Of a stretch of DNA of 64,000 nt, positions 1 to 64,000 are shown piece after piece; positions within the stretch are counted from its first letter, which is position 1; each line of letters starts with the position of its first letter. The DNA lies in the NCBI GenBank assembly GCA_049521495.1, contig JBEKOT010000001.1, positions 1,242 to 65,241 on the forward strand, in the 5' to 3' direction. Both the position numbers and the translations under genes were made by a program. This DNA is from Syntrophorhabdales bacterium (GTDB taxonomy: Bacteria; Desulfobacterota; Syntrophorhabdia; Syntrophorhabdales; WCHB1-27). The notes beneath the pieces are model-generated. The model had not been told where the DNA came from and searched no databases. It saw nothing but the letters and a program-made list of their open reading frames with translations.

Positions 1-387
1 TCCATGTCTGTTCCGGCCCCCGCGACGCCGGCGACGCAACCGCAGCCCGAAACGGCGACGGCGGTCTCCACGGCAGGGGTTGCGACGGCAGGGACCGGAA
101 CAATGGTGCAGGCGTCTCCGACCGGGCAGCCGGTCGCAACCCGGGTTGGAAGGCAGCAGCCGTCAGCGCCGGTGCCTCCCCAGGTGCTCAAGAGGCAAGG
201 TTCCGTAGTGGTGGAAAAGGGTGATACTTTGTCAAGGCTGATTAATACCAAGTACGGCTTCTTCGACAACGAGCTTCTCCAGAAGGTGAAGCAACAAAAC
301 CCGGCCATCAAGGACGTGAACCGCATTTACGTCGGAGACACTATTATGTTGCCGGAAAACGGGAGAGGAGCCGTCCGGAGAAAATGA
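1..387 (+). CDS. LysM-domain protein, C-terminal part (5' end lies outside the window)
   Basis: The frame is open to the window edge. An Ala/Thr/Pro/Gln-rich linker is followed by a LysM-like segment, VVVEKGDTLSRLINTKYG...VNRIYVGDTIMLP. Stop at 385-387. Confidence 0.6.
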   Translation, partial: SMSVPAPATPATQPQPETATAVSTAGVATAGTGTMVQASPTGQPVATRVGRQQPSAPVPPQVLKRQGSVVVEKGDTLSRLINTKYGFFDNELLQKVKQQNPAIKDVNRIYVGDTIMLPENGRGAVRRK

Positions 388-605
388 AGGGAACCGGGCC
401 AAATGCCTCTTCCTTTTTATGAGGGGGTGGCTCCACGAGCTTCTGCTCGTGGAGGGGGCGACGCTAGCCCCAGTAATTGCGTTGCCGGAAAACGGGAGAG
501 GAGCCGTCCGGAGAAAATGAAGGGAACCGGGCCAAATGCCTCTTCCTTTTTATGAGGGGGTGGCTCCACGAGCTTCCGTTAAATGCCTCTTCCTTTTTAT
601 GAGGG
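348..605. repeat. Tandem direct repeat: identical 96-nt block at 348-443 and 481-576, with the nested 25-mer aaatgcctcttcctttttatgaggg at 401-425, 534-558 and 581-605
   Basis: Read directly from the sequence. Copy 1 includes the last ~13 codons and the stop of the LysM ORF. Copy 2 is intergenic. Confidence 0.9.
431..454 (+). terminator. Stem-loop ctccacgagc-ttct-gctcgtggag downstream of the LysM ORF (no U-tract)
   Basis: Perfect 10-bp inverted repeat with a 4-nt loop, 44 nt after the stop. It is followed by a G-run rather than a T-run, so terminator function is uncertain. Confidence 0.3.
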
Positions 606-685
606 AGAATCCGGCCGCAGCGGCGCACCCGTAAAGCGGTTCGCCAAGTAGCTGCATTTCCGGAAATGGGAAAAGAGAGAAGGCA

Positions 686-1843
686 ATGATAGACGGCCGT
701 ATAAACCGGAGACGGGGAAGGATTTTCTCGCCAATTTTTGCGAGCCGTCTCGCCAGCCATGACTACGACTTTTACGATGAGGCCTCCTTCAACGCGCATG
801 TCCGCGTGGAGAGGAGAAGAACCGAGCGCACCATGAAGCCGCTCCTCCTTATGCTCGTTGATATCAGCAGTCTGGAGAAGGGCAAGGGCAGGACAAAGGC
901 GATTGAGAAGATCGCCTATGCAATCTGTTCCTGTTCCAGGAAGATCGACGTAAAAGGCTGGTACAAACGTAATGCGGTTTTCGGCATCGTTTTCACCGAG
1001 CTTCCGCGCGCAGTTCATGGGATAAGGGAAAAATTGGCCGAGAAAGTAATGCGTTCCCTTTCCCGGGCGCTCAGACCGGACGAGACGCAAAAGATAAAGA
1101 TCTCAACGCACATCTATCCGGAAGAGGAACAAAGCGAAATAGCGGTCAGGAACCTAATGGACTTTTATCTGTACCCCGACTTGACAAAAACACGCCGGAC
1201 GCGCCTTTCTCTAATCCTGAAGAGGATAATTGACTTCGTGGGCAGCGCCGCCGCCCTTGTCGTGTTTTCCCCTCTTTTTTTGGCGATTGCCCTTGCAGTC
1301 AAATGCACTTCCCCGGGTCCGGTCCTCTTCAAGCAGCGGCGCCTGGGCGTCTCCGGCAAGGAATTTACTTTCCTCAAGTTCAGATCCATGTACATGAACA
1401 GTGACCCGGAAGATCATATCGCCTATATCAAAAAGTACATAAACGGAAATGTAGGGAACGGCGCCGATGCGGCACAGGACGACGGTATCTTCAAAATAAA
1501 GAACGACCGGCGCGTTACGTTCCTTGGCAGACTGCTTCGTAAGACCAGCCTCGACGAACTGCCCCAGTTTATCAACGTGCTGAAGGGGGATATGTCGCTC
1601 GTGGGGCCCAGACCGCCCATTCCCTACGAGTACGAGCAGTATGAAATCTGGCATCGGCGGAGGGTACTGGAAGTAAAGCCGGGCCTCACGGGACTCTGGC
1701 AAGTGAAGGGACGAAGCATTACTACTTTTGATGAAATGGTCCGCCTTGATCTGCGATATCTAAGGGAGCGCTCTTTCTGGCTCGACCTGAAGATCCTACT
1801 GCAAACGCCCGGAACGGTTATCGCATGCAAGGGCGGCTACTAG
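686..1843 (+). CDS. Polyprenyl-phosphate sugar phosphotransferase (bacterial sugar transferase, WbaP/EpsB-like) with an N-terminal degenerate GGDEF-like domain
   Basis: C-terminal motifs KFRSM, DELPQFINVLKGDMSLVGPRP and KPGLTGLWQV. One TM segment (FVGSAAALVVFSPLFLAIALAV). The N-terminal ~150 aa align by eye to a GGDEF fold. Start is uncertain (ATG 833 is an alternative). Confidence 0.85.
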   Translation: MIDGRINRRRGRIFSPIFASRLASHDYDFYDEASFNAHVRVERRRTERTMKPLLLMLVDISSLEKGKGRTKAIEKIAYAICSCSRKIDVKGWYKRNAVFGIVFTELPRAVHGIREKLAEKVMRSLSRALRPDETQKIKISTHIYPEEEQSEIAVRNLMDFYLYPDLTKTRRTRLSLILKRIIDFVGSAAALVVFSPLFLAIALAVKCTSPGPVLFKQRRLGVSGKEFTFLKFRSMYMNSDPEDHIAYIKKYINGNVGNGADAAQDDGIFKIKNDRRVTFLGRLLRKTSLDELPQFINVLKGDMSLVGPRPPIPYEYEQYEIWHRRRVLEVKPGLTGLWQVKGRSITTFDEMVRLDLRYLRERSFWLDLKILLQTPGTVIACKGGY

Positions 1844-1922
1844 GAAGCTTCCTTGACGACCTTAACCCCCTTTCTTGCCGCCATTAGACGCATGCTCTTG
1901 AGGAGTGGTACAGGAGGCAAAA

Positions 1923-2924
1923 ATGATTCGCATCGGTGTGATCGGCTACGGCTACTGGGGTGCCAATATTGTAAGAAATTTTAACGGTATAGAAGGCGGC
2001 AAGGTCGTTTCTATTTGTGACGTCAATCAAGAGGCCCTGAAGAGGGCCCAAAGGCTATTCCCGGGGACGGAAGTCACGCCCGACTGCCGTGAGGTGGCGG
2101 CCTCGTCCGGGATCGATGCGATAGCTGTGGTGACGCCTGTCTCCACCCATTTCGAGCTCGCCAGGCTGGCACTCCTGAACGGAAAGCATATCTTCGTGGA
2201 AAAACCGTTCACTGCGAACGTCCGTCAGGCTGAGGAACTGCTGGAACTGGCCGATAAGAAAGGCCTCCTGATCATGGTAGACCATACTTTCCTTTTTACG
2301 GGAGCGGTCAGGAAGATCAAGGAGTTCATCGAAACCGACGTCCTCGGCAAGCTTTACTATTTCGATTCCGTCCGAGTCAATCTCGGGCTTTTTCAGCATG
2401 ACGTAAATGTGCTGTGGGACCTCGCTCCCCACGACCTTGCCATTATGGACCACCTTGTCGGGGGGAAGGCAAGGGCCATCGTAGCGACCGGGGAATCCCA
2501 CGTTAACAGCCTGGAGGATGTGGCGTACGTTACGGTTTACCTGTCGGACAGCATGATCGCCCATTTCAACGTAAACTGGCTTTCCCCCGTGAAGGTAAGG
2601 ACCACTCTCATCGGGGGAGACAAGAAGATGCTTGTCTGGAACGACCTGGACGCGGATGAGAAGATCAGGATATACGACAAAGGCGTCGAGATCAAGGGTA
2701 CGGAGGGAATCTATGACCTCTTGGTAAGCTATCGCTCCGGCGACATGTGGGTCCCCAAAGTGGAGCAGGGAGAGGCGCTCAAGCTAGAATCCCAGTATTT
2801 CGTGGATTGCATCGAGAGCAACACCGCGCCTATGAACGACGGCCGGGCGGGACTCAGGGTCGTAAAGATGCTGGAGGCGGCGGACAAGTCGTTGAAGAAG
2901 AAGGGAGAGATAGTGTACCTATGA
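1923..2924 (+). CDS. Gfo/Idh/MocA-family oxidoreductase (WbpB-like UDP-sugar 3-dehydrogenase)
   Basis: Rossmann N-terminus MIRIGVIGYGYWGANIVRNF and FVEKPF motif. AGGAGG lies 7 nt upstream of ATG 1923 (GTG 1905 is an alternative). Confidence 0.85.
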   Translation: MIRIGVIGYGYWGANIVRNFNGIEGGKVVSICDVNQEALKRAQRLFPGTEVTPDCREVAASSGIDAIAVVTPVSTHFELARLALLNGKHIFVEKPFTANVRQAEELLELADKKGLLIMVDHTFLFTGAVRKIKEFIETDVLGKLYYFDSVRVNLGLFQHDVNVLWDLAPHDLAIMDHLVGGKARAIVATGESHVNSLEDVAYVTVYLSDSMIAHFNVNWLSPVKVRTTLIGGDKKMLVWNDLDADEKIRIYDKGVEIKGTEGIYDLLVSYRSGDMWVPKVEQGEALKLESQYFVDCIESNTAPMNDGRAGLRVVKMLEAADKSLKKKGEIVYL

Positions 2925-3439
2925 CGCACTTCGTCTCATCAAACGTAATATTGGGAAAGGACGTAAAGCTCTCGAAGTTCATAAACCTCTACGGCTGCTC
3001 GGTCGGTGACAATACGAAGATCGGCGCTTTCGTCGAGATCCAAAAGAACGCAAGGGTCGGAAGGAACTGCAAGATATCGAGCCACACTTTCATTTGCGAA
3101 GGGGTGGTGATTGAGGACGAAGTTTTCATCGGCCACGGGGTTGTCTTCATTAATGACACATACCCCAGGGCGACGGCGGCAGGCCGGCTTCAGACCGAGG
3201 ATGACTGGTCCGTGGAGCCTACCCTGGTCAAAAGAGGCGCATCCATAGGGTCCGGGACGACCATCCTGGCAAACGTAACCATCGGAGAGAGTGCGATAGT
3301 GGGCGCAGGAAGCGTCGTGACGACCGACGTGGCGCCAAACACGATCGTGGCCGGCAACCCCGCAAGACTGCTGAGGAAGACTGAAGAAAACCCTAAGAGG
3401 GCTGGAAGATTTAAGGGGTCCGCCTCCGCCCTAGGCTAG
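2921..3439 (+). CDS. Hexapeptide-repeat (left-handed beta-helix) acetyltransferase, WbpD-like
   Basis: Hexapeptide runs VGDNTKIGAFVEI, IGHGVVFIND and IGSGTTILANVTIGESAIVGAGSVV. ATGA start/stop overlap with the upstream gene. The longer ORF from 2747 is run-on. Confidence 0.85.
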   Translation: MTHFVSSNVILGKDVKLSKFINLYGCSVGDNTKIGAFVEIQKNARVGRNCKISSHTFICEGVVIEDEVFIGHGVVFINDTYPRATAAGRLQTEDDWSVEPTLVKRGASIGSGTTILANVTIGESAIVGAGSVVTTDVAPNTIVAGNPARLLRKTEENPKRAGRFKGSASALG

Positions 3440-3518
3440 GAAAGGGGACGGACCGAAAGGAGAGCCACTCGCGCGTGCGATAAAGTAATGGCAAAGAGCT
3501 TTATACCGAGGAGGAATA

Positions 3519-4712
3519 ATGATCGTACCTTTTGTTGATCTAAAGTTGCAATACGAGGCCATCAGGTCAGAGGTGGCAGTGGCCCTTCAGGGCGTGCTGG
3601 ACCAGGCCGCTTTTGCCGGCGGTCCTTCCGTTGCAAGGTTCGAGAAGAGATTTGCCGAGTTCTGCGGCGTGAGGCACGCCATAGGCGTAAGCAGCGGCAC
3701 GTCCGCCTTATGGCTAGCACTTCTCGCGTCCGGGATCGGCCGCGGTGACGAGGTGATAACGGTCCCGAATACCTTCATCGCTACAGTCGAGGCAATAAGT
3801 TTTACCGGCGCCAAGCCGGTATTTGTCGATGTATGCGAAGACTCCTGCCTGATGGACCCCCGCCTGCTCAAAGGGGCGATCACGCCGAGGACCAAGGCCG
3901 TAATTCCCGTCCACCTTTTCGGCCAGACGGCCGATATGGACCCCATCATGCAGATCGCGGCCGACCATGGGCTTTCCGTAATAGAGGATGCGTGCCAGGC
4001 CCACGGCTCGACCTACAAGGAAAAAAAGGCCGGCAGCATGGGGGATGCCGGTTGTTTCAGCTTCTATCCCGGAAAGAACCTCGGGGCATACGGCGAGGCA
4101 GGCGCTGTTGTTACGAACAACGACAAACTGGCCGAGAGAATCGCCATCTTGAGGGACCACGGGCAGACCCGGAAGTATTGTCACTCGATTATAGGATGGA
4201 ACAGCAGGATGGACGGTTTCCAAGGGGCGATACTGGAAATCAAGCTGAAGCACCTTGAGGACTGGAACAGGGCGCGAAAAGGGCACGCCAGGCTCTACCG
4301 CGACTTTCTGTCGAAGGTCAACGGTGTGCGCTGCCCGATGGAGCAACCTTACGGAGAGCATGTCTTCCACATATACTCAATCCGGGTGGCGTGGAGGGAC
4401 GAACTCATGGCTTACCTTGCGGAGAAGGGAGTTTCCTGCGCCATCCATTATCCCGTCCCGATACATCTCCAGGAGGCATATCGTTTCCTCGGCCTTCCTA
4501 AAGGCAGCTTCCCCGCAACGGAGGCGGCTGCGGAGGAGATGGTCTCGCTCCCCATGTTCGCTGAGTTGACAGACCCGCAGATCACGTATGTGGCGGACCA
4601 AATAAAGACATTCATGGAGGGACAGGCAGGGATCGATCATGTTCAAAGGGCGATTGGCGAAAGGCCGGGGTACAAAGGGATGAGGTTGAATCGACGACCG
4701 GCGGCCGGGTAG
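3519..4712 (+). CDS. DegT/DnrJ/EryC1/StrS-family PLP aminotransferase (WbpE-like)
   Basis: FEKRFAEFCGVRHAIGVSSGTSAL, DACQAHG and FSFYPGKNLGAYGEAG (PLP-lysine region). GAGGAGGA RBS. About 30 aa of C-terminal tail beyond the usual family length. Confidence 0.9.
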   Translation: MIVPFVDLKLQYEAIRSEVAVALQGVLDQAAFAGGPSVARFEKRFAEFCGVRHAIGVSSGTSALWLALLASGIGRGDEVITVPNTFIATVEAISFTGAKPVFVDVCEDSCLMDPRLLKGAITPRTKAVIPVHLFGQTADMDPIMQIAADHGLSVIEDACQAHGSTYKEKKAGSMGDAGCFSFYPGKNLGAYGEAGAVVTNNDKLAERIAILRDHGQTRKYCHSIIGWNSRMDGFQGAILEIKLKHLEDWNRARKGHARLYRDFLSKVNGVRCPMEQPYGEHVFHIYSIRVAWRDELMAYLAEKGVSCAIHYPVPIHLQEAYRFLGLPKGSFPATEAAAEEMVSLPMFAELTDPQITYVADQIKTFMEGQAGIDHVQRAIGERPGYKGMRLNRRPAAG

Positions 4713-4784
4713 CCCGCAGCGGGTCGCCGGCGCGGCGGGCCGCAGGTGCTGGGTCGCGAGAAGCGCCCAAACTAAGAGGGACCC

Positions 4785-6107
4785 ATGAGCTATCTCAATC
4801 ACGTTGTGACGACCAAGGGTTTCATCCATTCTTTCGAGCGGTCCGCCCAGATCTTGAAGCGTTTCTGCTTGGGAAGAAAAAAGTTCCTTCAAATGATCTC
4901 GTCTCTGCAGCAGGACCTTGAAGGGGACGCCAAGATCACTTTCTGCATCACCGCCTCCCTCCTGTCGGAGAATGCGCCGCTATTCAGAAAGCTCCGGCAT
5001 CTGGGCCACGATGTGGCGGCACACGGTTACGTCCATACGAACATGAAGAACAAAAGCAAGAAAGAGCAGATCGAGATTATCCGCAAATGCTCGCATGCCT
5101 TCGCGCGGTTCCAGATGCCCGTCACAGGCTTTCGCTGCCCCTACCTCAGCTATAATAACGACACCCTCGATGTGCTCAACACGGGGGGCTTTGCCTGGAC
5201 GAGCAATAATATGATCCTCTGGCCCAACGGCTTGGGCGGAGGCAACGGGCGGGAGATCAAGACCTTGAGGAAGATCAACAGCCTCTACCACCTCGACTGC
5301 GCCGACAGCCGCCAGGCTCTGCCGAGGTTCAGGAACGGCTGTCTCGACATTCCCATTACCGGCCCCGACGACGAGATGCTCCTGGAGCGGTTCAGGGTCA
5401 AGAAGAGGGAAAAGATAGTGGAAATATGGATGGATGTCCTTCGGAGGACTCATGAAAGGGGCGAGCTCTTCCATCTCCTCTTCCATCCCGAGCGTTTTCG
5501 TCATATCCGGGGTTGCATCAAAGCGATCGTAGGGGGATTAAGGCGTTTCGACGAGCCCGTTTGGGTTGCCTCCCTCATGGAGATCACCGAATGGTGGAGG
5601 CAGCGGCGGGACGTGAGCTTCGAGCATGAGCACGCGGGCGACCGCTGCGTCAAGACATGGGTAAACGCGCCGGCAAGGGCCACTATGCTGGTGAAGCTTC
5701 AAACGGGCGAAGCCTTCTCGGGCGATAAGCCGTTCTTCGGGAGCTATGCTCTGGCCCGGCCCCTGGAGATGCGCAACGGCCGCAGAGCGTTCCCTTGCAT
5801 CAACGGTCGGAAGGGTACCATCGGCCTTGCGGGCCGCTCTCCGATCGAGGCGGAGACTTTCCTCAAGGAGGAGGGTTTCCTCGTCGAACGCTCGAACAAT
5901 CCCGACGAACACGCGGTGTTCATTGACGGCGGCCGCCAGTTCTCGCGAAAGGATGAGGCAGCAATGCTTGCGCAGATCGAAGATTCCCCCTTTCACGTGC
6001 TTCGTCTGTGGCGGTGGCCCGATGGGATGAGAAGCAGCTTCACGATATCGGCCGATGTGGACTCCGTCACGCTCATGGATTTCATCCGGCGGGCCCTGCA
6101 GTTCTAA
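4785..6107 (+). CDS. Divergent polysaccharide deacetylase-like (NodB-fold) protein with C-terminal extension
   Basis: KITFCITASLL...LGHDVAAHGYVHTNM...FRCPYLSY resembles NodB motifs, but the first motif lacks the usual Asp-Asp pair. AGAGGGA RBS. Confidence 0.55.
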   Translation: MSYLNHVVTTKGFIHSFERSAQILKRFCLGRKKFLQMISSLQQDLEGDAKITFCITASLLSENAPLFRKLRHLGHDVAAHGYVHTNMKNKSKKEQIEIIRKCSHAFARFQMPVTGFRCPYLSYNNDTLDVLNTGGFAWTSNNMILWPNGLGGGNGREIKTLRKINSLYHLDCADSRQALPRFRNGCLDIPITGPDDEMLLERFRVKKREKIVEIWMDVLRRTHERGELFHLLFHPERFRHIRGCIKAIVGGLRRFDEPVWVASLMEITEWWRQRRDVSFEHEHAGDRCVKTWVNAPARATMLVKLQTGEAFSGDKPFFGSYALARPLEMRNGRRAFPCINGRKGTIGLAGRSPIEAETFLKEEGFLVERSNNPDEHAVFIDGGRQFSRKDEAAMLAQIEDSPFHVLRLWRWPDGMRSSFTISADVDSVTLMDFIRRALQF

Positions 6108-6134
6108 AGGCTCGAGAGTCGGTTTGCCTTTCTT

Positions 6135-7193
6135 ATGATTGCCGCGGTCAAGAACATAGAACAGATAGGAACCGAGGCGTGGAGCCGTTTCATCGAAAGC
6201 CACCCTCTCTCCAGCGTCTATCATCATGCAGGCTGGCATCGGGTGATAGAGAAGACTTACGGATACAAGGCCAGTTACTGCGTGATCGACGGGAAGGAAG
6301 GGATCGGCGCCGCCTTGCCCTTTGTCCTCACTCGCAGCCTGCCACTCGGAAGGCGGCTCGTCTCGTACCCGTACTCGGACGCTTGCGATCCCCTTGTCAG
6401 GGACCGGGGGGAGATGGAGGCGATTGCCAGGAAGATCGACGAGATACGGGTGGAACGGCACATAGGGTCAGCAGAGATCAGGACATATAGGCTCATGGAG
6501 AACCTGCCGGACCTGGCCTATCCGGGGAAAACATCGTACTGCAATTATACCCTCGACCTGAGGAGGGATGGTAAGCTCCTCTTCAGGTCATTCCACAAAG
6601 ATTGCGTGCAGCGGGCCATCAAAAAGGCGCAGAAGTCGTCCGTCCGGGTGGTAGAGGGGAGGACCGCTGCCGACTTGATGGAATTTTACAGGCTCCACAC
6701 CGCCACGAGAAAAAGGCTGGGCGTACCCGTGCAGCCCTTTAAATTCTTCCGAAACCTCTGGGAGATCCTCCACCCGCCCGGGATTGCATCCCTGCTTCTT
6801 GCGAGGGACGGGGGGACGACCATAGCCGGCGTCGTGCAGCTCAAGTTCAAAGACACCGTCTATTACAAGTTCGCCGCGTCGGAAAGCCGGTTCCTCTTGA
6901 AGAAACCGAACCACCTTATTATCTGGAGGATGATAGAGGATGCGCAAAAGGAGGGTTACCGCTGTCTCGATTTCGGCCGCACATTCACCGGAGACAGCGG
7001 GCTCATGCAATGGAAGGCCAGATGGGGAGCCGAGCGGAAGGATTTCCGCTACATCTATCCGGGGACTTCCGCTATAAGCCGGTTCAGCCAGGAGGGCAAT
7101 CGGACGAATGCGATCCTGAGCGGCATCCTCAAGCGCATGCCGCGTTTTGTTGTGCGGGCGAGTGGAGAGCTCTTCTACCGATACCTGGCATAA
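6135..7193 (+). CDS. FemAB-like / GNAT-fold aminoacyl-transferase family protein (PEP-CTERM-locus FemAB type), paralog 1
   Basis: WSRFIESHPLSSVYHHAGWHRVIEKTYGYK, KKPNHLIIWRMIEDA, LDFGRT and MQWKARWGA. The pattern matches my recollection of the FemAB-related EPS-locus family. Confidence 0.7.
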   Translation: MIAAVKNIEQIGTEAWSRFIESHPLSSVYHHAGWHRVIEKTYGYKASYCVIDGKEGIGAALPFVLTRSLPLGRRLVSYPYSDACDPLVRDRGEMEAIARKIDEIRVERHIGSAEIRTYRLMENLPDLAYPGKTSYCNYTLDLRRDGKLLFRSFHKDCVQRAIKKAQKSSVRVVEGRTAADLMEFYRLHTATRKRLGVPVQPFKFFRNLWEILHPPGIASLLLARDGGTTIAGVVQLKFKDTVYYKFAASESRFLLKKPNHLIIWRMIEDAQKEGYRCLDFGRTFTGDSGLMQWKARWGAERKDFRYIYPGTSAISRFSQEGNRTNAILSGILKRMPRFVVRASGELFYRYLA

Positions 7194-7273
7194 GTGGTGA
7201 AGCGCTATCGATACGGCCCGGCCGTCCCGCCGAACAGCGTTGATAGGGCCAGACCGTTTAGAAACATCAGTAG

Positions 7274-8344
7274 ATGAATAGCGGGCCCGTAAGCATCATC
7301 GACCCCTCGGCTGACGGAAGGTGGGATGCCTTCGTCTCCCGGGCTCCCGGCTCGTCCGTATTCCATCATTCGTCCTGGAAAAAGGTCATCGAGGAGACTT
7401 TCCACCTGAAGCCGCTCTATCTGGCTTTAGAGGACGGCGCAGACAGCCTCAGATGCGGCATCCCCTTCTTCTTGACGGACGGCTTGCTGACGGGCAAAGC
7501 GCTGATCTCGTTACCGCTATCCGATTACTGCGATATACTCACCGACGACGCGGAGGATTTTGGGAGGCTCTGGCGCAGCGCCCTGGATCAGGGCCGAGAG
7601 AACCGGGCCCGCTATGTCGAGATCCGCTTGCGGGATAAGGGGCGGATAGACCTAGGCCTGCATTCTTTGGAGAAAAGAAAGACCTACCTGAACCATTTTC
7701 TCGAGATAAAGGATGACATCGACTTCATGGAGAAGAAGGTAATCGAGAAGAGCTACAAATACGACATCAGACAGGCAACCAAAAGCGGTGTTGTCCTGAA
7801 AGCCGCAAAGAGCGAGCCGGACATGAAGCGCTACTATAGACTCTACGTATCGACGCGGGCCCATCACGGACTGCCGCCCATGCCGTACGCTTTCTTTAGG
7901 AACATGTGGCACATCCTGTCCCCGTCGAAAATGATATATCTTTTTCTGGCGTACTGGCTGGAGCGGCCCGTAGCCGGGATAATCTTCCTCAGGTATAACG
8001 ATTGCCTGTATGCCCTTTCCAATTCATCGGACAGAAGGTTTCTCGATAAGAAACCGAACCATTTGCTGTGGTGGAGGGGCATTCAGCTTGCCGTCGACCT
8101 GAACCTCTCCGGTCTCGACTTCGGCAGGACGTCCCTCGACAATAGAGGGCTCAGGTTCTTCAAACAGAGATGGGGAACCAAGGAAATCCAAATTAACTAT
8201 TACAGGTATGACATAAGCGTTACAAACAGGCAAGGCGGACTGCACGCACTCTCCTACCTCGAACGGGCGATGCCCCGGGTTATCAAAAGGCTCCCTTCCT
8301 GGGCGCTCAGGCCCATCGGGAACATGGTTTACAGGTATCTGTAG
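7274..8344 (+). CDS. FemAB-like / GNAT-fold aminoacyl-transferase family protein, paralog 2
   Basis: Colinear with the upstream paralog: WDAFVSRAPGSSVFHHSSWKKVIEETFHLK, KKPNHLLWWRGIQLA, LDFGRT and FKQRWGT. Confidence 0.7.
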   Translation: MNSGPVSIIDPSADGRWDAFVSRAPGSSVFHHSSWKKVIEETFHLKPLYLALEDGADSLRCGIPFFLTDGLLTGKALISLPLSDYCDILTDDAEDFGRLWRSALDQGRENRARYVEIRLRDKGRIDLGLHSLEKRKTYLNHFLEIKDDIDFMEKKVIEKSYKYDIRQATKSGVVLKAAKSEPDMKRYYRLYVSTRAHHGLPPMPYAFFRNMWHILSPSKMIYLFLAYWLERPVAGIIFLRYNDCLYALSNSSDRRFLDKKPNHLLWWRGIQLAVDLNLSGLDFGRTSLDNRGLRFFKQRWGTKEIQINYYRYDISVTNRQGGLHALSYLERAMPRVIKRLPSWALRPIGNMVYRYL

Positions 8345-8451
8345 CGGCACTGCCGTAAATCGGCCCACAACCGTGCGGCCCGCCGTTCTAGATTTCGCGC
8401 CCCAGGGCCCACCCTGTAGACCTGTCGCCATGGACCAGAGATGGAGGTGTT

Positions 8452-9414
8452 ATGGACCAGAGATGGATAAGTAATGCAATGAAAGAAATAAGGTCGGTCA
8501 AATCTTTTACCGGCCTGAAGAACCTAAACCAGAAACTGCTCTTCCTCATCCTCAGGGCGAGGGGCGATTTTGTAAAAGGCACTACCGTACCGCCCACTCT
8601 CCAGATAGAGCCCACTAACAATTGCAACCTCAGGTGCATTTGCTGTTCCGCGTACAGCAACGAAAGAATGCGGGGCTACATGGACTTCGGGTTCTTCTGC
8701 GGGATCATCGACGAGGCGGCGGACATAGGGGTGAAACGGATCCATCTTTACCTCCACGGGGAGCCGCTGCTCCATCCCAGAATCGGGGATATGGTACGCC
8801 ATGTCAAATCGAGAGACCTGGCCCTTACCCTTGCGACGAACGGGATGCTCCTGGACGCCAAGAGAATCTCGGAGATAATGAGCGCCGGAATGACGAACGC
8901 GGACTATCTCCTCTTATCCGTGCTCGGATATTCGAGGGAGACCCACGAGAAGATCCAGAGGGGAGTCAACCACGACCAGGTGTTGGCCAACATAGCGAGG
9001 CTGACGGAGTACCGTAAGGCGCACAAGCTCAAGGGGCCGCTCATCGAAACCGTCCTCTATCGTCTGCCCGAGAACCTGGGCGAAGAGGATGACTACCGCG
9101 CGTACTGGCAGAAGAGAGTGGACAATGCGAGAATAGCGCGGGAGTCGACCCAGTACGCAGAGCTGCGGGACGGCGCCTCCAACGTCGAGTTACGCACGGA
9201 GACCTGCCACCACCTCTGGGAAAGGATGAGTATTCACTGGGACGGCAGCGTCGCGCTTTGCGTGGCCGATATAGACGGGAAACATCTGCTGGGCAACCTG
9301 CTGAAGAGCTCTATAAAGGAACTCTGGAACGGAGAGGAGATATCCCGGGTGAGGGCATTCCATAGAAAATGCGACTTCGCCGCTGTCCCTATCTGCCGCA
9401 CCTGTGATTGGTAA
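8452..9414 (+). CDS. Radical SAM enzyme with C-terminal SPASM/twitch-like Cys cluster
   Basis: LQIEPTNNCNLRCICCS (CxxxCxxC). C-terminal CHHLWERMSIHWDGSVALCVADIDG...CRTCDW. Confidence 0.8.
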   Translation: MDQRWISNAMKEIRSVKSFTGLKNLNQKLLFLILRARGDFVKGTTVPPTLQIEPTNNCNLRCICCSAYSNERMRGYMDFGFFCGIIDEAADIGVKRIHLYLHGEPLLHPRIGDMVRHVKSRDLALTLATNGMLLDAKRISEIMSAGMTNADYLLLSVLGYSRETHEKIQRGVNHDQVLANIARLTEYRKAHKLKGPLIETVLYRLPENLGEEDDYRAYWQKRVDNARIARESTQYAELRDGASNVELRTETCHHLWERMSIHWDGSVALCVADIDGKHLLGNLLKSSIKELWNGEEISRVRAFHRKCDFAAVPICRTCDW

Positions 9415-9433
9415 AATCGCGAAAGAGGGAAAC

Positions 9434-10684
9434 ATGTGTATAGAGAAGCGTTTTTTTTCACAGATTGCCGCTCCGTTGCGTCGGCTTTTTATGGCCAGAG
9501 CGAATGGTCAGAAAAAAACCGTCTGCTTCGTTTACTATCAGCATTTCAATGCGCTCATTTACAGAGAGGCAAAGACGCTGCTGGAGCAGGGGCTGGAAAC
9601 GGACATCGTAATCCTTCGAAGGATGCGGGCCGAAAAGGTGTTCCAAAGGTACAAAGGGATGAACATCTACGCCATCCAGGCGAGGTCGATTGCGGAGCGT
9701 AACCCCATCTCCTATTTTCTTCGCCTGTTCCTCTTCTTCCTGAAGGCTACCCTCCTGCTGACGTACCTTATGCCCGAGCGGCGCTACAGCTTGGTGCACG
9801 TTACGGCGCCGCCCGACATAATGGTCTTCTCCGCGATCATTCCGAAGCTTTTCGGCGCCCGCATCATCCTTGACATCCATGATATAGGCCCCGAGCTCTT
9901 CATGAGGAAGTTGAATATCGGCGAGGACCGGATCGTAGTGCGGATCGTAAAGCTTCTCGAGCGGCTCTCGGCCGGCTTTGCCGACCATGTCATAACCGTG
10001 ACCGATTTTTGGAAAGACAAGCTGGCGGCGAGATCGGTAGATCCGTCCAAAATAACCATGCTCCTGAACGTACCGGACAACGATCTCTTCCAGCCTGTCC
10101 GCGTCCGACCCGCCGGGAACTCCTTCAACCTTTTCTACCACGGCTCAATCGAGGAGCATTTCGGCCTCGACACGCTCCTTTTGGCCATGCCCGCGATAAA
10201 GGACCATATCCCGCACGTCCTCCTCTACCTCTATTGCGGCAAAAAGGGAAGGCTTTACGCGGAATGCACAGCTCTAATAAAGAAGCTTAAGCTCAACTCG
10301 TATGTGATGTTTCATGATGCCGTCCCCTTCTACGAGCTGCCTCACAGGCTGAGCAGCGCCGACATCGGGATCGTCCCCACCAAGGACTCTGTCTTTTCAA
10401 ATGAGGCGGTAAGCATGAAGGCTCTCGAATATATCTCCATGGAGATACCGATAGTCGTATCGAGGACAAAGGCCCACGATTTCTACTACGACAGCGGTAT
10501 GGTCAAGTTCTTCGAACCGTGCAACCCGGCGCAGCTCGCCCAGTCGGTCATAGAGCTCTTCGAGGACGATGAAGGGAGAGCGCGTCTGGTAAAGAATGCA
10601 TCGGCCTTCTTGAAGAAACACGGCTGGAATAAGGCGAAAGGGGTCTATTCGAAGATCGTCAGGGACCTGATCGAAAGGAAATAA
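9434..10684 (+). CDS. Glycosyltransferase family 4 (GT-B)
   Basis: GT-B C-terminal half with IGIVPTKDSVFSNEAVSMKALEYISMEIPIVVSR. ATG 9434 is preceded by GAAAGAGGGA (GTG 9404 and ATG 9491 are alternatives). Confidence 0.8.
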   Translation: MCIEKRFFSQIAAPLRRLFMARANGQKKTVCFVYYQHFNALIYREAKTLLEQGLETDIVILRRMRAEKVFQRYKGMNIYAIQARSIAERNPISYFLRLFLFFLKATLLLTYLMPERRYSLVHVTAPPDIMVFSAIIPKLFGARIILDIHDIGPELFMRKLNIGEDRIVVRIVKLLERLSAGFADHVITVTDFWKDKLAARSVDPSKITMLLNVPDNDLFQPVRVRPAGNSFNLFYHGSIEEHFGLDTLLLAMPAIKDHIPHVLLYLYCGKKGRLYAECTALIKKLKLNSYVMFHDAVPFYELPHRLSSADIGIVPTKDSVFSNEAVSMKALEYISMEIPIVVSRTKAHDFYYDSGMVKFFEPCNPAQLAQSVIELFEDDEGRARLVKNASAFLKKHGWNKAKGVYSKIVRDLIERK

Positions 10685-10689
10685 AGACG

Positions 10690-11886
10690 ATGTCCTTCAT
10701 ACTCCGGCTTCCCGCAACTGCGGCCTCCCTGTACGTCATCGCCGTTACGTCATACCTCCTGGCCATCGCCGTAGCCGCTTATTTCTTCAAGAAAAAGGCG
10801 ACATACGGGGGAGCGCCTCTTCGGCTCGCCGTCGTAATACCGGCCCATAACGAAGAAGCGCATATAGGGCAGACAGTCGAATGTCTCCACAGATCGAACT
10901 ATCCCAAGGGGTTCTACGCCATCTTCGTCATCGCGGATAATTGCGATGACCGGACGGAGGAGGTCGCCAGCCGGGCAGGGGCTCGCGTTTTCAGGCGGGT
11001 CGATCCGGCAAAGCGCGGTAAAGGCCGGGCCCTCGACTGGTTCCTGAGGAACCATGCTTCTGCGTACGCGCCGTATCACGCGGTCGTCATGATCGACGCG
11101 GACACCCTTACCCACGCCGATTTCCTGAAGGAGATGGCGGCAAGCCTCAAACATCCGGCCGTACAGGCCGTACAGGCGTATTATGGCGTCTCTAATGCTG
11201 CCGCGCACTGGAGGAGCGGGCTTGTTTCCGCCGCCTTCCACGTGTTCAACCATCTGAGGCCCGCCGGCCACAACTGCCTGGGCGGAACGGCGGGCCTGCG
11301 GGGCAACGGGATGGGTTTCAGAAAGGCGCTCCTCAGAGATGGATGGCCCGCCTATTCCATTATAGAAGATTACGAGTTCTCCCTGAGACTTCTAGTCAAC
11401 GGCGTAATCGTTCACTACAATCCCGACGCCATGGTCTTCTCGGACATGCCGGCCGAGAGGAAAGTCGCGGAGACCCAGAGGATGCGATGGGAAGGGGGCT
11501 CCCGGCAGATGAAACATATGTTCGTGAGGCTGATTCTTAGAAGGGTCTTGAAGGAGCCGCGCGCCTGTTACTTTGATGCCCTGGCTAACTCTTTCGTCCC
11601 GCCCCTGGCGCGTCTCGTCCTCGGGCAGTTATTCTTCTTTACGGTCGGTCTTGCCCTAAATTCATCGCTGGTGTTCCCCCTGGCATGTTGTTTCGCCGTC
11701 GACATTTTTTATGTCGTCTCCGGGCTAACCCTTAGAAAGGCGGGCAGGGTTGAATGGCGCAGCTTGCTCTGGGCGCCCTTGTACGTGCTGTGGAAGGTGT
11801 ACCTCTATTTCAAGATGCGGAACCAGGATCCAACTGTTTGGAAGCGGACCCGCAGGCCGTCGGAGCTTCGAGGATTACAGCACTGA
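10690..11886 (+). CDS. Membrane glycosyltransferase family 2 with QxxRW motif (synthase-like)
   Basis: N-terminal TM, VVIPAHNEEAHIGQTVECL, FVIADNCDDRT, MIDADT and ETQRMRWEGG (QxxRW). C-terminal TM helices. Confidence 0.8.
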   Translation: MSFILRLPATAASLYVIAVTSYLLAIAVAAYFFKKKATYGGAPLRLAVVIPAHNEEAHIGQTVECLHRSNYPKGFYAIFVIADNCDDRTEEVASRAGARVFRRVDPAKRGKGRALDWFLRNHASAYAPYHAVVMIDADTLTHADFLKEMAASLKHPAVQAVQAYYGVSNAAAHWRSGLVSAAFHVFNHLRPAGHNCLGGTAGLRGNGMGFRKALLRDGWPAYSIIEDYEFSLRLLVNGVIVHYNPDAMVFSDMPAERKVAETQRMRWEGGSRQMKHMFVRLILRRVLKEPRACYFDALANSFVPPLARLVLGQLFFFTVGLALNSSLVFPLACCFAVDIFYVVSGLTLRKAGRVEWRSLLWAPLYVLWKVYLYFKMRNQDPTVWKRTRRPSELRGLQH

Positions 11887-12158
11887 AACGGCGGCGCCGG
11901 TGATCGCGGGAGCAGCCGTCCCACCGAAAGCCGTAAGGAGGCCGGGCGGGACCTTAAGTGAAGTCGCCGCCCCATCCACTTGGCAGGCGCCCGGGGCGGC
12001 GGGGGCGGGGTCACCCATTCGCGGGTCGGGCGGGCGCCGGGCCGAATGCGCGGTCGACGGGTCTCCGACAAAGGAATGACCGGCAATCGATTGCGCTTAG
12101 GTTCCCGGTATCGCGGGCCTGCTGAGCATACCCGGCCACTATATCGACGGAGGAGCAT

Positions 12159-13523
12159 ATGGAGGCGTTAAAAGTAATCATTCCGATCTACTTTATCATT
12201 TTCGTCCTCGGCGGTTTCCGGAACATAAAGATGTACCTGCTTCTCACGGGGATCGTGACCATGCCCTTCAGGACCACCTATACCATCGTGGACGTGGGGC
12301 CCTACGTAGGCTGGACGAACGGCATCAACATAGCCTTATCGGATGTCTCCTTCATCCTCCTTTTCATCTACCTCTTCATAACGAAGACAAAGTTCGAGGG
12401 GTTCTCCCGCAGACTCACCTTCGCTGCAATGCTCTTTATCGGGTCGGTGCTCCTCTCGCTGATCAATTCGACATGGTTGCGCCTGTCTTTCTTTGAAGCG
12501 ATACTGATCGCCCAGGTTTTCTTCCTCTACTATATCGTCCTGACCGCGGCAATCCAAACGGAGAAAGAACTGCGCATGGTTATGGTCATGCTCATGATAT
12601 CGCTCATCGTGCAGGGCACTTTCGGGACCGTCCAGTATCTTACCGGAAAGGAACTCGACATATTCAGCACGGGGAAGCCCCCGGTCGAAGAGTCCGGGGA
12701 AGACTTTCTTTCGCGGGCCCTGGGCACTATAGGAAAACCTAATGCTCTCGCAATGTATGTAGTGCCCCTCATCTTGCTCGTCACGGCATTGCTCATGAAA
12801 AGCAGGGGGTTATACAGGAGACTGGGCACGCTGGCCATCTCTGCAGGCGGCCTCGCGCTCATTCTCAGCCTTTCCCGCGGGGGGTGGGTGGCCTTTGCCG
12901 CCGCTTTCATCGTCCTCCTCTTTATACTTGCAAAAGGGGGGTACGTGAGGGCTAAAGCTCCCTTCCTGGCCCTCCTCGTTGCGGCCCTCGTAGTAGTCAT
13001 GTTCTTCGGTCTGATCGAAGCCCGCCTTATGAGTCAGGAAGGGGCCGATGCGACCCAGGACCGGATTAATCTCATCAAGATCGCATGGAATATGATCAAG
13101 GACTACCCCGTTCTCGGCGTCGGGGCCAACACGTTCATGTCCGTAGTGCACAGGTACACGCGGGGTCCGGAGCTCCAGGACATTTACCTGCACATGGTCC
13201 ATAACCAGTACCTTCTCGTCTTTGCGGAAACCGGTCTTGTAGGTCTCATCGCTTTCCTATGGTTCATGCTCGCCTGCTTCCGGGAATCGCGGGAATGCGT
13301 CCGGAAGCAGTCGGAGCTTTCACAGATGGTCGGTGTAAGCGTGGGCGCCGGGTTTATCGCAATGGCCGCCCACATGATGGTCGATATGTACTCGTCTCCC
13401 CTGTGCCTTAGCCTGATCTTCGTTTTCTGCGGCCTTTGCTCGGCGGCAAAGAAGGTAGGCGTTGCAGCGGGAACGGCGCCGCCTGTTCGAAAGATCGGGC
13501 GCCCCCCGCATATGACGGTGTAG
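12159..13523 (+). CDS. O-antigen ligase/polymerase-family (Wzy_C-like) membrane protein
   Basis: Polytopic membrane protein with the characteristic LSLSRGGWVAFAAAF loop. GGAGGAG RBS. Confidence 0.75.
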   Translation: MEALKVIIPIYFIIFVLGGFRNIKMYLLLTGIVTMPFRTTYTIVDVGPYVGWTNGINIALSDVSFILLFIYLFITKTKFEGFSRRLTFAAMLFIGSVLLSLINSTWLRLSFFEAILIAQVFFLYYIVLTAAIQTEKELRMVMVMLMISLIVQGTFGTVQYLTGKELDIFSTGKPPVEESGEDFLSRALGTIGKPNALAMYVVPLILLVTALLMKSRGLYRRLGTLAISAGGLALILSLSRGGWVAFAAAFIVLLFILAKGGYVRAKAPFLALLVAALVVVMFFGLIEARLMSQEGADATQDRINLIKIAWNMIKDYPVLGVGANTFMSVVHRYTRGPELQDIYLHMVHNQYLLVFAETGLVGLIAFLWFMLACFRESRECVRKQSELSQMVGVSVGAGFIAMAAHMMVDMYSSPLCLSLIFVFCGLCSAAKKVGVAAGTAPPVRKIGRPPHMTV

Positions 13524-13551
13524 CGGCAGGGAACGGGACACCGCACCGCTG

Positions 13552-14997
13552 ATGGACAGCAGCAGGCACTATAACCTCGTCTACAAGAACTCCCTCGTCT
13601 TGACCTTTTTGAGGTTTGTCGAGCCGGCCCTCGCTATGGTGGTAATAGTGGCCGTCTCGAGGCTCCTCGGCACAGAGGCCCTTGGAGGGTATTCCTTTAT
13701 CATCACCTTCATCTCCATGTTCGGCGTGATCGGCCAGTTGGGCCTGCAGGCCCTGCTCACCAGGGAGGTGGCGGCCAACAAGGAAAAGTCGTCTTCCTAT
13801 GTCTCGGCGGCCCTGTTCCTCGGCCTCGGCAGCTCTATTCTGCTTGCCTTCATCATAAACGGCGCCAAGGGCTATTTCAATCTCTCCGCTGTTGTCAGCT
13901 ACGGCGTCTTTCTGATGAGCCTGAACCTTTTCCCCATGTTCGTGATCGCCACCTTTGAGGCCGTCTTCATGGGATGGCAGCGAACAAAGCTCATACTCTA
14001 CCAGAATCTGGCGGGCAACATCGTAAGGGTCATACTCTCCCTTGTCTTCATCGGGCTTGGCTTCGGACTCGCCTCTCTTGTCGTTGCCATCCTCATCTCG
14101 TCAGTGTTATCGGTCCTCCTATGCGCCTTCACCTATGTAAAGTGTCTCGGGAGGTTGAGCTGGCGGGTGGACCCGGGCGTCTCCCTGCGTCTGCTCAAGA
14201 CCTCGCCGACTTTCCTCCTAATCACTCTCGTCGCAGTGCTCTCGGCGCGCCTCGACGTCCTTATCCTCACGAAGCTGACGAATATGACGCAGGTAGCGCT
14301 CTACGCCGCTGCGTACAAGCTCTTCGAGGCGACCATGATAGTGCCCCAGTCCTATATGAGGGCGAGCTTCCCCCATCTGTCGGCCCTCTTCCGGTCCCGG
14401 CCCGATTCATTCGGACAGACCAACAGAGACATGCTCGGGCACATGCTGCTCTATGCTTTTCCCACGGCAGCGCTGACGTTCGCTCTTGCTCCCTTCGTCA
14501 TATCCGTCCTCTACGGCGCGAAGTTCTCTTCCTCGGCGACGCTCCTGCAGATACTGGCGATAGGCTTGTTACCCTGGACCATGGGCAGGACAACAGCCAA
14601 CCTTTTGTTAGCAACCAACCTCCAGAGATACGACCTCATGTGCGGTACCCTTACGGTCATCACAAGCGTGGCCCTGAACGTGCTCATGATACCCCTTTAC
14701 GGGGCGAAGGGCGCCGCATTTTCCAGCGCCGCAGCCTGGTCCGTTTTCTTCCTCTGCGAATTCTATTTCAGCAGAAGGGCCGGGTATCGAGTAGCGCTCA
14801 TCGAAGCCATCGGCCGCCCCCTGGCGGCAGGGGTCGCTGTCTTCCTGATCGCCCGGATCACGATGCTTGGATGGATCTATGCGTCGCTGGAATGGGGCCT
14901 CCTCGCTGCCGGCGCCGCCTTTTACCTGAAGAGCGGCCGGAACAGGCGGAAGCTTGCCAGGCCTTTCGTCCTGTTCCAGGACATTTTGAGGGCATAG
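13552..14997 (+). CDS. Wzx-like polysaccharide flippase (MOP superfamily)
   Basis: About 12-14 predicted TM helices. Typical N-terminus NSLVLTFLRFVEPALAMVVIVAVSRLLG and position in the locus. Confidence 0.75.
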   Translation: MDSSRHYNLVYKNSLVLTFLRFVEPALAMVVIVAVSRLLGTEALGGYSFIITFISMFGVIGQLGLQALLTREVAANKEKSSSYVSAALFLGLGSSILLAFIINGAKGYFNLSAVVSYGVFLMSLNLFPMFVIATFEAVFMGWQRTKLILYQNLAGNIVRVILSLVFIGLGFGLASLVVAILISSVLSVLLCAFTYVKCLGRLSWRVDPGVSLRLLKTSPTFLLITLVAVLSARLDVLILTKLTNMTQVALYAAAYKLFEATMIVPQSYMRASFPHLSALFRSRPDSFGQTNRDMLGHMLLYAFPTAALTFALAPFVISVLYGAKFSSSATLLQILAIGLLPWTMGRTTANLLLATNLQRYDLMCGTLTVITSVALNVLMIPLYGAKGAAFSSAAAWSVFFLCEFYFSRRAGYRVALIEAIGRPLAAGVAVFLIARITMLGWIYASLEWGLLAAGAAFYLKSGRNRRKLARPFVLFQDILRA

Positions 14998-15032
14998 AAG
15001 CACGCCTGCCTTTACCTCAAAGGGGAACTAGT

Positions 15033-16295
15033 TTGAGCCTTGCCTATCTATGCAATTACTTTCCTTCCCTCACCGAGACCTTCATCTACAGGGAGGTTAT
15101 CGAGCTGGCCCGTCGGGGCATCGGAGTCTCCATCTACTCGTTACGCAGGCCGGCGCCTTCCGGTATTTCCGAAGAATGCCGCGCTTTGTACAAAGCCACG
15201 TTCTATCTCCTGCCTGTTCCCGTCCGGTGGCTCGCCGGGAGCCACCTAAGGTTCTTCCTGCGCGCACCGGCGAAGTATGCGGCCGCCCTTTGGAAGATGC
15301 TCACGGGAAGCCATGTGCGCACTAAAGACCATGTGCGCAGCCTTATGCATTTCGGCGAGGGCGTTCCTCTGGCCGAAAGGATGCTCGCCGACGGGGTGAG
15401 CCATATACACGCCCATTTTGCCTCTCAGTCTGCCTCTGTGGCCAGGGTCGTGCACCTTCTTACGGGGATCCCTTATAGCTTTACGGGGCACGCTCACGAT
15501 GTCTGGCAGGACCGGCTGCTGCTGCCGGAGAAGCTAGCCGAAGCTACCTTTGTCGTGACGTGTTCCGACGTGGCGAGGCGCTCCCTCTTAGCAGAGTCAA
15601 GCCGTGACGTCTCATCCAAGGTTCATCTCGTCTACCACGGGCTCGACGTCGACAATTTCCCCTATTGCAAAGGGGTGGAAAGGGAGAGGAACCTCATCCT
15701 GGCCGTCGGCCGTTTAACGCGAATAAAGGGTTACTCCGATTTGATAAAGGCCTGTGCGGTCCTGAAAAGCAAAGCCTTCCCTTTCCGGTGCGTGATCGTC
15801 GGGGAAGGAGAGGACCGCCGGGAGCTTGAGGGACTGATCGAGGCGAAGGAACTAACGGGCCGGGTAATTCTAAAAGGTGCCCTACCCCAGGAAGAGACTC
15901 GGGCGTACTACGGACGCGCCTGGGTCTTTGTGCTGCCCAGCGTCGATTCTCTCGACGGGAACCGCGACGGTATTCCCAACGTGCTCATGGAGGCCATGGC
16001 AAGCGGCGTACCGGTGATCACGACGACGAATTCGGGGCAGCCCGAGCTTATCCGGGACGGCCTTGACGGCCTGCTTGTCCGGCCCCGTTCGCCGGCTCAA
16101 CTCGCCGAGGCGGTCATGGCAGTTTGCAGCAGCGACGCCCTTCGGGAAAGGCTGGCAAGGGCTGCCAGAAAGAGGATCGTGGAAGACTTCGACAACCGGA
16201 AGACGATCGACCCCCTGGTTCGCCTTTTCCGAGACTTCGTCTCTCCCGCCCCTCACCGCACTTTTCCGCAACTCCACCTTAACCCCCGCACGTAA
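15033..16295 (+). CDS. Glycosyltransferase family 4 (WcaL-like)
   Basis: EAMASGVPVITTTNSGQPELIRDGLDGLLV (E-x7-E region). TTG 15033 has AGGGGA 6 nt upstream. The 773-aa ORF from 13974 is run-on through wzx. Confidence 0.8.
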   Translation: MSLAYLCNYFPSLTETFIYREVIELARRGIGVSIYSLRRPAPSGISEECRALYKATFYLLPVPVRWLAGSHLRFFLRAPAKYAAALWKMLTGSHVRTKDHVRSLMHFGEGVPLAERMLADGVSHIHAHFASQSASVARVVHLLTGIPYSFTGHAHDVWQDRLLLPEKLAEATFVVTCSDVARRSLLAESSRDVSSKVHLVYHGLDVDNFPYCKGVERERNLILAVGRLTRIKGYSDLIKACAVLKSKAFPFRCVIVGEGEDRRELEGLIEAKELTGRVILKGALPQEETRAYYGRAWVFVLPSVDSLDGNRDGIPNVLMEAMASGVPVITTTNSGQPELIRDGLDGLLVRPRSPAQLAEAVMAVCSSDALRERLARAARKRIVEDFDNRKTIDPLVRLFRDFVSPAPHRTFPQLHLNPRT

Positions 16296-16341
16296 CCCCA
16301 AAAACCGACTCTCCTCCATCCCGGGCGACAATTGATATTTG

Positions 16342-16370
16342 TTGCACGACAGACGAATACGCCTTAAAAT
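16342..16370 (+). promoter_or_regulatory. Sigma70-like promoter TTGCAC-17 nt-TAAAAT
   Basis: Hexamers and spacing read from the sequence, about 85 nt upstream of the ATG at 16455. Confidence 0.4.
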
Positions 16371-16454
16371 GGTAAATGGGGCGACCTAGGGGCCTTGGGA
16401 GGCCGGCCGGGTCGGCTACCTATCTCAATCCCTTATTCAACCAGGAGGAAGCGC

Positions 16455-16874
16455 ATGAAAACAGCGATCCTTGCTTCGGTCCTTATCCTTGTATTCGTTA
16501 CTGCTTCACCTGCCCAGGAAAAATCGCCCAAGACGTTGACGGAGGGATTTTTCCGCCTCTTGATGGAAGACAAGGCCCCTCAGGCGTACGATAATGTCTT
16601 TGCCGGGTCCCCGGTACCGAAGCTGAGGCCGGAAGAGTCCAGCGTGATGAGGGAGCAAACCCGGGCTGCCCTGGCGGCGAATGGGAAAATCCTTGGATAC
16701 GAGCTGATCAGGGAGGAGAAATTCGGTGATTCGGTCCTGCAACTGGTGTATCTTCTGAGATCGGAAGTGATCCCGACAGTGTGGCAATTCGTTTTCTATA
16801 AGCCGAAGGCCGAGTGGTATCTGCTGGGCGTCACCTTTTTCGACGACGCCAACGGTCTGGATGCCATGCGATAG
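16455..16874 (+). CDS. Secreted hypothetical protein (signal peptide)
   Basis: AGGAGG RBS. N-terminus MKTAILASVLILVFVTASPAQE looks like a Sec signal. No family recognised. Confidence 0.5.
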   Translation: MKTAILASVLILVFVTASPAQEKSPKTLTEGFFRLLMEDKAPQAYDNVFAGSPVPKLRPEESSVMREQTRAALAANGKILGYELIREEKFGDSVLQLVYLLRSEVIPTVWQFVFYKPKAEWYLLGVTFFDDANGLDAMR

Positions 16875-16932
16875 TTAGCGCCGAGGTGTGGCGTCAGGGC
16901 GCACCGGGGGCACCCCCTGTCAAAACCGGCTA

Positions 16933-16962
16933 TTGACGAACCAATTCATCGCGGTTTATATT
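16933..16962 (+). promoter_or_regulatory. Sigma70-like promoter TTGACG-17/18 nt-TTATAT/TATATT
   Basis: Read from the sequence, about 35 nt upstream of the fmdB-like start. Confidence 0.45.
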
Positions 16963-16993
16963 ATTAGTCGAGGTTCGGCAGGAGGTCGGTAAG

Positions 16994-17308
16994 ATGCCCA
17001 TCTACGAGTACGAATGTCTTGACTGCGGCAAGAGATTCGAGATATTTCAGAAAATTTCCGAAGAGCCGTTAAAGGAGTGCAGGGCCTGTGGCGGCCGCCT
17101 CAACAGGCTTATCTCCATGTGCTCCTTCCAACTTAAGGGTTCGGGCTGGTACGTGACCGATTACAAATCCCCGGTGTCGGCGGCGAAAGGGAACGGCGCC
17201 AAACACGAAGGGGAGAAGCGCGAGGAGAAGAAGATAGAAGCGGAAGGCACTAAACCTGAGACAAAGACGGAAAGCGCCAAGAGCGAGACTACCGGGGGGG
17301 CGGCATGA
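16994..17308 (+). CDS. FmdB-family zinc-ribbon putative regulatory protein
   Basis: [34 protein letters not shown] (CxxC...CxxC) followed by a Lys/Glu-rich tail. Confidence 0.8.
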
Positions 17309-17463
17309 AAGCTGGAGATAGGGTCAAATTCCCTTTCGGAAAAAAAGGAGAGATGGAAGGCACGGTCGAGAGGGTCTTCGAAAAAACCGTGTACATAAAG
17401 ACGGACATGCCACACCAGAAAGGCAAGATAATCAGGAGAAAAGTAAGAGACGTAAAAGCCTAA
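17305..17463 (+). CDS. Small hypothetical protein (52 aa), below the ORF-track length cut-off
   Basis: ATGA overlap with the fmdB-like stop. [52 protein letters not shown] has a KOW/SH3-like flavour. Confidence 0.4.
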
Positions 17464-17517
17464 TCCTTCCCGAACGCCTGCTCTTCCAAACGAAGCCGGT
17501 AAAATCGACTAAAAAGG

Positions 17518-20500
17518 CTATTCCCTGTAATAGTCCTGAAGGGGTTTTACCCTCAAATCGCCTTTCTTCATAGTCTCGATGGCATTTACCACCGCCTGGG
17601 CGCCCGAGATCGTCGTGGTGTAAGGGATCTTGTACTGCACGGCCCCTGCCCTGATCAGCACCTCGTCGTTCTTCGGCTTCCTACCGCTCGGCGTGTTGAT
17701 GACGAGGTGGATCTCGCCGTTCTTGATCATGTCGACCACGTGCGGTCTTCCTTCGGATACCTTGTTTACGAGGGTCGTGTCGATCCCGCTGTTCGCGAGT
17801 ACTTTCCCCGTCCCTCTCGTCGCGTATATCCTGAAACCGAGGTCCGACAACTTCTTCGCGATGAAGACCACGTTCCTCTTGTCCTGGTTCTTGACGCTCA
17901 AAAAGACGTTGCCGTCGAAAGGCAGGTTCTGGCCGGCCCCAAGCTGTGACTTCCAGAAAGCGGCGCCGAAGTTGATGTCGATGCCCATCACCTCGCCCGT
18001 CGATTTCATCTCCGGCCCGAGGATTGTATCGACGCCGAAGAACCTGTTGAAAGGAAATACGGATTCCTTCACCGCGATGTGACCGACCTCCACCTCGCGC
18101 GTGATGCCGAGCTCCGAAAGCTTCAGTCCGGTCATGACCTTAGCGGCCGCCTTGGCCCATTGGACGCCCGTGGCCTTGCTTACGAAAGGGACGGTCCTCG
18201 AGGCTCTCGGGTTTACCTCGAGGACGTAGACCACATCGTTCTTGATGGCGTACTGGATATTCATGAGACCGACCACGTTCAGCTCTCTGGCGAGCTGATA
18301 GGTGTTCGCCTTTATCCGCTCTATGAGGCCGTCGTCCAACGAATAGGGAGGAAGGGCGCACGCGCTGTCCCCCGAATGGATGCCTGCCTCTTCGATATGC
18401 TCCATGATGCCCGCGACGACGCACCGGTCTCCGTCCGCCACCGCGTCCACGTCTATCTCGATGGCGTCCTCCAGGAATTTGTCTATGAGAATGGGGAGGT
18501 CAGGGGATGCCTCGTATGCCTTCTCGATGAAAGACTCCAGGTCGGCCTCCGCGTAAACGATCTCCATCGCCCGCCCTCCGAGCACGTAAGAAGGCCTGAC
18601 TACGACGGGATAGCCTATGGTATGCGCCACTTCCTTGGCCTCGGCAAAAGAGGTGGCGATGCCGTTCTCCGGTTGGGTCAGCTTCAGTTTCTTGAGGAGG
18701 GCCTTGAACTTCCCCCTGTCCTCTGCGATATCGATGCTCTCGGGGGTGGTTCCGATGATGTGGACACCCGCCTTCTTCAGAGGCACCGCAAGGTTAAGAG
18801 GCGTCTGGCCGCCGAACTGGACAATGACGCCGTCGGGCCTTTCCCTCCTCACGATGTCGAGGACGTTCTCAAGAGTCAGGGGCTCGAAATAGAGCTTGTC
18901 GGAGGTGTCGTAATCGGTGCTCACCGTTTCCGGGTTGCTGTTGACCATGATGGTCTCGTAGCCCAGCTCTTTCAGCGCAAGGGCCGCATGGACGCAGCAA
19001 TAGTCGAACTCTATGCCCTGACCGATCCTATTCGGCCCGCCGCCGAGTATCATGATCTTTTTCTTGCTCGACTCGCGCGACTCGTTCTCAGTCTCATAGG
19101 TGGAGTAATAATAAGGCGTGTAGGCCTCGAACTCGGCCGCGCAGGTATCGACCAGCTTGAAGACGCTCTCAATCCCATGCTCCAAGCGCCACTGCCGTAC
19201 CTCGGCCTCAGTTGTGCCCAAGATAGACCCTATCTGCCTGTCCGAATAACCGTACCGTTTTGCCCTGCTCATGAGCTCGGCGGAGATTCCGCTCTGCCCG
19301 GAAAAGAGAGGGAGATCGCTCCTATAAGCCTCAAGCTCGTCCTCGAATTCAACGATCTCCTCGATATTCTTGAGGAACCAGCGGTCTATTTTAGAAAGAT
19401 TGTAGATCTCGTCTATGTCGATGCCTGCTTTAAGGGCGTACCGTATAAAAAAGACCCTGTCCTTGTTGGGGACTATGAGCTTCTGCCTGATCAGCTCAAG
19501 GTCGTCCGGTCCTCTCGGGTGCCTGTCGTCCATGATCCCGTAAGTACCCGTCTCCAACGACCGGAAGCCTTTCTGCAAGGCCTCTTTGAAAGTTCTCCCT
19601 ATGGCCATTGCCTCGCCCACCGATTTCATCGAGACCGTGAGCGTCTCGTCGGCACCCCTGAACTTTTCAAAGGTGAACCTCGGTACTTTCACGACGCAGT
19701 AATCGATAGTCGGCTCGAAGGAAGCGGGGGTCTTCTTCGTAATATCGTTCGGTATCTCGTCGAGGGTATAGCCGACGGCAAGCTTCGCAGCTATCTTCGC
19801 GATGGGGAAGCCAGTCGCCTTGGACGCCAGAGCCGAGCTTCGGGACACTCTGGGGTTCATCTCTATGACAACCATCTTTCCGGTGTCGGGATGGACGGCG
19901 AACTGGATATTGGACCCCCCGGTCTCGACGCCTATCTCGCGGATGATGGCGATGGCGGCATCCCTCATGGCTTGGTATTCCTTGTCCGTCAGCGTCTGGG
20001 CCGGCGCAACGGTGATGGAGTCGCCCGTATGCACGCCCATGGCGTCGAAGTTCTCGATAGAGCAAACGATGACGACGTTGTCCTTCTTGTCCCTCATCAC
20101 CTCGAGCTCGTACTCCTTCCAACCGATGACGGACTCCTCTATGAGGATCTCGTTGATCATGCTGCTTTCGATGCCCCTCGCCGCGAGGGCCTCGAACTCC
20201 TCTACGTTGTATGCGACGGACGCACCGGTACCGCCCAGGGTGTAGCTCGGCCTTATGATGGCCGGAAAGCCTATCTCCCGGACGACCCTTCGCGCCTCGT
20301 CCACGCTGTGAGCGAAGCCGGACCTGGGTATTTCGAGGCCGATCCTCTCCATGGCCGCCTTGAATTCCTCTCTGTCCTCGGCTTTCTTTATGGCTGCGTA
20401 GTCTGCCCCTATCAGCTCGACCCGGTACTTCTCGAGGACGCCCCTCTCCGAGAGAATCGTCGCCAGGTTGAGCCCCGTCTGTCCGCCGAGCGTCGGCAGG

Positions 20501-20757
20501 AGCGCGTCCGGCCTCTCCGCCTTTATGATCGCCTCCAGCACCTCCGGTATGAGGGGCTCCACGAAGGTCCTGTCGGCCATGGCGGGATCGGTCATGATCG
20601 TGGCCGGGTTGCTGTTGATAAGGATGATCTTGTAGCCCTCCTCCCTGAGGGCCTTGCATGCCTGGCTTCCCGAGTAGTCGAACTCGCAAGCCTGGCCGAT
20701 CACGATCGGTCCGGACCCGATCAGGAAAATGCTGTTGATATCCTTCCGCTTAGGCAT
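17518..20757 (-). CDS. carB: Carbamoyl-phosphate synthase large subunit
   Basis: [30 protein letters not shown]. Second half [22 protein letters not shown]. Two ATP-grasp halves plus an MGS-like C-terminus. The start overlaps the carA stop by 8 nt. Confidence 0.97.
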
Positions 20758-21847
20758 GGCGCTCCTTTTTGAATGCCTCCATGGACTGTCTGAACTTCCC
20801 GAAAAGGCCGTAAGAATCGTGGGGGCCCGGCGACGCCTCGGGGTGAAACTGGACCGAAAAAATCGGATAGATCTCGTGCTCCATGCCTTCAAGGGTGCCG
20901 TCGTTGAGGTTTATATGCGTTGCCTTCACCGGCTGTCGCCCCAACGATTTCATGTCAACGGCAAATCCGTGGTTCTCCGATGTGATATAGACCCTGCCCG
21001 TGGCCAGCTCTTTAACGGGCTGGTTGCCCCCCCGATGGCCGAATTTGAGCTTGTACGTGTCTCCTCCGTAGGCCAGGCCGAGCAGTTGCTGTCCGAAACA
21101 GATGCCGAAGATGGGCGCTTTTCCGAAGAGCTTGCGTATCTCGATGACGATATCCGGGACTCCCTTCGGGTCTCCCGGACCGTTCGAGAGGAGGATGCCG
21201 TCCGGCGAGAAGGAGAGTATCTCGGCAGCGGTCGTGCGTGCGGGCACTACGATCACCCGGCAACCGGCTTTCTTCAACATGCGGGGTATGTTCATCTTAA
21301 CGCCGAAATCCATTAAGACGACCGTCAGATCACCTTCCTCGCCGTCGAAGACATAGGGCGCACCGCACGTCACCTTTTTCACAAGGTCTATGCCGAGGAT
21401 TCCCACCGAAGCCCTGGCCTTATGGACCAGGCTCTCCGGGTCCAGGTCGCTCGTCGAGATCATCGCTTTCATTGCGCCCCTTACCCTGATGTGCTTCGTA
21501 AGGGCGCGTGTGTCAACCTCCTCGATTGCCATGATCCCGTGTCGCGAGAGATAGTCGAGGAGCCCCTCCTTCGCCCTGTGATTGCTCGTGATCTTGCTGA
21601 ACTCTCTGGCGACGAAGGCCTCGACCTTAGGCCCCTCGGATTCCACATCCTCATCGTTTACCCCGTAATTGCCTATCAAGGGGTAGGTCATCGTCACTAT
21701 CTGTCCACGATACGAGGGGTCGGTGAGTATTTCCTGGTAGCCGGTCATGCTCGTATTGAACACGATCTCGCCTTCCTGCTCTCCCGAAAGCCCTGCTGCC
21801 CGGCCCTCAAAGCAGGCCCCGTCCTCGAGCGCGATCAACGCCTTCAT
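20750..21847 (-). CDS. carA: Carbamoyl-phosphate synthase small (glutaminase) subunit
   Basis: [17 protein letters not shown]..., [12 protein letters not shown] (catalytic Cys) and [12 protein letters not shown] overlap with the upstream gene. Confidence 0.95.
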
Positions 21848-22518
21848 GCTTCTCCTCCACAGGCCCTCACGCAGAGACCGCATATGTGGTGGCCGAGATT
21901 CCTTTTATTCTTGAACTGCTGCAGCATTGCATAGCATCCCTTGTGGTCGAAGGCTTGAGGCTCGGGCCGTATGCATGACGCAGGACAGGCACCGATACAT
22001 GCAGCGCATTCGCCGCATCCGAAAGCGAGGGGACGGGCGGGCACGAGGTCCATGTCGACAAGCACCGTGTTGAGCCGCAGCCTGGCTCCGAACAGCGGAT
22101 GGACAAGCAGGTTGTTGCGGCCTATCCACCCGACGCCCGCCGCCTCCGCTATGTGCTTGTGCGATATATGACCCTTCTGATTCTTCCAGTCCACCATCTG
22201 GGAGGCAGCGAAGGGCAGCGCTCGGGCGCCCATTCTTTCGATCGCCTTAGCGAGCTCGTAGGCGATGATGTCGAGCCTGTAATTGACCTGCCGGTAGTGG
22301 TGCTGATAGAAGAGGGTCGGCCCGTCCGTAAGCGTCTCCAGAACTCCCCTGGGCAATAGGAGTCCGAAGGAGATCGCAAAAGGGTAGCTGCTGGCAACAT
22401 CATCCCCCAGGCAGAGGATTCCCCTGTCGTAAGAGGCGAGGGCTGCAACACCCGAGGCGTCTGCACCCAAGGCAGCTATAAGCGCCGTTAAGTCGGCCGT
22501 TTTTTCTTCCGCCGTCAC
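21844..22518 (-). CDS. 4Fe-4S dicluster protein, epoxyqueuosine reductase (QueG)-like short form
   Basis: [51 protein letters not shown] and [15 protein letters not shown] overlap with the mnmG stop. Confidence 0.6.
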
Positions 22519-24377
22519 TGTGTCCCCATCTTTTTGAAATGGACGAGAAGGGCAGATACCGAGGCAGGAGTGACGCCCGGGATTCGCGCCGCCTGGCCGA
22601 GGGAAAGGGGGCGCACCCTGGAAAGCTTTTCGACCACTTCCCGCGACAGGCCCGAAACCTCGTCGTATGCGATGCCGGCCGGGATCAGCCTGTCAGCGAG
22701 CCTTCTCGCCCTCTCGACCATCTCCTTCTGTCTTTCCCTATAGCCCCTATATTTTATATTCAACTCGACCTGATAAGCAATCTCCCCGCCGAAGGCACGG
22801 ATGCGCTCCTCAAGGCCGGTAAGATCGCCCATGCTCACCTCCGGTCTTTTGAGCAGCTCCTCAAGGGTGGAAGGGTTCTTTATCCCCTCAAGGCCGAGGG
22901 CCTTGAGGCGCTCGTTCTCCCTTTTGGAAGGAAGAAGCCTGGTAGACGCGAGAAGGGCGCCGAGGGCCTCGATCTGCCCCTTCTTCTCCCTGACCCGCCT
23001 GATGCGCTCCTCCGATACGACCCCTATGCGACCCCCTTTTTCTGTGAGTCTGAGGTCCGCGTTGTCCTCCCTCAGGAAAAGACGGTATTCGGCCCGGGAC
23101 GTGAACATCCGGTAGGGCTCGTCTACGCCCCTCGTCACCAGGTCGTCGATCATGACGCCCATATACGCCTCTTCCCTTCCGAGGACGAAGGGCGCCTCAT
23201 TCCTCACCTTAAGCACCGCATTGATGCCCGCCGCAAGCCCCTGGGCCGCAGCCTCTTCGTAGCCCGTGGTCCCGTTTATCTGCCCCGCGCAAAAGAGGTT
23301 GGCCATACGCTTCGTCTCGAGGGTAGGGTAGAGCTGCGTGGGATAGACGAAATCGTACTCGATAGCGTAGCCGGGCCTTGTGATCTCCGCGTGCTCGAGC
23401 CCGGGAATGGTCCGGACCATCCCTGCCTGGACATCGAGGGGCAGGCTCGTGGATAGGCCGTTCGGATAATACTCGGCTGTGTCCCGACCTTCCGGCTCCA
23501 GAAAAACCTGATGGCGCACCCGTTCGGCGAACCTCACAACCTTGTCCTCTATGGAAGGACAATACCTAACGCCGGTACCCTTGATCCTGCCCGTGTAGAG
23601 GGGCGACCTGGGAAGGGCGGACCGTATGATATCGTGCGTCTTGCCGTTCGTATAGGTCACGTAGCAGGCTACAAGGTCGCGCTCGATAGACCCCGTAAGA
23701 AACGAAAAGGGGCGCACCGGCTGATCGCTCCACTGGGCGGGAAGTTGCGAGAAGTCTATCGTGTTGCCGTCGAGCCTGGGGCACGTGCCTGTCTTCAGCC
23801 TGCCCAGCTCTAAGCCGATCTCGGAAAGGCAGGCGGAGAGGCCCGAAGATGCAGCATCGCCCATTCTTCCGCCCGGCCCGCACTCATTGCCTATGTGGAT
23901 GAGGCCGTTCAAAAAGGTGCCCGTAGTAAGCACTACCGACCTCCCCTCGATGCGCTCACCCCATGCCGTCTCGACCCCTGTCACCCGCCCCTTGTCCCAA
24001 AGCAGCCGCTCTACAGCCGCCTGCCGGAGGCGCAGACCTGGCTGACGCTCGAGGGCCGATTTCATCGCCAGGCAATAGCGAGCCTTATCCGCCTGGACGC
24101 GCGTGGCCCGCACCGCGGGCCCTTTTTTCATGTTGAGGGTCCGGAACTGGATGCCCGTCTCGTCCGTCACGCGCGCGATGCGGCCGTCAAGGGCATCGAT
24201 CTCCTTCACGAGGTGGCCCTTCCCCAATCCCCCGACAGCCGGGTTGCAGGACATGTGGGCGACCCTGTCCAGGTTCATAGTCAGAAGAAGGGTCTTCGCG
24301 CCCATGCGGCTGGCGGCGAGGGCCGCTTCACAGCCCGCGTGGCCAGCGCCGACCACGATCACGTCATAGATGCCCAT
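22515..24377 (-). CDS. mnmG: tRNA uridine-5-carboxymethylaminomethyl synthesis enzyme MnmG (GidA)
   Basis: [23 protein letters not shown] (FAD), [22 protein letters not shown] and [16 protein letters not shown]. Confidence 0.95.
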
Positions 24378-24753
24378 TCCCTTCGAGACCTCCGCGCAAG
24401 ATCGGCCGCTGAGGGGCGGCGGCTTTCCCTCAGAAGGGCGCCCCTTGCCCGCATAATTGGTAGACGAAAAGATTACAAGCGGAAAGATTCAAGCCCGTGC
24501 CGATCGCGGCTACCACATAATTGTACACGCTTTTAACGCCCGAATCCATAGCCCTTTCCCTTCTCCGCCCGTCAGCCGGAGGCAACGATAAGACCGTGAA
24601 AAGGGAATCTTCGTGGATCACGCCTTCAGGGCGGTGCCGGCCTTTTCCGTTGACGGGAAACAGAGTTCCTGAATGCATTCGCCTGCAAGCAGCGAAAAGG
24701 TGTTGAAAAATTACGAAAAATATATTAAACAATCTATTTTACGAGGAGAAGCA

Positions 24754-25239
24754 ATGAAGTATCCTATAACGCGCGAAGGCCACGAAAACCTGAAGAAGGA
24801 CCTCGAGTACCTGAGGAACACGAAACGGCCCAAGATACTGGTAGCCATAGAGGAGGCCAGGGCCCACGGGGACATATCCGAAAATGCCGAGTATGAGGCC
24901 GCCAAAGAAGAATACCAGTTCCTGCATAAAAAAATCGGCGAACTCGAAGAGACGCTCAAGCAGTGCGAGATAGCGGAAATAAAAAAGAGCCCGAACGGCA
25001 AGGTAGACTTCGGCGGACGGGTTTCACTGAAGAACCTTGATACCGATGAAGAGGTTGTCTATACTGTGGTAGGACCCTTCGAATCGGATATAGAAAAAGG
25101 ACGGATATCGATGAGTTCCCCCCTCGGCCGCGCGCTCATGGGAAAAGGGGTTGGGGACGAAGTGACCTTTTCAGCCCCTGGCGGCGAAAGGACCTATGAG
25201 ATCATAAAGATAGCCTGGCCCCCGGCCCCCGGCGCCTGA
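24754..25239 (+). CDS. greA: Transcription elongation factor GreA
   Basis: MKYPITREGHENLKKDLEYL...AHGDISENAEYEAAKEE. GAGGAG RBS. The ORF-track start at 24673 is run-on. Confidence 0.95.
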   Translation: MKYPITREGHENLKKDLEYLRNTKRPKILVAIEEARAHGDISENAEYEAAKEEYQFLHKKIGELEETLKQCEIAEIKKSPNGKVDFGGRVSLKNLDTDEEVVYTVVGPFESDIEKGRISMSSPLGRALMGKGVGDEVTFSAPGGERTYEIIKIAWPPAPGA

Positions 25240-25266
25240 TTCCTTAAACGCTCTCAAGACCGCCTC

Positions 25267-26784
25267 TCAGCGCTTCTTCCCGACTTCACCTTCCGCGTAA
25301 GATTTCTTGAGCTCCCGCTTCAGGATCTTCCCGGCCGGGCTCTTGGGCATTTCCTTGACCGCTATATACTCTTTGGGCACTTTGAAAGGCGAAAGGCGGG
25401 ACTTGAGAAAAGCCTTGACCTTGTCGGGCTCCAGGGTGCTCCCCGGCTTGGGCACGATAAAAGCGGCCAGCCTCTCGCCCCATTCCTTGTCGGGAAGGCC
25501 CACGACTGTGCACTCTTCTACGCCGGGCCAGCCATAGAGCGCCTCTTCTACCTCCCGGGGATAGACATTCTCGCCGCCTGTAATGACGAGGTCCTTGAGG
25601 CGGTCGACAATCGAGAGATAGCTCTCAGGGTCAAGGACGCCGATGTCGCCCGTGCGCAGCCAGCCTCCTTCCCAAAACACGGCCGCCGTTTCTTCGGGGT
25701 TGTTCAGGTACTCTTTCATCACGGCCGGCGACCTCACGCAGATCTCACCCTGCTCACCCTGCTCCACTATTCTGCCCTTAACGTCCCTTACCTGGACCTC
25801 CACGCCATGGCAGGCCTGACCGACCGTGCCCGCAACATGCCTGTCGGGATAGTAGTGGTTGAAGGTAATGGGCATACATTCCGTCATTCCGTATGATTCC
25901 GCAATTGTTATGCCTGTCCGCTCCTTCCATCGCTTGACGATCTCGAGTGCCATCGAAGCCCCGGCAGAGAAGCAGTAGCGCAGCGGCCCCAGCCTTTCCT
26001 TCAGGTCGGGAAGGCCGAGGAGCCGGATATATATGGTTGGAACGGAAAAGAACTTAGTTATGCGCCCTTTTTTGAGTATGTCGAGGATCTGATCCATGTC
26101 GAAGGCGGGCAAAAGCTCCAGGCAGCCGGAGCTGAAGATCGTGGAATTCATGATGTGCATCTGGCCGAAGACATGGTTGAAGGGAAGAAAGCACAAGGCC
26201 AGGTCGTTCTCGGTTGACCTTTCATAAACGGCAATGCTGTAGGCGGAAAAGAAGACGCCCTCGTGCTTGAGCATCACTCCCTTCGGCACCCCTGTCGTGC
26301 CACCTGTATAGAGTATGGCGGCCGCGTCCGTGCGCTCCCTGTCGACCGCCTTGAAGGTGCCCGTTCCCATGTCCATGAGACGGCTGAGGTCCATATCGCC
26401 GCCCCGGCAGATTACCTTCTCGATCCCGCTCGATGTCCGGATCTTCTCGATGTCCTGCAGTTTGCCCTCGGCTATGAAAATGAACCTGGGCCTTGCATGG
26501 CTCACCAGGTTCTTCAGCTCATCGCCGACAAGCAGGCCGGAGAGTGTTACGGCGATGCCGCCTGCTTTGAGCACCCCGAAGTAGAAAATGATCCAGTCGG
26601 CCGAATTTGGGGCGCAGAGGGCTACCAGATCGCCGGCCTTGAGACCGATTGTCATGAGGCCGGTTGCGACGCGATTTGCCCGCTCGTTGAGCTCGGCGTA
26701 GCTAAGCTCCCTGTCTCCCTCCCGGACAGCAGGCCGTCCGGGGAAAAAAAGCGCCGATTGTTCCAGGTTCGTTGCGATATTCAC
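25267..26784 (-). CDS. AMP-dependent acyl-CoA synthetase/ligase
   Basis: YTGGTTGVPKGV AMP-binding motif, GWLRTGDIG and PKSPAGKILKREL. GTG 26784 has AAGGAG 6 nt upstream. Confidence 0.85.
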   Translation of the reverse strand: MNIATNLEQSALFFPGRPAVREGDRELSYAELNERANRVATGLMTIGLKAGDLVALCAPNSADWIIFYFGVLKAGGIAVTLSGLLVGDELKNLVSHARPRFIFIAEGKLQDIEKIRTSSGIEKVICRGGDMDLSRLMDMGTGTFKAVDRERTDAAAILYTGGTTGVPKGVMLKHEGVFFSAYSIAVYERSTENDLALCFLPFNHVFGQMHIMNSTIFSSGCLELLPAFDMDQILDILKKGRITKFFSVPTIYIRLLGLPDLKERLGPLRYCFSAGASMALEIVKRWKERTGITIAESYGMTECMPITFNHYYPDRHVAGTVGQACHGVEVQVRDVKGRIVEQGEQGEICVRSPAVMKEYLNNPEETAAVFWEGGWLRTGDIGVLDPESYLSIVDRLKDLVITGGENVYPREVEEALYGWPGVEECTVVGLPDKEWGERLAAFIVPKPGSTLEPDKVKAFLKSRLSPFKVPKEYIAVKEMPKSPAGKILKRELKKSYAEGEVGKKR

Positions 26785-26803
26785 CAATTGCTCCTTAAAG
26801 CGG

Positions 26804-27157
26804 TTACGATCGTGGCTCCTCCAACCCGAAGTGCTTTTGGCAGATCTGCTGGAGGACCACTTCAACCTCCTGCCGGAAAGCTTCGTATCTCCTCATAAAA
26901 TCGCGAGCCTCCTCCGTGAGTCGCGAGCCTCCCCCGGAGACGCCCCCCACCCTCCGCTCAAGGAGGGCGAAGCCGAGGCGGCTCTCCATGGTGCGGAGCA
27001 TGAGCCACGCCTTCCTGTACGACATTTTCATATCGGCGGCGGCCCTGTGCAGCGACCCCGTCGCCTCGACCCTGTGTAACAGCATGTCAGGTCCCTCCCC
27101 AAAAGCCTTCCCTTCGCAGTCGAGCCATACCTTGTATGCAATCTTGAGCGGACCCAT
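26804..27157 (-). CDS. ModE N-terminal-domain-like winged-helix regulator (no TOBE domains)
   Basis: GSLHRAAADMKMSYRKAWLMLRTMESRLGFALLERRVGGVSGGGSRLTEEA parallels E. coli ModE residues ~30-90. Confidence 0.7.
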   Translation of the reverse strand: MGPLKIAYKVWLDCEGKAFGEGPDMLLHRVEATGSLHRAAADMKMSYRKAWLMLRTMESRLGFALLERRVGGVSGGGSRLTEEARDFMRRYEAFRQEVEVVLQQICQKHFGLEEPRS

Positions 27158-27259
27158 CGGTCAATTGTAACGATACTCGTGACGGCTGTCAAGCTACGGT
27201 TAGAGACTAGGCCGCGAACGTGAGCATTCTTCCCGTCCATTGCGTCCGGGGGCGACCCG

Positions 27260-27274
27260 TATTAGCTTCTAATA
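27260..27274. promoter_or_regulatory. Inverted repeat TATTAG-ctt-CTAATA between the divergent modE-like and mop genes (candidate operator)
   Basis: Perfect 6+3+6 palindrome read from the sequence. Function inferred only from its position. Confidence 0.3.
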
Positions 27275-27287
27275 GCAAGGCCTCCGC

Positions 27288-27315
27288 TTGAATTAACCGG
27301 GGCCCGGCGTAATAT
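27288..27315 (+). promoter_or_regulatory. Sigma70-like promoter TTGAAT-16 nt-TAATAT upstream of mop
   Basis: Hexamers read from the sequence. GAGG RBS follows at 27322. Confidence 0.4.
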
Positions 27316-27331
27316 TCTCACGAGGTGTTCC

Positions 27332-27541
27332 ATGAAAGTCAGCGCGAGAAACGCACTTCCCGGAACTGTAGCAAGCATCAGGAAAGGGGTTGTTAACTCA
27401 GAGGTAATCCTCACTTTGAAGGGAGGAATACCGGTTGTCGCCATCATAACGAACGCGGCGGTAGACAATCTCGGATTGAAAGAGGGGATGGCCGCGTATG
27501 CGATAATCAAGGCGAGCTCCGTGATGGTCGGGGTGGAATAG
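27332..27541 (+). CDS. mop: Molbindin (Mop), single TOBE-domain molybdate/tungstate-binding protein
   Basis: 69 aa. MKVSARNALPGTVASIRKGVVNSEVILTLKGG...AYAIIKASSVMVGV matches the TOBE/Mop pattern. Confidence 0.85.
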   Translation: MKVSARNALPGTVASIRKGVVNSEVILTLKGGIPVVAIITNAAVDNLGLKEGMAAYAIIKASSVMVGVE

Positions 27542-27655
27542 CGCTCCTCAGCCTTTGCCGTCAGAAGCGGGGAAAGCTTCAGTCTCGATTCAGAACCTCC
27601 TGGTTCCCGAAGGCCCGTCCTTACGGCGTCCCCCTGCCCCTTTGCCGGTTTTTCG

Positions 27656-27684
27656 TTGACAGGCTTCGAAAACTGCAATAAAAT
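27656..27684 (+). promoter_or_regulatory. Sigma70-like promoter TTGACA-17 nt-TAAAAT (hopanoid operon P1)
   Basis: Consensus -35, optimal spacer and near-consensus -10. About 175 nt upstream of hpnJ. Confidence 0.5.
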
Positions 27685-27774
27685 ATGCCAGTACGCTTCT
27701 TTGTTGCTCTATTCTTTCGTGAAGTTGAGCGGGCCAAATCCGTTGGCCTGCTTCGGTTTTCGGCCAATGCTGGG

Positions 27775-27803
27775 TTGACAAAATATTGCATGATGCTGAC
27801 AAT
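27775..27803 (+). promoter_or_regulatory. Second promoter-like element TTGACA-17 nt-GACAAT (hopanoid operon P2)
   Basis: Consensus -35 but weak -10. About 60 nt upstream of hpnJ. Confidence 0.3.
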
Positions 27804-27861
27804 ATTAGAATCCGGCTGGGACGTATCCCGAGAAGGAAGCATTTAGAGCCTGTTTACCGAC

Positions 27862-29280
27862 ATGCGAACTTTATTGCTCAATCCACCCTCCTTCAAGGGC
27901 TTCGACGGTAGTGCGGGTTCGCGCTACCAGGCATGCCGGGAGGTCCGTTCCTTCTGGTACCCGACCTGGCTAGCCTACCCCGCGGGAATGATCGGAGAGG
28001 CCCGGTTGCTAGATGCATCGGCCGAAGGAATGTCGCGGGAAGAGACGATCCGCGAGGCAGGCGGCTACGAATTGGTCATTATTCACACCGGTACGGCAAC
28101 CTTCGAGCACGATGCGGCCCTGGCAGGCGCGATCAAGGATGGCTACCCGCAGATGATGGTCGGCATGGTCGGCCCTCACGTGACCGTCTTTCCGGAAGAG
28201 AGCCTCCTTAAGGCGCCGGCCGTAGATTTTGCTGCCGTCGGCGAATTTGACGATACTGTCGTTGAAATAGCCCGGGGCAAGGCGCTTCCCGACGTAAGGG
28301 GCATCGTCTTTCGCCGGCAAGGATCGGTTCATAGGACTGCCCAAAGGCCTCTCATCGACGACCTCGACCGTCTCCCTTTTGTGACAAGCGTCTACGCGAG
28401 GGACCTGCACATAGAGAATTACTACATAGGATATCTGAGACACCCCTATGTCTCCGTCTATGCGGGCCGGGGCTGCCGTGGCCGCTGCACTTACTGCCTG
28501 TGGCCGCAGACCATAGGGGGCGGTGTTTACCGGGTGCGGAGCGCGGACAACATCTACGAGGAGATGTCCCTGGCAAAGAAGCTCTTCCCCCAGGTAAAAG
28601 AGTTCTTCTTCGACGACGACACATTCACCGACCATCCACGGCTTGAAGAGGTCGTCCGGAAGGTCGGCACCCTGGGCATTACCTGGTCGTGCAATGCAAG
28701 GGCCAACCTATCGAAAAAAACGCTCCACGTCCTCAAAGAGAATGGGTTGCGTCTCCTAACGGTGGGATTTGAATCGGGAAATCAGAAGATTCTAACGAAC
28801 GTCAGAAAAGGTATCAGCCCGGAGGGAGCGCGCAAGTTTTCGAAAGCGGCAAAAGAAGCGGGCATACTCATACACGGCACATTCATATTGGGACTCCCGG
28901 GCGAAACGAGGGAGACCATAGAAGAAACCGTGCGATTCGCGCGCGAAATTGACCCTTACAGCATCCAGGTCTCCCTTGCAGCTCCCTATCCCGGAACGGC
29001 GCTTTACGAAGAGGCAAGGCGTGAGGGCTGGCTTACCGGCGATGGGTCCGGGCTCGTGACCGACGGCATCCAGAATTCGGTTATCTCGTACCCCTGGCTC
29101 TCGAGCGAGGAGATATTCGAGGCTGTCGAGCGCTTCTACCGGCGCTTCTACCTGAGGCCTACCCCCATCTTGAGGATCCTGAAGGAGATGATCGGGGACA
29201 GGCATGAATTCACCAGGAGGATCAGGGAAGGGAGAGAGTTTTTTTCATTCATGGCCAAGCGAAAGGCAGCGCTTTCGTAG
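27862..29280 (+). CDS. hpnJ: Hopanoid biosynthesis-associated B12-binding radical SAM protein HpnJ
   Basis: MRTLLLNPPSFKGFDGSAGSRYQACREVRSFWYPTWLAYPAG (HpnJ-type N-terminus) and AGRGCRGRCTYCLWPQ (CxxxCxxC). Confidence 0.85.
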   Translation: MRTLLLNPPSFKGFDGSAGSRYQACREVRSFWYPTWLAYPAGMIGEARLLDASAEGMSREETIREAGGYELVIIHTGTATFEHDAALAGAIKDGYPQMMVGMVGPHVTVFPEESLLKAPAVDFAAVGEFDDTVVEIARGKALPDVRGIVFRRQGSVHRTAQRPLIDDLDRLPFVTSVYARDLHIENYYIGYLRHPYVSVYAGRGCRGRCTYCLWPQTIGGGVYRVRSADNIYEEMSLAKKLFPQVKEFFFDDDTFTDHPRLEEVVRKVGTLGITWSCNARANLSKKTLHVLKENGLRLLTVGFESGNQKILTNVRKGISPEGARKFSKAAKEAGILIHGTFILGLPGETRETIEETVRFAREIDPYSIQVSLAAPYPGTALYEEARREGWLTGDGSGLVTDGIQNSVISYPWLSSEEIFEAVERFYRRFYLRPTPILRILKEMIGDRHEFTRRIREGREFFSFMAKRKAALS

Positions 29281-29308
29281 CGGAGGAGGTAAACTGGGTC
29301 AGATACCT

Positions 29309-30196
29309 TTGAGTGACGGCAGATATCTCGTAATCTCGGCCGATGACTTCGGCCGTTCTTCGTCGATCAACCTGGCTGTCGCGACGGCCTTCGGCCGTGG
29401 CTTGCTCACTTCGGCGAGTATCGTCGCAGGAGGCGAGGCCTTCGAAGAGGCCGCCGGCCTGGCCGTCCGGAGCCCCCGGCTTTCGGTGGGACTCCACGTT
29501 ACGCTCTCGGACGGCCGCCCGGTCCTTCCGCGGGCGGCAGTTCCGGACCTGGTCGATGACGATGGCTGCTTCGCCCGTAAACCCTTGCGGGCCGGCATCG
29601 CTTACTGGAGGTTGAGAAGGTCCGTCGGCGATCAGATCGAGTCAGAGGTGCGGGCGCAGTTCGACAAGGCTGAAGCGGCCGGCATCCATCCCACCCATGT
29701 CGACTGTCACCACCACCTCCACATCCATCCTGTGCTGTTCGAGATAATTGCGAGGGAGGCGGCCAAAAGGGGCGCTGCCTGGATAAGGATTCCCAGAGAG
29801 CCCTTGCCTTTCCTTCTTCGCCTTCACGGGCCCAGGTTCGATGGAAGGGCCTTTGCCGCCTGGCTCGTTTTCGGGCTTCTTGCCCGACGGTGTCTGAGGA
29901 TAGCCGGCCGGTACGGGCTGCGGGTCCTGGACAACGTCTACGGGCTCTCCGGTACCGGCAGAATAGACGAGGAATATCTCCTTGCCCTTCTGCCCCGCGT
30001 GCGAGGTGAGACGAACGAGATATATGTCCATCCTGACATGGCTTCTGTTCAGGGATTGGCAGAAATGAAAGCGGTTGCGTCAAGGCGGGTCAAGGACACG
30101 CTGAAGGCCCTGGGCTTCGTGCTCGTCGGTTTCAGGGAGCTTTCCGACCGGCCGGCGGGTCTCCGATTGGCGGCCGAAGGGGCAGCGAAAACATGA
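29309..30196 (+). CDS. hpnK: Hopanoid biosynthesis-associated YdjC-like deacetylase HpnK
   Basis: YLVISADDFGRSSSINLAV and HVDCHHHLHIHP. Start is uncertain: TTG 29309 is chosen for the family-typical short N-terminus; CTG 29294 and ATG 29204 are alternatives. Confidence 0.8.
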   Translation: MSDGRYLVISADDFGRSSSINLAVATAFGRGLLTSASIVAGGEAFEEAAGLAVRSPRLSVGLHVTLSDGRPVLPRAAVPDLVDDDGCFARKPLRAGIAYWRLRRSVGDQIESEVRAQFDKAEAAGIHPTHVDCHHHLHIHPVLFEIIAREAAKRGAAWIRIPREPLPFLLRLHGPRFDGRAFAAWLVFGLLARRCLRIAGRYGLRVLDNVYGLSGTGRIDEEYLLALLPRVRGETNEIYVHPDMASVQGLAEMKAVASRRVKDTLKALGFVLVGFRELSDRPAGLRLAAEGAAKT

Positions 30197-30621
30197 AGAC
30201 GCTCATAGTGATCCTTATCGCGACCATGTGCACGGCAGTCGGAGAAACCTTCCTCAGTCTGGGCATGCGGAGGATCGGCCTGGAGAACCCTTCCTTCTGG
30301 AGGTGGTTCCTGCTCGTTGCCACAAACCCTTTCGTGCTTGTCGGGGTGTTTTGCGTGACCTGCTTCTTTTTTCTCTACCTAGCTGCCCTGTCATGGGCCG
30401 ATCTCAGTTTTGTTATGCCCCTAACGGCCCTCTCCTACCTTTTTGCGGCAGTACTCGCCAGGGTTTTCCTAGGAGAACAGATCTCATGGCTGCGATGGAC
30501 GGGGATCTTTGTCATCGTGGTCGGAATAGCGCTTGTGGCGGCAGAGGAGCGCCATCAACGGACAGTCGATATCCGCGCGAAAACCGCTCTCAGGTACTTC
30601 CTGGGCAAAAATAGGAGCTGA
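30193..30621 (+). CDS. Small single-EamA-domain (DMT superfamily, ArnE/ArnF-like) membrane protein
   Basis: 142 aa, 4-5 TM. LSFVMPLTALSYLFAAVLARVFLGEQISWLRWTGIFVIVVGIALV. ATGA overlap with the hpnK stop. Confidence 0.6.
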   Translation: MKTLIVILIATMCTAVGETFLSLGMRRIGLENPSFWRWFLLVATNPFVLVGVFCVTCFFFLYLAALSWADLSFVMPLTALSYLFAAVLARVFLGEQISWLRWTGIFVIVVGIALVAAEERHQRTVDIRAKTALRYFLGKNRS

Positions 30622-30648
30622 CACCCATGCAGGTTTCCACGGAGGATT

Positions 30649-32625
30649 ATGTCTCAGATGCTCATCGATAACCTTCATCTTCTCTCGCCCGAACCTGAAG
30701 AAAGGCCGTACGCCGAGTATAGCCAGGACCTAGCGGACCGGGCCTTGCAGGCCGTTGAGAAGACTGCCCACTACTTCATCCGCAGCCAGTATCCGGATGG
30801 TTACTGGTGGTTCGAGCTGGAATCGAACGTGACGATAACGGCAGAGTACCTCATGCTCCTCCACTTCGCCGGCATCGTGGACGACGAGAGGGATAGGAAG
30901 GTTGCCAACTATATCCTGAAGCATCAGCGACCTGACGGGACATGGGCGATATACAAGGGCGGCAGGGGCGACATCAGCACGAGCGTGGAGGCTTACTTCG
31001 CCCTGAAGCTGGCGGGGTATTCCTCGCAGGACCCGCGCATGACGCGGGCGCGAGAGTTCGTCAACGAAGCGGGTGGTCCGGGAGAAACAAGGTTCTTCAC
31101 CAAGATATTCCTTGCCCTTTTCGGCCAGTACGACTGGAAAGCGATCCCGTCGGTCCCGGTAGAGATCGTGCTCGTGCCTCCGTGGTTCCCCATCAACATC
31201 TATAACTTTTCAAGCTGGGCAAGGGCCACCTTTGTTCCATTGTCTGTCGTCCTAGATGCAAAACCCGTCAGGGCAATAAGCGATGGCCGGGGCATTTCCG
31301 AGCTCTTCGTCGGGGACGAAGCCGGCAGGTCGCGTACGAGGCGGGAGCCGATCCTCTCATGGAAGCGCTTCTTCTCGCAGCTCGACAGGCTGATAAAGGC
31401 AACCGAGGAGAGCCGCCTCCGGTCATGGAGAAAGAAGGGTCTGGAGCAGGCCCTTCGCTGGGTGCGTGAACATCAGGAGGAGACAGGCGACTGGGGCGGG
31501 ATACAACCGGCAATGGTCAATTCCATCCTCGCCCTCCTCGTCCAGGGCCACGACCTCTCATTCGAGCCGGTGAGGAAAGGATTAGAAGCGCTGGAAAGGT
31601 TTACCATCGAGCGGGAGGACGAGATGCTCCTCCAGTCGTGCATCTCCCCCGTGTGGGACACGGCCCTTACTGCCCTTGCCCTTACTTCTTCGGGTATGAA
31701 GGAAAACCACCCGGTCCTGACAAAGGCCTGCCAGTGGCTGGCAGATAAGCAGATCTTTAAGAAGGGAGACTGGAGTGTGAAGAGGCCCGACCTTGAGCCG
31801 GGCGGGTGGGCTTTTGAATTCGTCAACAACTGGTACCCCGATGTGGACGACACCGCCATAGTGCTTATGCTTGTGAACAAGTGCGGAGAGGAAAGGTTCC
31901 TCACGCCCGAGAATCACAAAAGAGCGGTCGAGTGGGTACTCGGCATGCAGGGTAAAGACGGCGGATGGGGGGCCTTCGATGTCGACAACAACGCGGAGGT
32001 GCTGAACCAGATACCCTTCGGGGACCTTGAGGCTATGATAGACCCTAGCACGCCCGATATCACCGGGAGGGTCCTCGAGCTGCTCGGCTGCATCGGCTAC
32101 CCCCGCTCCCATAAAATCGTAAAGGCGGCTGTCAGGTTCCTCAAGAAAACGCAGGAGAAGGACGGGCTCTGGTACGGCAGATGGGGGGTAAACTACCTAT
32201 ACGGGACATGGTCTGTCCTTGCAGGCCTGAACTCCATCCGGGAGAACATGACGAGACCCTATGTGAGAAAAGCTGTGGCTACCCTCAAGGAATGGCAGAA
32301 CGCCGACGGCGGATGGGGTGAGGCTTGTGAATCCTACGCGAACCCGCGGGCGAGGATGCCCTGGAAAAGCACCGCCTCTCAGACCGCCTGGGTGGTCATG
32401 GCGCTGATAGCAGCCGGAGAGGGTATGTGCCGGGAAGTGATTAATGGAGTGCGGTTCCTCCTCCAGACGCAGGCTCCCGACGGGACCTGGGCGGAGGAGG
32501 ATTTCACGGCCACCGGTTTTCCTAAGCATTTCATGATAAAATATCACAACTATCGGAACTGCTTCCCTCTCATGGCTATAGGCAGATTTCTCGCGGCGGC
32601 CCAAAAGGGCAAATCTCCCCGATAA
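30649..32625 (+). CDS. shc: Squalene-hopene cyclase
   Basis: DVDDTA (DxDD) and repeated QW-type motifs (QRPDGTWAIY, QGKDGGWGAF, QEKDGLWYGRWG, QNADGGWGE, QAPDGTWAE). GGAGGA RBS. Confidence 0.95.
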   Translation: MSQMLIDNLHLLSPEPEERPYAEYSQDLADRALQAVEKTAHYFIRSQYPDGYWWFELESNVTITAEYLMLLHFAGIVDDERDRKVANYILKHQRPDGTWAIYKGGRGDISTSVEAYFALKLAGYSSQDPRMTRAREFVNEAGGPGETRFFTKIFLALFGQYDWKAIPSVPVEIVLVPPWFPINIYNFSSWARATFVPLSVVLDAKPVRAISDGRGISELFVGDEAGRSRTRREPILSWKRFFSQLDRLIKATEESRLRSWRKKGLEQALRWVREHQEETGDWGGIQPAMVNSILALLVQGHDLSFEPVRKGLEALERFTIEREDEMLLQSCISPVWDTALTALALTSSGMKENHPVLTKACQWLADKQIFKKGDWSVKRPDLEPGGWAFEFVNNWYPDVDDTAIVLMLVNKCGEERFLTPENHKRAVEWVLGMQGKDGGWGAFDVDNNAEVLNQIPFGDLEAMIDPSTPDITGRVLELLGCIGYPRSHKIVKAAVRFLKKTQEKDGLWYGRWGVNYLYGTWSVLAGLNSIRENMTRPYVRKAVATLKEWQNADGGWGEACESYANPRARMPWKSTASQTAWVVMALIAAGEGMCREVINGVRFLLQTQAPDGTWAEEDFTATGFPKHFMIKYHNYRNCFPLMAIGRFLAAAQKGKSPR

Positions 32626-33632
32626 TGACGAAGGCTTTGGTGACTGGAGCGACCGGTTTTATCGGGTACCACGTGGCAAAGGTTCTCGAAAAGAAGGGTA
32701 TCGCCGTACGCGCCCTCGTGCGGGAGGGCTCGGAACTTTCCGCATTCGCGGCCATCGACGCGGAGCAGGTGCGGGGCGACCTTCGGGATTATGGGGCCGT
32801 CCTCCGGGCCGAAAGAGGCTGCGACAAGGTCTACCACGTGGGCGCAGATTATCGGCTGTGGGTGCGGGACCCGCAAACCATGTACGATGTGAACGTCAAG
32901 GGCACGGTCAACGTTATGCGGGGGGCGCTGGAAGCAGGCGTCTCAAAGGTGGTCTACACCAGCACCGTAGGCGTGCTCTCGCAGGAGAAAAATGGGAAGC
33001 CGGGCAACGAGGCAACGATCGCCCGCATCGAGGACATGACGGGACATTACAAAAGGTCGAAATTCCTCGCGGAGAAAGAGGTATTGGGCTTCGTCGAAAA
33101 AGGGCTGAACGCCGTGATCGTCAACCCCACTGCGCCAATTGGCGCTATGGACAGAAAACCGACACCCACGGGAAAGATAATAGTCGATTTTCTGAATGGG
33201 AGGATGCCGGCCTATCTCGATACGGGTCTCAATTTCGTGGATGTGGAGGATGTGGCAGAAGCGCATGTGTCTGCATCGGAGTCGGGCGTTACCGGGGAGA
33301 GGTACATATTGGGGAACGCCAACCTCACATTGAAACAGTTCCTTGGGATCCTGGCCGGACTGACCGGGAGGGAGCCGCCCCGGTGGAGGCTTCCCTATTG
33401 GCCTGTGCTCTGTCTCGCCAGGCTGAGTGAGGGCCTCTCCAAGGTGACGCGGACCAGGCCGGCGATTCCCGTTGACGGCGTCCGGATGGCGCGCCATTAC
33501 ATGTTTTTCGATTGCTCGAAGGCAGTAAGGGATCTGGGGATGGCGCAGAATTCAGTTGAAATGGCGGCCCGGAAGGCAATAGAATGGTATATAGGGAAAG
33601 GTTACGTAAAGAGGCCTTTGTCGGGGGGATAA
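32625..33632 (+). CDS. hpnA: Hopanoid-associated NAD-dependent sugar epimerase/dehydratase HpnA
   Basis: VTGATGFIGYHV Rossmann motif and YKRSKFLAE (YxxxK). TAATG overlap with the shc stop. Confidence 0.85.
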   Translation: MTKALVTGATGFIGYHVAKVLEKKGIAVRALVREGSELSAFAAIDAEQVRGDLRDYGAVLRAERGCDKVYHVGADYRLWVRDPQTMYDVNVKGTVNVMRGALEAGVSKVVYTSTVGVLSQEKNGKPGNEATIARIEDMTGHYKRSKFLAEKEVLGFVEKGLNAVIVNPTAPIGAMDRKPTPTGKIIVDFLNGRMPAYLDTGLNFVDVEDVAEAHVSASESGVTGERYILGNANLTLKQFLGILAGLTGREPPRWRLPYWPVLCLARLSEGLSKVTRTRPAIPVDGVRMARHYMFFDCSKAVRDLGMAQNSVEMAARKAIEWYIGKGYVKRPLSGG

Positions 33633-33633
33633 C

Positions 33634-34452
33634 ATGACTGAGAACGATCTCGACAAAAGGAAGGACCCGGCGGACAGACGGCTCGGAGACGAGTGGCTCG
33701 ACTGGAACGGGTCGACGGACCCCAATGACTCAGAGATTGACGAGAAGCTCACCACGTTTCTCACGCTGGCCGCCGGCGCGGTCCTTATATTTCTCGCGTG
33801 CTTGCAGCTAGGGTGGTATCTCGCCAAGCCCAGGTTCGAACAGCTTAGCCCGCTTCTATCGAGCCTCATCGAGTGGTCGGCCCTGGCGCTGGCCGCCATG
33901 GTCTTTATTCTGGTAGTGCTGGAGACGATCCTCCTCTTCAAATTCCGAAAATCGCTCTTCCCGTATATCTGGGGGGCGAAGTTTCTCCTGTCCCTTCTCT
34001 CGAAGAGCCTATGGCTCGGAGAGAAGCTCGGTATAAACAGGGACAGGGTGAGCAACTCCTTTATCAAGGTCCACAACCTGATGGTAAAAAGCCACGCCAG
34101 GGAGCTGAATGCGGACACGCTCCTGATCCTTCTGCCCCGGTGCCTTGAAAAGGATGCCAGACGGCAGGTAGTAGAGAGGGCTAACGGGAGGGCCGTCCAG
34201 GTCGTCACTGCCGCGGGCGGCGAAGAAGCAAGGAAGGCGATCAGGCAATACAGACCCTCCTTGATCCTTGCGATCGCGTGCGAAAGGGACCTCATCAGCG
34301 GCATCAGGGACGTGGCTGAGAAGATACCCGTCCTCGCCATACCGAACAAGAGGCCGGAGGGACCATGCAAGAATACGCATCTGCAGCTCGATGCCCTTGA
34401 TGACGCCCTCTCGTTTATCACGGCCAGGACGGGCAAGGCCACCAACCATTGA
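33634..34452 (+). CDS. DUF116-like membrane protein (unknown function)
   Basis: N-terminal TM helices, then LLILLPRCLEK...ILAIACERDLISGIRD...IPNKRPEGPCKNT, a conserved-Cys pattern recalled for DUF116. Starts 1 nt after the hpnA stop. Confidence 0.6.
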   Translation: MTENDLDKRKDPADRRLGDEWLDWNGSTDPNDSEIDEKLTTFLTLAAGAVLIFLACLQLGWYLAKPRFEQLSPLLSSLIEWSALALAAMVFILVVLETILLFKFRKSLFPYIWGAKFLLSLLSKSLWLGEKLGINRDRVSNSFIKVHNLMVKSHARELNADTLLILLPRCLEKDARRQVVERANGRAVQVVTAAGGEEARKAIRQYRPSLILAIACERDLISGIRDVAEKIPVLAIPNKRPEGPCKNTHLQLDALDDALSFITARTGKATNH

Positions 34453-34488
34453 AGCCTCCGGCCCGAAGCCCCAGCTGAGTGCAGCGCC

Positions 34489-35493
34489 ATGCGTTTTTCA
34501 CCAGGTCTTTCAGCGGCCCTCACGGGCCATTTTTTTAAGAACGCCCTCGCGGGACGGAAGCTGTTTCCCCTTGTCCTCATGTTGGAGCCGACGCACAGGT
34601 GCAATCTCTCGTGCGCCGGCTGCGACCGTATAAGACTCTATGAAAAGAGCCATGCACCCGACCTCACGCTCGATGAATGCTTTGAAGCCGTCTCGTCGTC
34701 AGGCGCCCCGGTGGTTACGGTTACGGGCGGCGAACCGCTCCTGTACGCCGGCTTGAAAGAGCTTCTCGCGGGTCTTTTCAATATGAGACGGCACGTGTAT
34801 CTTTGCACGAACGGACTGCTGGCGAGCTCTTTCGTAGGGGCTTTCGCGCCCGACCGACGCCTGACGCTCAGTTTCCATGTCGATGGCACAGAAGAAACGC
34901 ACGATCGCGTGACAGGCCGGCCGGGGTCATTCGCGACGACAATTGAAGCCATAAAGCGTGCCAAAGAGAGGGGTTTCCGTGTGTGGACGAACACCTCAAT
35001 CTACAAATGGACTCAAACGAAGCGCCTGATCGACCTCTTCTCCCTTTTGAAAGATCTACGGGTGGACGGTATTCTTGTCTCGCCTGCCTTCGGGTATGAG
35101 AGCGTCCGTGACGATATTTTCCTGTCAAAGGAGGAGGCAGCGGTAAAATTCACAGAGATGCGAAAGAGTCTTCGCGGCCTCCCGATGACCGGCACCCCTC
35201 TCTACTTCGATTTCCTTGAGGGAAAAGGGGAGATGGCTTGCACCCCCTGGGGCAGCCCGACGCGAAACCCCTTTGGCTGGAAGTCGCCCTGTTATCTCAT
35301 TACCGATACTTACCACGCCTCTTTTTCCGACCTTATGGAAAAGACCGAGTGGAAGGCATACGGGCCGGGCAGGGACGAACGCTGCACGAATTGCATGGTC
35401 CACAGCGGCTTCGAGCCGACCGCGATGCGGAAGGTATTCACCTGTCCCCGGACGATGCTCCGCCTTTTGTTGTGGAACATCCTTCCCTCCTGA
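34489..35493 (+). CDS. hpnH: Adenosylhopane synthase, radical SAM protein HpnH
   Basis: FPLVLMLEPTHRCNLSCAGCDRI, VTVTGGEPL and CTNCMVHSGFEPTA. Confidence 0.9.
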   Translation: MRFSPGLSAALTGHFFKNALAGRKLFPLVLMLEPTHRCNLSCAGCDRIRLYEKSHAPDLTLDECFEAVSSSGAPVVTVTGGEPLLYAGLKELLAGLFNMRRHVYLCTNGLLASSFVGAFAPDRRLTLSFHVDGTEETHDRVTGRPGSFATTIEAIKRAKERGFRVWTNTSIYKWTQTKRLIDLFSLLKDLRVDGILVSPAFGYESVRDDIFLSKEEAAVKFTEMRKSLRGLPMTGTPLYFDFLEGKGEMACTPWGSPTRNPFGWKSPCYLITDTYHASFSDLMEKTEWKAYGPGRDERCTNCMVHSGFEPTAMRKVFTCPRTMLRLLLWNILPS

Positions 35494-36380
35494 TGGAAGC
35501 ACTCCTGTCCCAAATCCTGGGCACGATCGCGCTGAGACCCTATTTCGTCGCCTTTCTTCTATCCTATTTCCTGGCCTGTTCGCTCCATCTCGGATTGAAG
35601 CGGGCCCTCCTCTTCGCGGTCTTCGGATACGCTATAGCGTGGGCCTCTGAATACTCATCCATACATAACGGCGTCCCTTACGGCCGCTATTTTTATATCG
35701 AAGCGACAAGGGGACGGGAGCTTTGGGTCCTCGGCGTGCCGTTCATGGATTCGATGAGCTTTGTCTTCCTCGCTTATGCATCCTACACGATGGCCCTTTT
35801 CACGATCTCCCCCGTGTTGCCGGCAGGCGGCCTCTACCTGCTTGAAACCAGAAAGATCAGAGGCTCATTCGGGGTGCGCCTCATGGGGGCGTTCTTCTTT
35901 ATGTATCTGGACATCATTATAGATCCGGTGGCCCTGAGAGGCGACAGGTGGTTCCTCGGCCGGCTGTACGGCTACGGGAGGGAAGGCGCTTACTTCGGGA
36001 TCCCCATCTCGAATTTCATCGGATGGCTCTGCGTCGGCTTCCTCCTTATCTACGCGTTGCAGCTGATAGACAGGCTTCTCCCCAGGAAAGACCTTTACGG
36101 TTCCTCCTTTCCCCGGAGGTATCTTTTTGGGCCGGCCCTCTATTTCGGCATCATCATATTCAATCTCACTATTACCTTTCTCATCGGCGAGTACAACCTG
36201 CTGTGGGCGGGCATCTTCATAGCGCTCCTGCCCTCCCTCCTGCTTGCCTCGGCCGTGAAGAAGAAGCTTTGCGGAGCCGGGCGCGATTCGGCCCTGGAGG
36301 CGCATGTGAGAGATTTCCCCGGTGTTGTGGTACCGGGAAGAGACACGCCTAGGAAAGGATCGCCCTGTTACAGCAACTGA
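35493..36380 (+). CDS. Polytopic membrane protein of the 'carotenoid biosynthesis protein' (CruF-like) family
   Basis: TGATG overlap with the hpnH stop. About 7 TM. IAWASEYSSIHNGVPYGRYFYIEA...WVLGVPFMDSMSFVFLAY resembles the family G-x-PFG-x-Y-x-Y / VP motifs, from memory. Confidence 0.55.
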   Translation: MEALLSQILGTIALRPYFVAFLLSYFLACSLHLGLKRALLFAVFGYAIAWASEYSSIHNGVPYGRYFYIEATRGRELWVLGVPFMDSMSFVFLAYASYTMALFTISPVLPAGGLYLLETRKIRGSFGVRLMGAFFFMYLDIIIDPVALRGDRWFLGRLYGYGREGAYFGIPISNFIGWLCVGFLLIYALQLIDRLLPRKDLYGSSFPRRYLFGPALYFGIIIFNLTITFLIGEYNLLWAGIFIALLPSLLLASAVKKKLCGAGRDSALEAHVRDFPGVVVPGRDTPRKGSPCYSN

Positions 36381-37102
36381 AGCAGGTTGTTTAAAGCCAG
36401 GGCCAGGCTGTGTGACGCAATGTTCGAGCTGCGGCGGAGTTTTATGCCGTGGACCAGCAAACGGGGCCGCGAAAGGAATAGCCGGACCGCCCTATAGGTC
36501 CTGTACGTACCGGTGCTGTCGCAGACGGCCCGGGGGTCGAAGGGGAGATCCTCGGAAGCACCGTCGCTTACACCCCTGATGGCTAAAAAGGAAAGCCCGT
36601 GCGCCAGCGAGAGCCGGGCCAGGACGAAGGTCTCCATGTCACAGACCGGAAGGGGAGTGCCGGAGGGCACTATACGGACGATCTCCTCCTTCTTCATCGG
36701 CTCCGAAAGGGTAAAAAATGTGCCCGCCCTGATGGGGATGCGTGCGGATAAGGCCTTCAGGAGCCCTCCTTGATCGGGCAGGGAAATCGTATCGAAGCCT
36801 TTCTTGTTGGTCAGGCAGACCTGTGAGGCCCAGATGAGATCCCCGACCCCGGCATCATGGGTGAGGGCACCACAGTAACCGAGGGAGACCGCTGCATCGG
36901 CTTTTTCTGTCTCCATCAGGCGAAGAAAAACGCGAGTTGCACTCTCCATGCCTACACCGGTCTCTGCGGCCACTATCGTGTGGGAGGGGTGGCCGAAGCG
37001 GAAGACCCTGAAAGGGAGGCCCGACAATCTTGTCTTACTCCCCAGCATTCTGCTTGCCTCCCCGATCTCCCTCGGAACGGCCCAAAAAAGGAGCAACCTC
37101 AT
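36368..37102 (-). CDS. hpnG: Hopanoid-associated phosphorylase/nucleosidase HpnG (PNP_UDP fold)
   Basis: AETGVGMESATRVF and PVCDMETFVLARL...LAIRGVSDGA resemble MTA/SAH-nucleosidase motifs. The 3' end overlaps the convergent upstream gene by 13 nt. Confidence 0.75.
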   Translation of the reverse strand: MRLLLFWAVPREIGEASRMLGSKTRLSGLPFRVFRFGHPSHTIVAAETGVGMESATRVFLRLMETEKADAAVSLGYCGALTHDAGVGDLIWASQVCLTNKKGFDTISLPDQGGLLKALSARIPIRAGTFFTLSEPMKKEEIVRIVPSGTPLPVCDMETFVLARLSLAHGLSFLAIRGVSDGASEDLPFDPRAVCDSTGTYRTYRAVRLFLSRPRLLVHGIKLRRSSNIASHSLALALNNLLQLL

Positions 37103-37155
37103 AATGCCCTATTTTACTACCTGCCGCCCGGTCTTGTGAAGCCTGCGGAGGAATT

Positions 37156-38319
37156 GTGACAATCGCCTCTATTTTTTTCCTTACGCTCATAGCGCTCGGA
37201 GGCGCCTATCTCGTTCTTTCCCTCCTGTGCGTGCTGAGCTTCTTCGGTAAGTCCCGCCCGGAGAAGACGGTCCATTTGCCCCCGGAGGATTCGTTGGCCG
37301 TCTCCATACTCAAACCGATAAAGGGCTTCGACCCCTCCATGGCCGGGAATTTGGAGAGCTTCCTCGCCCAGGAGTATCCCCGCTTCGAGGTGCTCTTCGG
37401 CTTTCGCGACCCGGAAGACCCCGCCCTTCCTTTCGTTAAAAGAATGGCGGCGGAGGCGCCCTGCGAAGCCCGCGTCGTCGTCAGCAACACGGGCGCGGGC
37501 GCCAACGATAAGGTGCTCAGCCTCCAAGCGCTGGCGGATAATGCCCGCTATTCGATGCTGGCTCTTTCAGACAGCGACATGGTTGTCGATAGGGACTATC
37601 TCAGCCTGATAATCGGTGAGTTCCTTCGGGCGGGGAAGACGGGGATAGTGACCTCTCTCTACAAGATATCGAGACCCGTCTCCGTCGGGAGCGCCCTCGA
37701 ATCGCTCACCATTGCCCTCGACTTCATCCCATCGGTCCTGGTGGCCAGGCGCATGGAAGGGATTACCTTCGGACTGGGCGCCTCCATCCTCATCTCCAAG
37801 GAGGTCCTTCGCGACATCGGCGGGTTCGCAGCCATCGCAGATTATCTCGCAGACGACTACCAGCTGGGCAACAGGTGCTGGCAAAAGGGATACGATAACG
37901 TTCTCAGCGCCCGTGTGATCGAGAACCGGGTCGGGCCTATGAGTATAAGGGAACACCTGGTCCACCAGCTGCGCTGGGCGAGAACCCAGAGGGTATCGAG
38001 GCCGACGGGGTACCTCGGATACGGCATTAGCCACTTATTCCCTTTCACCCTGCTTTTCTTCCTAATCTGTCCCGGTGTCAAGCCTGCTGCCTTGATTGGT
38101 CTGGCCCTTGCCCTGCGTTACGCCCTCGCCCTTTCCCTCTATAGAAAAGTGGTCGCCGATGCGGCCTGGCTCAGATGGCTTTTCCTAATACCTTTCAAGG
38201 ACGCCCTCAGCTTCCTTGTTTGGCTCTGGAGCTTCGCCGGCTCGAAGGTGTACTGGAGGGGGGCCTATTACCGGACCGTAAGAGGGGGGAAGATGGTGAA
38301 AATTGATGGCGGCAGTTGA
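37156..38319 (+). CDS. hpnI: Hopanoid-associated glycosyltransferase HpnI (GT2/GT21-like)
   Basis: VSILKPIKGFDPSMAGNLESFLAQEYPRFEVLFG, LSDSDMVVD and HQLRWARTQR. GTG start with GGAGGA RBS. Confidence 0.8.
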   Translation: MTIASIFFLTLIALGGAYLVLSLLCVLSFFGKSRPEKTVHLPPEDSLAVSILKPIKGFDPSMAGNLESFLAQEYPRFEVLFGFRDPEDPALPFVKRMAAEAPCEARVVVSNTGAGANDKVLSLQALADNARYSMLALSDSDMVVDRDYLSLIIGEFLRAGKTGIVTSLYKISRPVSVGSALESLTIALDFIPSVLVARRMEGITFGLGASILISKEVLRDIGGFAAIADYLADDYQLGNRCWQKGYDNVLSARVIENRVGPMSIREHLVHQLRWARTQRVSRPTGYLGYGISHLFPFTLLFFLICPGVKPAALIGLALALRYALALSLYRKVVADAAWLRWLFLIPFKDALSFLVWLWSFAGSKVYWRGAYYRTVRGGKMVKIDGGS

Positions 38320-38366
38320 AGGGCTTGCAGCGTCTGCTATCCGCGTGCTATCCTGAGGCGGAGTTT

Positions 38367-39707
38367 ATGGCCATTGCTGCAAAGCTGCTCCTCCTTTCTT
38401 CGCTTCCGCTCATGACAGCATGCGCGAGCGCATCGCCGGACATGTGCGGGCCGGCCCCTATTCCAGTCGAGGCGCGGGAAGGCGGGTCAAAGGCCGATAA
38501 GCAGAAAGGGATGACGCCCGATGGCGGCAGCTCCGGGCAGGCCGCCGGCAAAGCGCCTGGAGCCGAAAGACCGGCCGGGAAGGCCGGCTTCGCTGCCGTG
38601 CCGGTGCCTTTCGTGGCTACTACGCCGAACGAAGGCACTTCTTATGGGGCGCTGGCTGCCTTTCTCCTTTACAACCGGCAGGGCGAGGTCACAAAGCTCG
38701 TGGCGCCCCAGGTAAACTACAACCGGAATTTCGGGTACACCGGTACTCTCTACGGGGCCTTCTATCCCAAGCCGGAGCGCCAGCTCGAGGTCAACCTCTC
38801 CCAGTCGACCATCATAAACCAGGACTACGACGCAAGGTTCCGGGACAAGACGCTTCTCGACAACAAGCTCGAAACGAAGGCCTACGCCGGTGTTTTTGCC
38901 GACGGCTCCGCCCGTTTCTTCGGATTTCAATCGGAGAGCCAAAGGCGGAACCAGACGAACTATACCGACCGGGAATCGGGCCTTGACATCTCCGCCGGCT
39001 ACGACATCGTCAAGCACTTTCAGGTGGCCCTGGGCGATAGAGTGAGGGATGTCAGCATCGGCCACGGGGCCCTGACGGGCCTGCCCTTTATCGGCAGCCG
39101 CTTTACTGAAAATCAGGTGCCTGGTGTAAACGGGTTTACCGCCCACGTCCAGAGAGTGGCCTTTATTTACGACTCCATGGATTCCCGCATCACTCCTACT
39201 TCGGGCCTTTACGGGAGGGCGATTTTCGAGACGAGCAACGCACTGCTCGGCTCGGTCGCCAGTTTTCAGCGCTACGAACTCGAGGCAAAGGGTTATCTCC
39301 CTCTCTACGACGCTCGTTCGGTAACTGTCGCCCGCTTTGCCTATAACCAGGTCCTGGGCAGTAACGTACCCTTTCTTGAGCAGAGTGTCCTGGGCGGGGA
39401 GAACACGCTACGCGGTTACGGCCGTAATCGGTTTATCGACAACAGCTTCTTCCTCGGGAACGTCGAGGAGCGGATTCGTCTGGGTCGCCTGAACCTGTTC
39501 GACGTAGATGCCGAGGTCGAAGCCGCGCCTTTTCTCGACGCAGGCACTGTAATGAGGGACATTTGGTACATCCGTCGGAGGAATTTCAAGTACAATCCGG
39601 GGATCGGCTTCAGGGGCATAGTCAGGCCGAATATAGTGGGCCGCGTAGATATGGGCGTGGGCAAAGAGGGGATTGCGGTTTTCGCGGGGTTGGGCTACCC
39701 TTTTTAG
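38367..39707 (+). CDS. Omp85/BamA-family (bacterial surface antigen) beta-barrel protein with lipoprotein-type signal
   Basis: MAIAAKLLLLSSLPLMTAC (lipobox-like), a Gly/Ala/Pro-rich linker, and barrel end GIGFRGIVRPNIVGRVDMGVGKEGIAVFAGLGYPF. TTG 38316, overlapping the hpnI stop, is an alternative start. Confidence 0.7.
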   Translation: MAIAAKLLLLSSLPLMTACASASPDMCGPAPIPVEAREGGSKADKQKGMTPDGGSSGQAAGKAPGAERPAGKAGFAAVPVPFVATTPNEGTSYGALAAFLLYNRQGEVTKLVAPQVNYNRNFGYTGTLYGAFYPKPERQLEVNLSQSTIINQDYDARFRDKTLLDNKLETKAYAGVFADGSARFFGFQSESQRRNQTNYTDRESGLDISAGYDIVKHFQVALGDRVRDVSIGHGALTGLPFIGSRFTENQVPGVNGFTAHVQRVAFIYDSMDSRITPTSGLYGRAIFETSNALLGSVASFQRYELEAKGYLPLYDARSVTVARFAYNQVLGSNVPFLEQSVLGGENTLRGYGRNRFIDNSFFLGNVEERIRLGRLNLFDVDAEVEAAPFLDAGTVMRDIWYIRRRNFKYNPGIGFRGIVRPNIVGRVDMGVGKEGIAVFAGLGYPF

Positions 39708-39714
39708 CGACTAC

Positions 39715-40440
39715 CTAACTCTCCGAATTGAACTTCTCGAGGGTAGAGATAAACTCGAGGAGCCCCACCTTCCTCTCCCTGTCAACGTCATTGAACTGGA
39801 CGCCCATGTTGATCCTCTGGGAGTCCCGCTGTATGTTTCTTATGTTTCCCGCAATTTCGAGCCTATCCTCCACACCAGGTAATTGCACGTAGAAGACGAC
39901 CATGTCGTTCACCCTCACATCGGGGAGTACCTGGTCAGCCGATCCTTTTATCATTGTGAAGTTGCATCCGGCACCGCTTATATCGACGATAATGCCATCC
40001 CCGACGACATTACGGTCCTTCGTCTTCTCGCCGCTCCTGATGTCAGCGGGAAGATAGCACTCGATCCTTCTGTTCGATCGGAGGCTCCGTCGGAAAACTG
40101 AAGTCGGATAGGAGATGAACAACAACCTTAGGGGATCGGTCGTCATGCCCAGCAACTCGGATCGAAAGCCGAAAACATCGCCGCCGTTGATGTATCGGAC
40201 GGTGATCTTGTTGCCTTTGAACAGCTTGCTCGTGATAGAACCAAAGGCGCCGGTGGACGGATATTTTATTATCAGCCAGTGGCCCGCAAGATAACCCACG
40301 GAGATACTGCTCATCTTGATCGAGACCCCGCTTATCTCGACCTGCAAGGGCACACCGACAGGGAAGAAGAATTTCTTGCCGGATTTGCTCGGATCGTTCG
40401 AGGTTATCCCATCTTCACCACTCTTATTTTCAGCCGTCAT
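39715..40440 (-). CDS. YcgR-like PilZ-domain c-di-GMP-binding protein
   Basis: RRSLRSNRRIECYLPA (RxxxR) and DGIIVDISGAGCNF (DxSxxG), with an N-terminal PilZN-like half. ATG 40440 is preferred over GTG 40497. Confidence 0.75.
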   Translation of the reverse strand: MTAENKSGEDGITSNDPSKSGKKFFFPVGVPLQVEISGVSIKMSSISVGYLAGHWLIIKYPSTGAFGSITSKLFKGNKITVRYINGGDVFGFRSELLGMTTDPLRLLFISYPTSVFRRSLRSNRRIECYLPADIRSGEKTKDRNVVGDGIIVDISGAGCNFTMIKGSADQVLPDVRVNDMVVFYVQLPGVEDRLEIAGNIRNIQRDSQRINMGVQFNDVDRERKVGLLEFISTLEKFNSES

Positions 40441-40654
40441 ATCAGCTTCACTCCTCCATCGGAATCGCCGCCTCCATGCAGGCGGGGAACTGCTCACCTC
40501 CCGCCAAGGGCCTCTATCGGCGAGAAAGCGTCAGCGCCGCAAGAGGACCCGGCGACCGGAAACATATATAGGGTTTATCGGATGAGCGGTGCAGTAATTA
40601 AGGGCGTCGCCCGAGCAATCCGGCGGGCGGCTTTGCGGCCGTGAGACCCGGCCC

Positions 40655-41278
40655 TTAGAAGTAGAAGCCGATAGTCAGGACATTCGCGTTAATTGACCTG
40701 TTGGGTGAGGCCGTCGAGCCGTTGGAGTAGTGACGGAGTCTGTCCTCTATGAAAAAGCGGCCGAAACGGTAGCCTGCGCCCGCTTCAAGCGTAAAATTGA
40801 GATGGGTCCCCTGTTCCTTAAAGCCCACGGTCGTATAGACCATGCCTGTCCCGGCGGTGAAAAAGAAGCCTCTCTTTTCCGCTCCGGACAGGCGGTATTT
40901 TAGGCCGGTGTAAAGGCCCGCGTCAACCCCTTGATCGGGCCTGTTGACGAAAGAGGCGAAAGGCTCGAGAAAGACGGCGAGCGCCAGGTAATCTCTGCAC
41001 GGCCTCTCCAAGAGGTAGGTGACCTGAAAGAAATCATAGGCCCTTCCCCCCTCGATTCTGCTGAGATGCAATTCTGGGTTTAGCGCAGCGATACCGTAGC
41101 CGACCGACAAGGCCTGCTCCAGAGCCGACGCCGGCTCAGCCAGGCAGACGACTGACAGCAATAGCACCTGCAAAAGACGCTTAATCCCTCCATTCCCGGC
41201 CCCTCTATGCTGCTTTTGTCGGTCCGCCCTCGGCCCATGCCCCGGGCCCCCCTTTTCCTGCAGCGGGAGACTCTTCAT
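40655..41278 (-). CDS. Acyloxyacyl hydrolase / lipid A 3-O-deacylase (PagL)-like outer-membrane protein
   Basis: Signal-like KRLLQVLLLSVVCLAEPASA, beta-barrel periodicity and C-terminal RLRHYSNGSTASPNRSINANVLTIGFYF (H-x-S-N-G catalytic-type motif). The true start may be internal. Confidence 0.65.
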   Translation of the reverse strand: MKSLPLQEKGGPGHGPRADRQKQHRGAGNGGIKRLLQVLLLSVVCLAEPASALEQALSVGYGIAALNPELHLSRIEGGRAYDFFQVTYLLERPCRDYLALAVFLEPFASFVNRPDQGVDAGLYTGLKYRLSGAEKRGFFFTAGTGMVYTTVGFKEQGTHLNFTLEAGAGYRFGRFFIEDRLRHYSNGSTASPNRSINANVLTIGFYF

Positions 41279-41625
41279 TGAAGAAATATGTTACTCCACA
41301 GCCTGCCTGTCAACGGTGCCGGTCTTAAGTCAGTCAGTGCCGGGTTGCAACGGGATTGGCGATGAGGTAAACTATGCCTATGAAGGATGAAAAGACCCAG
41401 ACACCAGAGGCCCCTTGCATAATGGAGACGTACAGAGAAAAGGGTGTTTTTCAGCGGCTTCACCTTTGCGACTACTTGCGGGAGCTTACGGAAGAACAGG
41501 CAGAAGAAGCGGCGACAACACAGGCGGAACCTTTCGCCCCTTAGTTAGCCAAGCCTCCTGGGTCGGCGCCGGCTCGGCCAACGGCAGGCTCCGCAGCCCA
41601 ATTCCAATCGAATGAAGGAATTCCC

Positions 41626-42978
41626 ATGGAAAGACAAGGCTGGAAGCTGAAATCGAAAGAGGAGATCAAACTTATCTTTGAGTTCGCGGAAGACTACAAG
41701 AGGTTTCTCGATGCGGCAAAGACGGAGCGGGAAGCCGCGGCGCAGATCGAGGAGACCCTTCTCGCCCGGCACTTCACCACCGACGTGAAAGGATCCAGGG
41801 TCTACAGGGTTAACAGAGGTAAGGAGGTCGTCGCCTTCAGAAGGGGCAGGGCCGGGATTGCGCAAGGCATGAGGATCATCATCGCCCACATCGACGCGCC
41901 ACGCCTCGATCTCAAGCAGAATCCGCTTTACGAGGAAGTGGATCTAGCGCTCCTTCGGACACACTATTACGGCGGCATCAAGAAGTACCAATGGGTTGCC
42001 ATGCCGCTCGCCCTGCACGGGGTTGTGATAAAGACAGACGGGAGCAGCCTGAGGCTGGTAGTCGGCGAAGATGGGAACGACCCGGTTTTCTCCATCGACG
42101 ACCTGCTCCCCCACCTGTCACGAAAGCATCAGGACGAGAAAAAGCTTTCCGAGGCCATAGAGGGCGAGAAACTTATCCTTCTCTTCGGCAACATGCCGCT
42201 TCTGGGCGAGGATAAAGAGCCGGTGAAAAAGGGCGTGCTACAGCTCCTTGAGGAGCGGCACGGCATCGCCGAGGAGGATTTCATAAGTGCCGAAATCGAG
42301 GCAGTGCCGGCATTCAAGGCGAGGGACGTAGGTATCGACAGGAGCATGGTGGGGGCTTACGGACAGGATGACCGGGCGTCGGCTTACCCCCTGCTTTCCG
42401 CGCTTGTCGACCTGGAGGAAGAAACGCAGTGGCCTGTCCTTGCGGTCTTCGCCGACAAGGAGGAGATTGGATCGGAAGGGAACACGGGCGCCCAGTCGCA
42501 CTTCGTCCACCTCTTCCTTCAGGATGTGGTCGAGGGACTGGGTCTCAGCGATGTTGAAACGGTCATAAGGCGCTCGCTCTTCAAGTCCAAGGCGATAAGC
42601 GCCGATGTGAACGGCGCGGTAAATCCGACCTGGCAGGAGGTGCACGAGAAACAGAACGCTTGCTACCTCGGCCGCGGCATCTGCATCACCAAATTCACCG
42701 GCCATGGCGGCAAGGTCGGGGCAAACGACGCCCATGCGGAATACATGGCAGAGATAAGGAAGATTTTTTCGGAGTCGGGCGTCCTCTGGCAGGCCGGCGA
42801 GTTGGGAAAGATCGACGAAGGGGGAGGCGGAACGGTTGCGAAGTACCTTGCACAATACGGCATGGATATAATAGATATGGGCGCTCCCATTCTCACTATG
42901 CATTCCCCTTTTGAGATATCGAGCAAGCTCGATATCTACGAAGCATATCGGGCTTTCAAGGCATTCTTCTCGGGGTAG
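41626..42978 (+). CDS. M18-family aminopeptidase
   Basis: FEFAEDYKRFLDAAKTEREAAAQIEE N-terminus, IIAHIDAPRLDLK, AYGQDDRASAY, DKEEIGSEGNTGAQS and TMHSPFE. Confidence 0.85.
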   Translation: MERQGWKLKSKEEIKLIFEFAEDYKRFLDAAKTEREAAAQIEETLLARHFTTDVKGSRVYRVNRGKEVVAFRRGRAGIAQGMRIIIAHIDAPRLDLKQNPLYEEVDLALLRTHYYGGIKKYQWVAMPLALHGVVIKTDGSSLRLVVGEDGNDPVFSIDDLLPHLSRKHQDEKKLSEAIEGEKLILLFGNMPLLGEDKEPVKKGVLQLLEERHGIAEEDFISAEIEAVPAFKARDVGIDRSMVGAYGQDDRASAYPLLSALVDLEEETQWPVLAVFADKEEIGSEGNTGAQSHFVHLFLQDVVEGLGLSDVETVIRRSLFKSKAISADVNGAVNPTWQEVHEKQNACYLGRGICITKFTGHGGKVGANDAHAEYMAEIRKIFSESGVLWQAGELGKIDEGGGGTVAKYLAQYGMDIIDMGAPILTMHSPFEISSKLDIYEAYRAFKAFFSG

Positions 42979-43164
42979 GCCCGGGGCCCGAGCAGTGGCG
43001 CTACCCGGTGAAGCCGGGAAGCCGTAATGAATGCGCTCCCTTAGGGGAGGGCCGCTCGATCCCGGTCGTGAAGGGTGAGGCCCGGGGCACCCGCCGGCAG
43101 GTCGCGCCCAGCTAGCGGAGGGCGCGCTGAGCCCCGGTAATTGCAGCATGGAGGCAATCAAAAT

Positions 43165-45564
43165 ATGATGGAAGACGAAACATTGAAAGTGCCGGAGATA
43201 CTTCCCCTGCTCCCCGTGAGGGACATGGTCATGTATCCTTCGGTAACCCTGCCGCTTTTTCTCGGCAGAGAGACGTCGATAAACGCAGTGGAGAAATCGC
43301 TCTCGCAGGACAGGCTCATTGTCGTTGCCGCACAAAAGGACCTTACAGACGAAGACCCGCTGCCCGGAAGAATCTACTCGATGGGCGTGGTATCCCAGGT
43401 AATGCGTATGCTGCGCCTTCCGGACGGCAGGATAAAGATCCTTATCCAGGGCCTGAAGAGAGCGCAGATTGAAGAATATGTCCAGGAAAGCCCGACGTTC
43501 CTCGTGCGGATAAGCCAGGTTCAGGAGCCTCTCATCACGGAGATCAGCCTTGAGACGGAGGCCCTCATGCGCTACATCAGAGAGGAGATGGAAAAAGTTG
43601 TCTCCATGGGAAGGATGGTCCCTTCGGACGTACTGCTGGTCCTCGATACCATAGACGAGCCTGGGCGCTTCGCCGACGTAGCCTGCGCAAACCTGGGCCT
43701 CCAGGTTGAAAAGGCCCAGGAGATACTCGAGATCGTCGACCCCATTGACCGGCTCAGGAAACTATCTGAGATCGTAGGCAAAGAGATCGAGCTCTTGAAC
43801 ATGCAGGCGAAGATCCTCTCCCAGGCGAAGGAAGAGATGACAAAGAGCCAGAGGGAATATTTCCTGAGGGAACAAATGAAGGCCATCCGGTCGGAGCTCG
43901 GCGAGACCGACGAGCGCGACGAGGAGGTCAAGGACCTCCGGAAGAAGATCAAAAAGGCGAGGATGCCGCGCGAGGTGGAGAAAGAGGCAAAAAAGCAGGT
44001 CGAGCGGCTCGAAATGATGCACCCGGACGCCATAGAGTCGAACATGCTCAGGACGTACATAGAGTGGCTGGTCGAGATTCCCTGGAGCATATCTACGAAA
44101 GACAACATAGATATAAAAAAAGTGAAGGCCATTCTCGACGAAGACCACTATGACCTGGAGAAAAACAAAGAAAGGATCCTCGAGTTCCTGAGCGTCATCA
44201 AGCTGAAGGGCGAGATGAAGGGACCCATCCTGTGTTTCGTCGGGCCTCCCGGCGTCGGGAAAACGTCCCTCGGCCGTAGCATAGCGAGGGCGCTTGGCAG
44301 GAGCTTCCAGCGCATGTCTTTGGGAGGAATGAAAGACGAGGCAGAGATAAGGGGCCACAGGAGGACCTACGTAGGTGCCATGCCGGGAAGAATCATGCAG
44401 GGTCTGAGGCAGGGGGGCACCAACAACCCCGTTTTCATGCTCGATGAGGTCGACAAAATCGGGATGGACTTCAGAGGAGACCCTGCGAGCGCCCTTTTAG
44501 AGGTGCTCGATCCCGAGCAGAACGTCGCCTTCAGCGATCACTATCTGAATGTGCCTTTCGACCTGTCCAAGGTCATGTTCATCACTACGGCAAACCAGGT
44601 GGATACGATCCCCCCAGCGCTCCACGACAGGATGGAAATCATCCCTATCCCGGGCTACACTGAGCTGGAGAAGCTCCTCATCGCCAATCGCCACCTCATC
44701 CCGAAGCAGATCAGAGAGAACGGCCTGGATAACAGGCACGTCAGGTTCACCGACAAGGCGGTCGTCAAGATCATCACGGAGTACACAAGGGAGGCGGGAC
44801 TCAGAAACCTGGAACGGGAGATAGCATCGGTTGCGCGAAAGGTAGCGCGGAAGATCGCCGGAGGCAGCAATCGGGGGGCCACGGTGACTCCGAAGAACCT
44901 GCACAACCTGCTCGGACAGCCGAAATTCCTGCCCGAAAACACGCTGCCGGAGGACATGGTCGGCGTAGTCTGCGGTCTGGCCTGGACCGAAGCCGGCGGC
45001 GACCTGCTTTTTGTCGAGGCATTGGTCAGGAATGGTAAAAAAGAGCTCATCCTCACGGGCAATATGGGAAACGTGATGAAGGAATCGGCGCAGGCGGCGC
45101 TCAGCTACATCAAGGCCAAAAGCAGAGACCTGGGGATAGACGACGCCATATTCGACCAACTAGAGCTCCATATCCACGTTCCGCAAGGGGCAATACCGAA
45201 GGACGGTCCATCGGCGGGCATCACCATGGCGGTGGCAATGATAAGCGCCCTCACCGGGAGGCCTGTGGATAAAAAGATCGCCATGACGGGAGAGATCACT
45301 CTCACCGGCAGGGTCCTTGCCATCGGCGGTCTCAAGGAAAAGACCCTGGCCGCCCTGCGTGCAGGGATCGGCAGGATAATCATCCCCGAAGAGAACGCAA
45401 AGGAACTGGAAGAGATGCCGCCTTACGTGAAAAGGCGGATCAAGTTCCTGCCGGTAAAGGACATGGAAGGCGTGACCGATATTCTGTTCGGAAGGATGGG
45501 GAAGGCGCGGAAGAGGAAACTGGCGGGAAGGCGGGCCGGTCGTGAGAGAAGCCTTATTCTATGA
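43165..45564 (+). CDS. lon: ATP-dependent Lon protease
   Basis: LPLLPVRDMVMYPSVTLPLFLGRE (LON N-domain), GPPGVGKTS (Walker A) and KDGPSAGITMA (catalytic Ser). GGAGG RBS before ATG 43165. Confidence 0.95.
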   Translation: MMEDETLKVPEILPLLPVRDMVMYPSVTLPLFLGRETSINAVEKSLSQDRLIVVAAQKDLTDEDPLPGRIYSMGVVSQVMRMLRLPDGRIKILIQGLKRAQIEEYVQESPTFLVRISQVQEPLITEISLETEALMRYIREEMEKVVSMGRMVPSDVLLVLDTIDEPGRFADVACANLGLQVEKAQEILEIVDPIDRLRKLSEIVGKEIELLNMQAKILSQAKEEMTKSQREYFLREQMKAIRSELGETDERDEEVKDLRKKIKKARMPREVEKEAKKQVERLEMMHPDAIESNMLRTYIEWLVEIPWSISTKDNIDIKKVKAILDEDHYDLEKNKERILEFLSVIKLKGEMKGPILCFVGPPGVGKTSLGRSIARALGRSFQRMSLGGMKDEAEIRGHRRTYVGAMPGRIMQGLRQGGTNNPVFMLDEVDKIGMDFRGDPASALLEVLDPEQNVAFSDHYLNVPFDLSKVMFITTANQVDTIPPALHDRMEIIPIPGYTELEKLLIANRHLIPKQIRENGLDNRHVRFTDKAVVKIITEYTREAGLRNLEREIASVARKVARKIAGGSNRGATVTPKNLHNLLGQPKFLPENTLPEDMVGVVCGLAWTEAGGDLLFVEALVRNGKKELILTGNMGNVMKESAQAALSYIKAKSRDLGIDDAIFDQLELHIHVPQGAIPKDGPSAGITMAVAMISALTGRPVDKKIAMTGEITLTGRVLAIGGLKEKTLAALRAGIGRIIIPEENAKELEEMPPYVKRRIKFLPVKDMEGVTDILFGRMGKARKRKLAGRRAGRERSLIL

Positions 45565-46555
45565 GAAACGTGAAGGAAAAAAGGTAGCCTGTTTTCTCTG
45601 CAGGCACCACTGCTTAATCCCGGACGGTAAGAGGGGGATCTGCTGCGTCCGGGAGAACCGGGGAGGCACGCTCTTTACGCTGGTTTACGGCAATCCGTGC
45701 TCATGGCACGTGGACCCTATAGAAAAGAAGCCGCTCTACCATTTCTTTCCCGGCTCTAAGGCATTTTCGATTGCCACCGTCGGCTGCAACTTCCGCTGTC
45801 TCCACTGTCAAAACCACGAAATCTCCCAACTTCCGCGGGATGAAGACAGGATCGCGGGCCACCCCATGGACCCCGAGGCGGTTGTGGAGGAGGCCAGGGC
45901 AGCGGGGTGCAGGAGCATTTCGTACACTTACACCGAGCCCACAATGTTCTACGAGTATGCCGCCGACATCGCAAAGCTCGCCAAGGCCGCGGCTATCCAC
46001 AACAACTTCGTCACGAACGGCTATATAGAGGCAAAGCCCCTGGAGGTCTCGAGGACTTGGCTGGACGCGGCAAACATAGACCTAAAGAGCATGTCCGCCG
46101 GCTTCTACAGGAACGTGTGCGGCGCCAAGCTGGCGGGGGTGCTGGAGTCCATAAAAACCTATAAGTCCCTCGGCATTTGGGTCGAGCTCACGACCCTGAT
46201 CATCCCCAAGTACAATGACAGCGAGGATGAATTCGTAAGAATCGCCGCCTTCATACGGGATGAAGTCGGGGTCGATACGCCCTGGCACGTGAGCGCATTC
46301 TATCCCACTTACCGGCTCCGGGATAGCTTCCCGACACCCCCCGAGACCCTCCTTAAAGCCCGCGAGATAGGACTGGCTGCGGGCCTCAGGTATGTTTACA
46401 CAGGCAACATCCCCGGCATGGAAGGGGGAAACACGTACTGCCCCTCCTGCAAAAAGCCCGTCATCACGAGGTCGGGTTTCGCGGTTACAGGGTACGATCT
46501 CGATGACGGACGCTGCAGGTTCTGCGGAACGAAGATAGACGGGGTGGGGCTTTAA
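45542..46555 (+). CDS. amrS: AmmeMemoRadiSam-system radical SAM enzyme
   Basis: REALFYEKREGKKVACFLCRHHCLIPDGKRGICCVRENRGG and ATVGCNFRCLHCQN (CxxxCxxC). GTG start overlaps the lon 3' end by 23 nt. Confidence 0.85.
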   Translation: MREALFYEKREGKKVACFLCRHHCLIPDGKRGICCVRENRGGTLFTLVYGNPCSWHVDPIEKKPLYHFFPGSKAFSIATVGCNFRCLHCQNHEISQLPRDEDRIAGHPMDPEAVVEEARAAGCRSISYTYTEPTMFYEYAADIAKLAKAAAIHNNFVTNGYIEAKPLEVSRTWLDAANIDLKSMSAGFYRNVCGAKLAGVLESIKTYKSLGIWVELTTLIIPKYNDSEDEFVRIAAFIRDEVGVDTPWHVSAFYPTYRLRDSFPTPPETLLKAREIGLAAGLRYVYTGNIPGMEGGNTYCPSCKKPVITRSGFAVTGYDLDDGRCRFCGTKIDGVGL

Positions 46556-46622
46556 GATAAATCGGACTTCGGCGCCGAGGGAAGGGCAATAGCTTACGCT
46601 CGATGGGGTAAGCTTCGACCCT

Positions 46623-46856
46623 CTACCTCTTGAGGTAACTTGCATCCTCGTGGTGGTGAAGGTTCTTGAGCTTTTCGGCAACCTTGTAGATGGCGCCCTT
46701 GGTCTTACCTTCTTTTACGACCGCACCCCTCCAGATGAGCTTTCTCACTAGCTTGTGCAGGTTTTGACGGGAAAACCCGAAGGCCCCGCATATCTCCCTG
46801 CCCGAGGCTATCTTCCTCCTCTTGAGATACCTGAGGATTTTGTTTTCCGACCCCAT
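46623..46856 (-). CDS. Small winged-helix DNA-binding protein (77 aa)
   Basis: ILRYLKRRKIASGREICGAFGFSRQNLHKLVRKLIWRGAVVKEGKTKGAIY has a helix-turn-helix plus wing pattern. No clear RBS. Confidence 0.5.
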   Translation of the reverse strand: MGSENKILRYLKRRKIASGREICGAFGFSRQNLHKLVRKLIWRGAVVKEGKTKGAIYKVAEKLKNLHHHEDASYLKR

Positions 46857-46887
46857 AAATTTATATTGGTTTTAGCGATGTGGATTG

Positions 46888-47202
46888 TCAACTATAGCGA
46901 TACATTTTTTGCCCGGCCCCGGCGGCGCGAAAGTAGTCGAGAAATCTTTTCCGCTTTCCGTATTCAAAAGAGACGTCGACATCTACGAGCCCTGACTTTA
47001 TTAGATGGGCGTTCACGAAGGTCCTGTTCTTGAGGTAAAGGTAGCAAAGCCGGGGGTCAGCGGAAGCCGCAATGCCGTCGGAAGCGAGAAAAACCCTCTG
47101 GCCCATAGTCAGTTTCTCGAGATACGCGACCGCCTCCCTGTCGGTCAGACCGTTCCCTTTAACGCCGATGAGTTTGACTACAGACCCGTCGCTCAGAATC
47201 AA
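46888..47202 (-). CDS. Truncated, probably catalytically degenerate staphylococcal-nuclease (SNase/OB-fold)-like protein
   Basis: DGSVVKLIGVKGNG...GQRVFLASD...RLCYLYLKNRTFVNAHLIKSGLV parallels SNase DGDTV..RL.GID.PE...GR.LAY....G..VN..LV..GLA, but the D-x-P-E site reads K-G-N-G. TTG start, weak RBS. Confidence 0.4.
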   Translation of the reverse strand: MILSDGSVVKLIGVKGNGLTDREAVAYLEKLTMGQRVFLASDGIAASADPRLCYLYLKNRTFVNAHLIKSGLVDVDVSFEYGKRKRFLDYFRAAGAGQKMYRYS

Positions 47203-47216
47203 CTCTGAGGGACTAA

Positions 47217-48194
47217 CTACCTTTTTGACCGTGTGCAGCTCGCGCCTGGAAGGCCTCTCGCGAGCAACCCTCGAGCCGAAGTCCTTCTTCCTGGGGTCCC
47301 CACTCGACGGACCACTGCGACGGGGTCCTTGAACAGGTAGGGCAGCCTCCGGACTAGCTCACGGGTTTGCGGTACGGCTGCCTGCTCGATGACCGTGAAG
47401 GCCCCCGCCCGGACCAGTCCGTTGATGCCGAGCTTTTCCTCCATGACCGGCAAGGCGCTACGGTTGATCTCATAGCCGATAGAATTCCTGTCGTTCCTCT
47501 CTGCCGCGAGGATCGTCGTGCCGCTTCCGAGAAAAGGATCGAGCACGGTCTCTCCTGCGAAGCTGAACATCCTGATCAGTCTGCGGGCCAGCTCCTCGGG
47601 AAAGACCGCCAGGTGCTTGATCTGTCTTTCTCCCTGCAGGCGCCAGTGGCCGGAAAAGTAGAGATTCCACTCATCCCGCGAGAGCCTCGACCGGAGCTTG
47701 GCCTCATGCGATACGGCAGGCGGCTCCCCCGCCTTCCTGAAGAGAAGGATCGTCTCGTAGTCGAGCTTCACGATCCCGTTTCTAGGGTAGGGGTAGGAAC
47801 CCATGATGGTGGCCCCGCCCGAGGTGTTGCAGGTCGTCACTTTTTGCCATATCACCGATCCCATGTAATCGAAGCCTACGGTCTCGCAAAACCTTGTTAT
47901 CTCGGTCCTGATAGGTATGATTTTGTACCGGCCGTAAAAGACGGACCGGGCGAACTGGTCGCCTATTACTATGCACAACCTGCACCCCTTGTGCAGCACG
48001 CGGTGCACCTCCATCCACACGCAGTTGAGGTTGTTGATGTAGTCTTCGTAGGAGTCGTCGAAGCCGATCTGCCCCGATACTCCGTAATCCTTTAGCTGCC
48101 AGTACGGGGGAGAAGTGACGATTAGATGGACCGACTCCGAAGGGACCTCGCCCATCTCCCTGGAGTCGCCGAGAACTATATTATGAACGGCCAC
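47217..48194 (-). CDS. Beta-class N4-cytosine/N6-adenine DNA methyltransferase
   Basis: LIVTSPPYWQ (motif IV) lies N-terminal to VLDPFLGSGTT (motif I). GTG 48194 has GGGAGG upstream. The ORF-track start at 48374 adds an implausible leader. Confidence 0.85.
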   Translation of the reverse strand: MAVHNIVLGDSREMGEVPSESVHLIVTSPPYWQLKDYGVSGQIGFDDSYEDYINNLNCVWMEVHRVLHKGCRLCIVIGDQFARSVFYGRYKIIPIRTEITRFCETVGFDYMGSVIWQKVTTCNTSGGATIMGSYPYPRNGIVKLDYETILLFRKAGEPPAVSHEAKLRSRLSRDEWNLYFSGHWRLQGERQIKHLAVFPEELARRLIRMFSFAGETVLDPFLGSGTTILAAERNDRNSIGYEINRSALPVMEEKLGINGLVRAGAFTVIEQAAVPQTRELVRRLPYLFKDPVAVVRRVGTPGRRTSARGLLARGLPGASCTRSKR

Positions 48195-48308
48195 GGGACC
48201 TCCCTGCCCGCATGGCGCAGGCAGCCTGACTTGCTTTTTCCCGCTATTATATGAAAAATAGCGAAGAAAGTAAAAACAAAGAGAGCCGCTGCGGACCCGG
48301 TTCACCTT

Positions 48309-48338
48309 TTGACAAGGTGTCCGCCCATGTGTTAGAAA
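48309..48338 (+). promoter_or_regulatory. Sigma70-like promoter TTGACA-17/18 nt-TTAGAA/TAGAAA ending ~7 nt before ATG 48345 (possible leaderless transcript)
   Basis: Hexamers read from the sequence. There is no SD sequence before the ATG. Confidence 0.35.
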
Positions 48339-48344
48339 TGTTCC

Positions 48345-48533
48345 ATGACTGTCGAATGGGAAGGGAAGACCCACGAGTTAGACAGGCGGCTTACCGTAGC
48401 CAGGCTCCTCGAGATCTTCTCACTCAGTAAAGAGGCTCACCTCGTCACGTCGAACGGGACGCTGGTCACCGAGGACCACATGCTCCAACGGAGCGATCGC
48501 GTGACGATCGTACGGGTGATATCGGGCGGATGA
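48345..48533 (+). CDS. ThiS/MoaD/TtuB-like ubiquitin-fold sulfur-carrier protein
   Basis: 62 aa ending ...RVTIVRVISGG (C-terminal Gly-Gly). ATGA overlap with the downstream PP-loop gene. Confidence 0.75.
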   Translation: MTVEWEGKTHELDRRLTVARLLEIFSLSKEAHLVTSNGTLVTEDHMLQRSDRVTIVRVISGG

Positions 48534-49465
48534 AGTGCAGGGTATGCGGAGCCCAGGCCAATATTCGTTTACCCCAATATAACACTGCCCTTTGCGCCGG
48601 CGATTTCATCGCCTTTTTCGAAAGACGGGTTTCAGACACTATTGAAAAGTATGGGCTCGCAGACAAGCGCGACAGGATGCTTGTGGCTGTATCGGGGGGA
48701 AAGGACAGCCTCTCCCTCTGGTACCTGCTCAACAGGCTCGGTTTTCCCGCGGACGGCGTCTACATCGATCTTGCCATCGGGGACTACTCGCGCGTCTCTT
48801 TCGAGAAGGCCGGGCAGATGGCGGATAGACTTCAAAAACGGCTTTATTCCTTCCCCTTTGCGGAAGCCTTCGACAAGGGGATAGACGAGCTCGCGAGGAT
48901 TATGAAAAGACCGCCCTGCTCGCTTTGCGGCTCAATCAAGAGATACGTAATGAACCGTGCCTGCGCAGAGTACGGGTATTCCGTACTTGCCACAGGCCAT
49001 AACCTGGACGACGAGGCATCCGCCCTTCTGGGAAACATTCTCCACTGGAAGGAGGAGTACCTGTGGAAAAAGGACGTGGTCCTTAAGGCCGAGGGAGACT
49101 TCCTGGCCAAAAAAGTGAAGCCGTTCTTTCTGTGCTCGGAGAAGGAAACGGCAGCTTACGCTCTGGTCAGCGGGATCGACTACGTGTACCAGGAATGTCC
49201 TTATTCGAAGGGCGCCAAGACACTCCTGTACAAGAGCCTCCTGAACCGGGTCGAGGACGCATCGCCCGCTACGAAGATCGCTTTTCTCAAAGGCTATCTA
49301 AAGCGGAGCAGGGAGGAGAGCGCAAAGCGGGGGGAGAAAAAAACCTCGTGCGCGACCTGCGGCTACCCCTCCTACAGCACCCGGTGCGGTTTCTGCCGGC
49401 TGATGGAGCGGTTTGCTGTCCGGCCCGCGGTTCGCCTCCATCTTTACGAGCCGTCTTTGCCATGA
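48530..49465 (+). CDS. ttuA: TtuA/Ncs6-family PP-loop tRNA 2-thiolation ATPase
   Basis: N-terminal CRVC...C zinc finger, VAVSGGKDSLSL (PP-loop), PCSLCGSIKR and C-terminal CATCG...CGFC. Confidence 0.8.
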   Translation: MKCRVCGAQANIRLPQYNTALCAGDFIAFFERRVSDTIEKYGLADKRDRMLVAVSGGKDSLSLWYLLNRLGFPADGVYIDLAIGDYSRVSFEKAGQMADRLQKRLYSFPFAEAFDKGIDELARIMKRPPCSLCGSIKRYVMNRACAEYGYSVLATGHNLDDEASALLGNILHWKEEYLWKKDVVLKAEGDFLAKKVKPFFLCSEKETAAYALVSGIDYVYQECPYSKGAKTLLYKSLLNRVEDASPATKIAFLKGYLKRSREESAKRGEKKTSCATCGYPSYSTRCGFCRLMERFAVRPAVRLHLYEPSLP

Positions 49466-50832
49466 GCCTCGATAGTTTTGTAGAACTCATCTTCAACGTG
49501 TACGAGGCCCATACGGTAGCCTTGTTCACCAAGGAAGGGGACCACCTCTCGTGTCTCTCCGCCGTCACCTTTGCAAAAAGCTTCGACAAAGAGCGACTTC
49601 TGCCCCTCGATGAAACGCTGGCAGGATGGGCTGTAAAGCACAGGGAGCCGCTCATCATCGGGAACTTCGACAAGGACGAGGAGACCCTCGGCTATTATCG
49701 CAAGAGAGAAGAGATCAAATCGTTCATGGCCTACCCGCTGGAGGCGCCCGGCGTCGTTGTTGTAGACAGCAAGGGGAAATGGGTCTTCACGGAGAAGGAT
49801 AAAAAGATCCTGGCCCATTTCGCGGCTGTACTGACAAAAGAGGTCGAAGGTGAGAAACGTCTCAGCCAGATGGAAGAAGAGCGCGAAGAAGTGGCGCTTT
49901 TGAGGAGGCAGCTCAATTTCTTGCGGCAACCGAGACCGGATGACGCCCTGATCAAGGACGTCGTGAGAGAGGCCCTTTCCGTTTCCGCCGGCGATCTGGC
50001 GCTGGTGTGCGTCGAGAGGAGAGACAGTCTTGCCATCATCTGTGCCGTCGGGACCGGGGCGAGCGAGCTTCTCGGGGCCGAGTGCCCGTTGAAGACGACG
50101 ATCGCCTCCACCGTTCTCGAAAGCGGGAGGGAGTTTCTGCTCCCCTATGATAGCGGGTATCTCAGGGAAAAACCGCTTCTCTTCCCGAATGACGGCATTA
50201 AGGCGCGTCAGTACTTCGGTTTTCCCCTTACGATGCACGAGAAGCCTTTCGGATTCGTCGGATTTGCTTCCCTGTCAGGCCGGCGGCTGCGAGAGGGTGC
50301 CATCACAGCCCTTGGCGACGCTGCCGTGCTCATGTCGCTGTTCTTGAGCCGTTCGCGGCTGGCCGGGGAAATGGAGACCCAGGCAAACAGCGATCCGGCG
50401 ACGGGTCTCCCGAGATTCGCCCTTTTTTTTAACGTTCTGGAACGGTTGGCGAAGGAAAAGCGGCGTTTTTCATTGGTCTCCATAGATTTTCCGGGTTTTC
50501 GCGCTTGCAACAGGACCTTCGGGACGGGTTACGGTGATGAGCTCTTGAAGAGGATGTGCCAGGGCATCGGGTGTTGCGTCGGAAAGAGCGCGGTGATAAC
50601 GAGAAGCGGCGGCGCCCATTTCTATGCTGCTGCGGCAGGCTCGGACGGACCGGAAGAAGGACAGAACATCCTCAACGTCCTCAGATTTACGATCCTGAAC
50701 GCTCTCTCGGACATGGCAGAGGGCGTTAAGAAGGACATCGAAGTGGGGACCGCCTATTTCCCGAGGGACAGCGCAGATTTATGGGAGCTATTAGATATTG
50801 CTGAGGAGAGAGCCAGAAAGAAAGGCACATGA
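49462..50832 (+). CDS. GAF-domain protein with C-terminal degenerate GGDEF domain (GGDEF replaced by GGAHF)
   Basis: ATGA overlap with the ttuA-like stop. DPATGLPRFALF...LVSIDFPGFRACNRTFGTGYGDELL...ITRSGGAHFYAA fits the GGDEF fold without the catalytic acidic residues or the RxxD I-site. The ORF-track start at 49132 is run-on. Confidence 0.75.
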   Translation: MSLDSFVELIFNVYEAHTVALFTKEGDHLSCLSAVTFAKSFDKERLLPLDETLAGWAVKHREPLIIGNFDKDEETLGYYRKREEIKSFMAYPLEAPGVVVVDSKGKWVFTEKDKKILAHFAAVLTKEVEGEKRLSQMEEEREEVALLRRQLNFLRQPRPDDALIKDVVREALSVSAGDLALVCVERRDSLAIICAVGTGASELLGAECPLKTTIASTVLESGREFLLPYDSGYLREKPLLFPNDGIKARQYFGFPLTMHEKPFGFVGFASLSGRRLREGAITALGDAAVLMSLFLSRSRLAGEMETQANSDPATGLPRFALFFNVLERLAKEKRRFSLVSIDFPGFRACNRTFGTGYGDELLKRMCQGIGCCVGKSAVITRSGGAHFYAAAAGSDGPEEGQNILNVLRFTILNALSDMAEGVKKDIEVGTAYFPRDSADLWELLDIAEERARKKGT

Positions 50833-50997
50833 CCGTGAGTTGCGAAGGGAGGACGACCCGCAAGCGGGTACCCCGGCGGCTTTGCCGACGGAGGGGCGCC
50901 GGGCACGCCCGTCAAAAAAGACTTGGGTCGCCCGGCAATTGCCGTTGCGGATGTAAAGGCCAGGGGTAGAAGATACATTCTGAAAGGGGGTTTCCGG

Positions 50998-52035
50998 ATG
51001 AATTTGTTTAGAAGACTCGGTGCATTTTTTTCGGGATTGACGACTCACTTCGCCATGGACCTCGGCACTGCGAACACTCTCATCTACATGAAGGGCTCGG
51101 GTATAGTGCTGGATGAGCCATCCGTTGTCGCGATCGAGCGGAATACCGGGAAGATCATTGCCGTCGGCAGGGAAGCCAAGGAGTTTATCGGAAAGACGCC
51201 CCAGCAGATGGCGGCCATACGTCCCATGAAGGACGGGGTCATCGCCGATTTCGACGTGACGAAGGCGATGATCAAGTACTTCCTTACGGTCGTGAGGGAG
51301 ACAAACCGCGTGTCAAGACCGAAAATGGTCGTTTGCGTGCCTTCGGGCATTACCCAGGTGGAAAAGAAGGCGGTCTTCGACGCCTGCCTGCAAGTCGGCA
51401 TCCGCAACGTCCATCTGATCGAGGAGCCCATGGCAGCGGCGATAGGGGCGGATCTGCCCATAGAATTGCCCAGGGGCAACATGGTCATCGACATAGGGGG
51501 CGGGACGACGGAGGTGGCGATCATAAGCCTATCGGCTAACGCGTACAGCGAGTCCCTCAGGGTGGCCGGTGACGAGCTCGATGACGCGATAGTCCGCTAC
51601 TTGCAAAAAAAATACCAGGTGGCAATAGGGCTCAACGCGGCTGAAAGGATCAAGATGCAAATAGGCTCGGCCCACGCGTCGGTCGACGCCGGCTCCGTCT
51701 CGATCATAGGGAAGGACATGTTGAACGGCATACCGAAAAACCTGACCATCAGTAGCGCCGATGTAAGAGAGGCCATAGAGGAGCCGGTGGCTGCGATCGT
51801 AGACGCCGTGAGCAGGGCCCTCGAGAAACTGCCGCCCGAACTGATCTCCGATTTGCAGGAGTCAGGCGTAACCCTTACCGGTGGGGGGGCGCTTCTCAAG
51901 GGGCTCGACAGGAGGATCGCGGAGAAGACCAGTCTGAAAGTCAACGTGACGGAGAACCCGCTTACCTGCGTGGTTATGGGGAGCGGAAAGGCCCTCGAGC
52001 AAATGGACCGGTACGGCAGGGTCTTTATCAGCTAA
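50998..52035 (+). CDS. mreB: Rod-shape-determining actin homolog MreB
   Basis: FAMDLGTANTLIYMKGSGIVLDEPSVVAI, DIGGGTTEVAIISL and LTGGGALLKGLD. Confidence 0.95.
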   Translation: MNLFRRLGAFFSGLTTHFAMDLGTANTLIYMKGSGIVLDEPSVVAIERNTGKIIAVGREAKEFIGKTPQQMAAIRPMKDGVIADFDVTKAMIKYFLTVVRETNRVSRPKMVVCVPSGITQVEKKAVFDACLQVGIRNVHLIEEPMAAAIGADLPIELPRGNMVIDIGGGTTEVAIISLSANAYSESLRVAGDELDDAIVRYLQKKYQVAIGLNAAERIKMQIGSAHASVDAGSVSIIGKDMLNGIPKNLTISSADVREAIEEPVAAIVDAVSRALEKLPPELISDLQESGVTLTGGGALLKGLDRRIAEKTSLKVNVTENPLTCVVMGSGKALEQMDRYGRVFIS

Positions 52036-52050
52036 GACTGTCCCTACCTG

Positions 52051-53820
52051 CTACGGAAGGCTTGCCTTAAGCTCCGCAAGCCGCCTTCTGAGCGCCGCCG
52101 GCAACCTTTCGCCGAACTGGTCATAGAAGGCCTCGATCTCGGCGACCTCCTGCCCCCACTCGGTACTGTCGACCTCGAAGAGCTTTTCCATCGTTTCTTG
52201 ACTAATATCGAGTCCCTTAAGGTCGAGGTCGCTAAGGTTCGGCATGAGACCCACAGGGGTTTTCCTCGCGGGAGCCCTGCCCTTTATCCTGTCGACCATC
52301 CACTTGATGACCCGCGAGTTATCCCTGAAGCCGGGCCACATGAAGTTTCCCCGGCTGTCTTTCTTGAACCAGTTGACGAAGAACATCTTCGGAGGTTCCG
52401 CCAGGCTCGCGCCTATCCTCAGGTAGTGGGCAAAATAGTCTGCCATATTGTAGCCGCAGAAAGGAAGCATCGCCATGGGGTCCCTTCTTACGACCCCCGC
52501 CTTGCCTGCGGCGGCGGCCGTCGTCTCCGATCCGTTGGCGGAGGCCCTGAACACACCGTGCTCCCAGTCAAAAGCCTCGGCCACGAGGGGTATGGTGGTC
52601 GAGCGCCTGCCGCCGAATATGATGCCCGATATGGGTACGCCTTTAGGATTATCGACCTCGGGCGAGAGGGTGGGGCAATTATAGATAGAAACGGTGAAGC
52701 GTGAATTGGGATGGGCTGCGGGAAGGCCGGCTGTCTTGTCGTATGGCTTGCCCTGCCAGTCGAGGAGCCGATCGGGTGCATCCTCCGTCAGGCCCTCCCA
52801 CCACGGTGTATTCGTATCCGTTTCGAGGGCCGTGTTCGTGAAGAGGGTTGGGTAGAATCTGTCCTCCTTGAGGGTCTTCATCATGTTCGGGTTCGTCTTG
52901 TCGGAGGTGCCGGGCGCCACGCCAAAGAAACCGGCCTCCGGGTTTATGGCGTAAAGCTTTCCGTCAGGCCCCTTGTTTATCCAGGCGATGTCGTCGCCGA
53001 GTGTCCATACGTTGTATCCGTCGAAAACGGGATCGAGCATGGCGAGGTTCGTCTTACCGCAAGCCGACGGAAAGGCGCCGAGGAGGTAAGTGATGTCTCC
53101 ATCCGGATCCTGGACGCCCATGATAATCATGTGCTCCGCGAGCCAGCCCTGGTTGAAGCCTAAGTAAGAGGCAATTCTGAGAGAGATGCACTTCTTTCCT
53201 AGGAGCGCATTTCCCCCGTAACCGGAACCGATGCTCATGATCAGGTCGTCCTGAGGAAAATGCATAATGAAGCGCTTCTGGGGATCGAGCTCGCCGAGCG
53301 AATGAAGGCCCTTCACAAACCTGCCCTTGGATTCGATGATATCGAGCACATTTCTACCGACTCTCGTCATGATATGCATGCTGACGGCCACGTAGACCGA
53401 GTCGGTGATCTGCACGCACGCCCTCGCATAGGGGGATTCAGGGTGGCCCATCATGTAAGGTATCACATAGAGAGTCCTGCCCCGCATGCACCCGTCGAAG
53501 AGGGGGTGAACCATGTTGCGCGCGTCCGCCGGTTCCATCCAGTTGTTGTTAGGCCCTGCATCCTCTTTCTTCGGCAGGCAAACGTATGTGAGATGTTCCG
53601 TTCTGGCAACGTCAGTGGGGTGGCTTCTGTGCAGGTAAGAGCCCGGGAAGACGGATCCGTCGAGGGGCTGGAAGGTCGGGTGGCCCGCTATCTTCTCTTC
53701 CCTCACGCCAATATCGATGAGTCTCCTCATCTCTTCTTCCGTCCCTTCCATCCAGTAAACCCTGTCGGGCTTCGTCAGTTTTGCTTGTTCCTCCACCCAT
53801 TTTTCGACGACGCCGTGCAT
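52051..53820 (-). CDS. pckG: Phosphoenolpyruvate carboxykinase (GTP)
   Basis: SIGSGYGGNALLGKKC, GAFPSACGKTNLAML (P-loop) and FFVNWFKKD. Confidence 0.95.
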   Translation of the reverse strand: MHGVVEKWVEEQAKLTKPDRVYWMEGTEEEMRRLIDIGVREEKIAGHPTFQPLDGSVFPGSYLHRSHPTDVARTEHLTYVCLPKKEDAGPNNNWMEPADARNMVHPLFDGCMRGRTLYVIPYMMGHPESPYARACVQITDSVYVAVSMHIMTRVGRNVLDIIESKGRFVKGLHSLGELDPQKRFIMHFPQDDLIMSIGSGYGGNALLGKKCISLRIASYLGFNQGWLAEHMIIMGVQDPDGDITYLLGAFPSACGKTNLAMLDPVFDGYNVWTLGDDIAWINKGPDGKLYAINPEAGFFGVAPGTSDKTNPNMMKTLKEDRFYPTLFTNTALETDTNTPWWEGLTEDAPDRLLDWQGKPYDKTAGLPAAHPNSRFTVSIYNCPTLSPEVDNPKGVPISGIIFGGRRSTTIPLVAEAFDWEHGVFRASANGSETTAAAAGKAGVVRRDPMAMLPFCGYNMADYFAHYLRIGASLAEPPKMFFVNWFKKDSRGNFMWPGFRDNSRVIKWMVDRIKGRAPARKTPVGLMPNLSDLDLKGLDISQETMEKLFEVDSTEWGQEVAEIEAFYDQFGERLPAALRRRLAELKASLP

Positions 53821-53895
53821 GCGGCCTCCTTTGCGCGATTTTCGCGATGTCTATCTTTCAGGGATCCCCCGAAATAACAAGGGTCCCCGCAGCTC

Positions 53896-54594
53896 CTATA
53901 TCCTGGGCTCCTGGCCTTGTCTTATCTTTCTCTTGATGAGGTTCTTGCCTCTCGTCATATGCTTCATCACGAGCTTTTCGACCTGCCTTGCATTTTTCGC
54001 CTTTACCGACGCAAGCATATCCTTGTGGTCCTGGACGGCAGCCGGTGCCTTTCTGCCGTAGCGCAGCAGTATTACCCGGTACCGGTACATGTAATCTCTC
54101 AGGTCGTTGAGCAAGGCGTATAACCGGTTGTTCTTAGCGGCCTCGTAGAGCTTGTCGTGAAATTCACCGTCAAGCCTGATGAATTCGTCGACGTCCGTGC
54201 TCTTCAGGCACGCTTCCTGGGCCGTGATGATATCTTCGAGGGCTTTCAGCTCGTCGCTCTCGATCCTTTGCGTTGCCAGGTAGCCGGCGTACCCTTCCAG
54301 GACAGCCCTCAAGCCGAATACCTCTTCGACTTCCTCCTCGGTAACTCCTTTTACAGCGAACCCTCCCCTGGGGAGTCTCTGTATAAGCCCTTCCTTTTCA
54401 AGCTTCTGTATCGCTTCCCGGACCGGGGTCCGGCTCGTCTTCATATCTTCAGCCAGCCTTTCCTCGATGAGCCTTTTTCCCGGCTCGAATTCTCCGCCGA
54501 TAATGGCATTCTTAATCCCGCCGTAAACCTGCTCTCTCAAAAGCTTTTTCTTTTTTCTCTTGCGGTCTTCCCCGCTACCCCGAATCTTCATCAC
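53896..54594 (-). CDS. GntR-family transcriptional regulator (FadR/FCD type)
   Basis: GKRLIEERLAEDMKTSRTPVREAIQKLEKEGLI wHTH and a helical C-terminal FCD-like domain. Confidence 0.85.
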   Translation of the reverse strand: MMKIRGSGEDRKRKKKKLLREQVYGGIKNAIIGGEFEPGKRLIEERLAEDMKTSRTPVREAIQKLEKEGLIQRLPRGGFAVKGVTEEEVEEVFGLRAVLEGYAGYLATQRIESDELKALEDIITAQEACLKSTDVDEFIRLDGEFHDKLYEAAKNNRLYALLNDLRDYMYRYRVILLRYGRKAPAAVQDHKDMLASVKAKNARQVEKLVMKHMTRGKNLIKRKIRQGQEPRI

Positions 54595-54710
54595 TATCCT
54601 CCTTCGTATCTTCCGGATAACCCTCTATATCAAAGGCCTCATAGTTTAGCACAAAAGATCACATCATTGTATGCAGTTTTTTACGTAATAATATACACTC
54701 CCGATGGGCG

Positions 54711-56351
54711 CTAATTTCCGGGGGCCTTGGGCCAGGCTAAAGCGGTCCTGGCCCACCCGGAGATTTTTGCGAGCAGCCTTCTCGTCTCCGGCACGCGCAA
54801 AAGAGTTGTCATGGCGAAGTATACGATGCCGTACAGTCCAAGACATCCTGCAGCGAGAGTGATCGGACTGTGCGAATGCATCGTCAGCTTTAGCCCCCAG
54901 CCGGCTGCTGCTGCGGCTGCCGCGGCGGTCCATAGCTTGGCCGCGAAGGAGATGGAGAGGCCCGTCCTGCCGATGCGGGTTTCGAGCGTATTTCGTAGCA
55001 GCGCCAACTCCAGCCATCCGGCTATTCCACCCGACGCGGTAAGTCCCACTACGCCCCATCGCGGGCTAAGGCCCAGGAACTGCGGCAGGTGCAGGGCCGA
55101 TACGTATCCCAGCCCGGCAGAGAGGAGGACCCGCAACATGGCAAAACGAAGGGGAGTGCGTGTATCTCGTAGCGCATAATAGGCGGACGCATAGAGCCTG
55201 CCCGACGTGGTGGCCAACAGGCCCACAGCGTATCCGCCCAGGATAGCCCACACATAGACGGAGTCTTGCCGCCCGAACCTGCCCGTCTGGTAAATTGCCC
55301 CGGCAATGATATCCCCCAGGGCGAGAAAGCCCATAGCGGAAGGAACGACAAAAAAGGCTATCTGACGAAGGGCTGAGTTAAGACGGTCCCTCAAGTAGGC
55401 GCCCACCTCATTGGACTCCCCCAGGGCACTCGAAAAGGCGGGCAGCTCTGCGGCAGACACGGACATACCGAAAAGGCTCACCGGCAATATATACAAGGTC
55501 TGGGCATAGACAAGCGAGGCCAGAGCGCCTGTTGGGAGGAAACTTGCAAAGAGCGTATCGACGTAGGCGCTGATCTGCACCACGCCGCGGCTGAGGAGCA
55601 TCGGCATGAAGTTGCGGACCACCGCTCGGACGTTTTTGTTCGCAAGGCCGAGCAATACCCGGAATCGACGGATGAGACGGAAAACCAGCGGAAACTGCAC
55701 ACCCATCTGGAGAGCGCTGCCGGCAACAGACCCCCATGCCAGGGCCTTTGTGAGTGAGACCGGCTCCAGGCGGCCCCCGAATGCGACCAGCGAGACGATC
55801 ATCATCAGGTTCCAGGCTACAGGAGCGGAGTAGGAAAGGAAGAATCGCCGATGACTGTTGAGAACCCCAAGGCACCAGGCCGAAATCGCCAGCAGCCCTG
55901 CGCCGGGGAAGAGAATGCGCACGAGACTGACCGTGGCCTGGAGCTTGGCGCCCCTGAACCCAGGTGCAATTAAGTCCGTCAAGACCGGCGCGGCCAGTAC
56001 ACCGATGAGAACCAGGCACGACATGGTGAGGGCAAGGAGACAGAAGACCGCACAGGCGACGTCGTCAGCCTCGTCTTCCGCTTTACGGGCAAGGAGATTG
56101 GCATAGGCAGGGATAAAGGAAGCGGACAACGCCCCTTCGCCGAAGAGATTCTGGAGGAGATTTGGGATCCGGAAGGCCGCCCGGAAAACGTCGGCCGCGT
56201 CGGAGCTTCCGAAGTAGTATGCAAAAACGCGATCCCTCAACAAACCGGCGATGCGGCTGAGCAAGATGCCCGATGCCACCAGCGCTGCGTGGTGATTTGC
56301 CTCCTTCCGCTCGCCCTTCGAAGGCCGGGCCTTGCTGCCGAGGACCGTCAC
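54711..56351 (-). CDS. murJ: Lipid II flippase MurJ (MviN)
   Basis: LLSRIAGLLRDRVFAYYFGSSDAADVFRAAFRIPNLLQNLFGEGALSASFIP. About 14 TM. Confidence 0.9.
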   Translation of the reverse strand: MTVLGSKARPSKGERKEANHHAALVASGILLSRIAGLLRDRVFAYYFGSSDAADVFRAAFRIPNLLQNLFGEGALSASFIPAYANLLARKAEDEADDVACAVFCLLALTMSCLVLIGVLAAPVLTDLIAPGFRGAKLQATVSLVRILFPGAGLLAISAWCLGVLNSHRRFFLSYSAPVAWNLMMIVSLVAFGGRLEPVSLTKALAWGSVAGSALQMGVQFPLVFRLIRRFRVLLGLANKNVRAVVRNFMPMLLSRGVVQISAYVDTLFASFLPTGALASLVYAQTLYILPVSLFGMSVSAAELPAFSSALGESNEVGAYLRDRLNSALRQIAFFVVPSAMGFLALGDIIAGAIYQTGRFGRQDSVYVWAILGGYAVGLLATTSGRLYASAYYALRDTRTPLRFAMLRVLLSAGLGYVSALHLPQFLGLSPRWGVVGLTASGGIAGWLELALLRNTLETRIGRTGLSISFAAKLWTAAAAAAAAGWGLKLTMHSHSPITLAAGCLGLYGIVYFAMTTLLRVPETRRLLAKISGWARTALAWPKAPGN

Positions 56352-56516
56352 CGGCCGCTCACCTTTCCCCGGCAGATTGTATCTTCACCGGGCAGTACCG
56401 ATCCACCATCGTCGGAGTCTACACCTTTTGCTCGCGGCCTGTCAATTTGTGCACTTCCTCACTCTTCGAGCTATAATAAAGATGACGTTCAATCTAAGAG
56501 TCGAGGAGGAGTCTAT

Positions 56517-56837
56517 ATGGACTATTACATGGCCGATACTCCGGGGCGATTAAGGATCGAGAGCCGGGCCCTCAAGTCCGGCAGTCCCGATTTTGAGAAA
56601 TTCAGCGATTTCATCGCCCGTATCCCTGGCGTCTCCTCGGTCAAGGTCAGACAGGAGATCGGCAGCGCCACGATCCTCTATGACCCAGAAAAGCTCGATC
56701 ATACAAAGCTCATCGAAGCCCTCGACAAAAGCGGCTATTTCGACCATTCAAAGGCAAAGACGCCGGATGACTACCTTGACGAAGGGATCGAGAAAGCGGA
56801 AAAAATCGTGGCGGACGTGATCGAGAGCGAGCTTTAG
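56517..56837 (+). CDS. Small HMA-like (ferredoxin-fold, no CxxC) protein
   Basis: GAGGAGGA RBS. PGRLRIESRAL...IPGVSSVKVRQEIGSATILYDPEKLDHTKLIEALDKSGY parallels the two HMA-like domains at 62.1-63.6 kb. Confidence 0.5.
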   Translation: MDYYMADTPGRLRIESRALKSGSPDFEKFSDFIARIPGVSSVKVRQEIGSATILYDPEKLDHTKLIEALDKSGYFDHSKAKTPDDYLDEGIEKAEKIVADVIESEL

Positions 56838-57036
56838 AGGCCCTCAATCTTTTTACAGGGGGGAATCGGGCATGGGGCCGGGACCGCACGGAGGCGGCTG
56901 ATGTTCAATGCCGCCCGCAAAAATCCCATGCTTATCTCCTTTGTCACATTCTGGGGATAGACGACGGACATGTCAAGGCTGTCGCGGGTTACTTTGACCC
57001 TTCAAAGGCAATCACGAAGGGTCGGTAAATTTTCTT

Positions 57037-58113
57037 TTACCCGAGACCCCTGAAGACGAAAGAGAGAAGATAGATAAGGAGACCTGCCAGCCCGCCCACA
57101 ATCGTGCCGTTGATCCTTATCCACTGAAGGTCCTTGCCCACGTACAGCTCGATCCGTCTGCTCGTTGCCTCGGGGTCCCATTTTTTGACCGTCTCCGAGA
57201 TGAAAAGCGCGAAAAGCTCCTTGTTCTCGTCCACGGCCTCCGATACCAATGTGCGCAAGCCCCGGTTGATCCTTTCCTTCAGGTCTTCATCCGCGAGCGC
57301 CTTTTGTCCCGCGTCCCGGATGAAGGCAGCGACCTGTTGAACGAAATCCGAATCGGGATTCGCGAGATCCCTCATAATCTTCTCTTTGAGAATCTTCCAG
57401 ACAAGAGGCGTATAAACCGGCTTATCGGCGGTGGCTTCCGCCGCCCCGCCGCCGTTCCCGTGGGTCCGGCCTCCGGCTGCTCTTTGATAGAGGGAACGGC
57501 CTTGTTTCCGAATCCCCGATAGGGCTTGACCGACGGAAGCGAGGACCCGGCGAAAAAGAGGCAGGTTCACGCTGTCGAGACCTCCCCTTCCTTCGCTATC
57601 AGGGCTACCGCCTTGGCCTCGAAGGAGGGGCGGGATATATTCGGCCGCCGCTCTCGCAATGAAGCGGGCGTTGCCCGCATCGGAAAGCCAGGCGGTCAGA
57701 AAGCCTGCGAGGTCGACGGTCGCCATCTTTTTTTCGAGAAGATCTCTCGTGAGGAAGTTCTCCTTGATGAAACGGGCAAGGCTTTCCCCTATTCTGTCCC
57801 TGTTTCGCGGGATGACGGCTGTCCGGGGTATGGGCAGGTTAAGGGGGTGCCGGAAAAGGGCCACCACAGCGAACCAATCGGCAAGGGCTCCTATCGTCCC
57901 TGCCTCGCTGAAGGCCGCGACGAACCCGAGAAGGGGATACCGTGACTGGAGCATCCGGGAGACCCAGCAGACAACGGCCATGAGGACGAGGAGGCCCGTT
58001 GCGAAAAGCTTCATCCGCTTTAAGGATCTCTCCTGCTCCCTTCCGAATTCCGCCGTCCGGCTCATCTTGGGAATAGCATACTCTTCTTGCACTTTATGTC
58101 TACCTTTCATCAA
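57037..58113 (-). CDS. DUF445-family membrane protein
   Basis: ALADWFAVVALFRHPLNLPIPRTAVIPRNRDRIGESLARFIKENFL matches the recalled DUF445 signature. C-terminal TM. Confidence 0.7.
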   Translation of the reverse strand: MMKGRHKVQEEYAIPKMSRTAEFGREQERSLKRMKLFATGLLVLMAVVCWVSRMLQSRYPLLGFVAAFSEAGTIGALADWFAVVALFRHPLNLPIPRTAVIPRNRDRIGESLARFIKENFLTRDLLEKKMATVDLAGFLTAWLSDAGNARFIARAAAEYIPPLLRGQGGSPDSEGRGGLDSVNLPLFRRVLASVGQALSGIRKQGRSLYQRAAGGRTHGNGGGAAEATADKPVYTPLVWKILKEKIMRDLANPDSDFVQQVAAFIRDAGQKALADEDLKERINRGLRTLVSEAVDENKELFALFISETVKKWDPEATSRRIELYVGKDLQWIRINGTIVGGLAGLLIYLLSFVFRGLG

Positions 58114-58125
58114 GTCAGTCGAGGT

Positions 58126-59319
58126 CTACGAGCCGGACTGGAGGAGGTGGGCCTTGTCCGTCACCTCCCAGGGGAGACCAATATCCATGCGCCCTACATG
58201 GCCGTAAGAGGCCAGGCGCCGATAGAAGCCGCCCTTGACGGTCGAAGGGAGATAGCGGAGGTTGAACTGCCGGAGAATGGCTGCAGGACGAAAGTCAAGG
58301 TGGCGCTCGACGCGGGCCGCGATCTCGTCGTCCGGTATCTTCCCGGTGCCGAAGGTCTCCACCTGTATGCTCACAGGTTGCGCAAGTCCTATGGAATAGC
58401 TCAAGAGGACTTCGCATTCCTCGGCAAGTCCGGCGGCTACCACATTCTTCGCGGCGTACCTCGCGGCATAAGCCCCGGTGCGGTCGATCCGGAGCGGGTC
58501 TTTGCCGCTGAGGGCGGCGCCGCTGTGGCGCGAATACTCGCCGTAGGTATCGATGGCGTTCTTTCTGCCCGTGAGACCACTGTGGACCGAGGGGCCGCCG
58601 CCGTAAAAAAGGCCGTCAGGGTTCATGAATATCCGTGTTCTCTCATCCGGCCTGAAGGGCTCGTCTGCAAAGACCGGCGCGACGACCGCCTCGGTGAGGC
58701 CGTCCCGGAGGCCCTTGAGCGTTGTATCCTGCCTCGTGGTACTGGCAATGACAGTGATGCTGTGGATGCGGCTCGGCCTCCGGCCCTCGTACTCCACTGC
58801 CACCTGGGTCCAGCCGTCCGGTCCAAGGTCGGGGAGCATCTTCCGCAGGCGGACAGAAGTGAGCCTACGCGCCAACTTATGGGCGAGCCATATGGGAAGG
58901 GGCATGAACGCCGGCGTCTGGGTGCAGGCAAAGCCGAATATGGTCGCCTGGTTGCGGACAACAACACGGTCGATCTCGTCGTATGTGAGGTTCTTCTCGT
59001 CGAACCGGCTGTACTCGTCAGGCGGCATCTCGCGGAGGCTGGTTACTACAGTACACGTCTTCGCGTTGAACTGGGGCTCAGCATAGCCTACCTGGTCGAT
59101 AACCTCACGGGCGATATAGGGGAAATCGACGGGGTTGGGCGTATCGAACCTCGCCGCAATGAAGACGATAGCGTTCGAGACTGCGCACTCCGCCACCACG
59201 CGGGCATAGGGATCGCGCCTGAGAATGTGGTCGACAAAGGCGTCGCTGATCTGGTCGCACAGCTTGTCGGGGTGCCCCTCCGTAACCGATTCCGAAGTGA
59301 ATACGAATGGTCTCTTCAC
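58126..59319 (-). CDS. metK: S-adenosylmethionine synthetase
   Basis: FTSESVTEGHPDKLCDQISDAFVD and LSGKDPLRIDRTGAYAARY. GTG start overlaps the ATPase stop (GTGA). Confidence 0.95.
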   Translation of the reverse strand: MKRPFVFTSESVTEGHPDKLCDQISDAFVDHILRRDPYARVVAECAVSNAIVFIAARFDTPNPVDFPYIAREVIDQVGYAEPQFNAKTCTVVTSLREMPPDEYSRFDEKNLTYDEIDRVVVRNQATIFGFACTQTPAFMPLPIWLAHKLARRLTSVRLRKMLPDLGPDGWTQVAVEYEGRRPSRIHSITVIASTTRQDTTLKGLRDGLTEAVVAPVFADEPFRPDERTRIFMNPDGLFYGGGPSVHSGLTGRKNAIDTYGEYSRHSGAALSGKDPLRIDRTGAYAARYAAKNVVAAGLAEECEVLLSYSIGLAQPVSIQVETFGTGKIPDDEIAARVERHLDFRPAAILRQFNLRYLPSTVKGGFYRRLASYGHVGRMDIGLPWEVTDKAHLLQSGS

Positions 59320-62300
59320 ACGTCGCCCCGCGTGCCCTTCTTTATGGCTTCGTTGACAAAGAGGGGAAGAACTGCCCCTCCTCCCGTGATAAGACCGTCG
59401 ACGATGCCTATGCGACTGATGCCGAGGAGGTTTCGGAGGCCTGGAACAGCCATGGCGACGCCCTGGAGGATGAAGGTGCCTATGAGAGCGCCCGTCAGGT
59501 AGCGGTTCGGCGCCAGTCTCCCCTTGTCAAAGATCGTCCTTTCCTCCGAGCGGCAGGTCAGCGCATGGAGAAGCTGGCCCACTGTAAGGCTCAAAAAAGC
59601 CATTGTGCCCGCCCGGGGCCCCTGGCCGTAACGGGCAACGCCGTATCCGTAAGCACCTAGGGAGCCTGCCGAGATAACGGCCCCCTCCCTCAGCATCTTT
59701 TTCAGGCTGGCCGGCTGAAGGATTTCCTCCGCGGGGTCCCTGGGGGGACGGAGCAGGACGTCCGGCTCAGGCTGCTCCATGGCAAGGGCAAGACCTGGAA
59801 AAATGTCGGAAACGAGGTTGATCCAGAGGAACTGCATTGCGGTCAAGGGCTCTCCGAGCCCGGCCGTAATGGAGACGGTGGTAACCATGATCTCGCTCAT
59901 GTTGGTCGAGAGCAGGTAGTGGAGCGCCTTCCTGATATTGTTGTATATGGTGCGCCCCTCGCTGATCGCGACCAGCATGGTCTCCAGGTCATCGTTCTCA
60001 AGCACTATGTCCGCCACCTCTCGGGCCACGTCGGTGCCTGTATGACCCATCGCGATGCCGATGGCGGCGGCTTTCAGGGCAGGCCCGTCGTTGATGCCGT
60101 CGCCGGTCATACCCACGACCTTGCCTTGCTCCTGGAGGACCTGCAAGATCTGGAGCTTGTGAGCAGGACTTACTCTGGCGAAAACGTGAAGCCCGGAGGT
60201 GAGGCCTTTGAGCACCTCGGGCTGCATTCCGGCCAAATGGCGCGAATCGAGGATGCGGACATCCCCGCCGCCTGCAAGGTCCAGCTCCTTCGCTACCGCA
60301 TATGCAGTGGCGCTCTGGTCGCCTGTGATCATGACCGTGTCGATCCCTGCCTTGTGAAAGCCGGCGATGAGGTCCTTGACGCCATGCCGTACGGGGTCGG
60401 TCATGCCGACCATGCCGAGCCACGTCATGTCCCTCACGGCGATGTCGCCGTTTTCCAAAAGGACAAGGCTGCTGTCCGAGAGCGATCGGGCAAGCCCGAG
60501 CACCCTGAGACTCTGGCCGGCCATCTCTTCATTGGCTGCCTGGATGTCGCTTCTCGCATCTTCTGACAGGGGAAGACGGGCTCCGTCCTTCATGTACCAG
60601 GCGCATCCCGCCAGAACTTCGGGAGGGCTCCCCTTCATAGCCAGAAGGCGTTTCGCGCTGTTGCGGATGGAGTGGACCGTCATCATGACGTTCCTCGTCT
60701 CGGATCTATGTATGATGTTGACGAGGGCAAAGGATTCCCTTAACTCCTGCACATTGACCCCTGCGTTCAGAGCTAGGTGGATGAGGGCGTTTTCAGTCGG
60801 GGACCCCGTAACGGAGTAAGTCCCGTCGGCGCCGAATACCTCGCTCTCGTTGCAGAGGGCGCCCACGTGAAGGAGCATCAACAGCTCCTCGCAGCCGTAC
60901 GGGTTAATCTCCCCATTCGGGCAGGCGAATCTGCCGTCCCTCACGTGCATGTGGTAAGGGCTCGTGAAAAGCCGGGTCACCGTCATCCTGTTGAGCGTCA
61001 ACGTACCTGTTTTGTCGAGGCATATGGTCTGGACGGACCCCAGGGTCTCGATGGCCTCGAGGCGCCTAACCAGGACATGGTGTCTGCGCATGCTCCTTAT
61101 GCCAAGTCCAAGGGCAGTCGTGGCAACGGTGGGGAGACCCTCGGGAACGGCTGCAACAGCGAGGGCGATTGACGATTTCAGCATCCGGAGTAAACCATAG
61201 CCTCTCAATATACCCGCGAGGAATACGATTGCGCAGACAGCCGAGCTCATTATGGCGAGTTTTGTGCCCATGCGGCCCAGCTGAAGCTCCATGGGTGTGG
61301 CCGGGGCTCTTGCCTCGCCCATGAGTATCTGGATGCGGCCGGTCTCCGTGTAAGGGCCCGTTGCGACTGCAACCGCAAGACCCTGCCCGCCCGTTACAAG
61401 GGTCCCCATATAGACCATATTTGTTCTGTCGGCCAGAGGGAGGTCGGCGTCTTCCAGGACTTCGGTTGTCTTGTGGGCAGGCATGCTCTCGCCTGTAAGG
61501 GCCGATTCGTCCACACTCAGATGACTCGCGGCAATGAGTCTCGCGTCCGCAGCTACATAACTTCCCGGCCGAAGCACAAGCAGGTCTCCGGGCACCACCT
61601 CCTCTACGCCTGTCTGCACTATCTCCCCGTCCCGCTTTACGAGGGCGGCAGGCCTTACAAGATTCTTGAGGGAGCTGATGATCTTCTCCGACCGGCTCTC
61701 AGTCACGTAGCCTATGGAGGCGTTGATCGCCACCACGCCCATGATCACAACCGCATCGGCAAGGCCGCCGGTCAACAGGGATAGGCCGGCCGCTACGCCG
61801 AGAAGCAGCACCGGAAAGCTCTTGAACTGCTCTGCCAGGATGGACCAGGCGGAGCGAGGCACCGATTCGGGGAGTATGTTGGGGCCGAAGCGCTTGAGGT
61901 TTTCTCTATAAGCCTTCGGGGTAAGCCCTGTGTCAGGGCTTACCCCGAAGGCGGTGAGCGCCTCGCGCGGCTGACGAAGGTGCCATGAACTGTAGTCCTG
62001 CGCTTCTTTCGCCGGACAAGGCCGCTTCTTTGAAGTCCCGGCCGGCACGGCCGGCCTGGCGGGAAACGGTAGTCTTAGAGGGCGGCTACCCTCGTCAGCA
62101 TCGACGCGGGACGGCAGAAGTCCGCCCAGCTCTTTTTCGATCTCACGGGCTGTTCTGGAGGCGTTGTGGATAACGAGGACATTGCCGGTAAGGGGACTTG
62201 CCGATACATGGGTTATATCGACATTCTTCGACAGCCTTTCTTCCAGATGCCTCTTCAGCTCGTGCGACCCGTAGAGTCCTTCGACCTTTAAGCGGACCCT

Positions 62301-62333
62301 TCCGCGGACAGCGGCGTGAACTATCTGGACCAA
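59316..62333 (-). CDS. P2-type (SERCA/PMCA-like) cation-translocating P-type ATPase with N-terminal HMA-like domain
   Basis: CLDKTGTLT, VPEGLPTV, MITGD and MTGDGINDGPALKAA. The TM5/TM6 segments STNMSE and WINLVSD are as in Ca-ATPases. First ~65 aa are RGRVRLKVEGL...ITHVSASPLTGNVLVIHN. TTG start 3 nt after the upstream stop. Confidence 0.9.
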   Translation of the reverse strand: MVQIVHAAVRGRVRLKVEGLYGSHELKRHLEERLSKNVDITHVSASPLTGNVLVIHNASRTAREIEKELGGLLPSRVDADEGSRPLRLPFPARPAVPAGTSKKRPCPAKEAQDYSSWHLRQPREALTAFGVSPDTGLTPKAYRENLKRFGPNILPESVPRSAWSILAEQFKSFPVLLLGVAAGLSLLTGGLADAVVIMGVVAINASIGYVTESRSEKIISSLKNLVRPAALVKRDGEIVQTGVEEVVPGDLLVLRPGSYVAADARLIAASHLSVDESALTGESMPAHKTTEVLEDADLPLADRTNMVYMGTLVTGGQGLAVAVATGPYTETGRIQILMGEARAPATPMELQLGRMGTKLAIMSSAVCAIVFLAGILRGYGLLRMLKSSIALAVAAVPEGLPTVATTALGLGIRSMRRHHVLVRRLEAIETLGSVQTICLDKTGTLTLNRMTVTRLFTSPYHMHVRDGRFACPNGEINPYGCEELLMLLHVGALCNESEVFGADGTYSVTGSPTENALIHLALNAGVNVQELRESFALVNIIHRSETRNVMMTVHSIRNSAKRLLAMKGSPPEVLAGCAWYMKDGARLPLSEDARSDIQAANEEMAGQSLRVLGLARSLSDSSLVLLENGDIAVRDMTWLGMVGMTDPVRHGVKDLIAGFHKAGIDTVMITGDQSATAYAVAKELDLAGGGDVRILDSRHLAGMQPEVLKGLTSGLHVFARVSPAHKLQILQVLQEQGKVVGMTGDGINDGPALKAAAIGIAMGHTGTDVAREVADIVLENDDLETMLVAISEGRTIYNNIRKALHYLLSTNMSEIMVTTVSITAGLGEPLTAMQFLWINLVSDIFPGLALAMEQPEPDVLLRPPRDPAEEILQPASLKKMLREGAVISAGSLGAYGYGVARYGQGPRAGTMAFLSLTVGQLLHALTCRSEERTIFDKGRLAPNRYLTGALIGTFILQGVAMAVPGLRNLLGISRIGIVDGLITGGGAVLPLFVNEAIKKGTRGDV

Positions 62334-62336
62334 GGA

Positions 62337-63035
62337 CTACTCTTTCGTCTTCCGTCTTTGATCGGCCGGTTTTTCTGCTTCGGACGGCGTGCTCTTTTCC
62401 GGACGCCCCGACGGCGGAGGACCCGCAGGCGGTTTCGCGGGAAAAGCGGCTCCTGCCAGGTCTCTCACGCCCTCCGCCACACCGGCTAGCATCCCCCTTA
62501 CGGCCTTGGCCGCTGTCACCCCTATGGTGCCTGCTGCTTCGATGGCCCCTCCGACTGCGACTTTCGCCATGTCTTCGGCGCTAACTCCGATCTCTTTCGC
62601 CGCCTCGATGACACCGTCGACTGCGCGTCTTGCAACAAGGGAAACATCGGCGCCGACTTCCGAAGCCCCTTTAACCGCACCCTTCACCGTCTGGCTTGCC
62701 ATCCCTACCACATCTCCGCCCACGTCTCCGACGCCCATGATAATGCCTTTGGTGACGCTCTTCGTGCTAAGGATGAGGCCTGTCCCCACCTCCTCCGTCG
62801 CCCTTATCGCGCCTTTGACAACCTCTGTCGTAAGGTTGAGGCTCATGCCCGCCAGATCCGCGCTGAGCTTGAGACTGTCGGCAACGGTGTTCCTGACGAG
62901 GCTCACGATGTCCGCCTCGATCTCGTTGAGACCCTTCAGACTTCGGACCACGCCCTCTTTTACCGCAGCCCCGGCCCGTCCAAGGTCTGCCTCAGTCGAG
63001 CCTTTCGTTTCGCCTGCCTGTGTTTTCGGATCCAC
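62337..63035 (-). CDS. Repeat protein: six consecutive 22-residue Gly/Ala/Val-rich amphipathic repeats, Pro/Lys-rich tail
   Basis: GTG 63035 has AAGGAGG 6 nt upstream. Repeats fit V-x-G-[AVI]-[IVA]-x5-[VIL]-G-x10 from VKGAIRATEEVG... to LAGVAEGVRDLAG. The opposite-strand ORF (62389-63273) looks like low-complexity shadow. Confidence 0.55.
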   Translation of the reverse strand: MDPKTQAGETKGSTEADLGRAGAAVKEGVVRSLKGLNEIEADIVSLVRNTVADSLKLSADLAGMSLNLTTEVVKGAIRATEEVGTGLILSTKSVTKGIIMGVGDVGGDVVGMASQTVKGAVKGASEVGADVSLVARRAVDGVIEAAKEIGVSAEDMAKVAVGGAIEAAGTIGVTAAKAVRGMLAGVAEGVRDLAGAAFPAKPPAGPPPSGRPEKSTPSEAEKPADQRRKTKE

Positions 63036-63082
63036 TCGGTACCTCCTTCTTCCTGATTTTCTTTGCGGCGGGCTCTCACGGC

Positions 63083-63589
63083 CTATAGTAACGACTTTTC
63101 CTTCTCCCCGCTGTCCCTGCCCGATTTGCCGAATATCCCAAGAGCGTACCAGAATGCCGTATACCATGCCGGCGCAGCAAAGTTGCCTCGCGCTATCTGA
63201 TAGACGCCGGCTATTACAAGGGCAAGAAAGGCCAGGCCTGCCAGATCGACGCTCCGTCCCGTCATCCCCTTGATGCGTCCGTCGATTGAGCCGAAGAGGG
63301 TAGAGACGGAATCGTGGAGGGTCGTGACCTTTCCTTCCGGGTCCTCCCGTACGAAGAAGAGATCGCGTGAACCGGGAGCTTCCATGATTTCTCCGATTGG
63401 AACTCTGTGGTGCACGAGGATGCTCGCCGTCCGCGGCGAGACTTCGACCCGCTCCACCCCCTCCATTGCGGAAAGGGCATCCCGTACCGAAGCAAAGTAT
63501 ATGTCGTCACCTTTTCTTGAAGGCACGCGCAGCCGGAACCTTCCCGCCATCCGGTGTGTGAAGAAGGCATCGGGAATCATAGGACGCAC
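63083..63589 (-). CDS. HMA-like (HMA_2-type, no CxxC) domain protein with two C-terminal TM helices
   Basis: AGRFRLRVPSR...MEGVERVEVSPRTASILVHHR. TM segments LAGLAFLALVIAGVYQIA and WYTAFWYALGIF. The start overlaps the upstream stop by 1 nt. Confidence 0.6.
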   Translation of the reverse strand: MRPMIPDAFFTHRMAGRFRLRVPSRKGDDIYFASVRDALSAMEGVERVEVSPRTASILVHHRVPIGEIMEAPGSRDLFFVREDPEGKVTTLHDSVSTLFGSIDGRIKGMTGRSVDLAGLAFLALVIAGVYQIARGNFAAPAWYTAFWYALGIFGKSGRDSGEKEKSLL

Positions 63590-63855
63590 TACCCGCCCTC
63601 AACCTTTTCGCCTGTCCGGGCCGCTTGCTCGGCTGCGATCTCCGCCTTGGCCTCCGCCATGAGGTCGTCGACGACCTCATGCATCTCGGCGAGTTTCTCC
63701 CTACCGGTCTCGAAGAGCGTAAGCCCCCCTCTTATCGCCGCTTTAGCGAGAGGCTTAGCGGCTTTTGATAGGGCGGGAACAATTAGAGGCGCAATAATTA
63801 CGGAACCGACGCCGATGGCCAACCCTGTGATTATATTGCTTTTGAACGAACCCAC
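63589..63855 (-). CDS. DUF5132-like small protein (N-terminal TM plus charged helix)
   Basis: GTG start with AGGGGG upstream. IITGLAIGVGSVIIAPLIVPALSKAAKPLAKAAIRGG...EKLAEMHEVVDDLMAEAKAEI matches my recollection of DUF5132. Confidence 0.55.
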   Translation of the reverse strand: MGSFKSNIITGLAIGVGSVIIAPLIVPALSKAAKPLAKAAIRGGLTLFETGREKLAEMHEVVDDLMAEAKAEIAAEQAARTGEKVEGG

Positions 63856-63906
63856 TGCCCACCCCCTGAGGAACTTATCTTTAGCAACACTATGCCGGTT
63901 TCACAT

Positions 63907-63935
63907 AATATAGTCCTACTCCAATAAGTTCGCAA
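63907..63935 (-). promoter_or_regulatory. Sigma70-like promoter TTGCGA-17 nt-TATATT (minus strand) upstream of the DUF5132-like gene
   Basis: Hexamers and 17-nt spacer read on the reverse complement, about 50 nt upstream of GTG 63855. Confidence 0.45.
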
Positions 63936-64000
63936 GAATAAAAGGAGTTAAGGAGAGTGGAATTTTCATTATCCACCTCTCTCCGGGAAGCGGGGACCCG

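What the first reader, a model, noticed from the sequence alone, without database searches (positions are those of the whole stretch)
57037..63935. Six-gene operon pairing a SERCA-like P2 ATPase with HMA-like, DUF5132-like, amphipathic-repeat and DUF445 proteins: candidate uncharacterised cation/membrane system
A promoter-like element (63907-63935, minus strand) precedes six tightly packed minus-strand genes. In order they are a DUF5132-like TM/helical protein and an HMA-like domain with 2 TM (1-nt overlap). Next come a 22-residue-repeat protein and a 1005-aa P-type ATPase (3-nt gap) whose first ~65 aa form another HMA-like domain. The last two are metK (GTGA overlap) and a DUF445 membrane protein (12-nt gap). 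The ATPase carries PEGLP, STNMSE and NLVSD, which are Ca-ATPase-type ion-site residues, and not the CPx/SPC motif of heavy-metal P1B pumps. Metallochaperone-like domains lacking CxxC are therefore unexpected here. Only the ATPase and metK have a known biochemical role. Speculation: this is a dedicated divalent-cation sequestration or membrane-remodelling module. It would be organised like ferrosome (fez) clusters, with a P-type ATPase plus small membrane proteins, but without homology to them.
Basis: partly seen in the sequence, partly recalled or inferred. Interest (0 to 1): 0.75.

Follow-up and report, generated by a model that had tools for sequence, protein, structure and literature searches.

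The report
Conserved cation-pump operon with odd MetK
This is a real, widely conserved bacterial operon that joins a calcium-type ion pump to small membrane proteins, a new helical-repeat protein and a look-alike of the enzyme that makes S-adenosylmethionine whose methionine pocket has been rebuilt, so it probably does something not yet described.

Summary
Six tightly packed minus-strand genes lie at 57037-63855, and Pfam confirms DUF5132, HMA_2, a P2-type ATPase with an HMA_2-like N-terminus, a MetK-fold protein and DUF445. The third gene has eight 22-residue repeats and no known family.

Synteny is strong. I anchored on the repeat protein (REP) in 80 species-level loci, mostly Nitrospirota and Desulfobacterota. 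The ATPase follows REP in 64 of 74 loci, and a MetK homologue follows the ATPase in 53 of 55. DUF5132 and HMA_2 precede REP in about 85%. DUF445 is a lineage-specific extra.

- The cysteine-free HMA-like domains are the published CoBaHMA family. With DUF5132, it sits beside a Ca2+/H+ exchanger in the Microcystis calcium-carbonate locus.
- "metK" is not an ordinary SAM synthetase. The triphosphate, Mg and K+ residues are invariant. All four residues that hold methionine's amino and carboxyl groups are replaced (E55R, D238H, K269R, Q98 to hydrophobic). The window copy also has D118N and K165W. This variant clade stays fused to P2 ATPases even at 43% identity.

Most likely this is a CoBaHMA-regulated Ca2+/Mn2+ pump module with a dedicated MetK-derived partner. 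Its physiological role is not established.

The parts
63964..63979 (-). Conserved 16-nt upstream motif GAGGTGGATAATGAAA (consensus GAGGYGRRTAATGAAA); probable regulator-binding site
   Evidence: One copy lies about 100-130 nt upstream of DUF5132 in all 16 loci of the Syntrophorhabdales-like subgroup, and none occurs in the other 80 loci. The ORF that would follow its ATG is not conserved. Function not tested.
63907..63935 (-). Sigma-70-like promoter candidate TTGCGA-17-TATATT
   Evidence: Consensus scan, 9 of 12 matches. The -35 and -10 elements are conserved in 4 of 6 close relatives. Weak evidence; no transcript data.
63589..63855 (-). DUF5132 protein, 88 aa: N-terminal TM helix plus a charged cytoplasmic helix
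   Evidence: PF17195 E 1e-11. Found upstream of REP in 60 of 69 loci with enough flank.
63083..63589 (-). Membrane-anchored CoBaHMA (HMA_2) protein, 168 aa: cytoplasmic CoBaHMA domain plus C-terminal TM hairpin
   Evidence: PF19991 47.9 bits. AF2 gives the order b0-b1-a1-b2-b3-a2-b4, then a linker helix and a hairpin. Foldseek best hits are HMA domains. H12, R17 and R19 are conserved, and the hairpin GIYQIARGNFAAPAWYTAFWYALGIF is nearly invariant.
62337..63035 (-). REP: 232-aa helical-repeat protein of a new family, with eight 22-residue repeats and a Pro/Lys-rich tail
   Evidence: Periodicity. No Pfam, NCBIfam or PDB sequence hit. AF2 predicts one helix per repeat, and the fold resembles designed helical repeat proteins. 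62% identical to the Nitrospirota orthologue.
59316..62333 (-). P2-type cation ATPase, 1005 aa, with an N-terminal CoBaHMA domain (residues 1-65) and a disordered linker
   Evidence: Pfam domains. Best PDB matches are LMCA1 and SPCA1, then SERCA. TGES, DKTGT, E398, N811, E814, N839, S842 and D843 are invariant in 55 orthologues; Q920 sits at the SERCA E908 position; H6, R12, R14 and K/R16 are conserved.
58126..59319 (-). Variant MetK-fold protein, 397 aa, start overlapping the ATPase stop (GTGA); not a canonical SAM synthetase
   Evidence: TIGR01034 360 bits against a cutoff of 309. E55R, D238H, K269R, Q98M, D118N and K165W are present, while H14, D16, E42, D163, R244, K245, K265 and D271 are kept. 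Follows the ATPase in 53 of 55 loci.
57037..58113 (-). DUF445 membrane protein (351-358 aa); lineage-specific accessory gene
   Evidence: PF04286 E 8e-69. Present in 13 of 80 loci, in variable position and orientation. Also present in the Ca. Brocadia version.
56517..56837 (+). Small soluble CoBaHMA/HMA_2 protein, 106 aa, convergent with the operon
   Evidence: PF19991 38.2 bits and PF00403 28.6 bits. At least one such gene flanks the cluster in 56 of 80 loci.

Best explanation
The region is a genuine operon whose conserved core is four genes, plus REP in this subfamily. The four are a DUF5132 single-pass membrane protein, a membrane-anchored CoBaHMA protein, a P2-type ATPase with a tethered N-terminal CoBaHMA domain, and a MetK-derived protein.

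Shown:
- The pump has intact catalytic motifs. It has a SERCA-like set of ion ligands (E in M4, N/E in M5, N/S/D in M6), with Gln at the M8 glutamate position.
- All soluble domains lack signal peptides. By the positive-inside rule they face the cytoplasm.
- The MetK homologue keeps the ATP-triphosphate, Mg2+ and K+ residues and the catalytic His14. It has lost every residue that binds methionine's alpha-amino and carboxyl groups.
- That homologue is the most conserved protein of the set and is start/stop-overlapped with the pump.

Inferred:
- The pump moves a divalent cation out of the cytoplasm: Ca2+, possibly Mn2+.
- The basic-patch CoBaHMA domains, one in cis, one membrane-anchored and one or two soluble, gate or localise the pump together with DUF5132. 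They would do this by binding an anionic partner.
- REP is a soluble oligomerising scaffold on the cytoplasmic face.
- The MetK-like protein is a dedicated enzyme or nucleotide/triphosphate-sensing partner of the pump. It either adenosylates an anionic nucleophile or acts as a triphosphatase. It is not the housekeeping SAM synthetase.
- DUF445, DUF3562 and MgtE are lineage-specific add-ons.
For: Domain calls.

Conserved order DUF5132 > HMA_2 > REP > ATPase > MetK-like:
- Seen across Nitrospirota, Desulfobacterota, Ca. Brocadia and others.
- Quantified: 60/69, 58/69, 64/74 and 53/55.
- ATPase plus MetK-like plus the DUF5132/HMA_2 pair persists in lineages where the MetK-like protein is only 43-55% identical.

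Ion site and catalytic motifs are invariant.

MetK residues:
- Residue pattern in 57 + 120 + 107 sequences.
- Residue roles from PMC1282579 and PMC3853416.
- Canonical MetKs are invariant at all 15 checked sites.

Median identity to the window copy: MetK-like 70%, REP 59%, ATPase 58%, DUF5132 49%, HMA_2 41%.

REP and DUF5132 paralogues sit next to TerC, to MgtC with an MntP-like protein, and to MgtE.

Published data show DUF5132 and CoBaHMA genes co-located and co-expressed with a Ca2+/H+ exchanger.

CoBaHMA fold and signature.
Against: - No experimental or transcript data exist for any member.
- The substrate ion is inferred from ligand residues only. The protein is below the NCBIfam equivalog cutoffs for PMR1-type (606 vs 798) and SERCA-type (517 vs 703) pumps.
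- Physical interaction among the products is inferred from gene order and overlapping stops and starts only.
- AF2 confidence for REP is moderate (pLDDT 76, pTM 0.62). Its compact solenoid could be an artefact for a lipid-binding amphipathic repeat.
- I could not check whether the same genomes carry a second, canonical metK.
Its motif positions agree with the PDB alignments.
Confidence: 0.55

Rival explanations
1. Mineral-inclusion or organelle module. The pump loads Ca2+ into an intracellular compartment or granule, such as amorphous Ca-carbonate or Ca/Mg-polyphosphate. The CoBaHMA and DUF5132 proteins mark the compartment, and REP forms its coat. This would be a non-cyanobacterial counterpart of the ccyA system.
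For: - The same two rare families, CoBaHMA/HMA_2 and DUF5132, flank ccyA and cax in iACC-forming Microcystis and are co-expressed with them.
- Some Nitrospirota form intracellular Ca-carbonates with no known genetic basis.
- REP is a highly conserved repeat protein. Its MucR-fused paralogues place it where MucR proteins normally carry an oligomerisation domain (that role of the MucR N-terminus is from my own knowledge).
- REP has a glycine-zipper-like stretch at G97-G111.
Against: - I saw no calcyanin-like apolar (GlyZip)3 protein in the cluster. This was judged by eye, not by a profile search.
- The cluster occurs in many lineages not known to calcify, including syntrophs and anammox bacteria.
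- Pump polarity cannot be told from sequence.
- Nothing shows a compartment.
- The cluster was not mapped onto calcifying versus non-calcifying genomes.
Confidence: 0.15
2. Phosphate-starvation or polyphosphate-linked module. The operon belongs to a Pho-type response. The MetK-derived protein works as a tripolyphosphatase or polyphosphate-binding enzyme. The pump exports Ca2+/Mg2+ released from polyphosphate, or supplies Ca2+ to Ca-dependent periplasmic phosphatases.
For: - In Nitrospirota loci the cluster abuts pstSCAB-phoU (22-26 loci), an OmpR-type regulator (18), OlsB/PlsC-like acyltransferases and a GT21. I interpret these enzymes as making phosphorus-free lipids, from general knowledge.
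- In an independent, very divergent lineage the cluster abuts phnDCE and PhoD.
- The conserved part of the MetK-like protein is the triphosphate/metal site. Adenine-stacking F230 and K165 vary in deep branches.
- Canonical MetK has intrinsic tripolyphosphatase activity (established enzymology).
Against: - The window organism itself has no Pho genes next to the operon.
- The Pst linkage may reflect the synteny of a single clade.
- His14, the acid for C5'-O bond cleavage, and ribose-binding D163 remain (nearly) invariant. This argues that adenosyl chemistry is retained.
- No Pho box was identified.
Confidence: 0.15
3. Ordinary juxtaposition. A housekeeping metK and a generic Ca2+ efflux pump happen to lie beside unrelated small hypothetical genes.
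For: - The MetK homologue passes the TIGR01034 cutoff.
- It is annotated 'methionine adenosyltransferase' in public MAGs.
Against: - The order is conserved in more than 50 species of several phyla, with overlapping stop and start codons.
- All four residues that bind methionine's amino and carboxyl groups are replaced, whereas canonical MetKs never vary there.
Confidence: 0.03
4. Heavy-metal resistance operon: HMA metallochaperones deliver Cu, Zn or Cd to an exporting ATPase.
For: - The HMA-superfamily fold is confirmed.
- JGI annotators call some homologues 'copper chaperone CopZ'.
Against: - None of the three HMA-like domains contains a cysteine.
- The ATPase has PEGLP, not CPx, and has P2-type N- and C-terminal domains.
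- Scores against P1B models are far below cutoff.
Confidence: 0.02

Closest known systems
ccyA (calcyanin) neighbourhood of Microcystis aeruginosa PCC 7806, a candidate locus for intracellular amorphous CaCO3 (bioRxiv 10.1101/2024.07.07.602159; PMC8890360)
   Same: It has a DUF5132 protein (TM plus long helix), a CoBaHMA domain fused to a C-terminal helical hairpin, and a single-domain CoBaHMA protein. All are clustered and co-expressed with a Ca2+ transporter.
   Different: - The transporter there is a CAX Ca2+/H+ exchanger, not a P2 ATPase.
- That locus has calcyanin with an apolar (GlyZip)3 domain, and has no REP and no MetK-like gene.
- The host is a cyanobacterium.
- Neither system has been tested genetically.
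Bacterial and eukaryotic P2A/P2C Ca2+ pumps: Listeria LMCA1, human SPCA1, SERCA1a
   Same: - Best sequence matches in the PDB: 490, 481 and 395 bits.
- Same catalytic motifs.
- Site-II ligands are identical.
   Different: - It carries an N-terminal CoBaHMA domain.
- It keeps the SERCA-type site-I ligands (N811, E814, S842) that LMCA1 and SPCA1 lack, but has Gln at the E908 position.
- It scores below the curated equivalog cutoffs.
- It is always followed by a MetK-like gene.
Canonical methionine adenosyltransferase MetK (E. coli, PDB 1RG9/1P7L)
   Same: - Three-domain fold, about 41% identity.
- His14, Asp16, Glu42, Asp163, Arg244, Lys245, Lys265 and Asp271 are conserved.
   Different: - Glu55 to Arg, Asp238 to His, Lys269 to Arg, Gln98 to hydrophobic.
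- The GAGDQG motif is lost: Asp118 to Asn in this subfamily and the window copy (49 of 57 loci, 120 of 120 close homologues).
- Lys165 to Trp in the window's subgroup.
- It is encoded in a pump operon rather than alone.
Ferrosome (fez) gene clusters
   Same: A P-type ATPase is encoded with small membrane proteins. This is an organisational resemblance only.
   Different: From my own knowledge, the fez pump is a P1B-6 ATPase for iron. Here the pump is P2-type with Ca-type ligands. No homology of the small proteins was seen, and no Fez sequences were available for a direct test.
MgtCBR, KdpFABC and CopZ/CopA-type pump operons with accessory proteins
   Same: The general logic is the same: a P-type ATPase co-transcribed with small regulatory or chaperone partners. 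MgtC and MgtE genes occur next to REP or the cluster in some loci.
   Different: The accessory families are different and uncharacterised. None of those systems includes a MetK-fold protein or a helical-repeat protein.

Membership tests
CoBaHMA / Pfam HMA_2 (PF19991) | Profile match above the Pfam gathering score | tested here: met
   168-aa protein 47.9 bits and small + strand protein 38.2 bits, against a cutoff of 30. The ATPase N-terminus scores only 26.5 bits, below cutoff.
CoBaHMA / Pfam HMA_2 (PF19991) | HMA-superfamily ferredoxin-like fold with an extra N-terminal strand b0 that carries a conserved His | tested here: met
   AF2 gives b0 (7-14), b1, a1, b2, b3, a2, b4, with pLDDT above 90 over residues 10-70. 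Foldseek best hits are MerP, HIPP, CCS and CopZ. His12 is at least 90% conserved, and His6 is present in 54 of 55 ATPase N-termini. The small + strand protein lacks the His.
CoBaHMA / Pfam HMA_2 (PF19991) | Conserved basic residues in b1/b2 and no CxxC metal site | tested here: met
   R17 and R19 are invariant. R12, R14 and K/R16 are invariant in the ATPase N-termini. None of the three domains contains a cysteine (sequences). The definition is taken from PMC8890360.
P2A/P2C Ca2+-ATPase (SERCA / PMR1-SPCA / LMCA1 type) | P-type catalytic motifs and P2 N- and C-terminal domains | tested here: met
   TGES and DKTGT are invariant. Cation_ATPase_N and Cation_ATPase_C are present.
P2A/P2C Ca2+-ATPase (SERCA / PMR1-SPCA / LMCA1 type) | Ca2+ site-II ligands (M4 Glu, M6 Asn and Asp) and site-I ligands (M5 Asn and Glu, M6 Thr, M8 Glu) | tested here: inconclusive
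   Site II is complete: E398, N839, D843. Site I has N811, E814 and S842, but Gln920 replaces the M8 Glu. This is compatible with Ca2+ but does not prove it.
P2A/P2C Ca2+-ATPase (SERCA / PMR1-SPCA / LMCA1 type) | Score above the curated equivalog cutoff | tested here: not met
   TIGR01522 606 bits against 798. TIGR01116 517 bits against 703.
P2A/P2C Ca2+-ATPase (SERCA / PMR1-SPCA / LMCA1 type) | Ca2+-dependent ATP hydrolysis and transport | not testable with these tools
   Needs biochemistry.
P1B heavy-metal ATPase | CPx/SPC motif in the transport helix and Cys-containing HMA domains | tested here: not met
   The helix has PEGLP, not CPx. There are no cysteines in the HMA-like domains. TIGR01525 scores 230 bits against a cutoff of 346.
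Methionine adenosyltransferase (MetK, TIGR01034) | Three MetK domains and a score above cutoff | tested here: met
   All three Pfam domains are present. TIGR01034 scores 360 bits against a cutoff of 309.
Methionine adenosyltransferase (MetK, TIGR01034) | Triphosphate, Mg2+ and K+ site residues and catalytic His14 | tested here: met
   H14, D16, E42, R244, K245, K265 and D271 are conserved in 57 and 120 homologues.
Methionine adenosyltransferase (MetK, TIGR01034) | Methionine-binding residues Glu55, Gln98, Asp238 and Lys269; Asp118 of GAGDQG; Lys165 | tested here: not met
   The window protein has R, M, H and R at the four binding positions, N at 118 and W at 165. R55, H238 and R269 are present in 120 of 120 homologues. 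Canonical MetKs are invariant at these sites.
Ferrosome fez cluster | FezB-type P1B-6 ATPase with Fez membrane proteins | tested here: not met
   The ATPase is P2-type. No Fez sequences were compared directly.
Calcyanin (ccyA) system | Protein with a C-terminal triplicated apolar GlyZip domain | not tested
   No calcyanin sequence or profile was available. REP is amphipathic, charged and 22-residue periodic, with only one short glycine-zipper-like stretch.
DUF5132 (PF17195) and DUF445 (PF04286) | Profile match above the gathering score | tested here: met
   45.2 bits against 25, and 233.7 bits against 33.8.

The most novel reading that the evidence does not exclude
The MetK-derived protein is a new enzyme. 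It would be an ATP-dependent adenosyltransferase, or a triphosphate-cleaving enzyme, acting on an anionic substrate instead of methionine. It would work as an obligate partner of a CoBaHMA-regulated Ca2+/Mn2+ pump. Together with REP, DUF5132 and the CoBaHMA proteins it would build or service an intracellular cation-rich inclusion (carbonate or polyphosphate) in Nitrospirota, Desulfobacterota and anammox bacteria. That would give the first genetic handle on the function of CoBaHMA and on intracellular calcification outside the calcyanin-bearing lineages (cyanobacteria and Methylococcaceae).
Probability: 0.15. Interest if true: 0.9.

Novelty: new variant of a known kind. Interest (0 to 1): 0.68.

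Why it matters
- **Annotation error.** It shows that a whole clade annotated 'methionine adenosyltransferase' in hundreds of MAGs almost certainly is not one. The methionine pocket has switched from acidic to basic while the ATP-triphosphate chemistry is preserved. That marks a candidate new reaction in one of the most conserved enzyme folds.
- **Context for three families of unknown function.** CoBaHMA/HMA_2, DUF5132 and a new 22-residue repeat family are placed in a defined, testable setting: accessory proteins of divalent-cation transporters.
- **Link to calcification.** It connects the cyanobacterial calcium-carbonate candidate genes to a much wider bacterial module built around a Ca-type P2 ATPase. 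This could make the long-open question of what CoBaHMA does directly testable.
- **A possible regulatory architecture.** A P-type pump with a tethered regulatory domain plus copies of that domain supplied in trans has, to my knowledge, not been described for bacterial P2 ATPases.

Tried and rejected
- **Known relatives of REP.** Pfam at E up to 1, NCBIfam, a PDB profile search and Foldseek against the PDB gave only chance hits and de novo designed repeat proteins.
- **Riboswitches.** I looked for Mn2+, Mg2+ or SAM riboswitches that would name the ligand. There were no Rfam hits in the window region or in 7 loci.
- **Intrinsic terminators.** None inside the operon beyond chance.
- **Leader-peptide reading of the upstream motif.** Rejected because the ORF is not conserved.
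- **Heavy-metal and ferrosome readings.** Rejected on motif grounds.
- **Second metK.** Not found in the 64-kb window or in any 20-kb flank. This is uninformative about whole genomes.
- **Gaschignard et al. 2024 (CoBaHMA paper).** Not held in the library. What I say about CoBaHMA-transporter fusions being known rests on memory of its abstract and on citing papers.
- **Literature on MetK paralogues.** A search for MetK paralogues or 'MetK-like' proteins found nothing relevant.
- **Calcyanin sequences.** No supplementary calcyanin sequences were available for a REP versus GlyZip test.

Full report
**1. The observation**

Six co-directional minus-strand ORFs occupy 63855-57037, with junctions of -1, +47, +3, -4 and +12 nt. 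The +47 applies when the third gene starts at the GTG at 63035, as gene callers place it.

Pfam assigns them as follows:
- DUF5132, E 1e-11.
- HMA_2, E 2e-12, full length including the C-terminal hairpin.
- No family for the third gene.
- A P-type ATPase with Cation_ATPase_N, E1-E2, Hydrolase and Cation_ATPase_C. Residues 5-59 give a sub-threshold HMA_2 match of 26.5 bits.
- The three MetK domains.
- DUF445, E 8e-69.

A seventh gene was not in the finding. It is a 106-aa HMA_2/HMA protein at 56517-56837 on the + strand, convergent with the operon.

The third protein (REP, 232 aa) has eight 22-residue repeats. Autocorrelation peaks fall at lags 11, 22, 44 and 66. A single sharp hydrophobic-moment maximum at 98.2 degrees is coherent over 180 residues.

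The promoter-like TTGCGA-17-TATATT is present but weak. Its hexamers are conserved in 4 of 6 close relatives.

So the descriptive part of the finding is confirmed.

**2. Is the arrangement more than chance?**

The same contig occurs in many ENA metagenome assemblies. The closest named relatives are Syntrophorhabdales MAGs.

Homologues of the HMA_2 protein at 70%, 55% and 42% identity all sit in the same order: DUF5132, HMA_2, a ~230-aa protein with no Pfam hit, the ATPase, then MetK. The 42% case is a Nitrospirota MAG.

I then scanned one genome per GTDB species with a REP alignment. This found 169 relatives, of which 80 loci were kept. I annotated the flanks with HMMs built from the window proteins. 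Among loci with enough flank:
- DUF5132 precedes REP in 60 of 69.
- HMA_2-TM precedes REP in 58 of 69.
- The ATPase follows REP directly in 64 of 74.
- A MetK homologue follows the ATPase in 53 of 55.
- At least one small HMA_2 gene flanks the cluster in 56 of 80.
- DUF445 is present in only 13 of 80, in variable position and orientation.

A Ca. Brocadia MAG has the whole set plus MgtE and DUF3562 on one strand.

**3. The HMA-like domains**

These are not an anomaly. Pfam HMA_2 corresponds to the CoBaHMA family. It is defined by an HMA-type ferredoxin fold, an extra strand b0 with a conserved His, conserved basic residues in b1/b2, and no CxxC (PMC8890360).

- The 168-aa protein fits. AF2 gives b0-b1-a1-b2-b3-a2-b4, with pLDDT above 90, followed by a linker helix and a TM hairpin.
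- Foldseek finds MerP, HIPP, CCS and CopZ domains.
- H12, R17 and R19 are conserved.
- The ATPase N-terminus shows the same signature: H6, R12, R14 and K/R16 in 54-55 of 55 orthologues.
- The most conserved part of the 168-aa protein is its hairpin, GIYQIARGNFAAPAWYTAFWYALGIF. This suggests an intramembrane contact surface.

The only paper in the library that mentions DUF5132 reports a related arrangement. In Microcystis, a DUF5132 gene, a CoBaHMA-hairpin gene and a single-domain CoBaHMA gene lie next to ccyA and a Ca2+/H+ exchanger. The DUF5132, CoBaHMA-hairpin and cax genes are co-expressed with ccyA.

A later preprint cites the hypothesis that CoBaHMA is regulatory and binds anionic lipids.

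**4. The pump**

The best PDB matches are Listeria LMCA1 (490 bits), human SPCA1 (481) and SERCA (395). NCBIfam ranks PMR1-type and then SERCA-type first, both below their cutoffs.

TGES, DKTGT, E398 (M4), N811 and E814 (M5), and N839, S842 and D843 (M6) are invariant in 55 orthologues.

Alignments show that SPCA1 and LMCA1 lack the M5 Glu and the M6 Ser/Thr that this protein keeps. Q920 aligns with LMCA1 R795. By my manual alignment, made from memory of the SERCA M8 sequence, Q920 also corresponds to SERCA E908.

The ion site is thus SERCA-like with one Glu-to-Gln change. This is compatible with Ca2+ and possibly Mn2+, but it is not proof.

**5. The 'metK'**

This is the main correction. The protein passes TIGR01034 (360 bits against 309) and is only about 41% identical to E. 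coli MetK. Its orthologues across phyla are about 70% identical to the window copy, which makes it the most conserved gene of the cluster.

Replaced residues:
- Glu55 to Arg and Asp238 to His. These bind the methionine amino group.
- Gln98 to Leu/Met/Ser and Lys269 to Arg. These bind the methionine carboxylate.
- The three charged replacements (R55, H238, R269) hold in 57 of 57 and 120 of 120 sequences; no sequence keeps Gln98. Residue roles are taken from PMC1282579 and PMC3853416.
- Asp118 of GAGDQG is Asn in 49 of 57 and 120 of 120.
- Lys165 is Trp in the window's subgroup.

Retained residues: His14, Asp16, Glu42, Asp163, Arg244, Lys245, Lys265 and Asp271.

I searched 1.84 billion representative proteins. 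Canonical MetKs are invariant at all 15 checked sites. At least 17 divergent representatives form a separate clade that keeps His238, Arg269 and the triphosphate site.

Members of that clade at 55%, 48% and 43% identity are still encoded immediately after a P2 ATPase. HMA_2-TM and DUF5132 genes lie alongside in two of these three lineages; the third, on a short contig, has only a small HMA_2 gene next to it.

The pump/MetK-like pair is therefore old and obligate. By inference, the protein is not the housekeeping SAM synthetase. It may adenosylate an anionic nucleophile, act as a triphosphatase, or sense a nucleotide. This cannot be decided here. I could not check for a second canonical metK in the same genomes.

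**6. REP**

REP has no sequence relative in Pfam, NCBIfam or the PDB.

AF2 (pLDDT 76, pTM 0.62) predicts one helix per repeat, packed as a solenoid. Its nearest structures are de novo designed helical repeat proteins.

It is 62% identical between Syntrophorhabdia-like and Nitrospirota copies.

Some paralogues carry a C-terminal MucR/ROS DNA-binding domain.

Paralogue loci without the ATPase place REP next to other cation-related proteins:
- With DUF5132 and a Zn-ribbon gene, next to a TerC-family protein.
- Next to an MntP-like protein and MgtC.

This recurrence beside several kinds of divalent-cation proteins is the best independent support for a cation-related role.

**7. Other context**

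In many Nitrospirota loci the cluster adjoins pstSCAB-phoU, an OmpR-type regulator, OlsB/PlsC-like acyltransferases, a GT21 and an LMW phosphatase. In a very divergent lineage it adjoins phnDCE and PhoD. That makes a phosphate link a serious rival, although the window organism lacks these neighbours.

No riboswitch was found.

A 16-nt motif, GAGGYGRRTAATGAAA, lies upstream of the operon in all 16 loci of the window's subgroup and nowhere else.

**8. Verdict**

This is a real, conserved and uncharacterised module. The most likely reading is a CoBaHMA-regulated Ca2+/Mn2+ P2 pump with dedicated membrane, scaffold and MetK-derived partners.

The individual domain families are known. The operon, the REP family and the pump-coupled variant MetK clade are not described in the literature I could search.

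The organelle or biomineralisation idea is not excluded, and the ccyA parallel gives it some indirect support. Nitrospirota also calcify without a known genetic basis. It remains speculative.

Noticed in passing
window 63964-63979 (-): A 16-nt motif, GAGGTGGATAATGAAA, lies about 110 nt upstream of the DUF5132 start. It is conserved as a single copy in all 16 loci of the DUF445-bearing subgroup and is absent from the other 80 loci. It is partly duplicated in L074. It looks like a Shine-Dalgarno sequence plus ATG, but the downstream ORF is not conserved, so it is probably a regulator-binding site.
   Followed up: partly
window 56517-56837 (+): A small soluble HMA_2/HMA protein is convergent with the operon and lies outside the finding's coordinates. 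Equivalent genes (1-2 copies) flank the cluster in 56 of 80 loci. In 49 loci there is also a ~105-aa Zn-ribbon protein of the same family, next to the small HMA_2 gene in the loci I inspected. The window lacks the Zn-ribbon gene.
   Followed up: partly
P0124-P0126, P0130, P0135; L070 10001-11083: Paralogues of the repeat protein are fused to a C-terminal MucR/ROS DNA-binding domain (PF05443, E 4e-26). The REP part sits where MucR proteins normally have their oligomerisation domain.
   Followed up: partly
L077 8072-11585; L078; L062 9313-12108: Loci with REP but no ATPase: DUF5132, a 183-aa membrane protein, a Zn-ribbon protein, REP and a TerC-family protein; and DUF2721, REP, an MntP-like protein (weak hit) and MgtC.
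   Followed up: partly
L009, L092 and about 25 other Nitrospirota loci; L095 7729-11990: Phosphate-acquisition genes lie next to the cluster in two unrelated lineages. One set is pstSCAB-phoU, an OmpR-type regulator and a 5'-nucleotidase. The other is phnDCE and PhoD. OlsB/PlsC-like acyltransferases and a GT21 also occur.
   Followed up: partly
MetK-like alignment position 165 (window gene 58126-59319): The Lys165-to-Trp change occurs only in loci that also have DUF445: 10 of 10 Trp loci have DUF445, while none of the 44 loci without DUF445 has Trp and only 2 of 46 Lys loci have DUF445. This may be shared ancestry or co-adaptation.
   Followed up: no
L090 11328-13523 (Ca. Brocadia MAG): The anammox version of the operon continues past the MetK-like gene with a CBS-MgtE Mg2+ channel homologue, DUF3562, a fourth small HMA-like ORF and DUF445. 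DUF3562 also follows the MetK-like gene in 26 other loci.
   Followed up: no
several Nitrospirota loci, e.g. L065 17439-17675, L048 7173-7400, L034 8223-8456: Three groups of small (~75-78 aa) Cys-rich proteins with no Pfam hit recur near the cluster, in 19, 15 and 11 loci.
   Followed up: no
beyond window end (L001 1-9241) and window 53896-56351: Upstream of the operon in the same organism lie a 290-aa protein with no Pfam hit, a class I methyltransferase, DUF1614, ThiI, a KdpD-like/OmpR two-component pair, and KdpA and KdpB. Downstream in the window lie MurJ and a GntR/FCD regulator. No link to the operon was established.
   Followed up: no
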